A DNA stretch of 64,000 bases from an uncultured bacterium (GCA_965369865.1 CBDURU010000001.1:32001-96000); one strand, 5' to 3'; positions 1-64,000 are shown, counted from the first letter of the stretch. A program made the numbers and translations. Notes: generated from the sequence alone by a model not told the origin.

Positions 1-276
1 AATGGGAAATTGACAACGATCTCTGCAATCAAAATTAAACCCGATGGCGAAAAGATATCGGAAGACACATGGGAGCAAATTGGTAAGATTCACTCGCATC
101 GTAGGGATAGACAAGATCAAAACGATGTGCATTTAGTTATAGTGTCTGGGATCGAAGTTCCTGATACGAATTTTGCCGAACTAAAATCGGCTGATACAAT
201 CCCTTACTTGATAGATAATTATGAACAACAAAGACACCTTGAGCAGCACCTTAAGGAAGTTTGCGAACCTTTATAA
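1..276 (+). CDS. 3' end of a hypothetical protein truncated by the window edge
   Basis: Frame is open from base 1 to the TAA at 274-276; no recognisable motif. Confidence 0.45.
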   Translation, partial: NGKLTTISAIKIKPDGEKISEDTWEQIGKIHSHRRDRQDQNDVHLVIVSGIEVPDTNFAELKSADTIPYLIDNYEQQRHLEQHLKEVCEPL

Positions 277-402
277 TAATGATTTTAATCATACGGAATC
301 AACCCTTGTTTGTTATGCATTGGTGGGAGAATATCGACACCCTTCGTGTTAAACGGAGTGCAGGAGCAGTCTCGTAGCTCGGAATTTACCTTGCCGGGAT
401 TT

Positions 403-411
403 TGATATAAT
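403..411 (+). promoter_or_regulatory. Possible extended -10 promoter (TGnTATAAT) for the 506-3808 operon
   Basis: TGATATAAT about 95 bp upstream of ATG 506. Confidence 0.35.
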
Positions 412-505
412 AAACAAGTAACCCACCGAATACAGGTTGCGTTTTATCAATGCATACCGGCAAGGAAAATGCCGGGCTACAACTTAACTTATAGGAAACT
501 TACCA

Positions 506-1327
506 ATGGACAAATACATCAAAATCGCAAATACCGGAGTACCATTCGACGACACTTTCATTCTCGACTGCCACGGGCATTTTGGACCGTGCCAGGGATT
601 CCATATCCCCAATCGTTCGGCGGATGAGTTCGTCACTGTACTCGACCGGATCGGCATCAACGCGGTCGTGATCAGCACACTTGGGAATTTTGTGCCATTC
701 GGGAACGATGTTGTCGCGGGGGCGATGTCGGCATATCCGGAGAGATTTATCGGATACGCACGGGTCAACGCGAATTATCCCGACGATGTCAAACCTGAAC
801 TCGTCCGCTGTTTCGACGAACTTGGTTTCAAGGGCATTAAGATTCATCCATACTGCGACCAGGTCTTTCCGGATGATCCCCGATATAAACCTGTCTGGGA
901 ATTTTCATCGGAGCGGAAAGTTCCGGTTCTCATCCACACCTGGAACAGCCTTAGGTATGTCGACGCGCTTCTCGATTACTGTCTTCCCTCACTTTTCGCG
1001 AAAATTGCCGAGGAATATCCCGACGCGATTATCCTGCTCGGGCATTCAGGAGGAGAATACGACGGTGTTCTCGATGCAATAAAAGTGGCCAAGGAATATC
1101 CGAATGTGTATCTTGATACCGCCTCATCCCGTCTCTATCCGGAAGTTATCGAGATGATGGTCGATGAGGTCGGGGCGGAAAGGGTGCTGTATGGCTCTGA
1201 TGTGCCGTTTCTCACGCCGGTTACGCAGGTCGGGAAAATCGTGTATGCAGATATTAAAGAATCTGAAAAGGAAATGATCCTGGGTTTGAATGCGGCGAAA
1301 CTTTTCGGTATAGAGGTAAAAAATTAA
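506..1327 (+). CDS. Amidohydrolase_2-family TIM-barrel metallohydrolase
   Basis: DCHGH, GIKIHP, LIHT, LGHSG and YGSDVP motifs. Confidence 0.9.
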   Translation: MDKYIKIANTGVPFDDTFILDCHGHFGPCQGFHIPNRSADEFVTVLDRIGINAVVISTLGNFVPFGNDVVAGAMSAYPERFIGYARVNANYPDDVKPELVRCFDELGFKGIKIHPYCDQVFPDDPRYKPVWEFSSERKVPVLIHTWNSLRYVDALLDYCLPSLFAKIAEEYPDAIILLGHSGGEYDGVLDAIKVAKEYPNVYLDTASSRLYPEVIEMMVDEVGAERVLYGSDVPFLTPVTQVGKIVYADIKESEKEMILGLNAAKLFGIEVKN

Positions 1328-1328
1328 A

Positions 1329-2573
1329 ATGACGGATAAACTGGCAATTGACGGGGGCACACCTGTCCGCGATAAGCCCCTCCCGCCGCCATATCCTGGC
1401 GCTCTCGTGATGGGAGAGGAGGAAAAAGCGGCGTTGATCGAGGTTATCGATCACAAATCGCCGTTCAGGTATTACGGTCCCGATATGCTTTTCAAGGTTT
1501 CGGAATTCGAGAGAGATCTGGAGAATTATTTCGGGATAAAACACGCGCTGGGAACGACCTCATGCACAGCCGCTTTAAAAATCGCACTTGTCGCGCTGGG
1601 AGTCGGTCCCGGCGATGAGGTGATAGTCTCCGCCTACACATTTATCGCCTGTGCAAGCGCGATCGTGGCGGCAAAGGCTGTGCCAGTCTTTGTGGAAGTG
1701 GATACCACTCTCAATATAAATCCGGTCGATCTCGAAGCGAAAATCACCACCAGAACGAAAGCGATAATGCTCGTCCACCTGCAGGGCGTCGCCTGCGATA
1801 TGGACACAATTCTTCCAATTGCGAAAAAACATAACATCGCGGTGCTCGAGGATTGCGCGCAGTCGTTCGGAACGCATTACAGGGAACAAAAGGTCGGCAC
1901 ATTTGGAAATGTCAGTGTCTTCAGTTTGCAAATGAATAAATTGATCACGGCTGGTGAGGGCGGCTTTGTAATTACCGACGACCGCGATTTGTATTATCGG
2001 GCCATCCGGTATCACGATCACGGCAACCTGCGTGAATACGAGGGCGGCGGGGCGTTTCTGGGTGAAAATTACAGGATGAGCGAATTCGCGGGCGCGCTGG
2101 GTGTTGTGCAACTTAAAAAACTTGGTGACATCATCGCGAGAATGAAGAAGGCGAAAGAGGAGATACTCAAGGGAATTATTGACATCGAAGGCCTTGAGTT
2201 CAGGCGAATCCCCGACGGCGCGGAGGATATCGGCACCAATGTGATTTTCTATCTCTCATCTACTGAAATTACAAAGAGATTTATCGAAGCTCTGAACGCT
2301 GAAAATATCGATTCAAGCGCAATGTACGGCGGAGCGATTTATGACACATGGCCGCAGGTACTTGATATGAGCACTGCCACTCCCGAAGGATGTCCGTTTA
2401 CGTGCCCGCATTACAAAGGCGAAGTAAAATATCATCACGGCATGTGCCCCGCAACGGAAGACCTCGCGGAACGATTGGTTTATATACCCCTTTCACCGAC
2501 TTTCAGCGAGCAGGAGATTTCCGATGTGATAACGGGCGTACGTAAAGTGGCGGGGCATGTTATTTCTTCGTAG
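1329..2573 (+). CDS. DegT/DnrJ/EryC1/StrS-family PLP aminotransferase
   Basis: GVGPGDEVIV, EDCAQS, SLQMNKLITAGEGG (PLP lysine) and NYRMSE motifs; starts 1 bp after the previous stop. Confidence 0.92.
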   Translation: MTDKLAIDGGTPVRDKPLPPPYPGALVMGEEEKAALIEVIDHKSPFRYYGPDMLFKVSEFERDLENYFGIKHALGTTSCTAALKIALVALGVGPGDEVIVSAYTFIACASAIVAAKAVPVFVEVDTTLNINPVDLEAKITTRTKAIMLVHLQGVACDMDTILPIAKKHNIAVLEDCAQSFGTHYREQKVGTFGNVSVFSLQMNKLITAGEGGFVITDDRDLYYRAIRYHDHGNLREYEGGGAFLGENYRMSEFAGALGVVQLKKLGDIIARMKKAKEEILKGIIDIEGLEFRRIPDGAEDIGTNVIFYLSSTEITKRFIEALNAENIDSSAMYGGAIYDTWPQVLDMSTATPEGCPFTCPHYKGEVKYHHGMCPATEDLAERLVYIPLSPTFSEQEISDVITGVRKVAGHVISS

Positions 2574-2641
2574 ATAAAGCATGGTGGAGAGATGCCGGGT
2601 AAACCGCAATATTCAGGCTATAATTACACATTGGAGATTCA

Positions 2642-3808
2642 ATGGAACCAAATATTTCCACAGAATATCTTGGCGTAAAATTAAAAAGCCCGATAATCAT
2701 CGCGCCTGCCGGGATTACGGAGACCGCTGAGCGTATTACCCGGTGCGAGGAAAATGGAGCGGGCGCGGTTGTGATGAAAACCCTGGGAGAGCTAGACATA
2801 ATGCGCTTCTCGCCGACCCCTCGCTTTCGCCTTCTGAAAAAGGGAAAGGGGCTTAATCAATTCGTCCTTTATTCGATCGAGCAGGCCTCACAATTTACTC
2901 CTGAAGAATACGCGGCTGAAATTTCAAGGAGTCGACGGCTTGTCAATATTCCGATTATCGCAAGCATTACATGCGGTACGGAAAAGATGTGGGTGGAGAG
3001 GGCGAAGCTGGTTGAGGATGCCGGGGCCGCAGCTCTGGAGATTAACATGGCGTGTCCCCATGGAATATTCGCGTCTTACGGTTCCGGCATTGAAGGCTAT
3101 ATCGCGCACATAACCGAACTTGTCACATCGGCAATAGAAATTCCGGTTGTACCTAAATTGCCTTCACAATTAACCGAACCGATGATGGTAGCAAAACAAG
3201 TCCAGGAAGCGGGCGCGAAGGGCGTTGTTATCTTTAACCGCTTCACCGGCCTTGATATTGACATTGATAAGCAGGCACCGATATTGCACGGTGGATTCGC
3301 CGGACATGGGGGCTACCACTCGATCCATTACCCGCTCAGGTGGATTACGGAAATATCGCCGTCCCTGGAAATTGATATTTCCGCGAGCGGCGGTGTTTCA
3401 CGCGGCAGGGATGCCGTTAAATACCTGCTCGCCGGGGCGACAGTGGTTCAGGTTTGCACTGTGGTTATTTTGAATGGTTATGAGGTTATCAAAAAGATCA
3501 ATTCTGAGATTGCGGATTACATGAGTAAACACAACTTCACATCAATATCGCAATTCAGGGGACTTGTGTGCGACCGCATCCTTAAATTGGAGGAGTATGA
3601 CAGGCGTCTTAGTGTAAGGGCTGTAATTGATAAGGAGAAATGCACGGGTTGTGGTTCATGCTTCAAGGCCTGCTTCTATAAAACCATTATCCCGGACGGT
3701 AAAATTTATCAGACGACCTCCGAATGCGCAGGTTGCGGACTTTGCCATGAGTTATGCGAGTTCGAGGCAATTACTATGGTGCCTTTCAATAACAACCATT
3801 CATCATAG
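2642..3808 (+). CDS. Dihydroorotate/dihydropyrimidine dehydrogenase-like FMN protein (PreA-like) with a C-terminal 2x[4Fe-4S] domain
   Basis: GAVVMKT, LEINMACPH, SASGG, GATVVQVCT; CTGCGSC...C and CAGCGLC...C. Confidence 0.85.
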   Translation: MEPNISTEYLGVKLKSPIIIAPAGITETAERITRCEENGAGAVVMKTLGELDIMRFSPTPRFRLLKKGKGLNQFVLYSIEQASQFTPEEYAAEISRSRRLVNIPIIASITCGTEKMWVERAKLVEDAGAAALEINMACPHGIFASYGSGIEGYIAHITELVTSAIEIPVVPKLPSQLTEPMMVAKQVQEAGAKGVVIFNRFTGLDIDIDKQAPILHGGFAGHGGYHSIHYPLRWITEISPSLEIDISASGGVSRGRDAVKYLLAGATVVQVCTVVILNGYEVIKKINSEIADYMSKHNFTSISQFRGLVCDRILKLEEYDRRLSVRAVIDKEKCTGCGSCFKACFYKTIIPDGKIYQTTSECAGCGLCHELCEFEAITMVPFNNNHSS

Positions 3809-3961
3809 TCATTTCAGGAAGGGTCCTTTTGATAAGACCTATTTCCGTAGCCATTTTTATTTTATATCAGGTATTAACCATTTTTAGCCACTGCGGATTA
3901 ATTTACAGGTTTCCGGGAGATTATGATTAAAGTGAGAAATGAAATAACCGTAGAACAGCAC

Positions 3962-4101
3962 GGGGCTATTGAAAAAGTGGTTTGACTGAAAAAACACAAG
4001 CAATCAAAGCTTTCGATACCGTTTCCCATGCGGACGGGCCGTCCGCGGTACTGCAGGCCGGCGGCCTGCGCTACGGGATTTAGTATTTTATCAACAGCCC
4101 C
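3962..4101. mobile_element. 140-bp MITE copy 1 with terminal inverted repeats and GCAC target duplication
   Basis: GGGGCTATTGAAAAA...TTTATCAACAGCCCC flanked by GCAC at 3958-3961 and 4102-4105; homologous to 16083-16222. Confidence 0.85.
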
Positions 4102-4105
4102 GCAC

Positions 4106-4161
4106 GGAAGTGCGTTCATCGGAAGTGCGTTCATCGGAAGTGCGTTCATCGGAAGTGCGTT
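4106..4161. repeat. 15-bp tandem repeat (GGAAGTGCGTTCATC) x3.7
   Basis: Three perfect units plus a partial fourth, directly after the MITE. Confidence 0.9.
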
Positions 4162-4397
4162 GAAAAGGTTGTTTTAGGGCGGGAGACGCACTGCCGTGCC
4201 GTTCTACGGTTTGTCGTTTTTTCGATGGTTAAAAATGATTAATATTTTTTATATATATTCACAGGCGCACAATTCTTATTCCTTCTCAGGATCGCTTTTC
4301 GTCCTGACGATCATCTTCCGAGATTCAGCGGCACCCGCCTGAAAATAATGTTATCCTTCCCAGGCAAAAAATCCAACATGGATACAGAAGGAGTTGT

Positions 4398-5891
4398 TTG
4401 TTGAACACTGAAACCAATAAAGGTGTATTCGTTATTTACACGGGCGGGACGGTCGGATCGAGACCGCGTGACCCGAACGATCCTGACAGCCCGAGGACCT
4501 TTATAGCATGGGATGAACTTGTAGAACTTACCCCGGCATTGAACGATCTTGATTTCCCGGTGTCAGGCTGGAGTTTCGCTGCGCCAACCGATTCATGCAA
4601 CATAGGGCCGCGCGAGTGGCGCCTGATGGCGGAGAAGATCGAGGAGAACTACGACAGCTACGAAGGATTTGTGATTCTTCATGGCACCGACACGATGGTG
4701 TATACAGCGTCGGTTCTTTCTTTCATGCTGGTTAACCTCGGGAAACCGGTTATCCTGACAGGAGCACAGAGGAGCCATTTATATCAAGCCAGGAACGACG
4801 CCGAGCAGAACCTTATCACAGCTCTGAGAATTGCCAATCCGAAAGACTCCGGAATTCCAGTAGTACCGGAGGTTTGTATTTTCTTTCGTGACGATCTTTA
4901 CAGAGGAAATCGCTGTATTAAAGAGGACGCAAGCGGTTACAACGCGTACTCCAGCCCCAACTACCCTCACCTTGGCTGGGCGGGAGATAAAATCCATATC
5001 GACACGAGGCACATCCGGCCAATACCTACGCAGTCGTTCAGGATTCGGCGCAATATGAACTCGAATGTAATATCGTTCAATGTTTTTCCGGGCATCCAGG
5101 ACACCGATGTGGTGCAGCGCCTCTTAAACGCTCCTAACCTTCGGGGCATAATCCTGTGCACGTTCGGATCCGGGAATATACCAACGAGTCCGGATTTTCT
5201 GGAACCATTCAGGAAAGCGGTGGAGAGAGGTGTGATCATCCAGAGTGTAACGCAGTGCACTCGAGGCATGGTTGAACTTGGACTTTATGAGAGCAGCGCC
5301 AGGCTTCTGGAAATAGGAATTATATCAGGCCTGGATATCACCGATGAGGCCGCGTTGTGCAAGATGATGGTACTGCTTGGAGACGAGGATCTGACTGAGA
5401 ATGAGGTTGCAGACCTGATGCAGCAGGACCTTGAAGGTGAGATGTCGCTGTCGGTTTTCACAACTCGATTCAGGAAACAAGACAATAACAAATTAAATGC
5501 CTCACAAAAAAGTCTGCGACTGGTATCTGTCGATTTCCTTCCGGGAGACTGGCAGGGCTGGAAAATCAGTTCGGCTGTATTTAGATTCAGAAAAGCCAGG
5601 ATTGAAAATAAACCGCTCGATGAACCGGTGTCGATCCGGGTTTTTCTAAACCTGGGATCTAACGACACACTTGACGATAAAAGCCCGAATTACGCCGGTG
5701 AGTTTCTACGAATGGTGAACGATGAACCATCCATTGTATCGTTCGATGTCACCAAGGTAGCCCGAAGGCTTTTCAAGCCGGGGATGAAGGTATCTTTTAC
5801 AATATCAATCGGAGAGGATTCTCAGGGATCATTTGAATGGGATAGTGCCGAGTTTTGTATCTATTCGGGAAGTACGGTGGACAGCCGGTAG
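4398..5891 (+). CDS. ansA: Type I L-asparaginase with an extra C-terminal beta-rich domain
   Basis: YTGGTVG and HGTDTM catalytic motifs, ILTGAQ, RGNR, SPNYP, TFGSGN; about 140-aa extension. Confidence 0.85.
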   Translation: MLNTETNKGVFVIYTGGTVGSRPRDPNDPDSPRTFIAWDELVELTPALNDLDFPVSGWSFAAPTDSCNIGPREWRLMAEKIEENYDSYEGFVILHGTDTMVYTASVLSFMLVNLGKPVILTGAQRSHLYQARNDAEQNLITALRIANPKDSGIPVVPEVCIFFRDDLYRGNRCIKEDASGYNAYSSPNYPHLGWAGDKIHIDTRHIRPIPTQSFRIRRNMNSNVISFNVFPGIQDTDVVQRLLNAPNLRGIILCTFGSGNIPTSPDFLEPFRKAVERGVIIQSVTQCTRGMVELGLYESSARLLEIGIISGLDITDEAALCKMMVLLGDEDLTENEVADLMQQDLEGEMSLSVFTTRFRKQDNNKLNASQKSLRLVSVDFLPGDWQGWKISSAVFRFRKARIENKPLDEPVSIRVFLNLGSNDTLDDKSPNYAGEFLRMVNDEPSIVSFDVTKVARRLFKPGMKVSFTISIGEDSQGSFEWDSAEFCIYSGSTVDSR

Positions 5892-5923
5892 GCTGGTTTA
5901 CGAAAAGTGCAGGACAAGCAGTG

Positions 5924-6916
5924 TCAGGCCAGGGCCTTAAACAGGATCCAGCAACCCAGGATTACGGTTATGATCGAAATGACCAGGACAAGGTTTTTTT
6001 GCGGTAGCTGCCGGACAGTGTAAGCGCTGAGCGGAATACTGCATATCGCCCCGAATGCAAGCGCAATTGCCAGCGAAAGGTCTGTAATTTTCCCGGCAAT
6101 AATAAACAGCGCAACCGCAATCAGGCACGTCAGGCCTTCAGCAAGCGATGTAATGCCGATTGCAGGTTTGCCTTCAACACCGCTCACCAGTTGCCCACCA
6201 ATTACCACGGGTCCATATCCACCGCCAGAAAGTGCCTTGTTAAAGCTTGCCACGACACCCAGAACGAATATCTTCCTCCAGGAAAACCTGAATTGCCTGC
6301 CCCTTGTAGCGACCAGGATAATTCCCACCGCGAGAATAATAGCGCCAATAAATATTTTCAGTGTATAAGGGCTGATATTCACCGCAATTTGCACTGCGAT
6401 CAGTGCGCCCACAATGCTGCATGAAGCCAGCACCATCGCGATTTTCAAGTGCTGGGAACCCGGTTTCAGAATGACATTTCCAGCCTCACTATGGCTGATT
6501 GCCGCGGGGATTCCCGCAAGAAACTGGGAAATTAAAATTGCAGGCACAATCTGGATTGGTTCTAAGCCAAATGGCAGGATTAAAAGGAGCGGTGTAAGGG
6601 TTGTGCCGTATCCCATTCCAAGGGTTGAATCTATATATTCGCAGACAAGTGCCAGTACAGCGATTAAGAAGAATTGCAGGCTCCATAATTCGACTATCAT
6701 AACCTCCGGCGAAAGGACCTTGAACTGGAAATAAAACAACACGACGAATGATATCGCAAAGGTGATTGCCCAGACAGTCAGAAGTTTCCTGACCACACCC
6801 CGTTTCAGGGATATCCAGAAGCGAAGGTATAAAGGTACTTTCGTGGAGGTTTGTGAAGTTACCGGATCATAAATGTCTGGCATTAGGATTTCCATTATAC
6901 CGGAAGAACCAAACAA
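5924..6916 (-). CDS. TauE/SafE-family (sulfite exporter-like) membrane protein
   Basis: DSTLGMGYG and SGGGYGP repeat motifs, many hydrophobic helices; start uncertain. Confidence 0.85.
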   Translation of the reverse strand: MFGSSGIMEILMPDIYDPVTSQTSTKVPLYLRFWISLKRGVVRKLLTVWAITFAISFVVLFYFQFKVLSPEVMIVELWSLQFFLIAVLALVCEYIDSTLGMGYGTTLTPLLLILPFGLEPIQIVPAILISQFLAGIPAAISHSEAGNVILKPGSQHLKIAMVLASCSIVGALIAVQIAVNISPYTLKIFIGAIILAVGIILVATRGRQFRFSWRKIFVLGVVASFNKALSGGGYGPVVIGGQLVSGVEGKPAIGITSLAEGLTCLIAVALFIIAGKITDLSLAIALAFGAICSIPLSAYTVRQLPQKNLVLVISIITVILGCWILFKALA

Positions 6917-6950
6917 TGGTCTATGGTAACGAAAACGAAAGTAAAATAAT

Positions 6951-6982
6951 CAGGCCGGGAAAGAGTCACCTAACCCGGCCTG
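6951..6982 (-). terminator. Probable intrinsic terminator after the glutamate-synthase-like gene
   Basis: CAGGCCGGG...CCCGGCCTG stem followed by a T-rich tract on the minus strand. Confidence 0.55.
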
Positions 6983-7034
6983 TGCTGTAAGAACAGCATG
7001 TCAGTATTATTTTTAATGTAATCCGGAACCAGTG

Positions 7035-8618
7035 TTAACAACCCAGGATTTTATCAACCTCGTCCTTATCGACATCCATTACGTATTTAATACCGCTTAT
7101 CCTGGCTGCCTCCGGAGTCAGTGCCGCCAGATCATCCCGCGACATGTACTCAAGGGCGAACTTGCGGCTACCGGCCATCATCTGGCGCAAACCCTGTGCA
7201 AGGCGTTCGTAGTACGTGTACAGCCCGATTGCACCAGTGGGAATCTTTTCAAATTCATCGTTACCCAATTCTTTCCTGAGATGAGAGGCGGTTACGAATA
7301 TCTTATCGATGGAATGTCCAAAGCGCTCAACATAAACGGGAACCTGGTTTTCTTTGATGGTTCTTCCGATCGTCTTGCCGACCATCGCAGCCGCAATGGG
7401 ACTTCTGGCCATCCCGATAAGCTTCACAAACGGAGCGCCCATGGCGAGACCCTTGAACATCTGGTCCTCGAATGTGAAACCACCGGCTACCGCTATCGCA
7501 GGTATATGTTCTCCAGCGTCATCCAGACGCTTTGCATATTTGTACAGGAGCGAATGTATCTCAACAGGCGGAATACCCCATTCATTCATCATCCGCCATG
7601 GACTCATGCCAGTGCCGCCACCGGCTCCATCGACAGTGAGAAGATCGAGTTTGTATTTGGATGCGAACTTGACAGCCCGTGCCAGGTCGGCGGGACGGTA
7701 GGCGCCGGTCTTGAGGAATATATATTTTGCGCCGGCCGCGCGAAGCTCCAGAACTCTCTGGGCGAATGACTCCTCGGTGACCATCCCGACGCGGGAGTGC
7801 CGTTCGAACTCGGTAAATGCGCCTTTCTCGAAAGCTTCGATCACATGCGGATCGGTCGGATCCGGAATGACAACGTAGCCGCGCTTATAAAGGAGTTGGG
7901 CTTTCTCGAGATTTTTAACCTTAACCTCACCGCCGATATCTTTCGCGCCCTGACCCCATTTGAGTTCGACGCACTGGACGCCAAGTTTCTCGATAGCGTA
8001 TTCCTGCACACCCAGCCGTGTATCCTCAATGTTGGCCTGAACGACAATGGCTCCATACCCGTCACGCTGGTGATCAGTGAAAAGTTTCACCCGGCGTTTC
8101 AGGTCGACGGTATCGACCACCTGCCCATTTTTTATGACGGATTCAGGATCCATACCCACGACATTCTCGCCGATAGTCAGGCCCGTTCCGGCAATCGCGG
8201 TTCCAATCGCAAGCCCTTCCCAGTTGTTCTTGGCGATATTTGTCGAGCCGATTCCGGGAATCATAATCGGCAGACGGAACTTGATTCCCTTGTCATGACC
8301 GAAAGCGACCTCGAGGTTCACAGCGGGGAAAATGGCCTTATCACTGTCGGCTTCAATTCCGTGAGCGCCGACAGCGGTACCCATGATATTGAAATGTGAA
8401 TAATCGACCGGATAGTCTTTTTCAGCGGCGGTGGTGATAACACCGAACGGCTGAGGATAAATGACCTCGTGGCCACGGTAAGCGGACTTGCCGATCTCGC
8501 ACATACCGATACAGCCGTCGACACAGGTGACGCACATGCCGGATATAGGCGATATCGAACCTTCAGTCCTGTTTTTTGATAAAGTTGCGGCAGAGGCATT
8601 AATTCTCGAAAATGACAT
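7035..8618 (-). CDS. FMN-binding glutamate synthase family protein (stand-alone FMN domain)
   Basis: ELKWGQGAKDIGGE and TVDGAGGGTGMSP motifs; N-terminal CxxCxxxCxxxC; ATG 8618 has an AAGGAG RBS. Confidence 0.88.
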   Translation of the reverse strand: MSFSRINASAATLSKNRTEGSISPISGMCVTCVDGCIGMCEIGKSAYRGHEVIYPQPFGVITTAAEKDYPVDYSHFNIMGTAVGAHGIEADSDKAIFPAVNLEVAFGHDKGIKFRLPIMIPGIGSTNIAKNNWEGLAIGTAIAGTGLTIGENVVGMDPESVIKNGQVVDTVDLKRRVKLFTDHQRDGYGAIVVQANIEDTRLGVQEYAIEKLGVQCVELKWGQGAKDIGGEVKVKNLEKAQLLYKRGYVVIPDPTDPHVIEAFEKGAFTEFERHSRVGMVTEESFAQRVLELRAAGAKYIFLKTGAYRPADLARAVKFASKYKLDLLTVDGAGGGTGMSPWRMMNEWGIPPVEIHSLLYKYAKRLDDAGEHIPAIAVAGGFTFEDQMFKGLAMGAPFVKLIGMARSPIAAAMVGKTIGRTIKENQVPVYVERFGHSIDKIFVTASHLRKELGNDEFEKIPTGAIGLYTYYERLAQGLRQMMAGSRKFALEYMSRDDLAALTPEAARISGIKYVMDVDKDEVDKILGC

Positions 8619-8638
8619 CGTTATCTCCTTGGTTCTCG

Positions 8639-9316
8639 TCAATCCTTTGTTATTTCGCAGGCTACACAGGGGTCCATGTAGCACATCATGTCATCAAACT
8701 GTTCTTTTTCGACACAGGGCGGCGTCAGGTTGGCGCAGGCTCCGCAAATTGCCTTTTCAGGCTCGTTATAGGTACATCTGAGTTCGCAGACCGGACACAC
8801 ATACATACAGCCGCCGCAGCGACGGCAGACATCGGTTTCGATATCGAACGGGGTACCGATACTCCGATTTTCGCCGCGTCCGCGGAAGCCGATAGCCTTC
8901 GCCATCATCTGCTCCTCGCACATCCGGACGCAGAGTCCGCACAAAATGCAATCCTTGTACTCCTGTCTGAATCGCTGCTGGTGAACTCCGTACTTTGCAG
9001 CGAGATCCTGTATGGTTTTCGACTGCGGGACGACACTGAGCATCAATTCGATAATCATCCGGCGTGCCTTTAGAACTCGCTCCGATGCCGTCCGTACTTT
9101 CAGACCTTCTTCAGCAGGATATGTACAGGATGAAACCATTTTGGCCCTGGGACCCTCTCCGATTTCCACGACGCACAGCCTGCATGCGCCGTATGGAGTA
9201 AGTCCGTCCATATGGCACAGGGTGGGTATCGGGAATCCAAGATGCCGGGCGGCTTCGAGTAAAGTCGTGCCCTCTTCAACCTGAACACCCAGTCCGTTTA
9301 TTGTCAGAGTAATCAT
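8639..9316 (-). CDS. NuoG/HydA N-terminal-like Fe-S protein ([2Fe-2S] + 2x[4Fe-4S]) with no catalytic domain
   Basis: IPTLC, GACRLCVVE, SC, CILCGLCVRMC, CRRCGGCMYVCP; extra Cys-rich tail. Confidence 0.88.
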   Translation of the reverse strand: MITLTINGLGVQVEEGTTLLEAARHLGFPIPTLCHMDGLTPYGACRLCVVEIGEGPRAKMVSSCTYPAEEGLKVRTASERVLKARRMIIELMLSVVPQSKTIQDLAAKYGVHQQRFRQEYKDCILCGLCVRMCEEQMMAKAIGFRGRGENRSIGTPFDIETDVCRRCGGCMYVCPVCELRCTYNEPEKAICGACANLTPPCVEKEQFDDMMCYMDPCVACEITKD

Positions 9317-9347
9317 TGCTTTCTTTCCTGGTCACCGATCCATATCC

Positions 9348-11198
9348 CTACCTGGTCTCAACAGCATCGAATTTACACACACTCTTACAGGCTCCGCACT
9401 TAATGCACTTAGTGGTGTCAATAACATGCCGTACTTTCTTTTCACCTGAAATCGCGTTCTCAGGGCAAGCTTTCTTACAAAGGCCGCAAGCAGTACATTC
9501 TTCATTTATGTAATAGTGAATCAGTTCTTCACAGACTCCAGCCGGGCATCTCTTGTTCTGGATATGCTCGACGTATTCATCGCGGAAGTACCGCAAGGTG
9601 GACAGCACAGGATTTGGTGCTGTCTGACCCAAGCCGCACATTGTTGTGTCCTTAACTGTTTCCGCAAGTTCTTCGAGGAGATCCAACTGGTCAAGGGTCC
9701 CCTTACCCCTGGAGACATCATCGAGGATTTCATACATCCGTTGAGTCCCCATCCGACATGTGAAACACTTCCCGCAAGATTCGTCCTTCAGGAAATTCAT
9801 GAAATACCTGGCGAGATCGACCATGCATGTGTTCTCGTCCATGACGATCATGCCCCCTGATCCCATGATAGAACCGACTTTTGCCAGGCTGTCATAATCA
9901 ATTGGCAGATCAAACTTATCTACAGGAATACAACCGCCGGATGGTCCTCCTGTTTGAACGGCTTTTATCTTTGCCTTGCCGACAGGTCCTCCTCCGATGT
10001 CATATACAATTTCATTGATCGTGATGCCCATCGGGACTTCAACCAAACCGGTATTCTTTATCTTACCCACGAGGCTGAATATCTTGGTTCCAGAGTTCCC
10101 ATCGGTTCCTGTTTTAGCGTACTCAGTTGCTCCGTAATCTATAATGACCGGAATATTGGCCCAGGTTTCAACGTTATTAATAACGGTAGGTTTTCCGTTG
10201 ATACCTTTTTCGATGGGAAATGGGGGACGCTGACGCGGCTCTCCCACCTTACCCTCGACAGACCGCATCAAGGCTGTTTCCTCGCCACAAACGAACGCAC
10301 CGGCACCTTTCACAATCTGGATATCGAAGGAGAAATCGGAACCAAGTATGTTCTCACCGAGTAAGCCAAGATCCCTGGCTTGGTTAAGGGCAATAATCAG
10401 GTGTTTTATTGCCAGGGGATACTCATTCCGTATATAGATTACCCCGTCAGTAGCTCCGGAGGCATAAGCGCCGATGATCATTCCTTCTATGATGCTGTGT
10501 GGGCTGCCCTCCAGCACGCTCCTGTCCATGTATGCGCCAGGATCACCCTCATCCGCATTACATACAATATATTTACCTTCGCCGTTATGCTGTTTAGCGA
10601 GTAGTTCCCATTTAATTCCAGTTGGAAAACCTGCTCCCCCGCGTCCTCGTATTTCTGAGGTTTTAACCTGTTCAATCACCCATGTCGGATCCCTTTTTTC
10701 AAGGATCTTACAAAGGGATGAATATCCGCCGTTTTCGATGTAATTATAAATACGAATCGGGTCAACTTTTTCGTTCAGGGCGAGAAGAATCCGAGCCTGC
10801 TTTTTAAAGAAGGGAATATCTTCCTGTTTCTCGATCCTGTCACCAGATGGAGAATCAACATAAAGAAGATCTTCCAGGACCTTATCTTTCAGGACTGCAT
10901 CAATAATCCGATCCACATCCTTCGGTTTCACTTTTGGGTAAAATGTTCTGTTGGGCTCGATAAGCAGCGAGGGCTCCATCTGACAGAAACCGTGGCATCC
11001 TGTAATCCGCAGATTCACTTTCCCCATTAACCTTTTGCCAAGTATCCTGCGCTTCGCTGCCCGGATAAGCTCATTGGCGCCACTCGCCTGGCCACAAGTG
11101 CCAGCATTAATGATTATTGTGGGAACGCCGGGATCGCTATCTTCTGTCAAAACGGAGCGGAGTCTATTAAATTCGTCTATCGACCTTAGGTTTTCCAT
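9348..11198 (-). CDS. nuoF: NuoF/HydB-like NADH/FMN-binding subunit with N-terminal [2Fe-2S] and C-terminal 2x[4Fe-4S]
   Basis: RGRGGAGFPTG, NADEGDPGA, GAGAFVCGEET, GGPSGG, ESCGKCFTCR, CGLGQ. The symbol marks the family only; this is not complex I. Confidence 0.92.
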   Translation of the reverse strand: MENLRSIDEFNRLRSVLTEDSDPGVPTIIINAGTCGQASGANELIRAAKRRILGKRLMGKVNLRITGCHGFCQMEPSLLIEPNRTFYPKVKPKDVDRIIDAVLKDKVLEDLLYVDSPSGDRIEKQEDIPFFKKQARILLALNEKVDPIRIYNYIENGGYSSLCKILEKRDPTWVIEQVKTSEIRGRGGAGFPTGIKWELLAKQHNGEGKYIVCNADEGDPGAYMDRSVLEGSPHSIIEGMIIGAYASGATDGVIYIRNEYPLAIKHLIIALNQARDLGLLGENILGSDFSFDIQIVKGAGAFVCGEETALMRSVEGKVGEPRQRPPFPIEKGINGKPTVINNVETWANIPVIIDYGATEYAKTGTDGNSGTKIFSLVGKIKNTGLVEVPMGITINEIVYDIGGGPVGKAKIKAVQTGGPSGGCIPVDKFDLPIDYDSLAKVGSIMGSGGMIVMDENTCMVDLARYFMNFLKDESCGKCFTCRMGTQRMYEILDDVSRGKGTLDQLDLLEELAETVKDTTMCGLGQTAPNPVLSTLRYFRDEYVEHIQNKRCPAGVCEELIHYYINEECTACGLCKKACPENAISGEKKVRHVIDTTKCIKCGACKSVCKFDAVETR

Positions 11199-11260
11199 TT
11201 ATAAAACACTTCCTGTATTCCCGTTTTCTCTCCCGGCTTTCTGCAAACGCTAAATAATCA

Positions 11261-12109
11261 CTAGAAATTGACTCCGCTGAGATCCAGCATATGGTTCTTA
11301 CAACCCTTTCGCGAACATATCTGGACCATTCCTCCCCCGCTGACAATCATAGGAATCATCGGTGCACCACACATTACACAGTTCGTTGCACCTTTAAGTT
11401 CAGCATGGCAATGTGGGCAGAAGAAATGCACTACAGTTTCTTTCGGTATTTCATACTCGGAGAAAACCTTGTAGCTCCCGTACATGGAGGAAATTGTCAG
11501 CCAGCCATGCTTGCTGCCAAAGGATGCTGTCACACGTATCGATGGGTAGTCATCAATAATGCGTAAAGGGTCCATAAGGCTGTGGTTACACTTGGGACAG
11601 CTGACCTCAACGGGAAAGATATGATAGTCCTGCTCCAGATCCGCTGTTTCGAAACCTTCGGTGGCCTTCCCAATAATTCCCCTGACCTCTGTTTGCCCGA
11701 CATTGGAGAAGTAGTGTCCATCGACCACAACGATAGGACCAAGTGCACAAGCTCCAAGACAAGCCACTGTCTCCAGAGTGAATTCCTTATCAGGTGTAGT
11801 CTCACCGGCCTTGATGCCCAACTGGCTTTCAAATTCCTTGACTATAACCGGTCCTCCCCGGACATGGCAGGCTGTGCCAAGACAGGCACAGATAAGATGT
11901 TTCCCCCTGGGCTCCAGGCTGAAGGCCTTATAAAAGGTGGCCACGCCGTAGATATCAACGAGGGGGATGTTTTTCGCCTCGGCAACCATCCTTAAGGCTT
12001 CTTCAGGAAGGTAACTGAACCTTGCCTGTATGTCCTCGAGGATGGAAATCAGACCGTCCCCTTCCTGACTGTGTTTATCGAGTATATCCTGGACAATATC
12101 TGGATTCAT
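11261..12109 (-). CDS. nuoE: NuoE/HydC-like [2Fe-2S] subunit with a Cys-rich C-terminal extension
   Basis: VATFY, CLGTACH, CLGAC; tail with CPKC, CPHC, CVMC and CSRKGC. Family-level symbol. Confidence 0.9.
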   Translation of the reverse strand: MNPDIVQDILDKHSQEGDGLISILEDIQARFSYLPEEALRMVAEAKNIPLVDIYGVATFYKAFSLEPRGKHLICACLGTACHVRGGPVIVKEFESQLGIKAGETTPDKEFTLETVACLGACALGPIVVVDGHYFSNVGQTEVRGIIGKATEGFETADLEQDYHIFPVEVSCPKCNHSLMDPLRIIDDYPSIRVTASFGSKHGWLTISSMYGSYKVFSEYEIPKETVVHFFCPHCHAELKGATNCVMCGAPMIPMIVSGGGMVQICSRKGCKNHMLDLSGVNF

Positions 12110-12130
12110 AACTCATTATCCTTGCCTGTA

Positions 12131-12475
12131 CTAGCAGTACTCCTCGCAATGCCATACCCCAACTTCCGTGTTTGCATGCATGCACGTGTCTCTGTTATCA
12201 CAATTGACGCAGAGACCCTTTAGAATCATCGTTTCCTCGGGAACATCCGCCGATCTCGCCACTTGAGGGGAAACTCCAGCCTGATATTCATACTCCTCAC
12301 AGTAATGTACAGGATATCCCGGCGTCCGATGAATGCAATGGGGGGTTGCGGCGCACGTGGAGCACAGATCCTGGAACTGCTCATGGGGTTTGATTTCAAG
12401 CACTTTCTTCTCTTTGGCACGTCGGGCTTTCTTCGCCTTCGTGGCTTTCTTCTTCTTTACGCTTGCTTCTGACAC
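12131..12475 (-). CDS. Small Cys-rich protein with two LCxxC...C...CEEY repeats and a Lys-rich N-terminus
   Basis: LCSTC..HC..YCEEY and LCVNC..TC..HCEEY; GTG start with an AGGAGG RBS. Confidence 0.75.
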   Translation of the reverse strand: MSEASVKKKKATKAKKARRAKEKKVLEIKPHEQFQDLCSTCAATPHCIHRTPGYPVHYCEEYEYQAGVSPQVARSADVPEETMILKGLCVNCDNRDTCMHANTEVGVWHCEEYC

Positions 12476-12540
12476 CTTGTGCCTCCTTGATTGATTTTAC
12501 TTGCTGACTTCCATTTGAAACCCAGCCGCAAGCATTACCT

Positions 12541-12557
12541 TCCAAATGTTGTGCCAA
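12541..12557 (-). promoter_or_regulatory. Candidate sigma54 -24/-12 promoter
   Basis: Minus strand TGGCAC-AACAT-TTGG (one mismatch at -12), about 65 bp upstream of the operon and next to a sigma54 activator gene. Confidence 0.5.
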
Positions 12558-12721
12558 TACGGAGTAAGAGCCTGCAAATAGTCTATAAAAAGAGAAAATT
12601 TTCACAAAAGCCCTGTTTGCCAGGCATTTCGCGATAAAAAATACGGAAAATCGCCGAGTTCAGGCAATCATTCTGTAAAATATCAGGTGAAAGAAGAGGA
12701 AATATTGATGAAATTTGAATC

Positions 12722-12742
12722 GGTGGGGAATTTCTCCCCACC
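12722..12742. promoter_or_regulatory. Inverted repeat GGTGGGGA-N5-TCCCCACC; candidate upstream activator site or weak terminator
   Basis: Perfect 8-bp arms about 170 bp upstream of the sigma54 motif. Confidence 0.4.
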
Positions 12743-12753
12743 CAGGGCGGCTA

Positions 12754-14106
12754 CTATTTATCAGGCAGGTCACTGGCTTTGAGTTTCTCTCTAAGCGTTT
12801 TTCGATCGATCCCAAGTATCTTTGCAGCCTGGGTTTTATTCCCATCAACGCTGGCAAGCACCTTGCGAATATACTCGGTTTCGACCTGGGCAAGGCTTCT
12901 ATCAAGCCCGGTAGTATTATTTACGGAGAAACGCATCAGTGAAGGGAAATCATGAACGCCAATTACATCCCCATCGGTCATGACAATAAGCTGTTGGATC
13001 AGGTTCTGAAGCTCACGGACATTTCCGGGCCAGGAATAATTCATCAGGGCACGCAATGCGTCGTCGCTATACGAGGGCGGCACCCTGCTAGACTCCTCGG
13101 CGAATTTTCTCGTGAAATGATTAACCAGAACAAGGATATCTTCTTTTCTCTTGCTGAGAGGAGGTATGGCAATATTAACAACGTTCAGCCTGTAGTACAG
13201 ATCCTCCCGAAACGAGCCGTTTTCGACCAGCTTCAGGAGGTCCTTATTCGTAGCAGCGAGTATTCTTACATCAACTTTACGCGGCTTTGTAGAACCCACC
13301 ATACAGATTTCTTTGTCCTGCAGCACTCGAAGGAGCTTCACCTGCATAGCAAGGCTCATTTCACCAACTTCATCGAGAAAAATCGTGCCGCCATCGGCAG
13401 TCAGGAAGAAACCGGCGCGTGTTTCATTTGCCCCGGTGAAAGCCCCCTTAACATAACCGAAGAGTTCGCTTTCGAGAAGGCTCTCGGGGATACCGCCGCA
13501 ATTCACGGGTACAAAGGGAGATGAAGCCCTGGGGCTTGAATAATGTATGGCCCGGGCTACGAGTTCCTTACCGGTGCCACTTTCGCCATAAATCAGCACA
13601 GTAGCGGTTGTCGATGCCACTTTATCAATGGCATTGTGAACTTTAAACATGCCATCCGAACTTCCGATCATGCCGCGCGATTCAAACGAACCAATATTCA
13701 GTGGGGCCTCTGCAGTCCTGCGCATATGCAATTTCTCAAGCGCTGTCTGAACAGCACCCAGGAGTTCTTTATCTGTAAACGGTTTGGACAAATATTCTTC
13801 GGCTCCAGCCTTGACCGCCTCCACTGCTCCCCCGACAGTGGCATAGCCGGTGATCATCATCACCTCGGTATCCTTGTAATTTTCTCTGATATGCCTAATC
13901 AGATCGAGTCCGCTGACCCTGGGCATTTTCAGGTCGGTGATAACGAGGTCCAGGGTGGTGGACTCAAGTGTTGTGATCGCCTCGACGACATTTAATGCCG
14001 TGAAAACATGATATCCCTCCCTGGTAAGATTCCTCCGAATTACTTCCAGAGTGGGTTCGGAGTCATCCACAACCAATATGCTTTCCTTTTCATTCTGCGG
14101 TTTCAT
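12754..14106 (-). CDS. Sigma54-dependent NtrC-family response regulator
   Basis: Receiver (VVDD, DLKMP), GESGTGKE, GAFTGA, FLDE, WPGNVREL and Fis-type HTH; start moved to ATG 14106. Confidence 0.95.
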   Translation of the reverse strand: MKPQNEKESILVVDDSEPTLEVIRRNLTREGYHVFTALNVVEAITTLESTTLDLVITDLKMPRVSGLDLIRHIRENYKDTEVMMITGYATVGGAVEAVKAGAEEYLSKPFTDKELLGAVQTALEKLHMRRTAEAPLNIGSFESRGMIGSSDGMFKVHNAIDKVASTTATVLIYGESGTGKELVARAIHYSSPRASSPFVPVNCGGIPESLLESELFGYVKGAFTGANETRAGFFLTADGGTIFLDEVGEMSLAMQVKLLRVLQDKEICMVGSTKPRKVDVRILAATNKDLLKLVENGSFREDLYYRLNVVNIAIPPLSKRKEDILVLVNHFTRKFAEESSRVPPSYSDDALRALMNYSWPGNVRELQNLIQQLIVMTDGDVIGVHDFPSLMRFSVNNTTGLDRSLAQVETEYIRKVLASVDGNKTQAAKILGIDRKTLREKLKASDLPDK

Positions 14107-15847
14107 TAATATTTCCCTCGACGTTACCGGAGCCTTCAATGGGAATCCGAATTTCAAAACTGCTGCCTTTACCAACTGTGCTGTGTACTTTTATAGTTCC
14201 GCCGTGTGAAGTTACAATACCATGGACCACCGGGAGACCAAGGCCGGTACCTTCATCAATGTCCTTTGTTGTAAAGAATGGAATAAACAACTGCTTTTTC
14301 ACATCATCGTTCATGCCGATGCCGGTATCTTTTACAACAATGCTGATATCATCCCCTGTGGCTTTTGTAATTATTGAAATTTTGCCGCCATCGGGCATCG
14401 CCTGGATGGCATTGACGATAAGATTGACAAGCACCTGCTGCATTTGAGCCCGATTGGCGGTAACCTCGGGTAAATCGGGAGCAAGTGAACGAACCAACTC
14501 GATTCCCGACTTGGAACAACGAGCCTCAAGAAAAAACAGCCCCTCTTCAATTACCTGATTCAAATCGATCCTGCTTTTATCAGTAGGCAACTGCCGTGCA
14601 AACAGCATGAGTTTTTTCACAATTTCACGAGCATGCAAGGATGCTGTGATAATCTTGTCGATATCAGATTTAACATCATCATGAAGCCCCTCATGCTTGA
14701 GAATGAGTTGCGCAAATCCAAGGATATTGCCCAGGGGCTCATTGAATTCATGGGCTACACCGGCGGCAAGCTGTCCAATCGTTGCAAGCCTGTCGGCGTG
14801 CCTTAATTGATCCTGAAGTTTGTGCCTGTCGGTTTCAGCAATTCTCCGCTCGATTATCCGCGCGACCTGTTTTGATATTGCATCGAGCAGGTGCCGTTCT
14901 TCCTCCAGAAAAGGCCCCTCATCAAGCTCCGGCATCTCCATAGAGTATGCAACCTCGACAACCCCTCGTTTCTCACCTTTTATTAAAATATCCTCCATTT
15001 GTCTCTGCCATTCGTCCTGAAAATCGGAAGTTGAATATGAGTGTTCATCATAAATTATCCTTCCATGCGTAACCTCGGGATATTGCCAGCCTTGTGGAAG
15101 AATTTCTGCGATTCTCTGGAGGATCTCGTCCAGCGCCAGATTGGACTGAGCGGATATCCTGGCAATATCATACAGGCATGAAAGCTCTTTTACCCGCTCA
15201 CGTAACGCGGCTTGAGTGCTCTCGTTCACGAGGGCAATACCAAGGGTCTGAGCAATGCCCTCATAAAACTCAATATCCTTTTCATCAAAGAAATTCTCCT
15301 GCCTGCTTTTCATCTGCAGAAGCCCGATATTCTCCCCGGCTGTAATAAGGGGAATCAGAGTAAGAGAATTATATTCCGCAGAGTGGCCTGCCTTGTCGCC
15401 AGGCGGTTGGTGTCCGGCGGCAATAAATTCACCCGGTATTTCTTTTATATCGCCAATCCAAAAACTACCTTTTTTTGTCATGTATCGCGACGATGACTCT
15501 ATTTTTCCCAACAGCACTTTTTTAATCAGAGGATCGCTTACCTCTACATTCCTACTCGACCCATTTCCCTCTTCAACGCCGGGTTTCATTACATCGAATG
15601 TAAATGACTCCTCACGTACCCTGGCCGCCTCACCGTAATAATTTACAAGATCATCGGCAGTATATATCCCTATAACGTCACAGCCGGTGAAATCCAACAG
15701 GATCCTGGTTATTTGTCTCAGGAAATCACTAATGGAGCTTCCCAGGTTTGCATGTTGAAGGATGCGCAACGAGAGCGAGTGTAACTCCTCGACAGACCTT
15801 CGCTCAGGCGAGGTGTCTGTCGGATCATTTGATGCTTGCTTTTTCAT
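14090..15847 (-). CDS. Cytoplasmic GAF-domain sensor histidine kinase
   Basis: AHEFNEPL H-box, NLIVNA, DTGIGM, PFFTTK, GTGLGL; overlaps the regulator start. Confidence 0.93.
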   Translation of the reverse strand: MKKQASNDPTDTSPERRSVEELHSLSLRILQHANLGSSISDFLRQITRILLDFTGCDVIGIYTADDLVNYYGEAARVREESFTFDVMKPGVEEGNGSSRNVEVSDPLIKKVLLGKIESSSRYMTKKGSFWIGDIKEIPGEFIAAGHQPPGDKAGHSAEYNSLTLIPLITAGENIGLLQMKSRQENFFDEKDIEFYEGIAQTLGIALVNESTQAALRERVKELSCLYDIARISAQSNLALDEILQRIAEILPQGWQYPEVTHGRIIYDEHSYSTSDFQDEWQRQMEDILIKGEKRGVVEVAYSMEMPELDEGPFLEEERHLLDAISKQVARIIERRIAETDRHKLQDQLRHADRLATIGQLAAGVAHEFNEPLGNILGFAQLILKHEGLHDDVKSDIDKIITASLHAREIVKKLMLFARQLPTDKSRIDLNQVIEEGLFFLEARCSKSGIELVRSLAPDLPEVTANRAQMQQVLVNLIVNAIQAMPDGGKISIITKATGDDISIVVKDTGIGMNDDVKKQLFIPFFTTKDIDEGTGLGLPVVHGIVTSHGGTIKVHSTVGKGSSFEIRIPIEGSGNVEGNINETAE

Positions 15848-16082
15848 GCCAAGATCAATGTTAGTGTGGGTCGCATGAAATGTAAAGAGGAGATAAACAA
15901 ATCATATCAAGGTCAGAAATGTTTCAAGCGGTATCGGGAAGCGTATGCCGGGGTTTACGATTAGCCAGGCCATTCTATCCTTCGCATGCAACCGGAAGAT
16001 TTATGGCATGGCCGTTCAAGCGGGTTGTGTGGATTATTAGATATGACACCACGAAACAGGTACAATACAAACCAGTACTTAA

Positions 16083-16222
16083 GGGGCTGTTGATAAAGTT
16101 ATTAGACTGAAAAATCACAAGGGATCAAAGGTTCCGATACCGTTTCCCAAGCGGACGGGACGTCCGCGGTACTGCAGGCGGGACGCATGCGCTACGGGAT
16201 TTAGTACTTTATCAACAGCCCC
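16083..16222. mobile_element. 140-bp MITE copy 2 with terminal inverted repeats and TTAA target duplication
   Basis: GGGGCTGTTGATAAAG...CTTTATCAACAGCCCC flanked by TTAA at 16079-16082 and 16223-16226. Confidence 0.87.
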
Positions 16223-16275
16223 TTAAGGAAGGTATTTTTCTTAATTGCCGGCTAACACTCCACAGGAGGAAAAAA

Positions 16276-19200
16276 ATGCATAAAAGCTATCTTCGTATCC
16301 TGCTTTGCCTGACAACGGTTATCCTGCTCGTCCCGCAGAATTCACCAGCGGAAATCGGATCGGACCCGGACCCTTGTGAAACCTACACATTTGAGCGGGA
16401 AATCCGGCTCGCACCCGGGGAATTCTATGCTGTGATCTACAACAATGACCGAAAAGAATTCACCGGGACCGAACCCGACCGCGGTTACGAGGGCCTTCCC
16501 GACAGCGCCCTCAGACAAGTTCTTCGCTCTCCTCTATGGCTCAGAGAAAAATTCATCGACAGGCTTGTCGACCTTTACTATGACGATATCGATGTGGGCG
16601 ATGATGCTGTACCTTTTTTTCGGGATGTCAATGATGATGAGCTGAGAGACCTTCTGGTCGGCAACCCGGATGGCGAAATCAAATGCTTCCTGGCTCCATA
16701 TTTCAGGGAAAATCAGGATTTTGAGACTGGCGATATTGGAACAAATGCAGTTGCGGAAGGGCATGGATTCAGTTTGACCGGGGCAGAAGATGGATCAATT
16801 ACTGTAATAACAGATGGAGAAATCGACGCGCAACTTCAAGATAACCTTAACCGCATAAAAGTGGAAGGGAACTCATGTCCAATCTTTGAGGATATCAACG
16901 GCGATTACCTGCCCGACCTTTTGATCGGCTCATCCGATGGCACCATCAGCGTTTATGAAAATTTCGGTACTAAAGAAAAATGGTGGTTCGTTTCATTCAA
17001 TACTGCAACCGACCGGAGATTCGATGACGATATCGGCTACCTTTCATCACCCCGCATAAAGGATGTCAACAACGATGGCATAAACGACATCGTGAGCGGC
17101 GCTAAAGACGCGCAGGGATTAAGAATCTATTACGGTCCCGATTACACCGAACCAGTCGGTTTCAACTATGATTCCGCTAATGCAAACCGCTTCGATGGCG
17201 CTATCGTCCCGGCGCTTGGTGACTTTAACGGCGATGGCCGATGCGACCACGCAATAGGTCTCGAAGACGGCAGCATTCAGGTTTTCATCACCGATCAGGG
17301 TAACGTATCCCACTGCAGTGAAAATTTTTCAAGGGGAATAAATGTCCCGGGATTCGCAACTCCCTGTTCAGCCGATTTCGATGGCGATGAGATATGTGAT
17401 CTTATAGTTGGCGCGGGTGATGGGAAACTACATTTTTTCAAAGGCACTGGCGATGGATTTGAAATTCTCCATGATGTTTTTGATGGAATTGAATTTGGGG
17501 AATACCCTTCACCTGCCGGATTCGATTTCAATCACGATTCCAGGACAGACCTCGTGGTCGGAAACCGCGCCGGTGAAATCAAAGTTTTCCTGGCGCCTGA
17601 CTGGATTGAGGTCGAACGCGGCCTTGGACTTGTTAACTCCGGAAATTTCACCTCCCCGGCCTTCGGCGACCTCACCGGCGACAATATTCCGGAACTCCTC
17701 ATCGGTTCGATTGACGGGACCTTCCGTTATTACGAAGGCCGGGATGCATCGTGGACCGAGTGCTACTCATGGCAGTTCCATCAAATGTTCAGCGGTGGAG
17801 GAATTGAAGGTTACCTCGAACGGACACATGCCGAAGCGACCCTTTTCCGCGGTATGAATGATGACGAGGCACTGGACGCATTCCTCGAAATTTTTGAAAA
17901 TTCGGCCGATGAATATTTCGATGAGGTTGTCTTCGCCTTCTCCAACATACAAACCGAAATGCTTCGAACGATGAGCCGTCTTAATAACGCCGATCTTCTC
18001 CTTGAGAATGCGCGTGCCATCTACGATTTCGCATCCCGGGTTAAATACGCAAATATCAGGGAAAAAGGGGATTACACAACCATCGAGTATGTCTCCGAAG
18101 ATGGCGCACTCATGGAGATGCCTCGCGATATCTACTACTGGTGGGTTGTACATCCCGTGGTCGAGTATGAAATTCCAGCGCGTATCGACGCATCGTACTT
18201 TCGGCATGACGCTGATTTTTACGGCATTACGGAAGAGGAATGGACACGAAAAGAAATCACCGCGGATGAATTCGAGCACACTCCGGATGCGTACTTCTGG
18301 CGGACTTTCCTGCCGGTCGACAGGCGCTACGGTATGAACCTGCTCGATGTCGTCGAACCCGCTGAAAATATCAGGGAGGCGGCCTATTTGATCGCCGACT
18401 GGATCACATATTCCGGTTCGAGAACGGGACGCTGGAACGAATACGGTTTGCAAAGCAGCGACCTTCAGCCTCTTGTCATCTACGAGAAAAATTATGGTTC
18501 CTGCGGCGAGCAGGCGATGATGGGTGTCGCATTTTCACGAACCGCGCTTATCCCGAACGCGCCTGTGGGATGCTCTGGCGAGGATCACGCATGGAACGAG
18601 TGGTGGATGGACGGGCAGTGGTATCAATGGGACCTCAGCCATGCAATTACAGGCCTTGGACATCCATGGAATGAGAGGCGCGGACATACCGGCACACCCC
18701 TCCTATCAATTACACGACGCAGGGGGGATGGTCTCGTGCAAAATTCAACAACCCGTCCGGTCAATCCACCAGGCTCAAACTATAATCCCGATAATGCCCC
18801 AGGATATACCGAGGTCGGACGTGTGACGATCAGGGTGGTGGACGAAATTGAAGAACCTGTCGAGGGCGCTCTGGTGGTCATAAGAAGCAAGTGGAATAAC
18901 TACTACCGCACTTCTATCTGGGATTACACGGATCCCGAAGGTTATTGCTATCTGGAGCTTGGCAATCCTGCCACCGGTTCATGTGTTGTGGACGTCATCA
19001 CGCCGCTTGGAAATACCGGCACCGAATATTTTATCGTCAGGGAAAATGAGGAGTGCGAATACACATACACACTACCGGGACGTTTTAACGGGAGAATTTT
19101 GGATTCTTCATCGTTCGGAACACGCGATTCCACTTTGAATAATCTCGAAGTCTCCATAAACGTAATTGAGGAAGAGCAAAGACCGCAAAATTTCTCGACC

Positions 19201-21108
19201 GGAAGGGGTACATCCCTTGTGGGCAGGAAATTGTACGATGTGGCAGGCTATTACGGCACACGCTGGTACTCTGAACCGAATGACAATAACTGTGGTGTCT
19301 ATTCAGCGATGGTGTCGGCATCCGAATACGAACATTTCCTTGAAACACACGAGTTGCCCCTGGCAAAATGGACAAAAGACGATAATTACATCGAGTCATT
19401 CAGCCCGGATGCTGGCGATGTTTGCGTTTTTTATAATCCGAACCGCTATACACATGTTAGATTCACTGTCTCACTGGCCGCGCAAATGCCGTCCGGAAAT
19501 CCCGCCATTGAACTTATATCCGCACCGATTTCGGCAAGGACCGGCGAGAGTGTTACGTTCGAAGGAAATGCCTCGGATAACCTCCATGTCGCTGCACTAT
19601 ACGTATCATTTGATAACGGTATTGATTTCACAGATATAACCGACTCTTACGACAGGGGTACGGGGAATTTCACATACACATGGAACACCAGCGCGCAAGG
19701 CCCCATCCTCTCTGGAGAATACCCTATTGTCTTTTGTGTTGGGGACTGCTCCGGCATGTCATCTCATACTGACAGGATATTTTTCACGCTCGAAGACGCA
19801 AGGGAATTCCATGACCAGGTTATTTTTCAGGACAATCCCGATTCTCCCCTGCCTTTATCTTCCTGGATGCTGGGGCCATTCACTGTCGGGGATAACGAGC
19901 GTTTCCTCGGAATTCAATGCGAAAGCAACGAGCCTGGTTTCGATGCGGACCTTTTCCTCTTTCATGACGCAAACGGTAACCGCATGCTTGATGGTATGAA
20001 CGAACAAATTGCGTCATCGACATCCCCGACAGCGGTCGAGACCATCCTTCGCAATGATCCCCAACCGGGAGTTTACTGGATATTCTGCCAGGGATGGCGG
20101 GTCGATGACCGGACAGATATCGACCTGTGGGAAGGCATCAGGAATTTACCGCCGGGGCAACTTCTGGCGCTTGACCCGATGGATATCGATAAAATGGTCG
20201 CGTACGCGTTGATCGACCTTTCCCTTTCGTTCGAATTCAGCCCGGCTTTCATTATCGATATCAACCCGGCCAGTGAGCTATGTATCGCCAATCCTGAAAT
20301 CACAGGCAGGTTCCGGGAAGGATTCAATATCGATACCGGTTCCTTCAGGATATCATCCGCGGGCGAAGACATTGCGGAAATTGTCCTTGTGGACGACGAA
20401 GGATTTATCATCTCGTTTGATGAATTGGCAATCGAGGAAGGCATCGAGTATCCGCTCCGGATCGAAGCATCGACAACAGACGGCCGGTATGACGTAGTTG
20501 AACTGACATTAACCGGTACGGTGCCCGAACGGGTCAGTATTGAACATTCAATCACCGGGGATGCTGAAAATATTTCGGTTGCGGTCCAGCTTCTGGAAGA
20601 TAGCGCATTGCTTGAAATGGCTCGCGCGAGAATAGATGAACTTCCATGGGTCGCGCTCGATCCGGATGAAACACTCGCATCGGCCGGTCGGGAAATTTCT
20701 CTCACCGGATTGGAAGAAGGGGAGCATAATTTAACTGTCGAATACCGGATCATGGGCGACGTTCTCGAATCGAAAGAACTATCGTTTGATTTCAATCGGA
20801 ATATTCAGCAGAAATTAATCAGCCTGTTGCCCGGTGACGGTTCGTCAGTTTACGACCATCGCTCGGTTCTTGTCGCTTACTTCTCCCTCGAGATCAGGGA
20901 GGACATCGGTAATGTAGCTGTATTCCTCGACAACGTTGAAATTACCGCCTCAGCAATCATCACCGCCGACGGCATTTTCTACCTCCCGGAGGATTTATAC
21001 ACAAAAGGCGAACACACCTTTGGCGTGATCGTAACTTTAACCGACGGGACTGTCATTGAGGCAAGTTCAACGTTCACAATCCTGTCAATGGACGACGAAG
21101 AGGAATAA
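16276..21108 (+). CDS. Large secreted protein: FG-GAP/VCBS repeats + transglutaminase-like core + Ig-like/PPC-like domains
   Basis: Signal peptide; repeated DxNxDxxxDLxxG; GSCGE, DHAWNEW and QWD (Cys-His-Asp); DADLFL...PGVYWI. Confidence 0.8.
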   Translation: MHKSYLRILLCLTTVILLVPQNSPAEIGSDPDPCETYTFEREIRLAPGEFYAVIYNNDRKEFTGTEPDRGYEGLPDSALRQVLRSPLWLREKFIDRLVDLYYDDIDVGDDAVPFFRDVNDDELRDLLVGNPDGEIKCFLAPYFRENQDFETGDIGTNAVAEGHGFSLTGAEDGSITVITDGEIDAQLQDNLNRIKVEGNSCPIFEDINGDYLPDLLIGSSDGTISVYENFGTKEKWWFVSFNTATDRRFDDDIGYLSSPRIKDVNNDGINDIVSGAKDAQGLRIYYGPDYTEPVGFNYDSANANRFDGAIVPALGDFNGDGRCDHAIGLEDGSIQVFITDQGNVSHCSENFSRGINVPGFATPCSADFDGDEICDLIVGAGDGKLHFFKGTGDGFEILHDVFDGIEFGEYPSPAGFDFNHDSRTDLVVGNRAGEIKVFLAPDWIEVERGLGLVNSGNFTSPAFGDLTGDNIPELLIGSIDGTFRYYEGRDASWTECYSWQFHQMFSGGGIEGYLERTHAEATLFRGMNDDEALDAFLEIFENSADEYFDEVVFAFSNIQTEMLRTMSRLNNADLLLENARAIYDFASRVKYANIREKGDYTTIEYVSEDGALMEMPRDIYYWWVVHPVVEYEIPARIDASYFRHDADFYGITEEEWTRKEITADEFEHTPDAYFWRTFLPVDRRYGMNLLDVVEPAENIREAAYLIADWITYSGSRTGRWNEYGLQSSDLQPLVIYEKNYGSCGEQAMMGVAFSRTALIPNAPVGCSGEDHAWNEWWMDGQWYQWDLSHAITGLGHPWNERRGHTGTPLLSITRRRGDGLVQNSTTRPVNPPGSNYNPDNAPGYTEVGRVTIRVVDEIEEPVEGALVVIRSKWNNYYRTSIWDYTDPEGYCYLELGNPATGSCVVDVITPLGNTGTEYFIVRENEECEYTYTLPGRFNGRILDSSSFGTRDSTLNNLEVSINVIEEEQRPQNFSTGRGTSLVGRKLYDVAGYYGTRWYSEPNDNNCGVYSAMVSASEYEHFLETHELPLAKWTKDDNYIESFSPDAGDVCVFYNPNRYTHVRFTVSLAAQMPSGNPAIELISAPISARTGESVTFEGNASDNLHVAALYVSFDNGIDFTDITDSYDRGTGNFTYTWNTSAQGPILSGEYPIVFCVGDCSGMSSHTDRIFFTLEDAREFHDQVIFQDNPDSPLPLSSWMLGPFTVGDNERFLGIQCESNEPGFDADLFLFHDANGNRMLDGMNEQIASSTSPTAVETILRNDPQPGVYWIFCQGWRVDDRTDIDLWEGIRNLPPGQLLALDPMDIDKMVAYALIDLSLSFEFSPAFIIDINPASELCIANPEITGRFREGFNIDTGSFRISSAGEDIAEIVLVDDEGFIISFDELAIEEGIEYPLRIEASTTDGRYDVVELTLTGTVPERVSIEHSITGDAENISVAVQLLEDSALLEMARARIDELPWVALDPDETLASAGREISLTGLEEGEHNLTVEYRIMGDVLESKELSFDFNRNIQQKLISLLPGDGSSVYDHRSVLVAYFSLEIREDIGNVAVFLDNVEITASAIITADGIFYLPEDLYTKGEHTFGVIVTLTDGTVIEASSTFTILSMDDEEE

Positions 21109-21277
21109 TACCTTGGTTTTATTCCGGATTCCCATCGCCTTTAAAAAGACCTGACTGGATTACAAGTGAATAAAATTCGAGATAATTCAGCCTGGAATAT
21201 CTTTCATCATTTATCCATGCATCTTATGAACATGGTCATGATATACTTTGTCCTAATTGGCAGGGAGGTGAGACGAT

Positions 21278-23164
21278 ATGGCATTACTTAAAAGCATTGG
21301 ACCCATTATTGGATTCCATCTTTTTTTTATAATCCTGATCGTAGTAGGATTCATCCGCTTCAGGAAGCCGATATCGGGACCTCTGCTTTCAGTTGGATTT
21401 ATCGGTCTCGCGATTTGTGTCTGGTTCTTTATGTTAACCACGTATATGTTACGTGACCTTATTAGTTTTGACAGCTACGTTAATTTAATGAGCCTGTTAA
21501 TTACGCCAATCGGTATTTTGATGCCTGTAATAATTATTCTTATGCTGTTAATTCTCGGTATTGTGAAACGAGATCATAAACATTCCGGTGAGTTCATGTT
21601 AATTGGTGGTGTAGGAGCCCTTATCGCGTTCGTAATTGTGATGATGACTGCTCCAAGCTGGATCCACGATCCTGCAAAGGTGAACCGGACAACCCCGGCA
21701 AACAACCAAGGTACAGGTTCTCTGGGTAGTGGTGATCTTATCTGGGTTCAGAGCGCCGGAGGAGTAGCTAACATTGAACAGGGTAACGGAATCACGACTC
21801 TTTCTGACGATTCTACAGTCGTGACAGGACAGTTTCGTGGAGTGGCCACATTCGGACCGCGTGAGCCGAACCAGCCGAACCAGACAGTCCTTTATTCCCT
21901 TGGAGGGAGCGACATATTCATTGCGCGATACAATCCGGACGGCTCCCTCGCATGGGCGAAACGGACGGGTGGTACTTCTGACTTTTATGAAGCAGGCAAA
22001 GGAATTACATCTCTTTCGGACAATTCGGTTGTAGTGACAGGTTGGTTTACCGAATCGGCTACATTTGGACCGGGCGAGCCGAACCAGACAATCCTGACTT
22101 CTGCTGGAGATAGAGATATTTTTATCGCGCGATACAACGCGGACGGTACACTCGTCTGGGCGAAACAGGCCGGAGGGACTTCTGAATATAAAGGTGAAAT
22201 GGGCAATGGAATTACATCGCTTTCGGACGATTCGATAATTGTGACAGGAATGTTTTATGGAGCTGCCACATTCGGACCCGGTGAATCAAACCAGACAGTC
22301 CTGACTTCCGCGGGTTTTGGCGATATCTTCATTGCGCGTTACAACCTGGACGGTACACTCGCCTGGGCAAAACTGGCCGGGGGAGCATTTGTTGATTACG
22401 GCAATGCAATCACTGCGCTTTCGGATAATTCGACAGTCGTGACTGGGAGGTTTGAAATATCGGGAACATTCGGATCGGGCGAGCCTAACGAGACAATCCT
22501 GACTGCCGCCCGCTATAATGATATTTTCATCGCGCGTTACAATCCGGATGGCACACTCGCCTGGGCAAAACGCGCCGGAGGAGCGAAGTACGATGAGGGT
22601 AATGGAATCACGGCGCTTTCTGATGATTCGACAGTTATAACAGGACATTTTGCAGAATCCGCCACATTCGGACCCGGCGAGCCGAATATGACAGTCCTGG
22701 ATTCCTCTGGCATTGGCGATATCTTTATCGCTCGTTATAACCCGGATGGCACACTCGCATGGGCGAAACGTACCGGAGGTGCTTATAACGATTATTTGGG
22801 TATCAATGAAGAATGGGGATATGGAATCACAACGCTTTCAGGCGATTCGACTGTAGTAACAGGAATGTTTGCAGAAAAGGCCACATTCGGGGAGGGTGAC
22901 CCGAACCAGACAGTCCTGACCACCGCTGGAATGAGCGATATCTTCATTGCGTCGTACAATCCTGACGGTACACTAGCATGGGCTAAATGCGCCGGAGGAG
23001 GATATTATGATTTTGGCTATGGCATCGCTACGCTTTCGGACGATTCGATAGTAGTGACAGGGCAAATTGGAGATTTAGCTATTTTCGGAGCGGGCGAGCC
23101 TAACGAGGTAGCCCCAACTTCTGCTGGAAATGACGATATCTTCATCGCGAGATTTGGACCCTAA
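21278..23164 (+). CDS. Membrane-anchored beta-propeller repeat protein (SBBP-like)
   Basis: About four N-terminal TM helices, then seven ~66-aa repeats (WAKxAGG...ITxLSDDSxVVTG...DIFIARYNPDG). Confidence 0.8.
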   Translation: MALLKSIGPIIGFHLFFIILIVVGFIRFRKPISGPLLSVGFIGLAICVWFFMLTTYMLRDLISFDSYVNLMSLLITPIGILMPVIIILMLLILGIVKRDHKHSGEFMLIGGVGALIAFVIVMMTAPSWIHDPAKVNRTTPANNQGTGSLGSGDLIWVQSAGGVANIEQGNGITTLSDDSTVVTGQFRGVATFGPREPNQPNQTVLYSLGGSDIFIARYNPDGSLAWAKRTGGTSDFYEAGKGITSLSDNSVVVTGWFTESATFGPGEPNQTILTSAGDRDIFIARYNADGTLVWAKQAGGTSEYKGEMGNGITSLSDDSIIVTGMFYGAATFGPGESNQTVLTSAGFGDIFIARYNLDGTLAWAKLAGGAFVDYGNAITALSDNSTVVTGRFEISGTFGSGEPNETILTAARYNDIFIARYNPDGTLAWAKRAGGAKYDEGNGITALSDDSTVITGHFAESATFGPGEPNMTVLDSSGIGDIFIARYNPDGTLAWAKRTGGAYNDYLGINEEWGYGITTLSGDSTVVTGMFAEKATFGEGDPNQTVLTTAGMSDIFIASYNPDGTLAWAKCAGGGYYDFGYGIATLSDDSIVVTGQIGDLAIFGAGEPNEVAPTSAGNDDIFIARFGP

Positions 23165-23361
23165 ATTCCCCAGGTGCCGGGTACAGACTAAGGGAGGCGA
23201 AACCGAACGTGTATGTGCCCGTTGAACACGTACCCGATTAAAAATAATTGCAGAAATAATATACGGGTTCCCGTGTTACGTTTCTTAAGGAATTCCTCGC
23301 GGTCCGGATCATCCCGGAAAACGCCCTGATGATTGTTACCTGCAACCGCAGATTGGTTCGA

Positions 23362-24708
23362 TCAACCTGTAACACTCCGTTCGGTAAACTTGATCCCCAA
23401 CCCTTCAAGCTCATCGAGGATAGGATTGTATATATCAGGAAGTACCGGGATATGCACTCCTGTCAACTTAATCTCGCTATGGAGGATCATACGTGTCGCG
23501 ACGGCAGCCGGAAGCCCGACAGTTCGCGCCATAGATGTATCGCCGTACGGAATTCCGAAATCTACCAGTGACGATGTAATCTTCTCTGTCCGGTCGGGAA
23601 ACTCAGCTTCAAACTTGTGATGCATCGCAATCATATCCCGTTCCCCAGGTTCATATTGGAGTTTCTCAAGGAAAATTCCCACGAGAATATCCAGAGGGCT
23701 CATTTCCGCGGCTGGAAGCGGTTTTTCATTATCGAACAGTCCCAGCCAGGTCCATTTACCTATTACCGGAGGATCCGCTGGTATATTGAACTTCGTTGAA
23801 ATTGCGGCTTCGAGGTTCCCGTCATTTGGGAATCCGCCAAGTTTAGCCATTAAATCACGATAAGTCATACCATCGAGACCGCTCAAGACCTCAATATCAA
23901 AAAGACCCGCCTCAGAGAGTTTTTTCCATGTCACGCAATGCCCCAGATTACGAAACGTACCGCGGTACATTGTCCCGACATCTGTCAAGCCGTATACATC
24001 CTGGTACGGCATACTGTCGCGATTGGCATACGCTTCAAATCCATCCTCAAGTTCTTCCAGCTTTACATGGTGGAAATAATCGAAAAGATTCTCACCGGGA
24101 ATTTCAACAATTTTTCCATCCTCAAGGTATTTCGCTGAATTCTTCGCAGCAAGGACCACACCCCTCGGGCTCCATGAAAACTTGTATCCCCAAGGTGTTG
24201 TCTTCGCCTCAGGTGCGGGAAGCCCTCCGCAGTACGACCTAAAGCTGGTAATCTTCCCCCCCCTGGCTTCGACATCATGGATAACCCGCATCGCAGACAT
24301 GTGATCAATACCGGGATCGACACCAATCTCATTGAGAATGATAATACCGGCATCTTTCGCGGCCTGGTCCAGTTCTTTCATCTCATCGCTCACATAGCTG
24401 GTTGTGACCATGAGTTTTCCATGCCTGATCGCGGCTTTCGCGACTGCCGGGTGATGCATAGCGGGAAGAAGGCTGATTGCAAGATCGTGTTTCGCAACAA
24501 GTTCGTCCAGCCCATCTGGATTCTCTTCAATATCAAATTGCACTGCTAACCCGTTTGGACGGTCCCCGATCAATGCATGGGCTTTTGCAAGGGTCCGGGT
24601 TGCGATAGTCAGAGAAAAACCTGGCACATCGAGGAGGTAATTTACGAGCGGACGGGTAACAAGTCCGGCTCCGAGAAGTAGAATTTGCTTGTCATTGTCT
24701 GAGGTCAT
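23362..24708 (-). CDS. Saccharopine dehydrogenase (glutamate-forming, Lys9/AASS-SDH-like)
   Basis: LLGAG, TTSYVS, NEIGVDPGIDH, SYCGGLPAPE, YKFSWSPRG, ANRDS, MARTVG. Confidence 0.92.
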   Translation of the reverse strand: MTSDNDKQILLLGAGLVTRPLVNYLLDVPGFSLTIATRTLAKAHALIGDRPNGLAVQFDIEENPDGLDELVAKHDLAISLLPAMHHPAVAKAAIRHGKLMVTTSYVSDEMKELDQAAKDAGIIILNEIGVDPGIDHMSAMRVIHDVEARGGKITSFRSYCGGLPAPEAKTTPWGYKFSWSPRGVVLAAKNSAKYLEDGKIVEIPGENLFDYFHHVKLEELEDGFEAYANRDSMPYQDVYGLTDVGTMYRGTFRNLGHCVTWKKLSEAGLFDIEVLSGLDGMTYRDLMAKLGGFPNDGNLEAAISTKFNIPADPPVIGKWTWLGLFDNEKPLPAAEMSPLDILVGIFLEKLQYEPGERDMIAMHHKFEAEFPDRTEKITSSLVDFGIPYGDTSMARTVGLPAAVATRMILHSEIKLTGVHIPVLPDIYNPILDELEGLGIKFTERSVTG

Positions 24709-24740
24709 TTTTAAAACTCCTTAAGAGAAAATTCAAAGGA

Positions 24741-26054
24741 TTATGCGTTCAGAAATTCGTTAAGGTACTCATACTCAGGTGTAAGCTTTCCGTGATATAC
24801 GATCACGGACCGCTTCAATGGCTCGGGTAAATCGAGTTGGTCGAAACCCACCGAAAAATCCGCTTTCACAAGGTCGGGAATAAAATTTCTCAGCGTGCCC
24901 GAGAACCTTGTGCTCGCTTCCCTGGGAAGTTCGCACGGGAGGTTATCAACCGCGAGGATCACCGGACCGTTTCCTTTCACACCATCGATCGCCAGACCTG
25001 AATCGACATCGTAAACGTAGATCGGGTTTCCCGAATCGGTCGCTTTCAAGGAAACTTCAATAGCCCCTTCGACATCAATCGAAATGTCGCCGATCACGAT
25101 AAGTTTCGGATCGCCGGACGAATACATCTCCACAACTTGATCTTTAACCAGGAGACGCGGGTAATCATCGGTCCAGAAAATGCAGTTCATCAGGACAGTT
25201 AAATGGGGAATAAATTTACTGAAAACACCCCTGTATTTCTCTGGATTGTCATAGTAGTCCTGCAGCTCGAAAACCCCACCTTTTTCCAAAGGTTCAACCA
25301 TGTCCTTTTCGTAGAAAACCACCTTATAGACTTGCTTGTTCGATGAGAATGTATCGGGATTGGGATTTAGCAGTTCGTCCGGTGAAATTTCAATTACCGG
25401 CAGGTTGTTAAGAATTTCCTGGGCGCCTTTCGATACATTTCCGTAGCCCGCGAATCCGATAACCACCGGATGAATTTCATCGGCAAGACCGTTCGAAGCG
25501 ATTTCCTTCCCAACCGCTTCCAATGCGGTCTCGGCGAATGTAAGGCTGCGATATCCGGGTGCCTGCCTGACGCCGATAAACGGGTTATCGATTTTCATCT
25601 CGTTCAACCTTTGTCCGAGAGCCCAGAGAGTATCGATCATTCCGGCCTGCCCCGCTTCGCTCCCGAAAAATACCTGCCTTATTCCCTTCTCATCCGTGAT
25701 TTTTTCGTAATCGAGAAGGTTGCACTCGAGCTGCATCAGCCGTTTGAGTATCGGCATATTGTGCTCCTGGCCCTTGATCACATGGGAGAAGAAAATGTAG
25801 GTTTTGCCCCTCAGGAAAAAGTCGACGGGCATCTCCTTGATGCCGATAATGACATCGCAACCCGCCAGATCCTTGTCGGTACGGGCGCCGATCGCCATAT
25901 ACTCGGCGTCGCTGAATGCACGGTTCGGCATTGGCTGAACTGAAATCCCAACCCCCTGTTCCCTGATAAGACGACCAGCGTCCATGGGAACAATCGGCAC
26001 TCGCTTTTCCCATTCGTTCTTGTCCTCCAGACGTATCCCGATACGATTAACCAT
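24741..26054 (-). CDS. Lysine-2-oxoglutarate reductase (AASS-LKR-like, AlaDH/PNT fold)
   Basis: EDKNEWEKRVP, FFSHVIKGQ, DYEKI, GYGNVSKGAQE, VDNLPCELPREAS. Confidence 0.88.
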   Translation of the reverse strand: MVNRIGIRLEDKNEWEKRVPIVPMDAGRLIREQGVGISVQPMPNRAFSDAEYMAIGARTDKDLAGCDVIIGIKEMPVDFFLRGKTYIFFSHVIKGQEHNMPILKRLMQLECNLLDYEKITDEKGIRQVFFGSEAGQAGMIDTLWALGQRLNEMKIDNPFIGVRQAPGYRSLTFAETALEAVGKEIASNGLADEIHPVVIGFAGYGNVSKGAQEILNNLPVIEISPDELLNPNPDTFSSNKQVYKVVFYEKDMVEPLEKGGVFELQDYYDNPEKYRGVFSKFIPHLTVLMNCIFWTDDYPRLLVKDQVVEMYSSGDPKLIVIGDISIDVEGAIEVSLKATDSGNPIYVYDVDSGLAIDGVKGNGPVILAVDNLPCELPREASTRFSGTLRNFIPDLVKADFSVGFDQLDLPEPLKRSVIVYHGKLTPEYEYLNEFLNA

Positions 26055-26191
26055 AGTGACATCACCTTGCCTGGTGTTGATTCCTTAACCACAAGGGATG
26101 GAATTGTAGCATCACTATTGGGGACTATCAATATTTGGAAATTCAGGGATTTTGTATATATATACAGGATGCCGGGGATTTGATTAATCAG

Positions 26192-26281
26192 GCAGGCGGG
26201 ACGCATGCGCTACGGGTTTAAGAATTAGATGTCCGTCTTTGGTACTCGGTTTAACCGTAGGGGCGCCGCTTGCCGTGCCCT
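26192..26281. repeat. Two REP-like GTAG-footed palindromes
   Basis: 26192-26216 is identical to 16174-16198 inside MITE copy 2; 26257-26281 reads GTAGGGGCGCCGCTTGCCGTGCCCT. Confidence 0.55.
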
Positions 26282-26293
26282 TGTCTCTGAGAT

Positions 26294-26710
26294 TTACTCT
26301 TCAGACCATGCAACCGTACCCTTAATACCATCCACTTTGACAATTGATCCATTCGGGATCAATTCAATCAAATCTTCGACAGGCTCGCAGACCAAGGCAA
26401 TTTCCGCGAGGATAGCTCCCTCGACAATATTCGGATCGGCTGGCTTACTTAAAACGATCGCGGCAGGCTGTTTTCCCATTCGTGCAAGTGACATAAGGAC
26501 CACGCATCCCCCCGATGACCCTTTTGTTTCAGGGTAGATCATTACTTTCCCGGTAATTGATTCCCCCTCGTGTTCATGGCCTTTCGCGATGATGACCCCG
26601 GTGTCCATGTCGACATCGCCAAGGAACGAGAAAGCGTTATGGCACACGAGGGCGGGGCCTTCGGCAAGTCTTTTTACAATTCCACGGGATTTTATTGATT
26701 TTTCAGGCAT
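26294..26710 (-). CDS. Aconitase X small (swiveling, DUF126) subunit
   Basis: SFLGDVD..TG, GESITGKV and KGSSGG motifs; start moved to ATG 26710. Confidence 0.88.
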   Translation of the reverse strand: MPEKSIKSRGIVKRLAEGPALVCHNAFSFLGDVDMDTGVIIAKGHEHEGESITGKVMIYPETKGSSGGCVVLMSLARMGKQPAAIVLSKPADPNIVEGAILAEIALVCEPVEDLIELIPNGSIVKVDGIKGTVAWSEE

Positions 26711-26739
26711 TCGAAATTTCGAAATATTGCATTTCCAAT

Positions 26740-28005
26740 TTAAATTAATCTCCCCTCGACCGCGCACCTTAAGCAATCATCCAATCTCCGAAATCCGGTT
26801 TTGCACCCGATCAGGTCGCCGACATATCTCGCCATCTTGGCTGAATCGGTCACCATCGCTTCGATCTGCGGCACCTTCAATCCGAATTCATTGCACGTCG
26901 AAATCCTCATATGGCTCTCGACAGGACATGTATCGGTTATCACGAGACCTCCGGCAGCTTCGATCGTCGATGTGAACCCTTGCCATGTCGCGAGCTGTTT
27001 TATCATTCTACTTGTTGTGACCCACATTCGAACATCCGGATGCACATTAACGTCATTTTCCCGGAACCATTCAGCGACATAACGAATTTGATCCAAGTTG
27101 TAATGAGGACAGCCGATCTCGACAAAATCGATTTTTTCTCCTGTCTCGATATTCGTCATTTTATCGTATGCGTTTTTTATGTCATCGAGGGTTACTACGT
27201 GAGTTTCTTTCGGCTCAGAATCCTGGAATGCTTCCTCTAAAGAATTCACCTCGGCAGTATGTGGCGGTGCATGGAAAAGCGTCACCGATCCCGATGTTGC
27301 CAGCGCAGCTCCGAGTGCCAATAGGTTGGTCTCGGTCGGAATTCCCAGATTATCAAACACCGGGACCTCGCTTCCCACAATATTCCCTGCGTGAAATCCA
27401 AGGGCGGAGTAATCGGAATCATCACGAAGTTCATCCGGAGTCAAATTTACATTGAACAGGTGCGTACCCTTCCTGTTCTCATCGAGAAGGTAACCCATCA
27501 ACGGATATTTCCCGGTCACCGCGGAATAGCGTGTAAAAACCCCTCCTCGGTTGGTCCTGGCCCCGAGCACGGAGTTGTAATAAATTATCGCCGACGATTC
27601 TACCGAAATAATATTCGAACGCTTTGGCGGGATAAATCCGCATAGCTGTGGAGTGCAGGTGTAGGTTCCGCAGATTCCCATTTTTTTATGGGCGTCGACC
27701 ACCTGGCTCTGGAGTTTGTAAATCGGTTCCGGAACGCCGCATTTATTCCATTGTTCGAGGTCACAGGCGAGTGTGGAGGTCGCGGTCGGGACTTTTACTT
27801 TCGCTCCGGTTTCGGCGTATTCGACAACATCCTCGACACTTCCCTTGTATATCGACATCTCGGCAGGATAAAAAGCATATGTGACATCGATGAATTTCTC
27901 CGCCTCGAATGCATCACCGAACTGCACGAGGTAATCCATTGCCTTCGCGATGGGATCGCCGTAGACTCCATCGAGCATTTTCTTTTCTTCGTCAGTGAGT
28001 TTCAT
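26740..28005 (-). CDS. Aconitase X large catalytic (DUF521) subunit
   Basis: MKLTDEEK..LDG, TCTP, ESSA..YNSVLGARTNR, IGCPH, DTC, TDSAK. Confidence 0.9.
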   Translation of the reverse strand: MKLTDEEKKMLDGVYGDPIAKAMDYLVQFGDAFEAEKFIDVTYAFYPAEMSIYKGSVEDVVEYAETGAKVKVPTATSTLACDLEQWNKCGVPEPIYKLQSQVVDAHKKMGICGTYTCTPQLCGFIPPKRSNIISVESSAIIYYNSVLGARTNRGGVFTRYSAVTGKYPLMGYLLDENRKGTHLFNVNLTPDELRDDSDYSALGFHAGNIVGSEVPVFDNLGIPTETNLLALGAALATSGSVTLFHAPPHTAEVNSLEEAFQDSEPKETHVVTLDDIKNAYDKMTNIETGEKIDFVEIGCPHYNLDQIRYVAEWFRENDVNVHPDVRMWVTTSRMIKQLATWQGFTSTIEAAGGLVITDTCPVESHMRISTCNEFGLKVPQIEAMVTDSAKMARYVGDLIGCKTGFRRLDDCLRCAVEGRLI

Positions 28006-28055
28006 TTTAATAGTTCATGGCCCGGAGTGCCATGGAGCGGGAAATCATGCGCCGG

Positions 28056-28094
28056 AGTCACATGCCACAGTCACATGCCACAGTCGCATGCCAC
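28056..28094. repeat. 13-bp tandem repeat (AGTCACATGCCAC) x3
   Basis: Two perfect units and one with a single mismatch, in the intergenic gap. Confidence 0.75.
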
Positions 28095-28097
28095 AAT

Positions 28098-29780
28098 TTA
28101 CTCCACCGTCATTATAATCTTTGACCTGTATCCTTCACAGTGATAAACCCGGTTCTGAGCAATTACTGTTTTTATTGCCGAACCCGGTGGGTCGAGTGTA
28201 TTCGTATGCGGTGCGAATTTCGGGACAGCGGACGATGCAACTTCCAGGCGGAGACGATGGCCTTTGAGAATTCGCACACCTGTCGCCCACATGTCGATTT
28301 TTACATTCACTATCTCACCCGGACGGACAGGTTCCTGCTTCTCAAGTGAGTTTCTTAATGCAAGCCGAATATTTCCATCGTTCAACTGCCTTGATAAACC
28401 ATCCGGATGCACATCGCAGAGTTTCGCGCAGAATTCGGTGTCTTCGGCAGATGATTTCACCCACAGGTCAGCCCACAATCGCCCGCAAATTACCAGGTCT
28501 TTTTCGAAAATATCCGACGTGTAACACAATACATCGTCACGCTCCTCAACCGGACGCGCATCGAATGGACCTCCGATCTGGAGCGACGCCGCGTCCATTA
28601 AATATGGAGTCGGATTATCCGGATCGTAGGTGTATTCATCGTATGGGGTCAGGTCTTTATCAGGTATGTCAGTCTCATCAACCATGATATCCATCAGCTT
28701 TCCATCACCATCGAGAGTGTTCGCTTTCCCACCGGAATAAAGATAAAAAATCCGTTCTTTAAAATCCGACGGCGGCCAGTCATCATGCTCAACCCAGACA
28801 TTCGATCCCATCTCGAATAATTGGCAGCGTTTCCGATCGCCCCAGTTTTCAGGTTTCCCGCACATGACCTTATCGAGCCAGTCCATGATGAAACCGTTCA
28901 GGTCGATGATCTCATCCGGCCCGAAATCCACACCCTCTATGACAGAATTTGTATTCGTCGCGTGCGGCCACGGCCCAATCAGGAGATATTGTACGTCCTT
29001 CGATTTTGCAAGTACCCTCGCGTTCGGGAAATTGTTGTAGGTCGAAGGGCCGTCGTCATCGTACCAGCCGCAGATATGTAGCGCCGGTATATCGAGTTCG
29101 TCCATCCGGTGCATGTAACATGCGGGTTTCCAGTAATCGTCTTTCAGATGATGGTCCATCCAGTCACGCCATGGTTTAGATTCAAACCCGACCTGTTCAT
29201 CAATCCGGTTCAGCGGGCGGAAACCATACAGAGGTTCCCAGTCGTACTGCTCCACATGCTGGTTCGTGCGACCGTGCACCATCATCGCCCAGACGATCAT
29301 GTTCCACATCACCGATCCGTTCTGCCACGGGACATTCACGACCGGATCGGGAAGCGCGACAATCGGCACGATCGCTTTGACCGCGGGATGATGGCCGAAT
29401 GTCTGTACCCAGACCGAATAGCCTTCATAAGACCTTCCCAGAAGTGCGATGCTGCCATCGCAGAAATCCTGCTCCGCAAGCCACTTCTGGGCGGCAAGAC
29501 CATCGCGGGCCTCGTTGAAAAACGGTTCCCATTCGCCTCCCGAATCGTATCGTCCTCTCACATCCTGGATCGCGACAGCGTATCCGTTCGACGCGAACTC
29601 CCTGCATAACGGAATTTTTTTAACTGGATCGTTGTTATTGTATGGAGTCCTTATGAGAATACAGGGAAACGGCCCGCCAGTATCGGGTAGATAGACATCG
29701 GTTGAGAGGCGTATCCCATCATCCGCGGGACATCCGAGATCGAGGAGAACTTTGATATCGTTAATTGGTCGCTTGGACAC
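28098..29780 (-). CDS. CocE/NonD-family serine hydrolase (peptidase S15-like)
   Basis: RTPY, QDVRGR, GRSYEG nucleophile elbow, GWYD, IGPWPH; probable GTG start 29780 with GGAG RBS. Confidence 0.92.
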   Translation of the reverse strand: MSKRPINDIKVLLDLGCPADDGIRLSTDVYLPDTGGPFPCILIRTPYNNNDPVKKIPLCREFASNGYAVAIQDVRGRYDSGGEWEPFFNEARDGLAAQKWLAEQDFCDGSIALLGRSYEGYSVWVQTFGHHPAVKAIVPIVALPDPVVNVPWQNGSVMWNMIVWAMMVHGRTNQHVEQYDWEPLYGFRPLNRIDEQVGFESKPWRDWMDHHLKDDYWKPACYMHRMDELDIPALHICGWYDDDGPSTYNNFPNARVLAKSKDVQYLLIGPWPHATNTNSVIEGVDFGPDEIIDLNGFIMDWLDKVMCGKPENWGDRKRCQLFEMGSNVWVEHDDWPPSDFKERIFYLYSGGKANTLDGDGKLMDIMVDETDIPDKDLTPYDEYTYDPDNPTPYLMDAASLQIGGPFDARPVEERDDVLCYTSDIFEKDLVICGRLWADLWVKSSAEDTEFCAKLCDVHPDGLSRQLNDGNIRLALRNSLEKQEPVRPGEIVNVKIDMWATGVRILKGHRLRLEVASSAVPKFAPHTNTLDPPGSAIKTVIAQNRVYHCEGYRSKIIMTVE

Positions 29781-30166
29781 GGCAACACTCCGGAGAAAGG
29801 ATTGCTTAAGGCTATGATTGTAGTGGATGAGGGGTACCGGGGCAAGGTTGGTGACGATCCCGATCATCATCTTCCTTCCTGGTGGATGACAACGCGCAGG
29901 CACATCGGTCGTTCACCAGGAAGCAGTGCTTGATTGTCGGCGACCTTCAACATTGCCTAACTGGTCACATCGATGCCGTCGAGGAGTACATTCCGGGTGT
30001 TCGCATCGTGTATGTTATCCATCGCTTCGATTGCCAGGTTCGCCCCCTCGGCGATGGTTCCCACAGTCTAATACCAATTTTAGATTCAGGGACACCTTTC
30101 CATGAATTCAAAGCGTATAAGACCAATACCGTTAAATAAAAATTGATTGGACATATTTAGAATTTA

Positions 30167-30207
30167 GGGGGACACCTGCTTTTCGACAGGCGAAAAGAGG
30201 TGTCCCC
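30167..30207. repeat. Intergenic palindrome GGGGACACC..CTTTTCG-ACAGG-CGAAAAG..GGTGTCCCC
   Basis: Near-perfect 17-bp stem downstream of the hydrogenase operon. Confidence 0.6.
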
Positions 30208-30323
30208 GATATTAGATTTACGTCGGCAAGCACGTTCGACCCGAAGATTTTCAAGGCGTGCGGGATGGAGATGTCTTACTGAGCAGGTTTGCGATCAATG
30301 AGTGTTCGTGTATTTCTCTGACC

Positions 30324-30806
30324 TCATTCTTGTGGGCATTTACGGAGGTCTCGAATCTCGCTCAGGATGCGGCTCGTGATGATCCCGACAGCGGTCTCGA
30401 CCTCCGGGGACAGGCCTTCTCCCATATTAAAATCCTTCCCTTCAACACCATAAACGATTACCCTTCGCGGAAGCTGGCCCAGTGCGCGAGCGAAACCTAT
30501 TGCCTCAGGGATGCTGAAAGCGTGGGTTGAGCATCGAAAGCTGTCAACCGGAATCTCCTCCTGAATCGCATCGAACCGGAATAGGTGCCCCGCGTCCGCG
30601 CTTGAGCGCACTGCATCGACGAGGATTACCGTGTCGGCGTTACCTAACAGTTCGATCAGTGTTGCCACTTCGCCATGGTTTTCATAAACCCGAACATCTT
30701 CGGGTGCTCGTTCACTTATCTCCCGGGCAATGACAAGCCCTACCGAGTCATCTCTGCGATGAGGATTCCCGACACCAATCACAAGAAGCCTACTGTCGTT
30801 ATCCAT
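30324..30806 (-). CDS. Hydrogenase maturation protease
   Basis: GVGNPHRRDDSVG, LVDA, STH, GEGLSPEV. Confidence 0.93.
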   Translation of the reverse strand: MDNDSRLLVIGVGNPHRRDDSVGLVIAREISERAPEDVRVYENHGEVATLIELLGNADTVILVDAVRSSADAGHLFRFDAIQEEIPVDSFRCSTHAFSIPEAIGFARALGQLPRRVIVYGVEGKDFNMGEGLSPEVETAVGIITSRILSEIRDLRKCPQE

Positions 30807-30827
30807 GACAAGAATGGTACTATGGCT

Positions 30828-32117
30828 CTATTCGCGGTCTACTTTGAGGTTCAGGAAGTGGCACGAGCATGAGATGCACGGGTCGTAGTTGCGAATCAGC
30901 TGTTCACACTGCCATTGGAGTTTGTCATCGGGCAAATTGATATTTTCCTCCACAAAATTCCGGAGGTCACTCTCAATCATCCCCTGGTTCTGAGAGGTGG
31001 GCGGGATGATTTTAGCGTCGAGAATAATGCCTTTGTCATCGATCTTATAGCGATGGTAACAGGTTCCGCGTGGTGCTTCGGAGACGCCGTAGCCAACGCC
31101 CGCCCGGGGCGGGACATCGACGAAGGGTTTATCCGGCACCTCGTAATCCTCGATTATCCTTAAGCTCTCCTGAAGTGCGTACAGGCATTCCACGCTGCGA
31201 GCGATTATGCTTTTGAATGGGTTGCCGCACACCGGTTCAAGGCCCGCCTTGGCAGCAAAGTCACGGGCTGTTGGGGTGAGCAGGTTGTAACAAAGATTGA
31301 AACGGGCAAGGGGACCTACATGGTAAATCCCATGCCCCTTGCGGATGCAATGCAGCGATGTGCTGTGCTCGACATGCTCCTCCTGGAAGTTGTCCTCAAA
31401 CTTGTTAATCTCAGCAACGAGACCCTTGTTGGAAACTATCCAACCTTCATTGAACGGATACTCGTCTGGATGGCGCATGCACACAAACTCGTAATCCTGT
31501 TCGAAGTCTGGAAAGGGCAGAGAACCGGTCCAGAGAACGGTTTTCTTAGCTTCCTCAATTGCCCAATTTATCCTTTCCCTGAGAGGCTCGAGGTCCTTTT
31601 TCACCGGAACTTTGTAGAAACCGCCCACGCGAGGACTGATCGGGTGGATTTCCCTTCCGCCCAGGAGGATACAGATCTCGTTCCCCAGCTTTTTTAATTG
31701 CAAACCGCGCTGGACAACTTCGGGGTGATCCTTGGCCATCTGGATCGCATCCTGGTAACCGAGGAAGTCGGGAGCGTGGAGCATGAAGATGTGCAGGTAG
31801 TGGCTTTCCAGCCACTCACCGCACACCAGAAGCCTGCGAAGCTCCCTGATGGGTCCCTCAACCGTGACCCCGCAAGCGTCTTCCATTGCCTGTGACGAGG
31901 CCATCTGGTACGTGACGGGACAGATGCCGCAGATTCGGGCGGTGATGTCGGGAGCTTCGGTATACTTACGGCCGCGCAGGAACCCCTCGAAGAACCTTGG
32001 CGCCTCGAAAATTTTCAGTTTGACGTCTTTGACAATATTGTCCTTGATTTTTATATACAAGGAGCCTTCACCTTCGACGCGTGCGAGGTAGTCCACCTTT
32101 ATCGTTCTACTTTTCAT
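30828..32117 (-). CDS. hydA: Group 3b [NiFe]-hydrogenase large (alpha) subunit
   Basis: ARVEGEG, L1 RICGIC, EAPRG, PPTSQN, L2 DPCISCSCH plus a short cleavable tail; start moved to 32117. Confidence 0.95.
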
Positions 32118-32886
32118 ACGCTTCACTCTCCTTGCGGAAGGCATCAGCATAGGCGTTGAAGGTGCGGAAACTCCGCATAATGTCGCCACCCGAGACACCA
32201 AGCTTCTCCCATCTTTTGCTCAACGAGCTGGTGTTGGGTGTCTCTTTCGGACCGAAACAACCATAACAACCACGGTTATAGGCCGGACAGATAGCCCCGC
32301 ACCCGGCTTGAGTGACGGGACCGAGGCATGGAGTGCCATGTGCGACCATCACGCAGGTAATTCCTTTCATCTTGCACTCCATACATACACTGTACCGTGG
32401 AATATTCGGCTTGCGATCGTTGAGGTAAGCGCTTAACAGCTCAACGAGTTGGTATTTATTGATCGGGCAGCCTCGCAATTCGAAGTCAACATGAACGTGA
32501 TCGGAAATGGGAGTCGACTTGCTTAGTGTTTCGATGTACTCCGGGACAGCATAAACAATCGACACAAAATCCTGAACATCTTTGAAGTTACGCAGGGCTT
32601 GAATTCCACCGGCAGTGGCACAGGCGCCAATAGTCACGAGGAGCTTGGACTTGCGGCGAATCTTGTGAATGTGCTCAGCATCGTGTGGTGTTGTTATTGA
32701 ACCCTCAACCAGTGAGATATCATATGGCCCTTTTACTTCTGCACGAGTCGCCTCCGGGAAATACGCGAAAATGACCTCGCCGGCTACTGCTAGGAGTTCA
32801 TCCTCGCAGTCCAAAAGGCTAAGCTGGCAACCGTCGCAGGATGCGAACTTCCAGACCGCGAGTTTAGGTTTTGCCCTTCGTGCCAT
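32107..32886 (-). CDS. hydD: Group 3b hydrogenase small (delta) subunit
   Basis: SCDGCQ, VEGS, GACA, GCP, CLGPVT, CYGCFGP. Confidence 0.93.
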
Positions 32887-32887
32887 G

Positions 32888-33727
32888 TCAGATTTCTCTC
32901 CTTTCGAAGAATTCCCTTATCTCTCCCATGCAGAAAATCGGGCCATCCTTGCATATGAAATACGGTCCGAACTGACAGTGACCACAGTGACCGATCCCGC
33001 ATTTCATATTGCGTTCCATTGAAATGTAAATATTCTCATCATCAACTCCTCGCTTCTGCAGCTCGAGGAGCGTATAACGCATCATGACTTCAGGGCCGCA
33101 AATGAAGGCGGTGGTGCTGTAGGGGTCGAATAGTGCGTTAGGAATCAAGGCGGTCACCAATGCCACATTACCATGCCAATCGGCCCGAGCGGTATCGACG
33201 GTAACTCTAACATCGAGGTCAAACCGCCCACGCCAGTGTTCGAGTTGCTTCCTATACAGCATCTCGCCGGGTGACCTTGCACCGTAGAGCAGGATGATTT
33301 TCCCGTACTTCTCGCGGTTAGCAAGCAGGTGGTAGATCGCCGGGCGTAAGGGTGCCAGACCGATGCCCCCTGTTACCATGACGATATCGTTCCCTTCAGC
33401 CTGCTCGAGCGGCCAGCCGGTTCCGAATGGACCGCGAACCCCAATGACACTTCCAGGATCTAACTTGCACAGCGAATTAGTCACCGCGCCAACAGCTCGA
33501 ATGGTATGTACCAGCTTCTCTGGTGTAGCCGGGTCGCTACTAATTGATATTGGGACTTCTCCTTTGCCAAAGGCATAAAGCATATTGAACTGCCCCGGGG
33601 TAAAGGAGGTTATTGTCTTTTTCGATGCGGATTCGATATCAAGGACAAAGGTATCGTGCGTCTCCCGCTTAATCTTCAGGACACGGTATTGAATAGTTAC
33701 CATTGGCTCTGTCATGATTTCGGCCAT
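32888..33727 (-). CDS. hydG: Group 3b hydrogenase FAD/NAD(P)-binding (gamma) subunit
   Basis: [34 protein letters not shown]. Confidence 0.93.
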
Positions 33728-33740
33728 TTGTTACCACCTT

Positions 33741-34202
33741 TCAGGAGTGATCTCCGTAGATATCCAATAACTGCATTCTGGTTGCTTCGATCAGCTTGGA
33801 CATCATCTGGGAAGTTCGTTTCAGGAGCTCATAACCCATTTGATGGTTTTCTTCACATATCTCGCGTAAACGCAACCCGTCGACACAGATGGTTCGAGTC
33901 AATTCAATTGCTCTGACATCAAAACGGCACTGGTAAGGTGGAATCAGCCAGCAGTAACCCAGGACCTCGTTTTCACCGAGGGTTGAAACTATAATTGGGT
34001 CACGGTCGGGCGTGAAAACCTCAACTGCCACCTTGCCAAATAGAATCAGAAAGAAACAGGTGCCCGGGTCATCCTCGCGCATCAGGAAGTCACCGAGATT
34101 GTAGTTTATCCTCGTGCTGTGTTCAGCGATGGCTTCAATTTGTTGCGGCTCAAGACCGTTAAAGAACTGGTGTTCTGACAGGATGTTTATGATTTGATCC
34201 AA
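33741..34202 (-). CDS. Stand-alone cyclic-nucleotide-binding domain protein
   Basis: cNMP-fold pattern (REDD..TCFFLI..GKV, GENEVLG); paralogous to the C-terminus of 34293-35921. Confidence 0.85.
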   Translation of the reverse strand: MDQIINILSEHQFFNGLEPQQIEAIAEHSTRINYNLGDFLMREDDPGTCFFLILFGKVAVEVFTPDRDPIIVSTLGENEVLGYCWLIPPYQCRFDVRAIELTRTICVDGLRLREICEENHQMGYELLKRTSQMMSKLIEATRMQLLDIYGDHS

Positions 34203-34292
34203 CGGAATCCTCCTTTCAAAGTCTCATCTGCAAGATGCTTTTTCAACATTGTGTGGGTTTGTATGATGAGTAAGGATGTTATTACTGGTCTT

Positions 34293-35921
34293 TCATGTGT
34301 GGTCTCCGTAGACATCAAGTAGCTGCATTCTGGTTGCTTCCATCCGCTGCCCGATTACCTCAGAGATGTATCTGTTTATAAGGTAACCCAGGTGAGGATC
34401 CTTATCGCATTCTTCCCTAAGCAGCTGGGCTTCCACAGCAATCGCTCTGGTGAGCTCAACAGCCCGGGCATCGAAATGCCACTTGTACGGGGGAATGAAC
34501 CAAGACCAGCCAAGCAATTCTCCCTCACCGATGGTTTGTACGATTATTGCACCACGCTCCGGTGCGAAGGTCTCTATTGCCACCGTGCCAAACCGGATCA
34601 GGTAGAAGCGATCGGCATCTTCTCCCGCGCGAATTATAAACTCGCCCGGGTTGAACCGTACTATTGACGAGCATTCTGTAATCAGGTCAAGGTATTCATC
34701 GCCTAAATCCCTGATTATTGGGTGTTCCGCCAGCATGCGCCTTACTGTTTCGAAACTCTTGTCCCTGCTTAGAACACAGGTCTTGCAGACAGGTTCGACC
34801 CATTGGATAGCCCGGACTTCCTCAGTGATGTCAATTCCAGCGGGGCACCAGGTTATACAGCGACCGCACCCAACACATCCTAAGGTGCCGAATTGATCCT
34901 GCCATGTAGCCAGTTTGTGAGTCAGCCACTGACGATACCTGGACTTTGAGGACGTGCGCGTACTTCCTCCGTGTATGAAAGCGAAATCAACTGTGAAACA
35001 AGAATCCCATCGTCGTATGCGCTCGGCAACCTGGCCTTTCAGATCGGTAATGTCCTCTGTAGTATTACAGAAACAGGTCGGGCAGACCATCGTGCAGTTC
35101 CCGCAGCTTAAGCACCGCTCTGCAACATCGTCCCAACGCCCATGCTCATAATTGTTATATAGCAAGTCTTTCAGGTTGGTTGTGTCCAATGTGCGGCCCA
35201 TTTCTCCAATGGCTTTTTCGGTTAGCTGCTCCGCCGCCTGGTTCTCCGCTTCGCCTGCAGGACGGATTGGTACATCTTTTAATACTTTCGTACCCGCTTC
35301 GTTGCCGATCTCGACCAGGAAATAATGATGTTCCTTTTCCAATATCTCTGTAAGCGCAAGATCGAATCCCGACTTGGCCCTGGGTCCCGTATCCATTGAT
35401 GCGCAAAAACAAGTGCCGCCAGGTTGTGTACAGTTCACTACGACAATTAATGCGTTTCCCCGTATTGATTCATAGATCTGGTCCTTGTAATCCCCGCTTG
35501 TGAATATCTTATCGTGAATTTCTATCGCATGAAGGTCGCAGGGGCGGACACCTATAAATGCATACTTGGGAACCTCTCCGTTCCCATGGATGAGATGAAA
35601 TCCATTACCTTTACGTTTTGCTTCCCATAAACTGGCAGTTGGAGGATGGAGAAACTGCTTCCAGGAATGCTGACCAACCGCGTAACCAAAAAACGCACCA
35701 TCTTCTCGCTTTTCAAGACGATATGTGCCTGTATCCTGATTGTCAGTCATACCGATGGGAAGGTCGCTGATCGAGTTCAACTCACCATACACTATTGCCT
35801 CATCACGGACTGTTGGGCCCACCACGGAATAGCCCATGTTGAGCAGGTTGTTGAGGAGATGCTGAAGGTCGCCAGCGTCCAGAACATAGGTTTCTCCAAG
35901 TTGAATTGCTTGTTCTTCCAT
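34293..35921 (-). CDS. hydB: Group 3b hydrogenase 4Fe-4S (beta) subunit fused to a cNMP-binding domain
   Basis: GVRPCD, TCFC, CLSCGNCTMVCPTCFC, CVGCGRCITWCP, then a ~150-aa cNMP domain. Confidence 0.9.
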   Translation of the reverse strand: MEEQAIQLGETYVLDAGDLQHLLNNLLNMGYSVVGPTVRDEAIVYGELNSISDLPIGMTDNQDTGTYRLEKREDGAFFGYAVGQHSWKQFLHPPTASLWEAKRKGNGFHLIHGNGEVPKYAFIGVRPCDLHAIEIHDKIFTSGDYKDQIYESIRGNALIVVVNCTQPGGTCFCASMDTGPRAKSGFDLALTEILEKEHHYFLVEIGNEAGTKVLKDVPIRPAGEAENQAAEQLTEKAIGEMGRTLDTTNLKDLLYNNYEHGRWDDVAERCLSCGNCTMVCPTCFCNTTEDITDLKGQVAERIRRWDSCFTVDFAFIHGGSTRTSSKSRYRQWLTHKLATWQDQFGTLGCVGCGRCITWCPAGIDITEEVRAIQWVEPVCKTCVLSRDKSFETVRRMLAEHPIIRDLGDEYLDLITECSSIVRFNPGEFIIRAGEDADRFYLIRFGTVAIETFAPERGAIIVQTIGEGELLGWSWFIPPYKWHFDARAVELTRAIAVEAQLLREECDKDPHLGYLINRYISEVIGQRMEATRMQLLDVYGDHT

Positions 35922-36218
35922 TCACATACTCCTCCCAAACCATATCCTGTGATAATTAAAGTTGAATTCCGGTTCAATAAAATTTTTACAGTTCAAAACC
36001 TGGCACTAACACGGTAACAATTGAACCATGATGAAACGCTGTCAGGTTGATAAAATAATCCCCCTGGGAGCTTTGGAGGCATGAAATAAGGCTAAAAAAT
36101 CCCAGCCATTTCCTGATGCTGGGCAGCCCCCGTATGTACCCAATTTTCAAACTTCTTTGCAGCCTTACCCCTTAATTAGGAACATTACTCCAGGTTTTAA
36201 GCCTTGTCAATGGCTGGC

Positions 36219-36236
36219 TTGAGATTTTTTTCACAA
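36219..36236. promoter_or_regulatory. Candidate Rex/CRP-type operator TTGAGATTTTTTTCACAA
   Basis: 12/14 match to TTGTGAA-N4-TTCACAA; lies between the divergent hydrogenase and epimerase genes. Confidence 0.45.
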
Positions 36237-36508
36237 AAAATCCACTTCGTGTCACATTTCTCAAGGGCTACGATTGTTAAGTAAAACTACTGAATCCAGG
36301 TTCAATTACGATCTTCACAAGCAATGGAAGTTCACGTTTTTCATCCATGGATAAGGTTTGAGTCGCGTGGGTTTGTACCCACCGGAGATTGATGTATAAT
36401 ATTGACCCCAGTAGAGTTGGCATTTGGGATCAAAATTCAGGAAAAGTATAATTAGAGTCTGACGGTATACAGCCTTCTTCAGGTTGCTAATTAGAAGAGG
36501 ACAATACC

Positions 36509-38047
36509 ATGCAACTTCCAAGAATTGTTATGTCAGGGGCTTCAGGCTTTGTTGGGCGGCATCTCCTGGACGCCTTAAAGGGGAAATACAAAATTTTCGC
36601 TTTGGCCCGTCGTTCGCAACGCCGTTGCGGTGCTCCAATCCATCCCAATATTTTATGGCATCGTGTTGACATTGGAGATGTCGAGCCATTGGAGGCAATC
36701 TTTCAGAGGATTGTAAACGGCGGGGGTGCGGATATATTCATCCATCTTGCGGCATATTACGATTTCTCCGGAGAGGAACATCCAGAGTATTGGCGAACCA
36801 ACGTAGATGGGCTGCGCAACATTCTGAATCTCTGCAAACAATTACGGCTGAAGAAATTTGTTTTCGCCAGTTCCACAGCCGCCTGCAATTTTACCCGCGC
36901 TGGTGAGGTCCTGAACGAAAACAGCCCTCCCGATGGTGAACATATCTATGCCAGAACCAAAAGGATTGGGGAGGAAATGCTCAGAGAATATTCTGAGTCT
37001 GTCCCCTCAACCATCGTTCGATTTGCTGCCTTATTCTCTGATTGGTGTGAATATCCACCCATATACATGTTTCTGGATAGCTGGCTCTCGAATATCTGGA
37101 TATCCCGTATACTTGCGGGCAAGGGTAGGAGCTCCATCCCATATCTGCACATACGTGATGTAGTCTCCTTCATTGATAATCTTCTGAACCGGATGGATGA
37201 TATTGAGCCCGGGGAGATTTTCATAGCCTCCCCCGATGGTGCAGTGACTCACCAACAGCTCTTTGATGCGGCAACATTGGCATTCTACGGACAAACGAAG
37301 AAAGCGATCCTCTTACCGAAGTTCTTGTGCCGCACTGGAATAATCTTTCGAAGGACCCTTGGGAGAATCACCGGATATCACCCTTTTGAGAATCCCTGGA
37401 TGTGCAAGTACATCGACCTTCAGATGAATATGGATGTAAGCAGGACCCGGGAGCGCCTTGGCTGGCATCCGAGACCCCGGCTCGATATCCTGCGTCGAAT
37501 CCCCTTTATCGTGGAAAATTTCAGGGCTGAACCGGGCGAATGGGTCCATAGGAATACAGCAGCCCTGAAAGCGGTCCCACAATTACTGCACCTGAAAATC
37601 CACAGCCTTTTGAAAGTCCATGAACGGGAGATCAAGGTAGCGATAACGGAACATATCCTGAGCCCGGAAGGCCAGAAAAAGTTTTCAAATTACCAGGATA
37701 TGCCTGCCAAGGATCAAAAATGGGCTCGGAACCAGGTGTTCCTCCACTTGGCAAACGCTATTCGAGCCCAGGACAAATCCGTGTTCAAGGCGTATTGCCA
37801 GGAGCTTGCGGAACATCGATTCGAGCAGGGTTTCAGCCTGCAGAATGTATGCGACGCGCTTGTGGTTTGGAATGAAGTCTGTATACGTATTCTTGAAGAG
37901 GACCCCGCCTCGACTGACCTTCCCAAAAATGCGCTCAGGGACTACGTTTCAATGACCATCCAATTCGGTATCGATGAAGTTCAGGAGGTCTTCGAGCAGT
38001 TGGGGTCTGATGAATACCATCCATATTTGCTGGATATTGAAAGCTGA
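36509..38047 (+). CDS. NAD-dependent epimerase/dehydratase (extended SDR) with a C-terminal helical RsbRD-N-like domain
   Basis: SGASGFVG, HLAA, YARTK; C-terminal LAEHRFEQGF. Confidence 0.8.
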   Translation: MQLPRIVMSGASGFVGRHLLDALKGKYKIFALARRSQRRCGAPIHPNILWHRVDIGDVEPLEAIFQRIVNGGGADIFIHLAAYYDFSGEEHPEYWRTNVDGLRNILNLCKQLRLKKFVFASSTAACNFTRAGEVLNENSPPDGEHIYARTKRIGEEMLREYSESVPSTIVRFAALFSDWCEYPPIYMFLDSWLSNIWISRILAGKGRSSIPYLHIRDVVSFIDNLLNRMDDIEPGEIFIASPDGAVTHQQLFDAATLAFYGQTKKAILLPKFLCRTGIIFRRTLGRITGYHPFENPWMCKYIDLQMNMDVSRTRERLGWHPRPRLDILRRIPFIVENFRAEPGEWVHRNTAALKAVPQLLHLKIHSLLKVHEREIKVAITEHILSPEGQKKFSNYQDMPAKDQKWARNQVFLHLANAIRAQDKSVFKAYCQELAEHRFEQGFSLQNVCDALVVWNEVCIRILEEDPASTDLPKNALRDYVSMTIQFGIDEVQEVFEQLGSDEYHPYLLDIES

Positions 38048-38051
38048 TTGC

Positions 38052-38435
38052 TCACTCGACAGGCCTGGCTCTCAGGCTCTGGCGATGGATAACATAAACC
38101 ACTATTCCCATCAGAGCGTCGGCAATACCGGAAAAAAGGACTACCCACCCCGATTCCCCCATGATGGTAATACTAAGAAGGAAGACGGTCGCGATCGCTT
38201 TTGCTGTCAGGAGCAACAGAACGCCCCTGTAACGGAAATGCTCGACCAGGTAACCAGTAGCCAGGACAATATGGAATATCCCTGCCTGACGGGGGAAAAA
38301 GAGTGGCTCGACATTCTCCCACCCGGCCAGCTGGAATCCCCAGGGAGGAGCCCAGAGCAAAACTATCCCGATAGCAAAACTATGCAATGCTATCAAAATA
38401 ATGATGTACCGTTCTATCCTAGCCATTTTGCTCAC
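38052..38435 (-). CDS. Small four-helix membrane protein
   Basis: Four hydrophobic segments; converges on the epimerase gene. Confidence 0.65.
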   Translation of the reverse strand: MSKMARIERYIIILIALHSFAIGIVLLWAPPWGFQLAGWENVEPLFFPRQAGIFHIVLATGYLVEHFRYRGVLLLLTAKAIATVFLLSITIMGESGWVVLFSGIADALMGIVVYVIHRQSLRARPVE

Positions 38436-38583
38436 CTTACGCGATATTAGGCCAGTCCTCCTCCTGAACGCCCGCCGTCCTGCTTGTCTGTTGACTTGAG
38501 GGTCCGAAGAATATCACGGACCAGCCGTAGCCAGCAAATGGACTGATCCAGGATCGCTGTTATGGATTCACCGGAGGCGTAAG

Positions 38584-38930
38584 CTCGACTTTCGCCAAAA
38601 ATTTATAGGGTTGAGCACCTCTATGGCATGGTTTGCTTATCAACAAAAAAGCCATGGAGGACTCAACCGATGAGTATTATAACACTGTTTTCCGAATTCT
38701 CTCAAGCAAGGATAAGGCAAAAGCATAAAAACCTGGTTGTGCTTCCAAGGGGCGCGAAACTCGACGAGAGGAAGATGGCAAGGGCCCTTTCTAACTTGAT
38801 TCTCAAACTTGTTCCAAAAGATAATGTTGTGAATCTTGTTATTGACGACACACTGGTCCGACGCTTCGGGCCGTATGTCGCGGGGCTTTGGGTGCAATGC
38901 GATGGGTTGTCCTGGCCATCGAACGTGATA
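38584..38930 (+). pseudogene. Degenerate IS701-like (DDE) transposase with its left end
   Basis: CTCGACTTTCGC end motif at 38584; ATG 38670; NLVIDDTLVRRFGP first-Asp motif; truncated before the tRNA. Right boundary approximate. Confidence 0.65.
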
Positions 38931-39004
38931 CGCCAGGGATCACACTTTCCGGGTCAATATATTGGAAACCCCCTGCTTAAGATCAGGGGGATTATTTGCG
39001 CTTA

Positions 39005-39075
39005 CTGGGGCGGATGGATTCGAACCATCGATACAGGCTCCAAAGGCCCGTGCCTTACCGCTTGGCGACGCCCCA
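39005..39075 (-). tRNA. tRNA-Gln(TTG)
   Basis: Minus strand TGGGGCGTCGCCAAGCGGTAAGGCACGGGCCTTTGGAGCCTGTATCGATGGTTCGAATCCATCCGCCCCAG folds as a cloverleaf with anticodon TTG; CCA not encoded. Confidence 0.95.
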
Positions 39076-39087
39076 CCGGACAAATAA

Positions 39088-39116
39088 AACGTAACAGCGC
39101 TTAATTCGGCTGTCAA
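39088..39116 (-). promoter_or_regulatory. Candidate sigma70 promoter of tRNA-Gln
   Basis: TTGACA-N17-TACGTT just upstream of the tRNA. Confidence 0.5.
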
Positions 39117-39213
39117 GAGGCTGTCATAATATTATCCGGAATTCTCATCCCCTGTAAGTGGAATCTTTGCAGTACTGATGCGAATTCCGGAAAATATCTA
39201 TTTTACTCCCTGC

Positions 39214-39242
39214 TTGACTCATATTGACTGCTTTAATATACT
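39214..39242 (+). promoter_or_regulatory. Sigma70-type promoter of the C13 peptidase gene
   Basis: TTGACT-N17-TATACT. Confidence 0.6.
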
Positions 39243-39356
39243 TTCCGGGTCTGCGTAGGAATTAAATCTGATTAACCCGGTAGGCATGTGCGCGATCTGT
39301 GTGAGCAGCACATTTTTACATCTTAAAATCTCAGTGAGCCGACAGGAGGCTAAATA

Positions 39357-40733
39357 ATGAAACATCTACATCGAGTATTTAGTGGGACACTAATCATTGG
39401 TATCATGCTTACAGTTTTTTTTATGATTCAAGGTTGCGGTGGCGGAGAGACAACAACTCCAACTCCCGATCCACCAACCGTGGCAAGCATCGCTGATTTA
39501 AAGGGAGCTTCCTGGCAGGATTATGTAGGCCTTGAGGTCGCAGTAACCGGGATTTTTGTGGTTGATCCTGTCCCGATGATCGTACAAAACATTGAAGACG
39601 TCATCATGAACACGGGTAAGCTTTACGAGGATTACTTATTATTGAGCGGTGACGAAATAGCCAAAATTGTCCCTGAGGACGTCGGCGGAGCAAAAATTAA
39701 GGTCACAGGTACTGTCATTGCTCGGGACCCCAAGGATGAAGATGATGACAAAGTGGAAGTACAGTTGAAAATATATGAAATTCAAGAAAGGCTCTATGTA
39801 TTATACCCGTATCACTGGCATCCTGAACTCTTCGAATTTGCTATTGAGGACAGGTATGCGGTCCTCTTCAGCGGCGGTATCAACGCCAACAGCAACTATT
39901 CACGCTATTGGAACGACCTGAAGTTCATGTACAGCACGCTGATAAATAACTGTAGTTTTGCCGCCGCTAATATTACGGTGCTCTACGCGAATGGTGTCGC
40001 TAAAGATACCGATATGCCGGTCGATGATTCGGCGACACAGGCCAATCTTGAGGCCGCGTTCGCTGACCTGGAAGAAATCTCAGGCTCGACTGACACTATT
40101 TTCTTCTTCGCTACCAACCACGGTGGTGGGTTCTATGAAGATGAAACCCATCCCCACTGGTACGGGGGGCGTAGAGACACCAACGGCGATGAAGGTGCCG
40201 AAAATATCTCCGAAGCCACGTGGGGGATTGATTTCGACAGCGACGGGTCCACGAACGATTTCGTGGCTTGGGACGAGGAACTGTTCTCATGGGGCGGAGA
40301 TATCTATGATGACTCGTTCACAGCGATGTTCAACGAAAACCTCAACTACGATACGTTGATAGTCGTGCTCGAACAGTGCTTCAGTGGCGGCCTTATCCTC
40401 GATATGGCACAGGGCCAGGGAGACATCATTGTGATGGCTGCCTCGGGACAGTATGAACCATCATGGGCGATGGCTCCCACTTACAGTTTCGATGAATTCT
40501 CATACGATGTCACTTCCGCACTCAACGGTGCGAACCACCTCGGCACAATTGTCAATGCTGACACGAACGGCGACAGTGAAGTCACGATGGATGAAGTGTT
40601 CAATTACGCCAGGTCTCACGACTCGGCTTCTGAAACACCTGAGTACGAAGACAGCGGCGATGGTGTAGCGACCTCGAACGCGCTGCCATCCGGAGCAGAT
40701 GGTGCGCTTGGCGCTACCGTATCGTTTGATTAG
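39357..40733 (+). CDS. Lipoprotein with a C13 (legumain-like, clan CD) cysteine peptidase domain
   Basis: IQGC lipobox; AVLFSGG, RYWND, TNHGG (His), EQCFSGG (Cys); D-x-N-G-D Ca-binding-like loops. Confidence 0.82.
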   Translation: MKHLHRVFSGTLIIGIMLTVFFMIQGCGGGETTTPTPDPPTVASIADLKGASWQDYVGLEVAVTGIFVVDPVPMIVQNIEDVIMNTGKLYEDYLLLSGDEIAKIVPEDVGGAKIKVTGTVIARDPKDEDDDKVEVQLKIYEIQERLYVLYPYHWHPELFEFAIEDRYAVLFSGGINANSNYSRYWNDLKFMYSTLINNCSFAAANITVLYANGVAKDTDMPVDDSATQANLEAAFADLEEISGSTDTIFFFATNHGGGFYEDETHPHWYGGRRDTNGDEGAENISEATWGIDFDSDGSTNDFVAWDEELFSWGGDIYDDSFTAMFNENLNYDTLIVVLEQCFSGGLILDMAQGQGDIIVMAASGQYEPSWAMAPTYSFDEFSYDVTSALNGANHLGTIVNADTNGDSEVTMDEVFNYARSHDSASETPEYEDSGDGVATSNALPSGADGALGATVSFD

Positions 40734-40766
40734 TATTGAGTCAGACTTAAATTTCTGAAACAACCG

Positions 40767-40793
40767 ACCCGGCATGCATGTGCCGGGTTTTTT
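40767..40793 (+). terminator. Intrinsic terminator
   Basis: ACCCGGCA-TGCATG-TGCCGGGT followed by a T run. Confidence 0.75.
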
Positions 40794-40816
40794 CATGTAA
40801 AAAAGCTTTGGTAAGG

Positions 40817-41287
40817 TTAAATTACCGATACGGTTATCAGGATCGTGCAATCAGGATTAGAAACACTTTCCTCTCCCGGAATTGATAGAAGGACCTTCCA
40901 GAAATTATCATCCCGGATTACATCGGGCCCAAAACTATCAACTGTCGTACCGGATGACTCGTTGATTGCCACATCGTTGACTGATAACAACCAGGGTGCC
41001 ATGCCCCAGTCATCGGCGGTTTGACCATCCTGAGGTCCATCCAGTATTAAAGCGTCAAACTGCAGTACCCGATTGCTGTTAAGATCGTAGTTAACGTCCC
41101 CAATATCCTGGACAATATCGAAATCATCAAATTCATTCCACATTAAGTTTATGGCTGCACCGTTATTAACCTCAGACCTGATTATGGTTTCGATGGTAAT
41201 TTTAACATCGACACCCTGAGTCGCATCCGCTACTGCAGGTGCGGCATGAAGAAGGAAAAGGGCGATAAAAATGAGCAATTTCCGCAT
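40817..41287 (-). CDS. Secreted hypothetical beta-rich protein
   Basis: MRKLLIF...AVA signal peptide; AGAGG RBS before ATG 41287. Confidence 0.6.
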   Translation of the reverse strand: MRKLLIFIALFLLHAAPAVADATQGVDVKITIETIIRSEVNNGAAINLMWNEFDDFDIVQDIGDVNYDLNSNRVLQFDALILDGPQDGQTADDWGMAPWLLSVNDVAINESSGTTVDSFGPDVIRDDNFWKVLLSIPGEESVSNPDCTILITVSVI

Positions 41288-41353
41288 GTTTACCTCTGTC
41301 TGTTGAGATGCAGCTTCATACCGGTTTCGTAGCTTCAAACCACAACCTTCCAA

Positions 41354-42124
41354 CTACGCATGACCCATTATTTCCCTGGCCATTGTTAAATCTTCCGGTT
41401 TGTCCACATCGAACCCGACCTCCGGGTACGGTGTGATTATGCTCCTCATCGTGGCGCCGAGAATCTGGGTTGCTTTATCCTCCAGACCTTTAATGTTTAA
41501 CTGCCTCAGTGCGAATTTGACTATGAACGGCAGCCCGAACAGCCGCACAAGCTTCGCCGGCGACTTGCGATCCCGTATAACAGCCTCGATTTTATCACGG
41601 TTCCTGAGGACCTGCTCCGGTTCAAATACAAAAACATTTCCACCCGTATATGTGCCCTCTTTCAATTTTTGTGTCGTACGTTTTCCGCCGGGAAATTTCC
41701 TGTCGAATTCCTTAACATCAATTATCGGGTAATAAACCTGGGCATCGATTTTGTCAACTTCACCCGCAATAAACCTGAATGCCTCCGGGGTTATAAACGG
41801 GATATCGCACGTGGTTGTCAGCACCCGCGGATGGCTTCTGAAGTGCTCGAGACCGGCCATGAAATTTTCGAGCATACTGTTTTTGTCCTGGAGGACCTCG
41901 TGTTCGCCCAGCCCGAACGTGGAACGCATGCGGTCTACATTTCCAATGCAGTAGATTTCATCAAAAACATCGCATTTACGGATCGCGTCGAGTACCCATG
42001 AAAGCATCGGACGTCCGCCTATATCGATAAACGCGCGTTCCTTTTCCGGTTCCCCCGCATCCAGAATTTTATCGGGTGTGGAACCTCCCGCCAGAATCAC
42101 TACCGGATATTTTTTACCAGTCAT
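41354..42124 (-). CDS. MobA-like nucleotidyltransferase (NTP_transf_3)
   Basis: VILAGG, GRPML, TCDIP, TGGN, GFDVDKPED. Confidence 0.85.
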   Translation of the reverse strand: MTGKKYPVVILAGGSTPDKILDAGEPEKERAFIDIGGRPMLSWVLDAIRKCDVFDEIYCIGNVDRMRSTFGLGEHEVLQDKNSMLENFMAGLEHFRSHPRVLTTTCDIPFITPEAFRFIAGEVDKIDAQVYYPIIDVKEFDRKFPGGKRTTQKLKEGTYTGGNVFVFEPEQVLRNRDKIEAVIRDRKSPAKLVRLFGLPFIVKFALRQLNIKGLEDKATQILGATMRSIITPYPEVGFDVDKPEDLTMAREIMGHA

Positions 42125-42233
42125 TGTGCGCCCTCATCTCCAGGATTTTCATCAATTTTGATTCTACCGCTATTTAGGAAAAATTGGAATATAAATATTC
42201 AATGGATGTGTTTGGTACCAGCTAAATTTCCCC

Positions 42234-44807
42234 CTACGGCGCATATCGCGCGATGAAGATATCTCTACTTCCGTTCGAATTCATGTTGGTCTCGTATGGT
42301 TCACCCTGACCAAATGTAGCTGACTCTTGAAATTCCCCAGTCAGAACTGTTGAATCATCTGTTAGCACGGTGATGCCATTTGGCTTATCATAATCAGGTC
42401 CTCCAGCTTGCTTCACCCATGCCAGACTGCCGTCAGGATCAAACCTTGCGATAAAAATTTCAGTTATCCCTGTAAAATTCAGTATAGTCTCATTCAACTC
42501 ACCAATACCAAATGTGGCATTTTTGGAAATAACTCCTGTAACAACGGTAGAATTATCAGAAAGCGTTATGATGCTGCGACCCTCGTCCATTGAAGAACCA
42601 CCGGCTTGCTTGACCCATACCAGGCTACCGTCAGGATTGTATCGCGCGATGAAGATATCAGGAAAACCTCCTGAATCCAGAACGGTCTCATTTGGTTCAC
42701 CAAGACCAAATGTCGCTGATTGACTGAACTCTCCAGTAACAACGATTGAATCATCAGAATATGTAGCGATGCCGTAACCGCCATCAAAATGAGCTGCTCC
42801 ACCGGCCTGCTTTACCCATACCAGGCTACCGTCAGGACTATATCGTGAGATGAAAATATCATTCCCTCCTGCCGATTCAAGTACAATCTCGTTTGGCTCA
42901 CCCTGACCAAATGTGGCTGAAGCCTCGAAGTATCCGGTGATGACTGTTGAATCGTCAGAAAGGGTAGTAATTGCTTTGCAAACATCCCAATCAGTACCAC
43001 CGACTTGCTTCGCCCATGCCAGGGTGCCATCGGCATTGTACTTTGCAATGAACATATCGACTCCTCCTGCTGAATTCAGTGTGGTTTCGTTAGGTTCACC
43101 CTGGCCAAATGTGGCTGAAACACCAAGAGGATAGCCGAAGTATCCACTCACAACAGCTGAACTATCTGACTGCGTTGATATACAATAACCAATGTCCCCA
43201 TTCGAACCGCCAGCTTGTTTCGCCCATGCCAGACTCCCGTCAGGATCGTACCGCGCGATGAAGATATCATTACCTCCTGCCGAATTTAGAACGATCTCGT
43301 TTGGTTCACCCTGACCAAAAGTGGCTGAATCACTGAATCTACCACACACTACGGATGTATCATCAGAAAAAGAATCGATGCCATTGCCTCTATCCCAATC
43401 AATGCCACCGATTTGTTTCACCCATACTAGATTTCCGTCAGGATTATACCGTGCAATGAAAACATCAGAGTCTCCAGCCGAAATCAGAACGGTCTCGTTT
43501 GGTTCACCCTGACCGAATGTGGCTGAATCAAGGAACCGTCCGGTCACGATAATTGAATTATCAGCAAGCGTAGTGATACTGTTGCCGTAATCCGATGAAG
43601 AGCCTCCGGCATGTTTTGCCCAGATAATATCCCCGTCAGTGTTATCAACAACCTCCAGATTGTAAGTCTGGTATGCCCTCAGATCGAGCCACGGGGCTTC
43701 ATATGGATTATTTTCTATCGCTTCGACTCCAATCAGGCAAATGTAATTCCCAACCGACGTATGGTTATAGTTCGATACAGTTTTCTCAAAACGAGTGTAA
43801 TCAGCTTCATTGCTGACCCAGGTTCCTGTGAGTACACCATCAAATAGCTCAGGGCACTCAATCAACGGAGCGTGATGTGTCAATTTCCCCTGCCAGTCAT
43901 AGACGTCAATTAGGAGCCTGGTTAATCCTCCGGTAGTTCTAAGACCATAACCAATCTTCTGTTCAGTCACAACGACTTTCCATGGTTCAGGACAATTCGC
44001 ATCGATATCAAAATCAGTCAGCGGATCATCAACCGGCGTTTCTATCGGCGGCCACCAGTTCGCGTCGACCGCGTAGCCGATCACAAAAGACCCGGCTGGA
44101 AGTTGCAGCGAAAATGTCTGCACATCCCATGATCCGGCGTAAAACGCGTTACGATTATTCAGTGGATCGTCGGTTATGAAATATTTGTATCCATTGATGT
44201 CAGAATCCGGGACCATCCACGTTGCCAGTTTTCCCTGGAAATATTTTTGTAAATCTCCAACAGGTGCCGTTATGGTTGATCCGTTATATAAGGCAGTGTA
44301 ACCGTCAGGATTGAGAACCGCGCCATCGCCGAGAGCCGGATCGGATATCGACTTCCCCGCGACTGGAAATTCATGGCTTCCATTAAACATCATTATGCCG
44401 CGAACATCGAAGACCGAGTATAACAGGTCATCGAGCGGATGATCGATCTGAATATCGATATTCAGCTTGTCAGGTTCGGGGAAATCGAAACCTACAACTC
44501 TGAAGCAATCATCACAAGGGGCAATTTCAAGTAACTTCAGAATATTGAGGTGAATTTCTCCCTGACGTACCGGGACTACCTCAAACTGTGGACCGTCCGG
44601 ATGGTTCGGGTCGACGAAAATGTAACCGTAATTCATGAGGTAATGACCGGTGCCATCAGAATTTGCGTCCAATTCTTCTCTGACTGTCAATTCTGGAGAG
44701 GGGACAGAATCATCCGGAGAAACTGGTTGAGTCGAATTCCCGGAGCAGCCGCATAAAATCATCCCTGCGACCGCTATTAAAAATAAGCTGCGGATTGAAG
44801 GAATCAT
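42234..44807 (-). CDS. Lipoprotein with a conserved N-terminal domain and SBBP-like beta-propeller repeats
   Basis: LCGC lipobox; seven repeats as in 21278; N-domain homologous to that of 55557-58064. Confidence 0.82.
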   Translation of the reverse strand: MIPSIRSLFLIAVAGMILCGCSGNSTQPVSPDDSVPSPELTVREELDANSDGTGHYLMNYGYIFVDPNHPDGPQFEVVPVRQGEIHLNILKLLEIAPCDDCFRVVGFDFPEPDKLNIDIQIDHPLDDLLYSVFDVRGIMMFNGSHEFPVAGKSISDPALGDGAVLNPDGYTALYNGSTITAPVGDLQKYFQGKLATWMVPDSDINGYKYFITDDPLNNRNAFYAGSWDVQTFSLQLPAGSFVIGYAVDANWWPPIETPVDDPLTDFDIDANCPEPWKVVVTEQKIGYGLRTTGGLTRLLIDVYDWQGKLTHHAPLIECPELFDGVLTGTWVSNEADYTRFEKTVSNYNHTSVGNYICLIGVEAIENNPYEAPWLDLRAYQTYNLEVVDNTDGDIIWAKHAGGSSSDYGNSITTLADNSIIVTGRFLDSATFGQGEPNETVLISAGDSDVFIARYNPDGNLVWVKQIGGIDWDRGNGIDSFSDDTSVVCGRFSDSATFGQGEPNEIVLNSAGGNDIFIARYDPDGSLAWAKQAGGSNGDIGYCISTQSDSSAVVSGYFGYPLGVSATFGQGEPNETTLNSAGGVDMFIAKYNADGTLAWAKQVGGTDWDVCKAITTLSDDSTVITGYFEASATFGQGEPNEIVLESAGGNDIFISRYSPDGSLVWVKQAGGAAHFDGGYGIATYSDDSIVVTGEFSQSATFGLGEPNETVLDSGGFPDIFIARYNPDGSLVWVKQAGGSSMDEGRSIITLSDNSTVVTGVISKNATFGIGELNETILNFTGITEIFIARFDPDGSLAWVKQAGGPDYDKPNGITVLTDDSTVLTGEFQESATFGQGEPYETNMNSNGSRDIFIARYAP

Positions 44808-44930
44808 TTGTAAAACCTCCTATGCTATCCACGTTAATATAAGAGTATTATACCATTAACGAACTTATTTTCCTTAAATATTATATCTGTTAGACCTGTT
44901 CGGGATTGCCAATCAAGGACTGGATTAACC

Positions 44931-45851
44931 CTACCCTATCCTCATTCCCTGCCCGACGGGCCTTGCCAGAACCACACTTTCACCGGCTATGGGACTATAG
45001 CTGTCGCGTGCTTTAAACGCATCCGTCATGGATGGGTACCATGCAAAAAAAGTGGAACCGGAACCCGACATCAGTGCATGCCCCGCGTGATTTCTCAGGT
45101 TTTCATGTATAGCCTTAAGTTCGGGATGGTAATTGATAACAGGATTTTCAAAATCATTATGAAACAGGTAAGAGAAATCGCCATATCCTATTCCTGTCAG
45201 CCAGCTTTCAAGAACTGAAAGATGCTCAATCCAAAGGCTGTCCCACTTTCGAACTTCCGTTTCACGCGCTGAGTCGATAGCGTCATAGGCCGGTCCGGTT
45301 TCAACCTTTACCGGCGGCAATACAAGCAGAAACGCACCCTCAGGGAATTTCCGATCCAGGCCTTCAGGCAATGGCTCCAGGATCTCACCCTTTCCACGGA
45401 CCAGGACAGTCCCACCCTGCAGGCAAAATGGTATGTCGCTCCCGATTTCCGCAGCTAATTTGAATAATAATTCGGATGGTTTTTCCGGACACCAGAGCTT
45501 CCGAAGGGCAATCAATGTTGCCGCTGCATTTGAACTTCCACCTGCCAGACCACCCATCGGAGGTATATTCTTAACAATATGGATTTTCAGCCCGTAATCT
45601 GTCAGGTTAATTGATTTCGCGAGTATTTCCGCCGCTTTCCAGACAAGGTTCCTGTCATCGGTCGGGATTTCAGGATCGTTACAGGTTATCCGGATACCGC
45701 AATTGCCGTTACGCGTTTCATCAAAAGTAAGCGTGTCAGCGAGGTCTATGGACTGCATAATACTGATGATGTCGTGGAATCCATCGGGACGTTTACCGTA
45801 GACCTTGAGAAAAAGGTTCAGTTTCGCGTAGGATTTAACGGATAGAATCAT
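44931..45851 (-). CDS. ispE: 4-diphosphocytidyl-2-C-methyl-D-erythritol kinase
   Basis: AKLNLFL, DGFH, KNIPPMGGLAGGSSNAA, IGSDIPF, MSGSGST. Confidence 0.96.
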   Translation of the reverse strand: MILSVKSYAKLNLFLKVYGKRPDGFHDIISIMQSIDLADTLTFDETRNGNCGIRITCNDPEIPTDDRNLVWKAAEILAKSINLTDYGLKIHIVKNIPPMGGLAGGSSNAAATLIALRKLWCPEKPSELLFKLAAEIGSDIPFCLQGGTVLVRGKGEILEPLPEGLDRKFPEGAFLLVLPPVKVETGPAYDAIDSARETEVRKWDSLWIEHLSVLESWLTGIGYGDFSYLFHNDFENPVINYHPELKAIHENLRNHAGHALMSGSGSTFFAWYPSMTDAFKARDSYSPIAGESVVLARPVGQGMRIG

Positions 45852-46041
45852 TGATCTACGGCCTCACTCAATGGATTCGATTCAAAAAACTCCTGTTCAG
45901 GATTGGCACTGAAGCTCTGTCATGGATATACTTACAGGAAAATTAATCGGGAACACCCGGGCATTATTTTAACATTATATGTTTTGGATTCAATTCATGC
46001 AATTAAACCAGTACAGGCCAAACGGATAATTAAACTCAATC

Positions 46042-49000
46042 GTGGATGAATTTCTGATTGAAAAATTTAAATTCGACCCACTTGTCGCGGATTTTATCGC
46101 CAATCCTGAAACGCTGCATCTCTGGACATCCGTCGGCCTTATCGCGCTCATTCTCGGGGTCGCATACCTCATAAGGATCGATCTGGATCCGCTGATTTTT
46201 GGACGCCGCCAGAGCTTCAGTTCCCTGATAGAACGACTCGCATTTTACCCGATTATTATCGGTCTGCTGATTTGGGTCTACTCTGGATCCTGGAATTGGC
46301 CCAGCCCGGTTCCCGACGGGTTGTTCCTTAACAAGTTCACGCTTGGAATTGGCGCCATTCTGGTCCTTATCCTTGGACGCGCGATAGTCCACTTCATATT
46401 GACCGAGAAAAATCGCTGGGATTTCTTCGACCAGCTACCCTTCTACCTGATGGTCGAATTTCAGTTTGCCGTTCCACTTGTCTATTATTACATGCTGGAA
46501 CGCAACGGCCTGATGCCCAAGGAGCAGCTCGGGTTTGCCTTCGCGTGTGTTTTTATCGCCTGCTTGATTATCAGCTGGCTCCTCGGTAGAAAAGTACATT
46601 TTCCAAGAAGCCCTGTCTCGAAATGGCTTTTGTTATTTATCGCTTACATGCTGTTGACGGTAATTTTTATGCCGTACCGTCTCGGGGCCGTGAAAAATAT
46701 CATTCAATGGGTCGCGTTCGCATCCTGTTTCCTTGTGGGATTTGCCTACATCCCCGACAAACGCAGGCGGGATGTTATCCTTCTCACCGCGGTAATCGCG
46801 GCCCTTGTGTCGACACTATGGGGATTCTGGAAATACTTCGATGTTCCACTGAACATATTCGGTATGATCAACGATTACTACCCGGATGGCCATGACCTCG
46901 CCGGGCTGCCTTTTTACTTCAAAACCCCCAGCGCAGGACGGTATTTTCTTCTGGCAGGATTTTTCGCGAACCCGAACTACTATGGCGAATACGTTGCCCT
47001 GACCCTTTTCATCGGACTTGGACTCCTCCTTAAAACCGATTCTCCTAAATTACGGACATTTTTATCCATCGTTCTGGCGATCAACGCTTTCGAGTTGGTC
47101 GCGCTGTACAACCGTGCCGGCTGGTTCGGGGTTTTCGTCGGCGCCGGTTTTGTCCTGATCTTGCTACTCTGGACCAGGATTCCAATATTCAAACGGGTTT
47201 CAAAAATCGGTTTGATAGCCGGGCTGATCACACTGGTCGTTGTATTGCTGCTCACCAGTACAGTGTTTAATAAAAGAGAAGCCGACTCCGAAACGCCGCT
47301 CGCCGCCACGCCTCTGGAACGTCTTAAAAGCATGACGGATTTCGAGGGCGATGAAACGTTCCGCAACCGCCAGACCATGTGGCGTGCGTCCATAATGATG
47401 GTGACGGATGAGGAGCATGTCCCGGAACGGCTAACTTTCGGAGGTGGGTTCGGATTCTTCGAGATCGAATACCTGATCTACCAGACAAAGGTCCTTGAGA
47501 CATACAATTTCGAGGAATGGTTCCATAACGTTATACCTACCTTCCGTGCACATAACGACCACCTGCAGATGCTTGTCGAAGCCGGGATTATCGGGACGTT
47601 TTTCTATGCGATGTTTTTCATCTCATTTTTCGTAATGGGATTCAGATTTTTAAAGGAGGAGGAGGACCCGGCAAGGAAATTTTACGCGCTGGGAATAATG
47701 GGTGCGACGATGTGCCTCCTAGCGATAGCGTGTTTCTCATTCCCCCTTCATAAAATTCAGCACGGGGGGCTGATTCTCACAGCTATGGGACTGCTAGTTG
47801 CCGAAATCGTCGAAAGGAATCAATTAAGGAAGCAGCGGTCAATAGACGAAGAAGCAAATGGCAACCAGAACAAGGAACAAGACACAGCGGCAAAACGAAA
47901 GAAGAAAAAGAAAAAGCAGAAGGAATCCACACCACTGAGAGCCGTCACGAGAGTGCCTGTTGAGAGCAAACAGAGATTTTCAGTTGAGTTTTATAATACA
48001 GTTCAAAAGAAAATTAAACCCGAACTCGCATTCCCGGTAATAATAATTGTCCTGCTTCTTTGTATCTGGGGTGTCTACACCCAGGTCATCAATTTCAAGA
48101 GCCATTACTTTGTAGTGAAGGGAATAGCGGAACTCAGGAAAGTAGAGTATGCACAAACCCCGGAACAGAAACAGACCCAGGCACAGGTTGCGGCTAACTA
48201 CTTCTGGCGGGCATATAAACTCGATCCCACCAACGGCAGGGCTGAATTTTTCCACGGTTTCTCTCTCATTAAGAAAAACCTCTACCAGGATGTTGTCGCC
48301 GGTACGGCACATATTGAGGAGGGGCAGGAGCTTTATCCCCAGTCGGATACATTCTACGCACTCGCCATGGGCTACGAAGCCCGCTACAAACTTGCCAACG
48401 AACAAATTCAAATGAGGCTTGCACGGATTGAATCGTTAAATACGGATTTCGAAAACGAAACGGATACCCAGGCACTCAGGAATATTCAGGCGAATATCGA
48501 AGAACTGAACGATGATATCCGGACACTTGAGGACGACGCCAGAATGAGCCATGGGATGGCGATTGACTCCTATATGACCGCGGCACGCTATTACCCGGTC
48601 AAAATTGAATATTACAAGGAATTAATAAGGCTGCTTGAGGATGAGGGCCGTTGGGAGGAAATCGTTTTCTGGTCGGAGCGCGCGCTGATTGTGGATGAGT
48701 GGTTACTGAAAAAACCCCAAATCCGGTGGAGATTCTACCTCTGGCTGGGACGGGCTTTTAAAATCCTTGGGGCGGCCGAACTGCAACTTGGTAATATCGA
48801 AGAAGGTTTCAAGTACTGGCAGGATGCCGAAAAAATCCTGCTTGAGGGCCTGGAGATATCCAACGCGGTTTATTTCACCTACTATGAACTCGCCCAGGTT
48901 TACGAGGCCTTAGGTGATTATTTCGCCGATACCGGCAATTCTACAAGGGCTATGTCGTTCTACGAAAAAGCCCGCGATATGTACATCCAGACTTTTAATA

Positions 49001-49221
49001 AAAAAGACAATGTTCAGCAGGGTGATGCTCCGTTTAATTACTCCTACTTCCTGCTCGGCCGTATTTACGAGAAACTTGGGAACATTGACAGGGCGGTTCA
49101 CTACTACAATTTAGTGTTGACCGAGGCCCTTTATAGTTCGAGAACCGAAACGTATCAGAGAGCACGGGGTAAAATTCAGGAACTTACCGGCGAGTGGGTG
49201 GGGGAACCACCACCAGGTTGA
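46042..49221 (+). CDS. O-antigen ligase / O-oligosaccharyltransferase-like membrane protein with C-terminal TPRs
   Basis: Many TM helices; FANPN, NRAGW, R...W, GGGFG, AHNDHLQ; TPR-like helices. Confidence 0.85.
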   Translation: MDEFLIEKFKFDPLVADFIANPETLHLWTSVGLIALILGVAYLIRIDLDPLIFGRRQSFSSLIERLAFYPIIIGLLIWVYSGSWNWPSPVPDGLFLNKFTLGIGAILVLILGRAIVHFILTEKNRWDFFDQLPFYLMVEFQFAVPLVYYYMLERNGLMPKEQLGFAFACVFIACLIISWLLGRKVHFPRSPVSKWLLLFIAYMLLTVIFMPYRLGAVKNIIQWVAFASCFLVGFAYIPDKRRRDVILLTAVIAALVSTLWGFWKYFDVPLNIFGMINDYYPDGHDLAGLPFYFKTPSAGRYFLLAGFFANPNYYGEYVALTLFIGLGLLLKTDSPKLRTFLSIVLAINAFELVALYNRAGWFGVFVGAGFVLILLLWTRIPIFKRVSKIGLIAGLITLVVVLLLTSTVFNKREADSETPLAATPLERLKSMTDFEGDETFRNRQTMWRASIMMVTDEEHVPERLTFGGGFGFFEIEYLIYQTKVLETYNFEEWFHNVIPTFRAHNDHLQMLVEAGIIGTFFYAMFFISFFVMGFRFLKEEEDPARKFYALGIMGATMCLLAIACFSFPLHKIQHGGLILTAMGLLVAEIVERNQLRKQRSIDEEANGNQNKEQDTAAKRKKKKKKQKESTPLRAVTRVPVESKQRFSVEFYNTVQKKIKPELAFPVIIIVLLLCIWGVYTQVINFKSHYFVVKGIAELRKVEYAQTPEQKQTQAQVAANYFWRAYKLDPTNGRAEFFHGFSLIKKNLYQDVVAGTAHIEEGQELYPQSDTFYALAMGYEARYKLANEQIQMRLARIESLNTDFENETDTQALRNIQANIEELNDDIRTLEDDARMSHGMAIDSYMTAARYYPVKIEYYKELIRLLEDEGRWEEIVFWSERALIVDEWLLKKPQIRWRFYLWLGRAFKILGAAELQLGNIEEGFKYWQDAEKILLEGLEISNAVYFTYYELAQVYEALGDYFADTGNSTRAMSFYEKARDMYIQTFNKKDNVQQGDAPFNYSYFLLGRIYEKLGNIDRAVHYYNLVLTEALYSSRTETYQRARGKIQELTGEWVGEPPPG

Positions 49222-49340
49222 TGAACTTCCTGGATTAAATCCGAATCGTATGTTTCGGGATATTTACCAATGGAGTTTCCTTTTTAGACCGTGGTGCTAT
49301 GCTATACTATAATACAATTCTCAACGTGAGGTGATTACCA

Positions 49341-50036
49341 ATGACCCGTATTCCGGTGTTTCTAACAATAATTGTTGTAATCATGATGTTGAATGTCACG
49401 GCGAGCGCCGATGAGCTTACCGCTATCGATATATTCGATGGGATGATCTACTACGAAAGCGATCAGCTTACTACAACCCCATCGATCAGGGATTATGAGT
49501 GCATGATTACCGCGACCTCTGTTCGCGCAGGTGGCAGGACACAGGAAATTGTTGAGAAGTCGCTTTATTTCATGGTGCCCGCTTTCCAGCTACAACTTTT
49601 TGAGGACAAACCGGTTTTTTATTTCGATCATAACCTTCTGATTGTCCTCCTCGAAAGCCATGAACTCACCAGGCAGCGAGACGAGATCATTGAAGATGTG
49701 CCTTGTTACTCGATACGTTTAACTCCGCTGGACCCTGCATTTGCACACTATTATAAAACTTATTATGTAGCCCAGGACGATTTCCGTCACATCAGGACAG
49801 TTGTTAAAGAATCAGATTACCGGTACGACAACCTCTCAACAGAGATCAATTACACGTATGAAACTGTCGGGATTTTTAACCTCCTGAGCCAGACAGTCGC
49901 TGAAATCAATGATGAAAACGACAACCTACTGGCTACCGTAACAACCGATTACACCGATTATGAATTTGGAATCGGGCTGGACATAGACTTTTTCACCAAT
50001 TATCTCGAGGGTACCGATCCCACTATACCCCATTAA
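49341..50036 (+). CDS. Secreted protein, possibly LolA-like fold
   Basis: Signal peptide (ASA); DEIIEDVPCYSIRLTP and YTDYEFGIGLD..FF patterns. Confidence 0.5.
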   Translation: MTRIPVFLTIIVVIMMLNVTASADELTAIDIFDGMIYYESDQLTTTPSIRDYECMITATSVRAGGRTQEIVEKSLYFMVPAFQLQLFEDKPVFYFDHNLLIVLLESHELTRQRDEIIEDVPCYSIRLTPLDPAFAHYYKTYYVAQDDFRHIRTVVKESDYRYDNLSTEINYTYETVGIFNLLSQTVAEINDENDNLLATVTTDYTDYEFGIGLDIDFFTNYLEGTDPTIPH

Positions 50037-50068
50037 TTAACATCCGCCGGACCGTTTGCATTCAACTC

Positions 50069-50770
50069 ATGACCGAACAAGAATCCCAGACTGTCTGTAT
50101 CATCCCAGCCTTTGATGAGGCTCCTACAGTCGCGGATATCGCCAGGATCGCGGTCGAACATCCTTTAATCGGCCGCGTTTTTGTAATCGATGACGGCTCA
50201 ACTGATGATACATCTGAAAAAGCACGGGCGGTCGATGGAGTTAACCTCATCGTTCACAATGTAAACGGCGGTAAAGGAAAGGCCATGCGCACCGGCCTGG
50301 ATGCGACTGATGAACCAATCGTCCTATTTCTTGACGCGGACCTGGTCGGTTTGAAACCTCACCATATCACCGACCTTATGAAACCTGTCCTCGATGGTGA
50401 TGCGGACATGTCCGTCGGGCTTTTCAGAGGCGGACGCCTTCACACCGATCTCGCGCATATGATCACCCCCTCACTCTCCGGCCAGAGGACAGTCCAAAGA
50501 TCGGTGATCGAAAATATGGACATGGACTCGGTTGGATTCGCGATTGAAAGGGCACTGACAGAACTCTGGGAAACAGGAAAAATCAAAGTTAAAGATGTCA
50601 TCTGGAAAGGCGTCACACATCGAACCAAAGAGGAGAAACGCGGGTACATCGAAGGCGTCAGGCAGCGAATAGGAATGTTTTCGGAGATACTTAAATTCGA
50701 AGGGAAACGCATCGGGAGACGCCTGAAAAACGGCAAAACCACTCACTCTGAACGGTCGGACAAACCGTAA
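50069..50770 (+). CDS. Glycosyltransferase family 2
   Basis: IIPAFDE, IDDGSTD, NGGKGKA, FLDAD, SGQR. Confidence 0.92.
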   Translation: MTEQESQTVCIIPAFDEAPTVADIARIAVEHPLIGRVFVIDDGSTDDTSEKARAVDGVNLIVHNVNGGKGKAMRTGLDATDEPIVLFLDADLVGLKPHHITDLMKPVLDGDADMSVGLFRGGRLHTDLAHMITPSLSGQRTVQRSVIENMDMDSVGFAIERALTELWETGKIKVKDVIWKGVTHRTKEEKRGYIEGVRQRIGMFSEILKFEGKRIGRRLKNGKTTHSERSDKP

Positions 50771-50987
50771 AATGCGCATCCTGCAAATGACCCTTGTAAA
50801 ATGTGCATTCTGCGCATGATTCAAAATTCCTCCCGGTTAACCTCGATACTCATTTTCTTCCAGTCACCTTTCCTGAAAAGTCAGAAATAATTCCAGCAAA
50901 ATGGTGAGCACATACCATGCTCGTTTTTAGAGCGACGGCTGGATTATCTAGCATCGAAGTAAGGTTGGTATGCTGTAAATTCATGAG

Positions 50988-53957
50988 TTATTTGGCTAAG
51001 GCCTTGGAAACCCTATCCAATTTTCTATGGACGAGTAAAGTATCCTCCGATTTTTCTCCCAGAGCTTTTTTAAGTGTTTTGTAAGCCTTCTGTAAATTGC
51101 TTTTCGCCTTAAGTAATTTTCCTTGCACTTCGTATAAGCTTCCTCTATGGCTAAGGCAAATACCTAAGTGTGCTTTTTCTTTGATGTCAGGAGATGCAAG
51201 AATTCGAAGAGCTTGGTCATTATAATTTAGAGACTCTTCGAACTCTCCAACTTTCATTAGACTAGCAGCTAAATTGTCAAACCTAATTCCAACGTATTCA
51301 TGCTCAGGACCATAGTTATGAACTTCGACCTCAAGGGCATGTCGATATAAGTGGGAAGCAATATGAAAATCTTCTTGGATTAAATGCAATTTTGCCAAAT
51401 CAGAATAAAGAACACTCATAACATCATTATCTTTCTCGCCTTTCGAAATAAATTCATTAATTTTGCAGTTGATTTTATTCATTAGGTTTATAGTCTCCAA
51501 ATTGCTTTCAAGAGTAGATGCATATTGTATGTTTTGCTTTCCAAATTTTTTAACTAGATCATTAGCTTTCAAAAATTGATCTAAAGCTTTATCATAATCA
51601 CCTTCTGCGCGATAAACGCATCCTAGATTATTGAAATGCAAAATTAGTTGAGATCTATTTATTGTATTCTCTTGTTGTTCTGAATCCGCTTTTATTGCTT
51701 TAGTAAGTAAAATTTTTGCAGCCCTTAACATTCCAGCATGCTTGTAAGCAACACTTAAGTTTGACAGTTTAAATGATATGTTTTGCATGTTTAGAAAACC
51801 AGCTTGTACGAGGAGCCTTAGAGATTTCTTGTGAAGTTTGATGGCCCCGGCTGGATTTCCCTGTTGTCGAATGACAACCGCTAAATCAGATAGACTACCA
51901 ATTGTTATTTCATGAGAAGCACCTAGGTGTTTTCTAGATAAATGATAAGATCTGGCAAAGGTTTTTTTCGCCAAATGTAGCTCGTCGGACTCCAGGTAAC
52001 ATAAACCGATGTTTTTTAAGCAGATAATGTATTCATGGTCTTCCTCCCCTTTTTGTTGCCTATAAATCTCAAGGGCTTTCTGAGATAACACTAATGCTTC
52101 ATTAAATCGCTCTAGTTTTCTTAACACCCCAGCAAGATTATCCGCAGATGTAGCATATTCAACTTGGTCACATCCACGGAAATGTTGCGAAATGTTAAGT
52201 GCATTTTCAAAGCAATCCAAAGCAGAATTAAGTTTAAAGGATTGGTCAAGTAATAATCCTGCAAAATTTAATAATCTTACATTGATTGCTTCAGCCAGTT
52301 TAATATGAGAAAGATGTTTTGAAATAGATAATACGTGCGGTAAAATTCTGATTTTAGATTTATGATTGAGAGTCGTATCTGCAATGAAATTATCCAGAAT
52401 CTTCGCAGATGCCCATGCATATGTAAGAAATGTTTCTTTATCGAGTTGACCTAGAACAACGTCTTGTAGAAGTCTATGGATTGAGAGATTATCAGAGTTT
52501 TCCAGTTGGAATCGATCCACCAAGGATAAAGCACGCAAATTCTTAATAAGTGTATTTAATAAAATATCATCTTGAGCCTGTTCTTCTAAAAACGAAGGTA
52601 AATATTCTTTTCCTTTTTTAATAATTGCTAGTGGGATGTCTTCAGGGGCAAAGAAAGCAAGTAAAAACAAGAGACTAGTACTTCCATCATCAAGAGATTT
52701 AATTGATGATAACCAAGTTGTGGCAACGGTTGAATGGTAATCGTCAACTTGCCTAACCTGCTCCAATATTTTTGTACGGTTTACGATCAAGATATCATAT
52801 AATTTCCCTAGTGATATTCCAGAGAGTTTTGCATATGCAACTGACTGCTCTAAAGCTAGTGGGAGATCTTTTAATTCATCAGCTATTTTATCTGCAGCTT
52901 TAAGATCATCAGAACCGGTTCTTTGCACAATGAATCTGACAGACTCCTCCCGTTTCCACGGAGTAACAAGAATCTCGTGACCGATGTGGCTCCAGTCTGG
53001 ACTCAGGGATGTGATTATCACATTCCCACGTAAGCCCTGAGGAATGAATTCTTTTATTGACTGCTGATCAGGTGCATTATCATAGATAATGAGCCAGCTT
53101 TTATGTTGCCTTAGCCAATCGAGCACACTTTTCATAATTTCATAGTGTGGTAGATTAAAATCAATCATAAATTTGATATTTGGGAAGTATTCCTTGCTAA
53201 GGTTCTGGGCTAGATCGATAAATTGAACAGGAATGCTAGCTGGGAATTCGGAATTGATCCACCATACAATTTTATATTCGTGAGCGTAGTGATAGGCGTA
53301 CTCAAGAGCGATTTGCGTCTTACCAATGCCGGCTCCTGAATGGAGTACCTGGGTGACTGCAGCAGGAGTTCCAGATGTTAGACCTTCATGCAGGTGATGG
53401 AGAATTTCATCTCTACCAGTGAAACTAAGATTGCGATTATAAGGCACATGCCAGATTTTTGGTACTGCAAAAGGATCTGAGGGTTCATCAGTTTCAGGTA
53501 TAGCTGTACTGAATGGGCAAACTGGTTCATCATCCGGTTTTTTAATACCTTTAACCGTTGATTCAACCTTTAGTGCAAGCTCAGTTCTGTTAATGGTCCC
53601 AACAAGATCACTGTATATAATTGTTCTGAGCAATCCTTTGGGCTTATAGTCGGCAACCCTAAAAGGCATTATAATTGATTTGCCAGTTTCATTTTGCTTA
53701 TCATTGAAAGCATTCCACTCATCCATACACTGTTCAGATTGTTGATAATCAGGGGAAAGAAGCGCGATCATCCGATCGGCCTTTTCTACGGCATCTCCCA
53801 TATGCTTTCTGAAAGATTGACCATGCGCAAAGTCATATTTATCAAAGATTGTCTCACGATCACATTTTTTCCGAACAAACCATTCTATCCATTTGGCTTT
53901 AGGTGTGTCTTTGTGGCTATAACTTATAAAAATAATTTCCTTTCCATTTTTAACCAT
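50988..53957 (-). CDS. TIR + NB-ARC (STAND) + TPR protein (NLR-like)
   Basis: IFISYSH and CMDEW (TIR); VPYNRN..FTGRD, GAGIGKT, WLIIYDN, LPLALEQ, IHRLLQ; multiple TPRs. Confidence 0.9.
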   Translation of the reverse strand: MVKNGKEIIFISYSHKDTPKAKWIEWFVRKKCDRETIFDKYDFAHGQSFRKHMGDAVEKADRMIALLSPDYQQSEQCMDEWNAFNDKQNETGKSIIMPFRVADYKPKGLLRTIIYSDLVGTINRTELALKVESTVKGIKKPDDEPVCPFSTAIPETDEPSDPFAVPKIWHVPYNRNLSFTGRDEILHHLHEGLTSGTPAAVTQVLHSGAGIGKTQIALEYAYHYAHEYKIVWWINSEFPASIPVQFIDLAQNLSKEYFPNIKFMIDFNLPHYEIMKSVLDWLRQHKSWLIIYDNAPDQQSIKEFIPQGLRGNVIITSLSPDWSHIGHEILVTPWKREESVRFIVQRTGSDDLKAADKIADELKDLPLALEQSVAYAKLSGISLGKLYDILIVNRTKILEQVRQVDDYHSTVATTWLSSIKSLDDGSTSLLFLLAFFAPEDIPLAIIKKGKEYLPSFLEEQAQDDILLNTLIKNLRALSLVDRFQLENSDNLSIHRLLQDVVLGQLDKETFLTYAWASAKILDNFIADTTLNHKSKIRILPHVLSISKHLSHIKLAEAINVRLLNFAGLLLDQSFKLNSALDCFENALNISQHFRGCDQVEYATSADNLAGVLRKLERFNEALVLSQKALEIYRQQKGEEDHEYIICLKNIGLCYLESDELHLAKKTFARSYHLSRKHLGASHEITIGSLSDLAVVIRQQGNPAGAIKLHKKSLRLLVQAGFLNMQNISFKLSNLSVAYKHAGMLRAAKILLTKAIKADSEQQENTINRSQLILHFNNLGCVYRAEGDYDKALDQFLKANDLVKKFGKQNIQYASTLESNLETINLMNKINCKINEFISKGEKDNDVMSVLYSDLAKLHLIQEDFHIASHLYRHALEVEVHNYGPEHEYVGIRFDNLAASLMKVGEFEESLNYNDQALRILASPDIKEKAHLGICLSHRGSLYEVQGKLLKAKSNLQKAYKTLKKALGEKSEDTLLVHRKLDRVSKALAK

Positions 53958-53983
53958 AAAAACACCAATATCTGTACTGAACT

Positions 53984-55390
53984 CTAACCCCTTGCGGCCA
54001 TCTCTACTTCCGCGTATTCGGCGGTGAAATGCCTTAATACCGGGGGTTCGTAGGTCAGGCGTATGCCTTTCAATTCGTCTCGTTTTTCGTACACGGTTTT
54101 GATAGTATCAATAACATAATCCATTTGGGTTTGCGTGTAGACACGACGCGGGATCGCCATCCGGACGAATTCGAAACGTGCGGTACGTTCCTTGCCGGTC
54201 TCCGGGTCGCGTCCCGCGAGGATTGTCCCGATCTCGCACACTCGCACTCCACCCTCAATGTAAACCGCGTTCTGAAAAGCAATGCCCGGATATAATTTCC
54301 GGGGCATATCGGGCATTGCTTTTGTAATGTTTAAATAAACAGCGTGGCCGCCGGTCGGCCAGAAAATCGGTACTCCCGCCTTACGGAGCCTGGCTCCAAG
54401 GTAACGGGTTTGCCCGATACGCCATGTCAGGTAGTGCTCATCCATTCCTTCCCGTAAGCCGACCGCAAGCGCCGCGATATCCCGTCCGGCCTGGCCGCCG
54501 TAAGTCGGGAAACCCTCGAACAACGTTGCCATGGTCGCGAGTTTCCGGTAAAGCTCCTCATCGCGGCAGACGATGAGTCCGCCGATATTAACAAGCCCGT
54601 CCTTCTTGCTCGACATCATCGCCCCGTCGACATAACTGAACATCTCTTTGACGATTTCCGGAATTGTTTTTTCCGCGTAGCCTTCCTCGCGGGTTTTTAT
54701 AAAGTATGCGTTTTCGGAAAACCGGGCCGCGTCGAAAAACAAGGGGATTTCGTAGCCCCCGCAAACCTTGCTGATTTCCCGTATGCAATTCATGCTGACA
54801 GGTTGGCCGGCAGCGGTGTTCGCGGTGATTGTCAGGATTACGAGCGGTACATTGTCGATCCCGGCATCCTCAATCGCCCTTGTTAATTTGTCAGGATCGA
54901 TATCACCCTTGAACGGGCTGTCACTTTCGGAATCGAGCGCTTCATCGCATATGCAGTCCACCCCGACCCCTCCCGCCCACTGGATGTGTCCGGATGTCGT
55001 ATCGAAATGCCCGTTTCCGGGCACGACCGGCCTTTTATCGGATTCGAGGAGTACTGTCAGCACAAGATGCTCGGCGCCGCGACCCTGGTGGGCGGGAAGC
55101 ACATACGGCATGCCGAAAATTTCCTTCGCCGTACGGTTAAGTTCCTCCCATGATTTCGAGCTTGCGTAAGATTCATCCCCCCGCATGATCGCTGCCCACT
55201 GCTCATCGCTCATCGCTCCGGTGCCGGAGTCGGTGAGGAGATCGATCGTAATTTTTCTGGCGGGAACATTAAAAATGTTGCCTTTCGCGTCCCGCCACAG
55301 GATTTTTTCACGTTCCTCGCGCTTAGTGATCGGGACTTTCTCGACTGCCTTTATTTTAAACGGCTCGAACGGGTATGAAATCTCCGGCAT
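53984..55390 (-). CDS. tnaA: Tryptophanase (beta-eliminating lyase)
   Basis: IDLLTDSGT, HQGRGAE, MSSKKD, EGFPTYGG, IPRRVYT; C-terminal LRHFT favours tryptophanase over tyrosine phenol-lyase (LRFFT). Confidence 0.88.
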   Translation of the reverse strand: MPEISYPFEPFKIKAVEKVPITKREEREKILWRDAKGNIFNVPARKITIDLLTDSGTGAMSDEQWAAIMRGDESYASSKSWEELNRTAKEIFGMPYVLPAHQGRGAEHLVLTVLLESDKRPVVPGNGHFDTTSGHIQWAGGVGVDCICDEALDSESDSPFKGDIDPDKLTRAIEDAGIDNVPLVILTITANTAAGQPVSMNCIREISKVCGGYEIPLFFDAARFSENAYFIKTREEGYAEKTIPEIVKEMFSYVDGAMMSSKKDGLVNIGGLIVCRDEELYRKLATMATLFEGFPTYGGQAGRDIAALAVGLREGMDEHYLTWRIGQTRYLGARLRKAGVPIFWPTGGHAVYLNITKAMPDMPRKLYPGIAFQNAVYIEGGVRVCEIGTILAGRDPETGKERTARFEFVRMAIPRRVYTQTQMDYVIDTIKTVYEKRDELKGIRLTYEPPVLRHFTAEYAEVEMAARG

Positions 55391-55556
55391 GCTTCACTCC
55401 TCGAAAGTGCTGAACAATCCGAAATGATTGTACTCTTTGGGGGGGAGTAGGCGCAAGGGGTGTAATACTGCAACCAGTGCTGAATGGTAAAGCGAATTAT
55501 ATTAAAGATGCAGGAATTTGCTTATTTACATATTAAATTCTTTGCCAGGGTATAGG

Positions 55557-58064
55557 TCAAGGATTGTACCTCGCGACGAAAATATTAAAACCTGCGCCGG
55601 AAGTCAGTAATGTCTCGTATGGTTCGCCCTCTCCGAATAAGGCAAAGCCTGAGAACCTACCTGTAACTACTGTAGAGTCATCCGAAAGTGCTGTGATCCC
55701 ATAACCATAATCTCTTTTGCTCCCGCCGGCACGTTTCACCCATACGAGCATTCCATCCGGGTCATACCTCGCAACGAAAACATCATAGTCCCCGTCGGAA
55801 GTGAGCACGGTCTGGTTTGGATCACCCTTCCCGAATGTGGGTGAATCTTTGAACCCCCCTGACAAAACGGTCGAGTTGTCTGAAAGCGTTGTGATTCCAT
55901 TACCCAAGCTCCAATCAGGATCGACAGCGCCTTTCGCCCAAGCAAGTGTTCCGTCCGGGTTGAATCGCGCGATAAAAATACCACCTGAACTTATGAAATT
56001 CAGCACAGTCTCATTAGGTCCACCCTCTCCGAATGTGGCTGATCCTCCAGACCGACCTGTTACTACGGTGGAGTCGTTGGAAAGCGATGTTATTCCATAA
56101 CCACGGTCAAAACCAATCCCTCCAGCACGTTTCGCCCACGCGAGTGTTCCGTCCTGGTTATACTGCGCGACGAAGATGTCATTTCCGTCAAAACCTCCAT
56201 GGAAGGAAAAGAGCACAGTCTGATTCGTTTCGTCCTTCCCGAATGTGGCTGGTCCGATGTACGACCCTGTTACAACAGTCGAGTTGTCTGACAGGGCGGT
56301 AATTGCATAACCGATATCCCCTGGATATGTACTGCCGCCAGCGCTTTTTGCCCAGGCAAGCGTTCCGTCCGGATTGTACCTCGCAACGAAAATATTATCG
56401 TTATTTCCCCCTGAAGTGAGTTGTGTCTGATTTGGTTCACCCTCCCCGAATGTAGCTGATCCCCTGAAGTATCCTGTTATTACAGTCGAGTCATCTGAAA
56501 GCGCGGTAATTCCATAACCGATATCCCCTGGATATGTGCTGCCGCCAGCGCTTTTCGCCCATGCAAGCGTTCCATCCGGGTTATATCGCGCGACGAAAAT
56601 ATTACAATTTTCTGAGGAAGTCAGTATGGTCTCATTCGCTTCACCCTTACCGAATGTGGTCCATCCTCTGAAACGCCCTGTTACCACGGTTGAGTCGTCC
56701 GAAAGCGATGTAATTCCATAACCCTCGTCCTCAACGCCCCCGCCAGCGCTTTTCGCCCATGCAAGTGTGCCGTCCGGGTTGTACCTTGCGACGAAAATAT
56801 CCTGCAAGCTAACGGAAATCAGCACAGTCTGATTGGGTTCCCCTTTTCCAAAAATAGCTGTTGCGTAAAAAATGCCGGTTACTACAATCGAGTTGTCCGA
56901 TAGTGTTGTGATTGCATAACCTTTTGCCATATCCCCGCCTGCGCTTTTCGCCCAGATCAGATTACCGTCTTCTTCCAAAGTAGTTCCATATTCGACCTGC
57001 CATGCATCAATCTGCCCTGAAAATTCATCAACTTCGGTGTCAACTACCCGTATGAGTAATGGAGAATCATCAGCAGTGCCACCCAAATCATTTAAAATTG
57101 TTCCGGTATATTCTGTGCTGTTTTCCTCACCAGTAGATTGGGTTAATTCAACAACTCCGTTGAATAAACCAGGCGCTTCAACGGTGACTTTGTTGATAGT
57201 TGAAATCCCCTGATGATCATACACTATAACCTTGATTGATTCAGACCCACCAGACTCAGGCCATGAGTCCATACTTGCATTAACAAAGTACGCCTCATTA
57301 CAATTCGCTTCAGGAGGAAAGTCGTTCACCGGGTCGTCCCATGTGTCGATCTCCATCCAGCACGCATCGACCGCATAGCCGAATTTTAAATCCCCAGGCG
57401 GTACATGAAGCCTTGCGCGACGGTGATCCTCCTCACCGGATTCTATCATACGCCGAGGATTTTCCCGGCCAAATGCGATGAATGGGTTTAAAGTTGCCGA
57501 GAAATCATAGCCGATCGACATGATTCCAGGGAAGTATGTCAAAATTGGTGTATTTTCGTTGTACGGAAAATCGGTTGGGTTGAAAAGTGTCGTGAATCCA
57601 GCCGGATTCATAATCCGGGGATTACTTCCATTGAAAGAGACCCTCTTACCGCTACCAGGGAAAGTATAGTCGGCATCGGTAATAAAAATAAACCGCATAT
57701 CGAATACAGTGTATTGCGGGAGATCGGGTAGCGGGTGTTTCAATTTTATATCGCAGGAAAAATTATTGCTATCATAGATTATGAAATCGCTGAACCAGAT
57801 GCAATCAGGACACAGCTCTATGAAAGGCAGGATGTTCAGGTGCATCGCGAGATCGCGGTTCGGTATTACTTCGACTGTCTGCCGATCTTCGGATATGCTG
57901 ACTTCGCCGACATTCAGGAGAATGCGGTTATCGCTGACAGTCGTCCGGTCATTGGGCTGGGGGGCGTTATCCGGGAGCAAGGCAGGATTCTCACCACCGG
58001 ACGAGCAACCGATAACAATCAGCAATGTGATTGTGATTAGGAGTACCAGTGAATGCGCTTTCAT
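55557..58064 (-). CDS. Lipoprotein with a conserved N-terminal domain and SBBP-like beta-propeller repeats
   Basis: VIGC lipobox; GGAGGG RBS before ATG 58064; paralog of 42234-44807. Confidence 0.82.
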   Translation of the reverse strand: MKAHSLVLLITITLLIVIGCSSGGENPALLPDNAPQPNDRTTVSDNRILLNVGEVSISEDRQTVEVIPNRDLAMHLNILPFIELCPDCIWFSDFIIYDSNNFSCDIKLKHPLPDLPQYTVFDMRFIFITDADYTFPGSGKRVSFNGSNPRIMNPAGFTTLFNPTDFPYNENTPILTYFPGIMSIGYDFSATLNPFIAFGRENPRRMIESGEEDHRRARLHVPPGDLKFGYAVDACWMEIDTWDDPVNDFPPEANCNEAYFVNASMDSWPESGGSESIKVIVYDHQGISTINKVTVEAPGLFNGVVELTQSTGEENSTEYTGTILNDLGGTADDSPLLIRVVDTEVDEFSGQIDAWQVEYGTTLEEDGNLIWAKSAGGDMAKGYAITTLSDNSIVVTGIFYATAIFGKGEPNQTVLISVSLQDIFVARYNPDGTLAWAKSAGGGVEDEGYGITSLSDDSTVVTGRFRGWTTFGKGEANETILTSSENCNIFVARYNPDGTLAWAKSAGGSTYPGDIGYGITALSDDSTVITGYFRGSATFGEGEPNQTQLTSGGNNDNIFVARYNPDGTLAWAKSAGGSTYPGDIGYAITALSDNSTVVTGSYIGPATFGKDETNQTVLFSFHGGFDGNDIFVAQYNQDGTLAWAKRAGGIGFDRGYGITSLSNDSTVVTGRSGGSATFGEGGPNETVLNFISSGGIFIARFNPDGTLAWAKGAVDPDWSLGNGITTLSDNSTVLSGGFKDSPTFGKGDPNQTVLTSDGDYDVFVARYDPDGMLVWVKRAGGSKRDYGYGITALSDDSTVVTGRFSGFALFGEGEPYETLLTSGAGFNIFVARYNP

Positions 58065-58247
58065 CCTGAAACCCTCCATTCTTAGGAAAAGGCATTTAAA
58101 CTCGGGTACAATATTACACTAATGAATCAGAGTTTGAATAGAGATAAATTGTAGCCCAGGTTATTTTGGAAGTCAACCAAATTTAAGGGGGTCAGGATTT
58201 GAGTTTGAATCGTTGACAAGCACGTTCGACCCTAAGATTGGCTGGGA

Positions 58248-60542
58248 TTGGTAGAAAATTATGTCTCACTCGGCTTGTCAAGGCCATTCTTTAGGGTTTT
58301 AATTAATTTACGTACATGTTATTATTTCATTCGTACAAGAACAGGGAATCCGGCTTCACATGGAGCCAACCCGCAGGGAGTCACAGAGATAGAAAAAGCA
58401 GGCGAAAATTCTACGATTAATCCGTTTTTTGTTGAAGAGCCGAGGATGGTATACGGTCCTGAGGCCGGCGACTGGCTGGAGCAATTCTGGCACCCTGAGC
58501 GACCCAATTATTATCTGCAGTTGTCGCAACCCCCGGATTATTACAGGGCACAGGAATGTTCAGTTTTTCTGCTGGTCCATGTAAAAGACATCTGGCCTCC
58601 AGGGGTGCTTATGGTCGGGGACAGGGGTATCCAACTGGATAGAATTATCGATGGTGAGTTGATCGTTGAGCCGTATCCCGGAGTGGCGGAAGGCGCTGGG
58701 ATCTGGATTGATAATGAGCCCTGGGCCGAGGATGAATGGGACTCATGGGCGGACCCTAACATGGGATATCGCATCGCCGAGGACGCTAAACCCAGGGGGG
58801 ATGAGTTTATAATAATATTTGAGATGGACGCGTTACTGGCTGATCCCGGCCTTGATGAGGTTAAGGTGCGTGTTACCGACTTCCACGAAAATTGGACAAG
58901 GACGGATAATGTGCTGGACCAGCAGGGCGGTGAATATGTTGTACGCGACTTGATGTTCAGGGATAATAACAGGTATCCGGATGACAATGATCCCTGTTAT
59001 TACCCTAACAATCAACCTCCGTACAGGAGAGTTGAATGCGACGGTTATGTAATGCCAAGGCCGGGCGGGACAACAGCCCTTGATGTGGTTGCGATCGTGT
59101 CATCTTATCATCCACCCGACAGTATCCCGGTCGATATTAGCGCACCTACTGACGAACCAGTGACTGGTGGTGGAGCGGAACAAGTAACTGCTCTATTGTA
59201 CCGCCTGAATAAAAGCGCGTGTCCGAGTGAATGGCTGGAAATTTGGAGTGACAGCACGTGTGCCGGTGCTATTTACAGTTCATGTGTTGAAATATACTGC
59301 CGTTATGCTACCGGGCGGGTATTCTATAATTGCCCTGAGGATCCACCGATGGTGGCTGCTACGGATAATGGGTACACCACAGTGTCATCACCTGCAAATC
59401 CTGTTGATTATTCGGAAACGCCGTTCTTGTATGTCAGCAGCAGCGATCACCTGATCGACGACCCAGGCGGGGATTATAAGGACTGGGCAAGTGCTATGGC
59501 GAGTGGTGTACAGATTAGTGGAAGTCCAATTCAGGATGCGAATATTTGGCACCATGCAGGTATGATTTTATCTGCTAGTTACGGAAATGGATTCCGGGGT
59601 TTATATGAAACTGAACTCGAGCAAAGTCCTGAATGGACTTTTGGGGGTGGGTGCAGTATAGAGAACCAGTATTACGCAAACTATAAAGACAACGTATTAA
59701 CTTATGGGTTTGAATTGGTTAAAGCTGAATGTGATGGATATGAAGCGCACTATGCAATTCAAAGCCAGGCAGATGTAATGTTTGTTCTTGCGCACGGTGA
59801 AGTGTTCGGTAGGCCTGCAGGAAGGAACATGTATGGTGAATGGGAGGAATCAAATACCCATGCAATTCCTCCAGGTACAGATATACTTGGGAATCCATGG
59901 GTCGATCAACCGTATTTATTCTATTTCCCGGAAAGCCCGTTACCACCTTATGACGAAACTGGTAATAAGAATGATATTATTGTCTGGGATGATTGGCCTG
60001 GTTATCTTGGGCCAAATCCAGATTCGGATTGGCTTGTCTTGATGGCGTGCCTTCAGCTTGGTGATCCCAGTACTCTTGCCCAATGTAATGCCTGGCTTTC
60101 ATATCGCCACCTTATCCAAAATTCGAGTATCAGATCCGTATTGGGCCATAGGGATTTACATAATGGTGGTGCATATTCTGTAGGGATTGGTAATAATCCA
60201 TTGCATCCAAATCTTTTTACTGGGACTTGGGAGGATGCTTTTATTGTTATGTTCTGCGGTTATCTGGAGTCAGGAGACTATCAACCTCACCCAACGGAAC
60301 GGTGGTTGAATTACGATCCATCAGTTGAATATGGGGCAATGTGTTACATGGAAGCTGCATGGTTGTATTATTATTACTATGAAACAATGTGCGGCCCGTG
60401 GGAGGAAGATCATGTTTTCCAGGATACTACTACAATTATTACTGCAAGTGCAGTTGATTTGAATTATCGATACATTTTAGAAAAAGTACGTACTGCCGGT
60501 ATACCAGAAGATGATTGGCCGGTAAGAATACATGTACTTTGA
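58248..60542 (+). CDS. Cassette protein 1: conserved N-block + variable region + putative clan CD (DUF6345-like) His/Cys domain; true start unclear
   Basis: ADVMFVLAHG, DWLVLMAC, SVLGHR; no signal peptide or good RBS at the TTG. Confidence 0.65.
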   Translation: MVENYVSLGLSRPFFRVLINLRTCYYFIRTRTGNPASHGANPQGVTEIEKAGENSTINPFFVEEPRMVYGPEAGDWLEQFWHPERPNYYLQLSQPPDYYRAQECSVFLLVHVKDIWPPGVLMVGDRGIQLDRIIDGELIVEPYPGVAEGAGIWIDNEPWAEDEWDSWADPNMGYRIAEDAKPRGDEFIIIFEMDALLADPGLDEVKVRVTDFHENWTRTDNVLDQQGGEYVVRDLMFRDNNRYPDDNDPCYYPNNQPPYRRVECDGYVMPRPGGTTALDVVAIVSSYHPPDSIPVDISAPTDEPVTGGGAEQVTALLYRLNKSACPSEWLEIWSDSTCAGAIYSSCVEIYCRYATGRVFYNCPEDPPMVAATDNGYTTVSSPANPVDYSETPFLYVSSSDHLIDDPGGDYKDWASAMASGVQISGSPIQDANIWHHAGMILSASYGNGFRGLYETELEQSPEWTFGGGCSIENQYYANYKDNVLTYGFELVKAECDGYEAHYAIQSQADVMFVLAHGEVFGRPAGRNMYGEWEESNTHAIPPGTDILGNPWVDQPYLFYFPESPLPPYDETGNKNDIIVWDDWPGYLGPNPDSDWLVLMACLQLGDPSTLAQCNAWLSYRHLIQNSSIRSVLGHRDLHNGGAYSVGIGNNPLHPNLFTGTWEDAFIVMFCGYLESGDYQPHPTERWLNYDPSVEYGAMCYMEAAWLYYYYYETMCGPWEEDHVFQDTTTIITASAVDLNYRYILEKVRTAGIPEDDWPVRIHVL
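58473..58915 (+). repeat. 443-bp direct repeat, copy 1
   Basis: Aligns without gaps to 61740-62182; about 320-bp core identical by eye. Confidence 0.95.
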
Positions 60543-60563
60543 GGACCTGAGAGGAGTATAATC

Positions 60564-61721
60564 ATGAATATTATTAAAATATACAAACTATTAGTAATTA
60601 ATGTTTATACATTATTATTCCTTACTTTAACTTCAACAGCTCATTCCACAACAATACTAAGTGAAATAAGTACGGAGAATATGCAACCGTATAGAATTAT
60701 CCCGGGAACTATTTCCAATGAATTCTGGATAGTAGGCCAGGCAAAAGGATTAGGATTGCTTGTGGAAGATCAACAGGGAGCCTGGTCATTTACACAGTAT
60801 CCCATAGGCTCAGTATGGGATGCAGTGGGACCTGATAATAATGGCAGGATTTGGTGTTCAAGTTTTGTAACGGGAATTGGAACAGCCATACAAGTTTTTA
60901 ATTGCAATACAAAGGATGTAATCCAAAATGTTAATATTGGCCCTGATTATGTAACGACAGGAATTACACTTTCTATTAATGAGGACTATGTGTATCTACT
61001 GGGTTGGGATTGGCCAAGATTTGGTGAACCGGGAAGTTGGGTATCCAGTTTCGGTCACCCAAATGCAGGCATTGTATGGGAAATTAATATATCTTCATTT
61101 GAAGTTTCCCCAGATATTGGTGTTGTTGGAGTATTTCCGTATACAATATATTACGCTGGAAGCCAAGAAACAGATAAACTCCTAGTTTACACTCTCGCAC
61201 GGGATGATGTAGGTCGAGAAGGTGGGGAATGTATTGACATCCTGGCAGTGGATAGAAGTTTCCCACGCTTAGGAGGGCTCCCGGCATGCTTTACAAATGA
61301 ATATCTATACTGCAATGACCTAGTAAAATGGTCAGATGAAGATCCGCTTATAGCACTGTGTAATCGTTCGGTAGATAATATGGGGGATAGTGAAGATTTC
61401 TCCGATGGATTATGGATCATCGATACAGAATTAGAAGAAGTTGTTCAGACATACCGTATATATGACATCGCGGACAGGATCAGGGGAGTTCAGCATCTTT
61501 GTGTGAGTGAAGTCCGTCCGGGGATCGCATATATGAGTCTTGGTTTTGGTGGTCTTGACGCAGAGACCGCGGTTTTTGATATGGCTACCGGACAGGTTAT
61601 CGAGCACATTCAAACCGGTCTTGTTTTCACTCCGGAATTTATTTATGAATTACCAGATGGCAGACTTATTGTCACTGGCGGCAGGACAAAAAATATAGTC
61701 ATCATCGACCCGTTACATTGA
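60564..61721 (+). CDS. Secreted YncE-like beta-propeller protein (partner of cassette 1)
   Basis: GAGAGGAG RBS; signal peptide (AHS); beta-strand repeats such as LWIIDTE, VFDMATG, LPDGRLIV. Confidence 0.7.
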   Translation: MNIIKIYKLLVINVYTLLFLTLTSTAHSTTILSEISTENMQPYRIIPGTISNEFWIVGQAKGLGLLVEDQQGAWSFTQYPIGSVWDAVGPDNNGRIWCSSFVTGIGTAIQVFNCNTKDVIQNVNIGPDYVTTGITLSINEDYVYLLGWDWPRFGEPGSWVSSFGHPNAGIVWEINISSFEVSPDIGVVGVFPYTIYYAGSQETDKLLVYTLARDDVGREGGECIDILAVDRSFPRLGGLPACFTNEYLYCNDLVKWSDEDPLIALCNRSVDNMGDSEDFSDGLWIIDTELEEVVQTYRIYDIADRIRGVQHLCVSEVRPGIAYMSLGFGGLDAETAVFDMATGQVIEHIQTGLVFTPEFIYELPDGRLIVTGGRTKNIVIIDPLH

Positions 61722-63536
61722 TTCGTTGCAGTCCCTGAATGGCTCGAGCAGTTCTGGCATCCTGAGTTACCCAATTATTATCTGCAGTTGACGCAGCACC
61801 CGGATTATTACAGGGCACAGGATTGTTCAGTTTTTCTGCTGGTCCATGCAAAAGACATCTGGCCTCCAGGGGTGCTTATGGTCGGGGACAGGGGTATCCA
61901 ACTGGATAGAATTATCGATGGTGAGTTGATCGTTGAGCCGTATCCCGGAGTGGCGGAAGGCGCTGGGATCTGGATTGATAATGAGCCCTGGGCCGAGGAT
62001 GAATGGGACTCATGGGCGGACCCTAACATGGGATATCGCATCGCCGAGGACGCTAAACCCAGGGGGGATGAGTTTATAATAATATTTGAGATGGACGCGT
62101 TACTGGCTGATCCCGGCCTTGATGAGGTTAAGGTGCGTGTTACCGACTTCCACGAAAATTGGACAAGGTCGGATAATGTGCTTGAGGACATTGATGGCCT
62201 TTATACTGTAACTAAAGTGGGGATAATCGAACAAAATTACCAGGGAACGACTGTTCTGGCGGACTTCTGCGGCGTGCCGGTATGTAATAGAGTAGCCGGT
62301 GAATACACTCTTGATTATGTAGCTCAGGTAGTAACTTCGGATTACATTGAACCGCCTGACTTCTTATGGAGCGTTATAAATTCTCCACTGCATGAGGGCA
62401 GTGTCGGCTTAGTTGAAATAAATGTTCCCATTTATCGTCTGGATCCTGAATTGGACAGGTATGAAATATACAATGAACTGTTTCCCCCTCATGGCTATCA
62501 ATGCAATGTTCATTATTATTCTCGCGGGCTGGAATTATTAATCCCTCCCGGCGAAGTCGCCCCGGTTGTCATTGATGACTGGCGAGAATCGGTTCAGCCA
62601 ATGCACGAGGAAGACTATGGTACATGTCCGCATCTGTATTTGAGCGATAGGGACCATTTACTTGGTATCGAAGGTGATCCTAATAATGATCAATGGAAAG
62701 ACTATTCAATAGCAATGGCAATTGACTCAGATATCCGTGATTTCTATGACAAAGCTCTTAATTCAATGTATTTTGGTAGCTCTGAAAGAGGGATATTTTA
62801 TGGCTGCAATGTTTTGATAGGTGATAAGGACAGCTATGCTGAAGATGTACTCGACAGCGGTGTTGAAAGGCTTAAAATCGATGTTGAAGAAAAGGAGGCG
62901 GATATTGGTATTCAAAGTCGAGGTGACGCATATTTTGTAATTGGGCATAGTTATGAAACAGGTAATCCTCCCGGGCAAGTACAAGGGATTTGGGAGTTTA
63001 TACCTTCGGCAAACCATAACGCCCCTGGCGATTGGAAGTATGTTGTTTCTAGAGATGATTTTGCAACCAGTGGAGATCTCGATCGGGAAGTAAACTGGTT
63101 GATTTCTCAAGCTTGTCATTTACTTGGTCCATCTTCGTATCAATATTGGCAGGCTCTAATACCGAATCAGTTGGATGCAATTTGTGGTTTTCGTTGCGCC
63201 AATATCAGGGAACTTCTGCCGGAATTTAGCAAGCTTGAAGAAGAAGGACCAAGCGCTTTCTTCGGAGGTTTTTCAACCAGGTTAACCAGTAATGAGGGGG
63301 CTCATGAAAGTTATTGGAAGTACGATAATCAAATCCCTAATGATCGCGCCATTATTGCGTGGATGGAGAACGCATGCGAATGGGCACGCATATTGAAATC
63401 AGAAGTTCGTAACCGTGAATACATGATGGAGAATGCTGCCGCAATTGATGAACTATACATTTATGAAATCGAATGGACTTCAAGCCCTTATGATTGGCCG
63501 CTCTTTGGTGAAAGCTTATACATTGTCAGATACTAG
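61722..63536 (+). CDS. Cassette protein 2 (start-less, probably an orphan module) with putative clan CD (DUF6345-like) His/Cys domain
   Basis: Frame is open from 61722 and homology begins at WLEQFWHPE, upstream of the first start codon (TTG 61788); GDAYFVIGHS, NWLISQAC, AICGFR. Confidence 0.65.
   Translation, partial: FVAVPEWLEQFWHPELPNYYLQLTQHPDYYRAQDCSVFLLVHAKDIWPPGVLMVGDRGIQLDRIIDGELIVEPYPGVAEGAGIWIDNEPWAEDEWDSWADPNMGYRIAEDAKPRGDEFIIIFEMDALLADPGLDEVKVRVTDFHENWTRSDNVLEDIDGLYTVTKVGIIEQNYQGTTVLADFCGVPVCNRVAGEYTLDYVAQVVTSDYIEPPDFLWSVINSPLHEGSVGLVEINVPIYRLDPELDRYEIYNELFPPHGYQCNVHYYSRGLELLIPPGEVAPVVIDDWRESVQPMHEEDYGTCPHLYLSDRDHLLGIEGDPNNDQWKDYSIAMAIDSDIRDFYDKALNSMYFGSSERGIFYGCNVLIGDKDSYAEDVLDSGVERLKIDVEEKEADIGIQSRGDAYFVIGHSYETGNPPGQVQGIWEFIPSANHNAPGDWKYVVSRDDFATSGDLDREVNWLISQACHLLGPSSYQYWQALIPNQLDAICGFRCANIRELLPEFSKLEEEGPSAFFGGFSTRLTSNEGAHESYWKYDNQIPNDRAIIAWMENACEWARILKSEVRNREYMMENAAAIDELYIYEIEWTSSPYDWPLFGESLYIVRY
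61740..62182 (+). repeat. 443-bp direct repeat, copy 2
   Basis: Offset 3267 bp from copy 1; begins 18 bp after the upstream stop codon. Confidence 0.95.
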
Positions 63537-63552
63537 TCCTTTGAGGTGAACT

Positions 63553-64000
63553 ATGAATCAAAGATTAAAAAAAGCAGTCAAACTGGGCCTTGTGCTTATG
63601 GCTGGCATACTGGGTATTTGCGCTCTTGTTTGGGCTGCAAGTCAGTCGTTCTCGTATGGACAACCGGGCGCAGTGCAAGCTTTGTTGAATGATGACGGTA
63701 GTCGACTGTATGTTTCGTACTACAGAGACAACAAAGTTGTAGAGATAGATACGGAAACGATGCAACAGGTTCGTCAATTTCAAATCGAATGGCCGGCCTA
63801 TATGGAGTTATCTGAGGATGAGTTATATTTGTATGCAATAAGCAGGGCTGTCACAGCCAGTATTAAAAGGATGCGCTTGTCTGACGGCAACATTGATCAG
63901 ATAATTCTGGAAGGTGATGTTATTTCGCTATCGTATGATCCTGACGGTAATCGTTTGTGGGTTGTTCACCGAACATGGCCAATGGATGGAGATGTAATGA
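63553..64000 (+). CDS. Secreted YncE-like beta-propeller protein (partner of cassette 2), truncated by the window end; absent from the ORF track
   Basis: GAGGTG RBS, ATG 63553; MNQRLKKAVKLGLVLMAGILGICALVWA signal; DDGSRLYVS, VVEIDTET, DPDGNRLWV. Confidence 0.8.
   Translation, partial: MNQRLKKAVKLGLVLMAGILGICALVWAASQSFSYGQPGAVQALLNDDGSRLYVSYYRDNKVVEIDTETMQQVRQFQIEWPAYMELSEDELYLYAISRAVTASIKRMRLSDGNIDQIILEGDVISLSYDPDGNRLWVVHRTWPMDGDVM

What the first reader, a model, noticed from the sequence alone, without database searches (positions are those of the whole stretch)
58248..64000. Candidate undescribed polymorphic effector-partner cassette array
Seen: the unit [ORF starting with a shared 443-bp block, then divergent] + [secreted beta-propeller gene 16-21 bp downstream with its own RBS] occurs twice in tandem and runs off the window. 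Neither large ORF has a signal peptide or convincing start, whereas both partners do. Known: CDI, Rhs and MafB loci keep start-less orphan C-terminal cassettes with a conserved 5' homology arm and a downstream immunity gene. Inference: these are silent cassettes that can recombine onto a full-length secreted gene elsewhere, here with peptidase-like heads and cognate propeller inhibitors, immunity proteins or binding partners. I see no Rhs, CdiA, MafB or LXG hallmarks, so the carrier may be new.
Basis: partly seen in the sequence, partly recalled or inferred. Interest (0 to 1): 0.9.

Follow-up and report, generated by a model that had tools for sequence, protein, structure and literature searches.

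The report
Start-less peptidase cassettes with propeller partners
This is a tandem array of beheaded copies of a surface-lipoprotein caspase-fold peptidase gene, each followed by an intact secreted beta-propeller gene, built like the orphan toxin/immunity cassettes of bacterial warfare systems but from protein families that have not been described.

Summary
The contig carries A1-B1-A2-B2-A3-B3-B4 plus a decayed A stub.

- **The A genes are 5'-truncated.** They have no lipobox and no usable ribosome-binding site; A2 has no start codon at the head of its frame.
- **Full-length A exists only elsewhere.** Relatives in other metagenomes are about 1100-residue lipoproteins with some 440 extra N-terminal residues. 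That part is absent from this 96%-complete genome.
- **A1 and A2 share a block.** 449 bp are 97% identical, then identity drops to about 40%. A2 and A3 stay about 90-97% identical for a further 600 bp before they diverge.
- **A ends in a peptidase.** The variable C-terminal domain has a caspase/clan-CD fold with a conserved His-Cys pair.
- **B is a seven-bladed propeller with a signal peptide.** B follows A in 24 of 25 assessable cases, and its divergence tracks that of the A peptidase domain (Mantel r 0.92).
- **The cassette pattern recurs.** Start-less A pieces directly after B genes occur in several other genomes, with 5' ends clustered at the same conserved block.

I read this as an orphan cassette array of an undescribed polymorphic lipoprotein-peptidase/propeller system, most likely effector and immunity. 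Neither toxicity nor A-B binding was shown. Neither protein matches a Pfam family or a solved structure by sequence.

The parts
58213..58285 (.). Copy of a dispersed REP-like palindromic repeat. It contains the TTG at 58248 that opens the 764-aa ORF, so that start is not coding.
   Evidence: The 14-nt core motif occurs 60 times in the genome, often in roughly 101-bp tandem arrays. Sequence read.
58412..60542 (+). A1: 5'-truncated cassette of a lipoprotein clan-CD peptidase gene. Homology to full-length relatives begins at 58412; an internal ATG is at 58446; the stop is at 60540-60542.
   Evidence: Alignment to the full-length P0004 and P0005. Contigs of two other metagenomes diverge from the window exactly at 58412, and one reads on upstream like the full-length protein. 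The N-terminal roughly 440 residues have no match in the genome.
58470..58918 (+). Shared 5' homology block, copy 1. It encodes most of a beta-sandwich (Ig-like) domain and ends just after the invariant VKVRVTD...NWxR motif (58860-58901).
   Evidence: 97% identical to copy 2. Identity by window; invariant residues; motif coordinates.
59442..60539 (+). A1 variable C-terminal domain with a caspase/clan-CD fold. Candidate catalytic His is at 59793-59795 and Cys at 60048-60050.
   Evidence: AlphaFold model with pLDDT 87. Structural matches over residues 333-676: CHAT domain 8rot_B Z 12.4, SAVED-CHAT 8tl0_A Z 12.0, clostripain 9cip_B Z 10.9, then metacaspase, legumain and gingipains; 29 of the top 30 rows are caspase-fold proteins. 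Cys present in 56 of 56 and His in 51 of 56 aligned relatives.
60564..61721 (+). B1: secreted seven-bladed beta-propeller, with an N-terminal signal or anchor helix and a strong ribosome-binding site.
   Evidence: Model with pLDDT 89: helix 2-23, then propeller from residue 31. Foldseek best match is the leptospiral antigen Lp49, 3bws_A, E 5e-11; BtuG and YVTN propellers follow. VIA Z is about 28 against many propellers. Ribosome-binding site.
61722..63536 (+). A2: start-less cassette. The frame opens directly after the B1 TGA and is in frame with it. The first start-like codon is TTG at 61788. Candidate His is at 62946 and Cys at 63114.
   Evidence: HMM match from family position 414 to the end.
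61737..62185 (+). Shared 5' homology block, copy 2.
63553..64000 (+). B2, 5' part: second-type secreted propeller. It runs off the window and the full gene ends at 64725 in window numbering (L021 7553-8725). Beyond it lie A3 (L021 8722/8746-10407), B3 (10422-11567), B4 (11702-12868) and a decayed A stub (about 13246-13395).

Best explanation
This is an orphan-cassette array of a previously undescribed polymorphic two-gene system.

The complete gene A, seen in relatives, encodes a roughly 1100-residue lipoprotein. It has a lipobox, an N-terminal region of about 440 residues, two beta-sandwich domains, and a C-terminal caspase-fold (clan CD) cysteine peptidase domain. Gene B encodes a Sec-exported seven-bladed beta-propeller.

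The A peptidase domain and B are inherited and exchanged together as one cassette. Conserved A sequence upstream serves as the homology arm. There are two recurrent switch points: one just after the VKVRVTD...NWxR motif and one just after the P-x-LYVSSSD motif.

In this genome all three A copies have lost the export signal and the translation signals, while all four B genes are intact. The locus is therefore a store of silent A cassettes plus expressed B genes.

Most likely A is a cell-surface effector peptidase used against neighbouring cells, and B is its specific extracytoplasmic inhibitor (immunity protein). In that case this strain keeps immunity and spare cassettes but, in the assembled genome, no armed effector.

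Shown: truncation, mosaicism, fold, catalytic pair, A-B linkage, co-variation, and recurrence in other genomes.
Inferred: recombination as the mechanism, B binding to A, inhibition, and toxicity.
For: 1. **Truncation.**
   - Full-length relatives P0004 (1143 aa) and P0005 (1109 aa) begin with a lipobox and carry about 440 residues that A1-A3 lack.
   - 9 of 15 family members of 1000 aa or more have a lipobox by my regular expression.
   - The A1 frame is homologous to them for 11 codons upstream of its ATG, back to 58412.
   - Contigs from two other metagenomes depart from the window exactly there. One reads on like the full-length protein.

2. **No parent here.** The N-terminal region has no match in the genome (95.7% complete), and the family model finds only the three copies plus a stub.

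3. **Translation signals.** B1, B2, B3, the 840-aa gene and X5 have GGAG-type sites 5-9 nt upstream; B4 has only a weak AGG. A1-A3 have none usable.

4. **Mosaic structure.** A1/A2 are 96-100% identical at nucleotide level over alignment columns 21-135, then about 40%. A2/A3 are 89-97% identical to about column 320, then about 50%.

5. **Same pattern in another genome.** In a genome of the same genus, two contigs share 239 nt at 96% and diverge at the same motif.

6. **Selection.** dN/dS between copies is 0.18-0.31 in the conserved parts. The copies therefore diverged under protein-level selection, not as dead genes.

7. **Peptidase.** The C-terminal domain has a clan CD fold and a conserved His/Cys pair.

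8. **Linkage of A and B.**
   - 24 of 25 assessable A 3' ends are followed by B on the same strand.
   - Across 10 pairs, A C-terminal identity tracks B identity (Mantel r 0.92, 1 in 10,000 permutations).
   - B follows the C-terminal domain and not the middle of A: for own A2/A3 the middle is 93% identical, the C-terminal domain 48% and B 35%.

9. **Orphans elsewhere.** A pieces sit directly after B genes in L015, L019, L020, L034 and L038, and one sits directly before a B in L051. The 5' ends cluster at family positions 412-462.

10. **B is kept when A is lost.**
    - Own genome: 4 intact B against 0 intact A.
    - G006: 18 B matches against 11 A matches.
    - B-B tandems and solitary B genes exist.

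11. **Published parallel.** CDI and Rhs orphan modules lack initiation signals, keep upstream homology, and are followed by expressible immunity genes (PMC3150448, passages read). Caspase-fold C-terminal toxin domains are listed for polymorphic toxins (PMC3482391, passages read).
Against: - No toxicity, inhibition or binding data exist.
- All variable heads belong to one fold with the same catalytic pair. Classical polymorphic toxins carry unrelated toxin domains.
- A 385-residue propeller is large for an immunity protein, and no beta-propeller immunity family is listed in the passages I read of PMC3482391.
- No dedicated delivery machinery (T5SS, T6SS or T7SS domains) is linked to the locus. 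How a lipid-anchored peptidase would reach another cell is unknown.
- No full-length A is in this genome, so the cassettes have nothing to recombine onto here unless the parent lies in the unassembled 4%.
- Solitary B genes at unrelated loci in G006 also fit B having a function of its own.
- Co-variation of adjacent genes can come from linkage alone.
- Distant A-like proteins in another class-level branch (G001) have no B match in their genome.
Confidence: 0.5

Rival explanations
1. A and B are a surface protease and its dedicated partner (zymogen inhibitor, chaperone or substrate adaptor), used for feeding or envelope maintenance and not against other cells. The family expands by tandem duplication. 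This locus is a decaying paralog array in which the A genes are dying and the B genes survive because they have uses of their own.
For: - The heads are all one enzyme fold.
- Solitary B genes lie beside unrelated housekeeping genes in G006.
- A heavily decayed A stub follows B4.
- Protease genes with a cognate inhibitor gene alongside are known (staphopain/staphostatin; recalled, not checked here).
Against: - Simple decay does not explain the sharp mosaic breakpoints at the same conserved motif in two genomes.
- It does not explain the clustering of cassette 5' ends at one block in unrelated genomes.
- It does not explain dN/dS of about 0.2 between start-less copies that stay open for 550-700 codons.
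- It does not explain the very fast joint divergence of the peptidase domain and B beside near-identical upstream DNA.
Confidence: 0.25
2. This is a cassette-based variation system for a surface protein. Silent A cassettes are copied by gene conversion into an expressed lipoprotein gene to change an exposed domain, for example to escape phages or grazers. B varies because it docks onto that domain.
For: - Start-less cassettes kept open under purifying selection.
- A conserved 5' arm.
- Surface location implied by the lipobox in full-length relatives.
Against: - No expression site is present in this genome.
- Each cassette carries its own complete, expressible B gene, which silent-cassette variation systems as I recall them do not need.
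- The catalytic pair is strictly kept, which points to selection on enzyme activity and not only on surface shape.
Confidence: 0.12
3. A1-A3 are ordinary expressed paralogs that start at internal codons (ATG 58446; TTG 61788; the TTG that overlaps the B2 stop, or the ATG 24 nt later), possibly by translational coupling to the preceding B gene.
For: - The frames are intact for 553-698 codons.
- The A3 TTG overlaps the B2 TGA as TTGA, a possible coupling site.
- dN/dS is below 1.
Against: - None has a signal peptide or lipobox, whereas full-length relatives are lipoproteins.
- None has a usable ribosome-binding site, while neighbouring genes do.
- The three putative N-termini fall at three different places inside one folded beta-sandwich domain.
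- The A1 frame keeps homology upstream of its ATG.
Confidence: 0.08
4. The array is an assembly artefact, formed by collapse or chimeric joining of repeats in a metagenome bin.
For: The genome is a 190-contig metagenome bin. The copies are near-identical over 449 bp.
Against: - Independent contigs of the best-holding run span the upstream junction (57900-58612) and run from A1 through B1 into A2 (58881-61879) with no differences. One loose end reproduces the B2-A3 junction.
- The same gene order recurs in other genomes.
Confidence: 0.03

Closest known systems
Orphan cdiA-CT/cdiI and rhs-CT/rhsI modules of CDI and Rhs loci (Poole et al. 2011, PMC3150448; passages read)
   Same: - Tandem gene pairs.
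- The first gene lacks initiation and export signals but keeps a varying length of homology to the conserved part of the full-length gene, ending at a demarcating motif.
- The second gene is complete and expressible.
- The modules are mosaic between strains.
   Different: - No TPS domain, FHA or RHS repeats, VENN or PxxxxDPxGL motif, and no cdiB gene; Pfam found nothing.
- The carrier is a lipoprotein.
- The cassette is much longer, 550-700 codons including two beta-sandwich domains.
- All heads share one fold.
- The partner is exported and is a propeller.
- No full-length gene heads this array.
Polymorphic toxins with a C-terminal caspase-like domain (Tox-Caspase; Zhang et al. 2012, PMC3482391; passages read)
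   Same: A caspase-fold His/Cys peptidase as the C-terminal-most, variable domain of a Sec-exported protein with a conserved N-terminal part.
   Different: - The immunity families listed there for Tox-Caspase are Imm36 and Imm57, not a propeller.
- No HINT, RHS or PVC features.
- This peptidase domain matches no Pfam model at E up to 1. Only 2 of 59 relatives touch DUF6345, at E 0.029 or worse.
SitA/SitI lipoprotein toxins of myxobacteria, delivered by outer-membrane exchange (Vassallo et al. 2017, PMC5562445; abstract and section headings read)
   Same: Polymorphic lipoprotein with a variable C-terminal effector domain and a cognate downstream gene. This shows that a lipid-anchored toxin can pass between cells.
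   Different: - SitA C-terminal domains are nucleases (section heading).
- I recall the SitI immunity proteins as cytoplasmic.
- Transfer there depends on TraA/TraB, which I did not look for.
- No sequence relation was tested.
Tse1/Tsi1 of Pseudomonas aeruginosa (Benz et al. 2012, PMC3391265; passages read)
   Same: A periplasmic immunity protein built as a partial beta-propeller that inhibits a peptidoglycan-hydrolase effector acting outside the cytoplasm.
   Different: - Tse1 is delivered by a type VI system. I recall it as papain-like, not caspase-like.
- Tsi1 is a small three-sheet fragment, not a full seven-bladed propeller.
- This is a resemblance in logic only.
Tandem immunity-gene arrays shaped by recombination between conserved blocks (esaG, tipC; Garrett et al. 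2022, PMC9484751; abstract read)
   Same: Strings of non-identical paralogs, with gain and loss driven by homologous recombination at shared sequence blocks.
   Different: There the blocks lie in the immunity genes. Here the shared block lies in the effector-like gene, and the B genes are very divergent (16-44% identity).

Membership tests
Polymorphic toxin systems (sensu Zhang et al. 2012) | Conserved N-terminal part joined to a sharply diverging C-terminal domain | tested here: met
   A1/A2 are 96-100% identical at nucleotide level and then about 40%. A2/A3 are 89-97% and then about 50%. The same break occurs in G011.
Polymorphic toxin systems (sensu Zhang et al. 2012) | Cognate gene immediately downstream that co-varies with the C-terminal domain | tested here: met
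   24 of 25 assessable A 3' ends are followed by B. Mantel r is 0.92 over 10 pairs. Linkage alone could contribute to this.
Polymorphic toxin systems (sensu Zhang et al. 2012) | Stand-alone 5'-truncated cassettes with their partner genes | tested here: met
   Own A1-A3 plus a stub. A pieces beside B genes in L015, L019, L020, L034, L038 and L051.
Polymorphic toxin systems (sensu Zhang et al. 2012) | The C-terminal domain is toxic and the partner neutralises it specifically | not testable with these tools
   Needs expression and rescue assays.
Polymorphic toxin systems (sensu Zhang et al. 2012) | Export or trafficking signal on the full-length protein | tested here: inconclusive
   A lipobox is present in full-length relatives. 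No full-length copy is in this genome.
CDI (CdiB/CdiA/CdiI) | TPS secretion domain, filamentous haemagglutinin repeats, VENN motif, cdiB neighbour | tested here: not met
   Pfam returned 0 families for the window frames, for 3 full-length relatives and for 26 long relatives. Neighbouring genes are unrelated.
Rhs / YD-repeat toxins | RHS/YD repeats and the PxxxxDPxGL demarcation motif | tested here: not met
   No Pfam match. The demarcating motifs here are different.
MafB and LXG toxins | MafB N-terminal domain (DUF1020), or LXG domain with type VII genes | tested here: not met
   No Pfam match in the full-length relatives.
Clan CD (caspase-haemoglobinase fold) cysteine peptidases | The fold | tested here: met
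   29 of the top 30 structural matches are caspase-fold proteins over model residues 333-676, Z 12.4 to 7.8. The model has pLDDT 87.
Clan CD (caspase-haemoglobinase fold) cysteine peptidases | Catalytic His before Cys, each following a hydrophobic strand | tested here: met
   H450 (..LAHG) and C535 (..LMAC). Cys in 56 of 56 and His in 51 of 56 aligned relatives.
Named clan CD families (C11, C13, C14, C25, CHAT, C80) | Sequence match to the family model | tested here: not met
   None reached E 10 in 59 relatives. Only DUF6345 appeared, in 2 of 59 with best E 0.029. The atlas feature search also points to DUF6345, score 0.92, as a lead only.
SitA lipoprotein toxins | TraA/TraB outer-membrane exchange partners and SitA N-terminal families | not tested
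   I did not search for TraA/TraB or compare sequences.

The most novel reading that the evidence does not exclude
This is a new kind of interbacterial weapon in an uncultured phylum-level lineage. A lipid-anchored surface protein, exported only by the general Sec/lipoprotein route, carries a caspase-fold peptidase as the toxin. A full seven-bladed periplasmic propeller serves as the strain-specific immunity protein. New peptidase/propeller pairs are swapped in from silent cassettes at two fixed motif boundaries. Strains like this one have disarmed but keep a multi-immunity island.
Probability: 0.35. Interest if true: 0.78.

Novelty: new variant of a known kind. Interest (0 to 1): 0.62.

Why it matters
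If the effector/immunity reading holds, three things are added to the known polymorphic-toxin repertoire:
- a delivery chassis that is a plain lipoprotein, with no dedicated secretion system visible;
- a caspase-fold peptidase family with no Pfam model;
- a whole beta-propeller as immunity protein.

It would also show that orphan-cassette genetics, known mainly from Proteobacteria, Neisseria and Firmicutes, operates in a barely sampled sediment lineage. That lineage has 14 species genomes in the collection, and 10 of them carry the family.

The conserved switch motifs and the clean cognate pairs (four B types in one locus) make it directly testable by expression and rescue. Even under the rival reading, it defines two new protein families and a strongly linked protease-propeller pair.

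Tried and rejected
- **Co-fold of A1 with B1.** A1 peptidase domain (residues 325-698) with mature B1, both with alignments. The tool's verdict was no answer (score 0.01, controls not run). This counts neither for nor against binding.
- **Foldseek on the whole A1 model against PDB.** No match at E 0.001 or better. The list was filled by antibody-like beta-sandwiches, with a C11 protease at rank 23. The wider structural search was needed.
- **Sequence search of solved structures with the family profile.** 0 matches at E up to 10.
- **Pfam.** Nothing above threshold for A or B. Weak sub-threshold propeller hints for B2 and for the L019 B only.
- **Promoter and terminator consensus scan of the array.** 37 promoter-like sites against 30.2 ± 5.1 expected. 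Not informative.
- **RNA evidence.** No RNA holder was listed among public runs. All three runs laid are contigs, so they cannot show rare recombinant joints, and none was listed.
- **Depth as a copy-number estimate** for a hidden fourth block copy. Set aside, because the tool warns against that use.
- **TGA recoding or read-through fusing B1 to A2** (same frame). Considered and rejected as the main reading. TGA ends A1, B1, B2 and B3, and the B2-to-A3 junction is in a different frame.
- **Earlier scan notes searched by sequence.** Nothing similar recorded.
- **dN/dS for the C-terminal domains.** Could not be computed because synonymous sites are saturated.
- **Literature.** One search for DUF6345 found a single proteomics paper that mentions it once. 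One search for Tox-Caspase found only Zhang et al.. I found no description of this family in print. Subscription journals are not covered.

Full report
**What is in the sequence**

The window is G000:C1:32001-96000. From 58248 to the window end, table 11 gives four frames:
- a 764-aa frame, 58248-60542;
- a 385-aa gene, 60564-61721;
- a 582-aa ORF from TTG 61788, inside a frame open from 61722 to 63536;
- a gene starting at 63553 that runs off the end.

I call the large frames A and the downstream genes B. Window 58470-58918 and 61737-62185 are 97% identical over 449 bp (one search gives 300 nt at 96%).

The contig continues for 29 kb. The array is A1-B1-A2-B2-A3-B3-B4. A third copy of the block lies at 64739-65053 in window numbering, 95% identical. 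A decayed A piece with stops follows B4. A remnant of a B1-type C-terminus sits just after the B3 stop, and the B2-A3 junction sequence recurs after B4. These are scars of repeated duplication and deletion.

Contigs of a public run that holds 97% of the stretch's sampled words cover 57900-58612 and 58881-61879 with no differences. This run may be the source sample, but the contigs come from another assembler. One loose end reproduces the B2-A3 junction. The arrangement is not an assembly artefact.

**The A frames are beheaded genes**

A1 has only nine relatives in 5.8 billion protein clusters, and 88 at E 0.001 or better among 1.84 billion representatives with a family profile.

Two relatives, P0004 (1143 aa) and P0005 (1109 aa), are about 440 residues longer at the N-terminus and begin with a lipoprotein signal. 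Of 15 family members of 1000 aa or more, 9 have a lipobox by my regular expression, and three more look lipobox-like by eye. Further full-length lipoprotein copies were read in L019, G006:C99, G013:C130 and G008:C178.

The A1 frame stays homologous to these proteins for 11 codons upstream of its ATG, back to 58412. Contigs of two other metagenomes (cold seep, marine) match the block from exactly 58412 and differ upstream. The cold-seep contig reads on with a peptide like that of the full-length proteins at that point.

Upstream of 58412 the window holds a copy of a dispersed palindromic repeat at 58213-58285. Its 14-nt core motif occurs 60 times in the genome. The repeat contains the TTG at 58248, so that start is spurious.

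The other two copies are cut further in:
- A2 begins eight codons further in, directly after the B1 stop. It has no start codon before TTG 61788.
- A3 begins about 53 codons further in.

None of the three has a signal peptide. B1, B2, B3, the 840-aa gene and X5 have GGAG-type sites 5-9 nt before the ATG, and B4 has only a weak AGG. A1 has GAGG abutting its ATG, and A2 and A3 have none.

The N-terminal 440-residue region has no match in this 95.7%-complete genome, and the family profile finds only the array. There is no armed parent in the assembly.

**What A and B are**

No Pfam model matches A or B, and no solved structure matches the A profile by sequence.

An AlphaFold model of A1, built from a 59-sequence alignment, has pLDDT 87 and pTM 0.84. 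It shows beta-sandwich domains in residues 1-330 and an alpha/beta domain after that.

An all-against-representatives structural search places residues 333-676 in the caspase/clan-CD fold:

| Match | Z |
|---|---|
| CHAT domain of DdvA, 8rot_B (rmsd 3.3, 191 aligned) | 12.4 |
| SAVED-CHAT, 8tl0_A | 12.0 |
| Clostripain, 9cip_B | 10.9 |

Metacaspase, legumain and gingipains follow. 29 of the top 30 rows are caspase-fold proteins.

A His (..AHG) and a Cys (..MAC) sit in the expected order. Cys is present in 56 of 56 and His in 51 of 56 aligned relatives. A feature search and two weak Pfam hits (2 of 59, best E 0.029) point to DUF6345 as the nearest named family. This is a lead only.

B1 models as an N-terminal helix followed by a seven-bladed propeller, pLDDT 89. 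The best Foldseek match is the leptospiral antigen Lp49 (E 5e-11), then BtuG surface lipoproteins and a YVTN propeller. Z is about 28 against many propellers.

B1 and B2-B4 are two very divergent types of one family, 15-18% identical in a joint alignment that keeps a few common motifs. B2, B3 and B4 are 32-44% identical to one another.

**Cassette behaviour**

Identity along the copies is mosaic:

| Pair | Near-identical part (nucleotide) | After the break |
|---|---|---|
| A1/A2 | 96-100%, alignment columns 21-135 | about 40%, right after the invariant VKVRVTD...NWxR motif |
| A2/A3 | 89-97%, to about column 320 | about 50%, after the P-x-LYVSSSD motif |

In a genome of the same genus (G011), two contigs that each start inside A share 239 nt at 96%. 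They then diverge at the same VKVRVTD...NWxR point, and each runs on into its own B.

Across ten A-B pairs, identity of the A C-terminal domain predicts identity of B. Mantel r is 0.92, reached by 1 of 10,000 permutations. Where the middle and the C-terminus of A disagree, B follows the C-terminus:

| Pair | A middle | A C-terminal domain | B |
|---|---|---|---|
| own A2/A3 | 93% | 48% | 35% |
| L017/L019 | 38% | 53% | 48% |

Two of the ten pairs (P0004/P0095 and P0002/P0097) were paired only because they come from contigs of the same length, so their adjacency is assumed. Adjacent genes also share history, so this shows a common cassette, not binding.

Between the start-less copies, dN/dS is 0.18 in the A2/A3 middle region (22 synonymous and 16 non-synonymous differences) and 0.2-0.3 in the shared block. 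With dS near 0.24 and frames still open for 550-700 codons, the copies did not diverge as dead DNA. They were selected as protein, either here or in the genomes from which they came.

**Recurrence**

The lineage has 14 species genomes in the collection. 10 have A-family matches and 11 have B-family matches at E 1e-5 or better.

I scanned the loci I had fetched with profiles of both families. This set was chosen from A and B hits, so it is not random, and the distant A-like hits of G001, G002 and G005 were mostly not fetched.
- 24 of 25 assessable A 3' ends are followed by a B gene on the same strand.
- The exception is the decayed stub in this array.
- Two further ends are cut by contig ends.

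Start-less A pieces lie directly after a B gene in several other loci:
- L015: full-length A, B, a 160-codon A tail, then B.
- L019: full-length A, B, then a 43-codon A piece that repeats the parent's own block.
- L020: two A pieces.
- G006:C110.
- G006:C126.

In G002:C193 (L051) an A piece lies directly upstream of a B.

The 5' ends of the cassettes cluster at family profile positions 412 (own A1, L019), 414 (own A2), 427 (G006:C126) and 462 (own A3). All lie at the start of the conserved block. In G006, two cassettes begin at one and the same point of the full-length paralog.

B outlasts A:
- This genome has four intact B genes and no intact A.
- G006 has 18 B matches against 11 A matches.
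- B-B tandems and solitary B genes occur.

**Reading**

These features match point for point the published description of orphan CDI and Rhs modules. Those fragments lack initiation and export signals, keep varying amounts of upstream homology up to a demarcating motif, are followed by expressible immunity genes, and act as a reservoir of diversity (PMC3150448, passages read).

Caspase-fold domains at the C-terminal end of Sec-exported polymorphic toxins are listed by Zhang et al., with other immunity families (PMC3482391, passages read). Lipoprotein polymorphic toxins exist in myxobacteria (PMC5562445, abstract read). A partial-propeller periplasmic immunity protein inhibits the effector Tse1 (PMC3391265, passages read).

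I therefore take the effector/immunity cassette model as the best explanation, with confidence 0.5.

Its weak points:
- There is no functional evidence.
- All heads share one fold.
- The partner is large.
- No delivery route is known.
- No parent is present in this genome.

The main rival (0.25) is a feeding or envelope protease with a dedicated partner, expanding and decaying by duplication. It does not explain the fixed switch points, the clustered cassette boundaries, or the joint hypervariability beside near-identical upstream DNA. Surface variation by gene conversion (0.12), ordinary expression from internal starts (0.08) and an assembly artefact (0.03) are less likely, for the reasons given under rivals.

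**Novelty and score**

I found no description of either family in the five literature searches or in Pfam and PDB. The genetics is of a known kind, while the chassis, the enzyme family and the partner are new. I rate it a new variant of a known kind, interest 0.62.

Noticed in passing
window 58213-58285; also L021 11640-11690 (upstream of B4) and other places in the genome: A palindromic REP-like repeat whose 14-nt core motif occurs 60 times in the genome. It is often in head-to-tail arrays with a period of about 101 bp (for example C15, C47, C78, C85, C90). One copy abuts the truncation point region of A1, and a short form lies between B3 and B4.
   Followed up: partly
window 61719-61724: The B1 stop (TGA) is in the same frame as A2, whose frame opens at the very next codon. 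Read-through would fuse the B1 signal peptide and propeller to A2. The B2-to-A3 junction is not in frame, so this is probably chance.
   Followed up: partly
L021 8722-8725 (window numbering 64722-64725): The first start-like codon of A3 (TTG) overlaps the B2 stop as TTGA, a possible termination-reinitiation site.
   Followed up: no
window 55557-58079 (minus strand) and L021 13608-17006: Two large lipoproteins flank the array. They share an N-terminal domain and carry repeats of 195-216 bp spacing encoding DUF5122-type propeller blades. The downstream one also has three PKD-like repeats by eye.
   Followed up: no
G006 loci L034, L036, L037, L039-L041, L048, L049: In a sister genus many B-family proteins are about 500 aa, with a conserved C-terminal extension of about 110 residues that is absent from the B genes of this window. 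Two such genes stand alone beside unrelated housekeeping genes.
   Followed up: partly
L043 (G010:C332) and L038 (G006:C126): In two other genomes one A is followed by a B1-type and then a B2-type propeller gene, the same order of types as in this array.
   Followed up: no
run X2 (cold seep metagenome): Short contigs match parts of A2 and the start of B2 with 0-3 differences. The same run also holds a longer form of the shared block. This cassette therefore circulates in a second habitat.
   Followed up: partly
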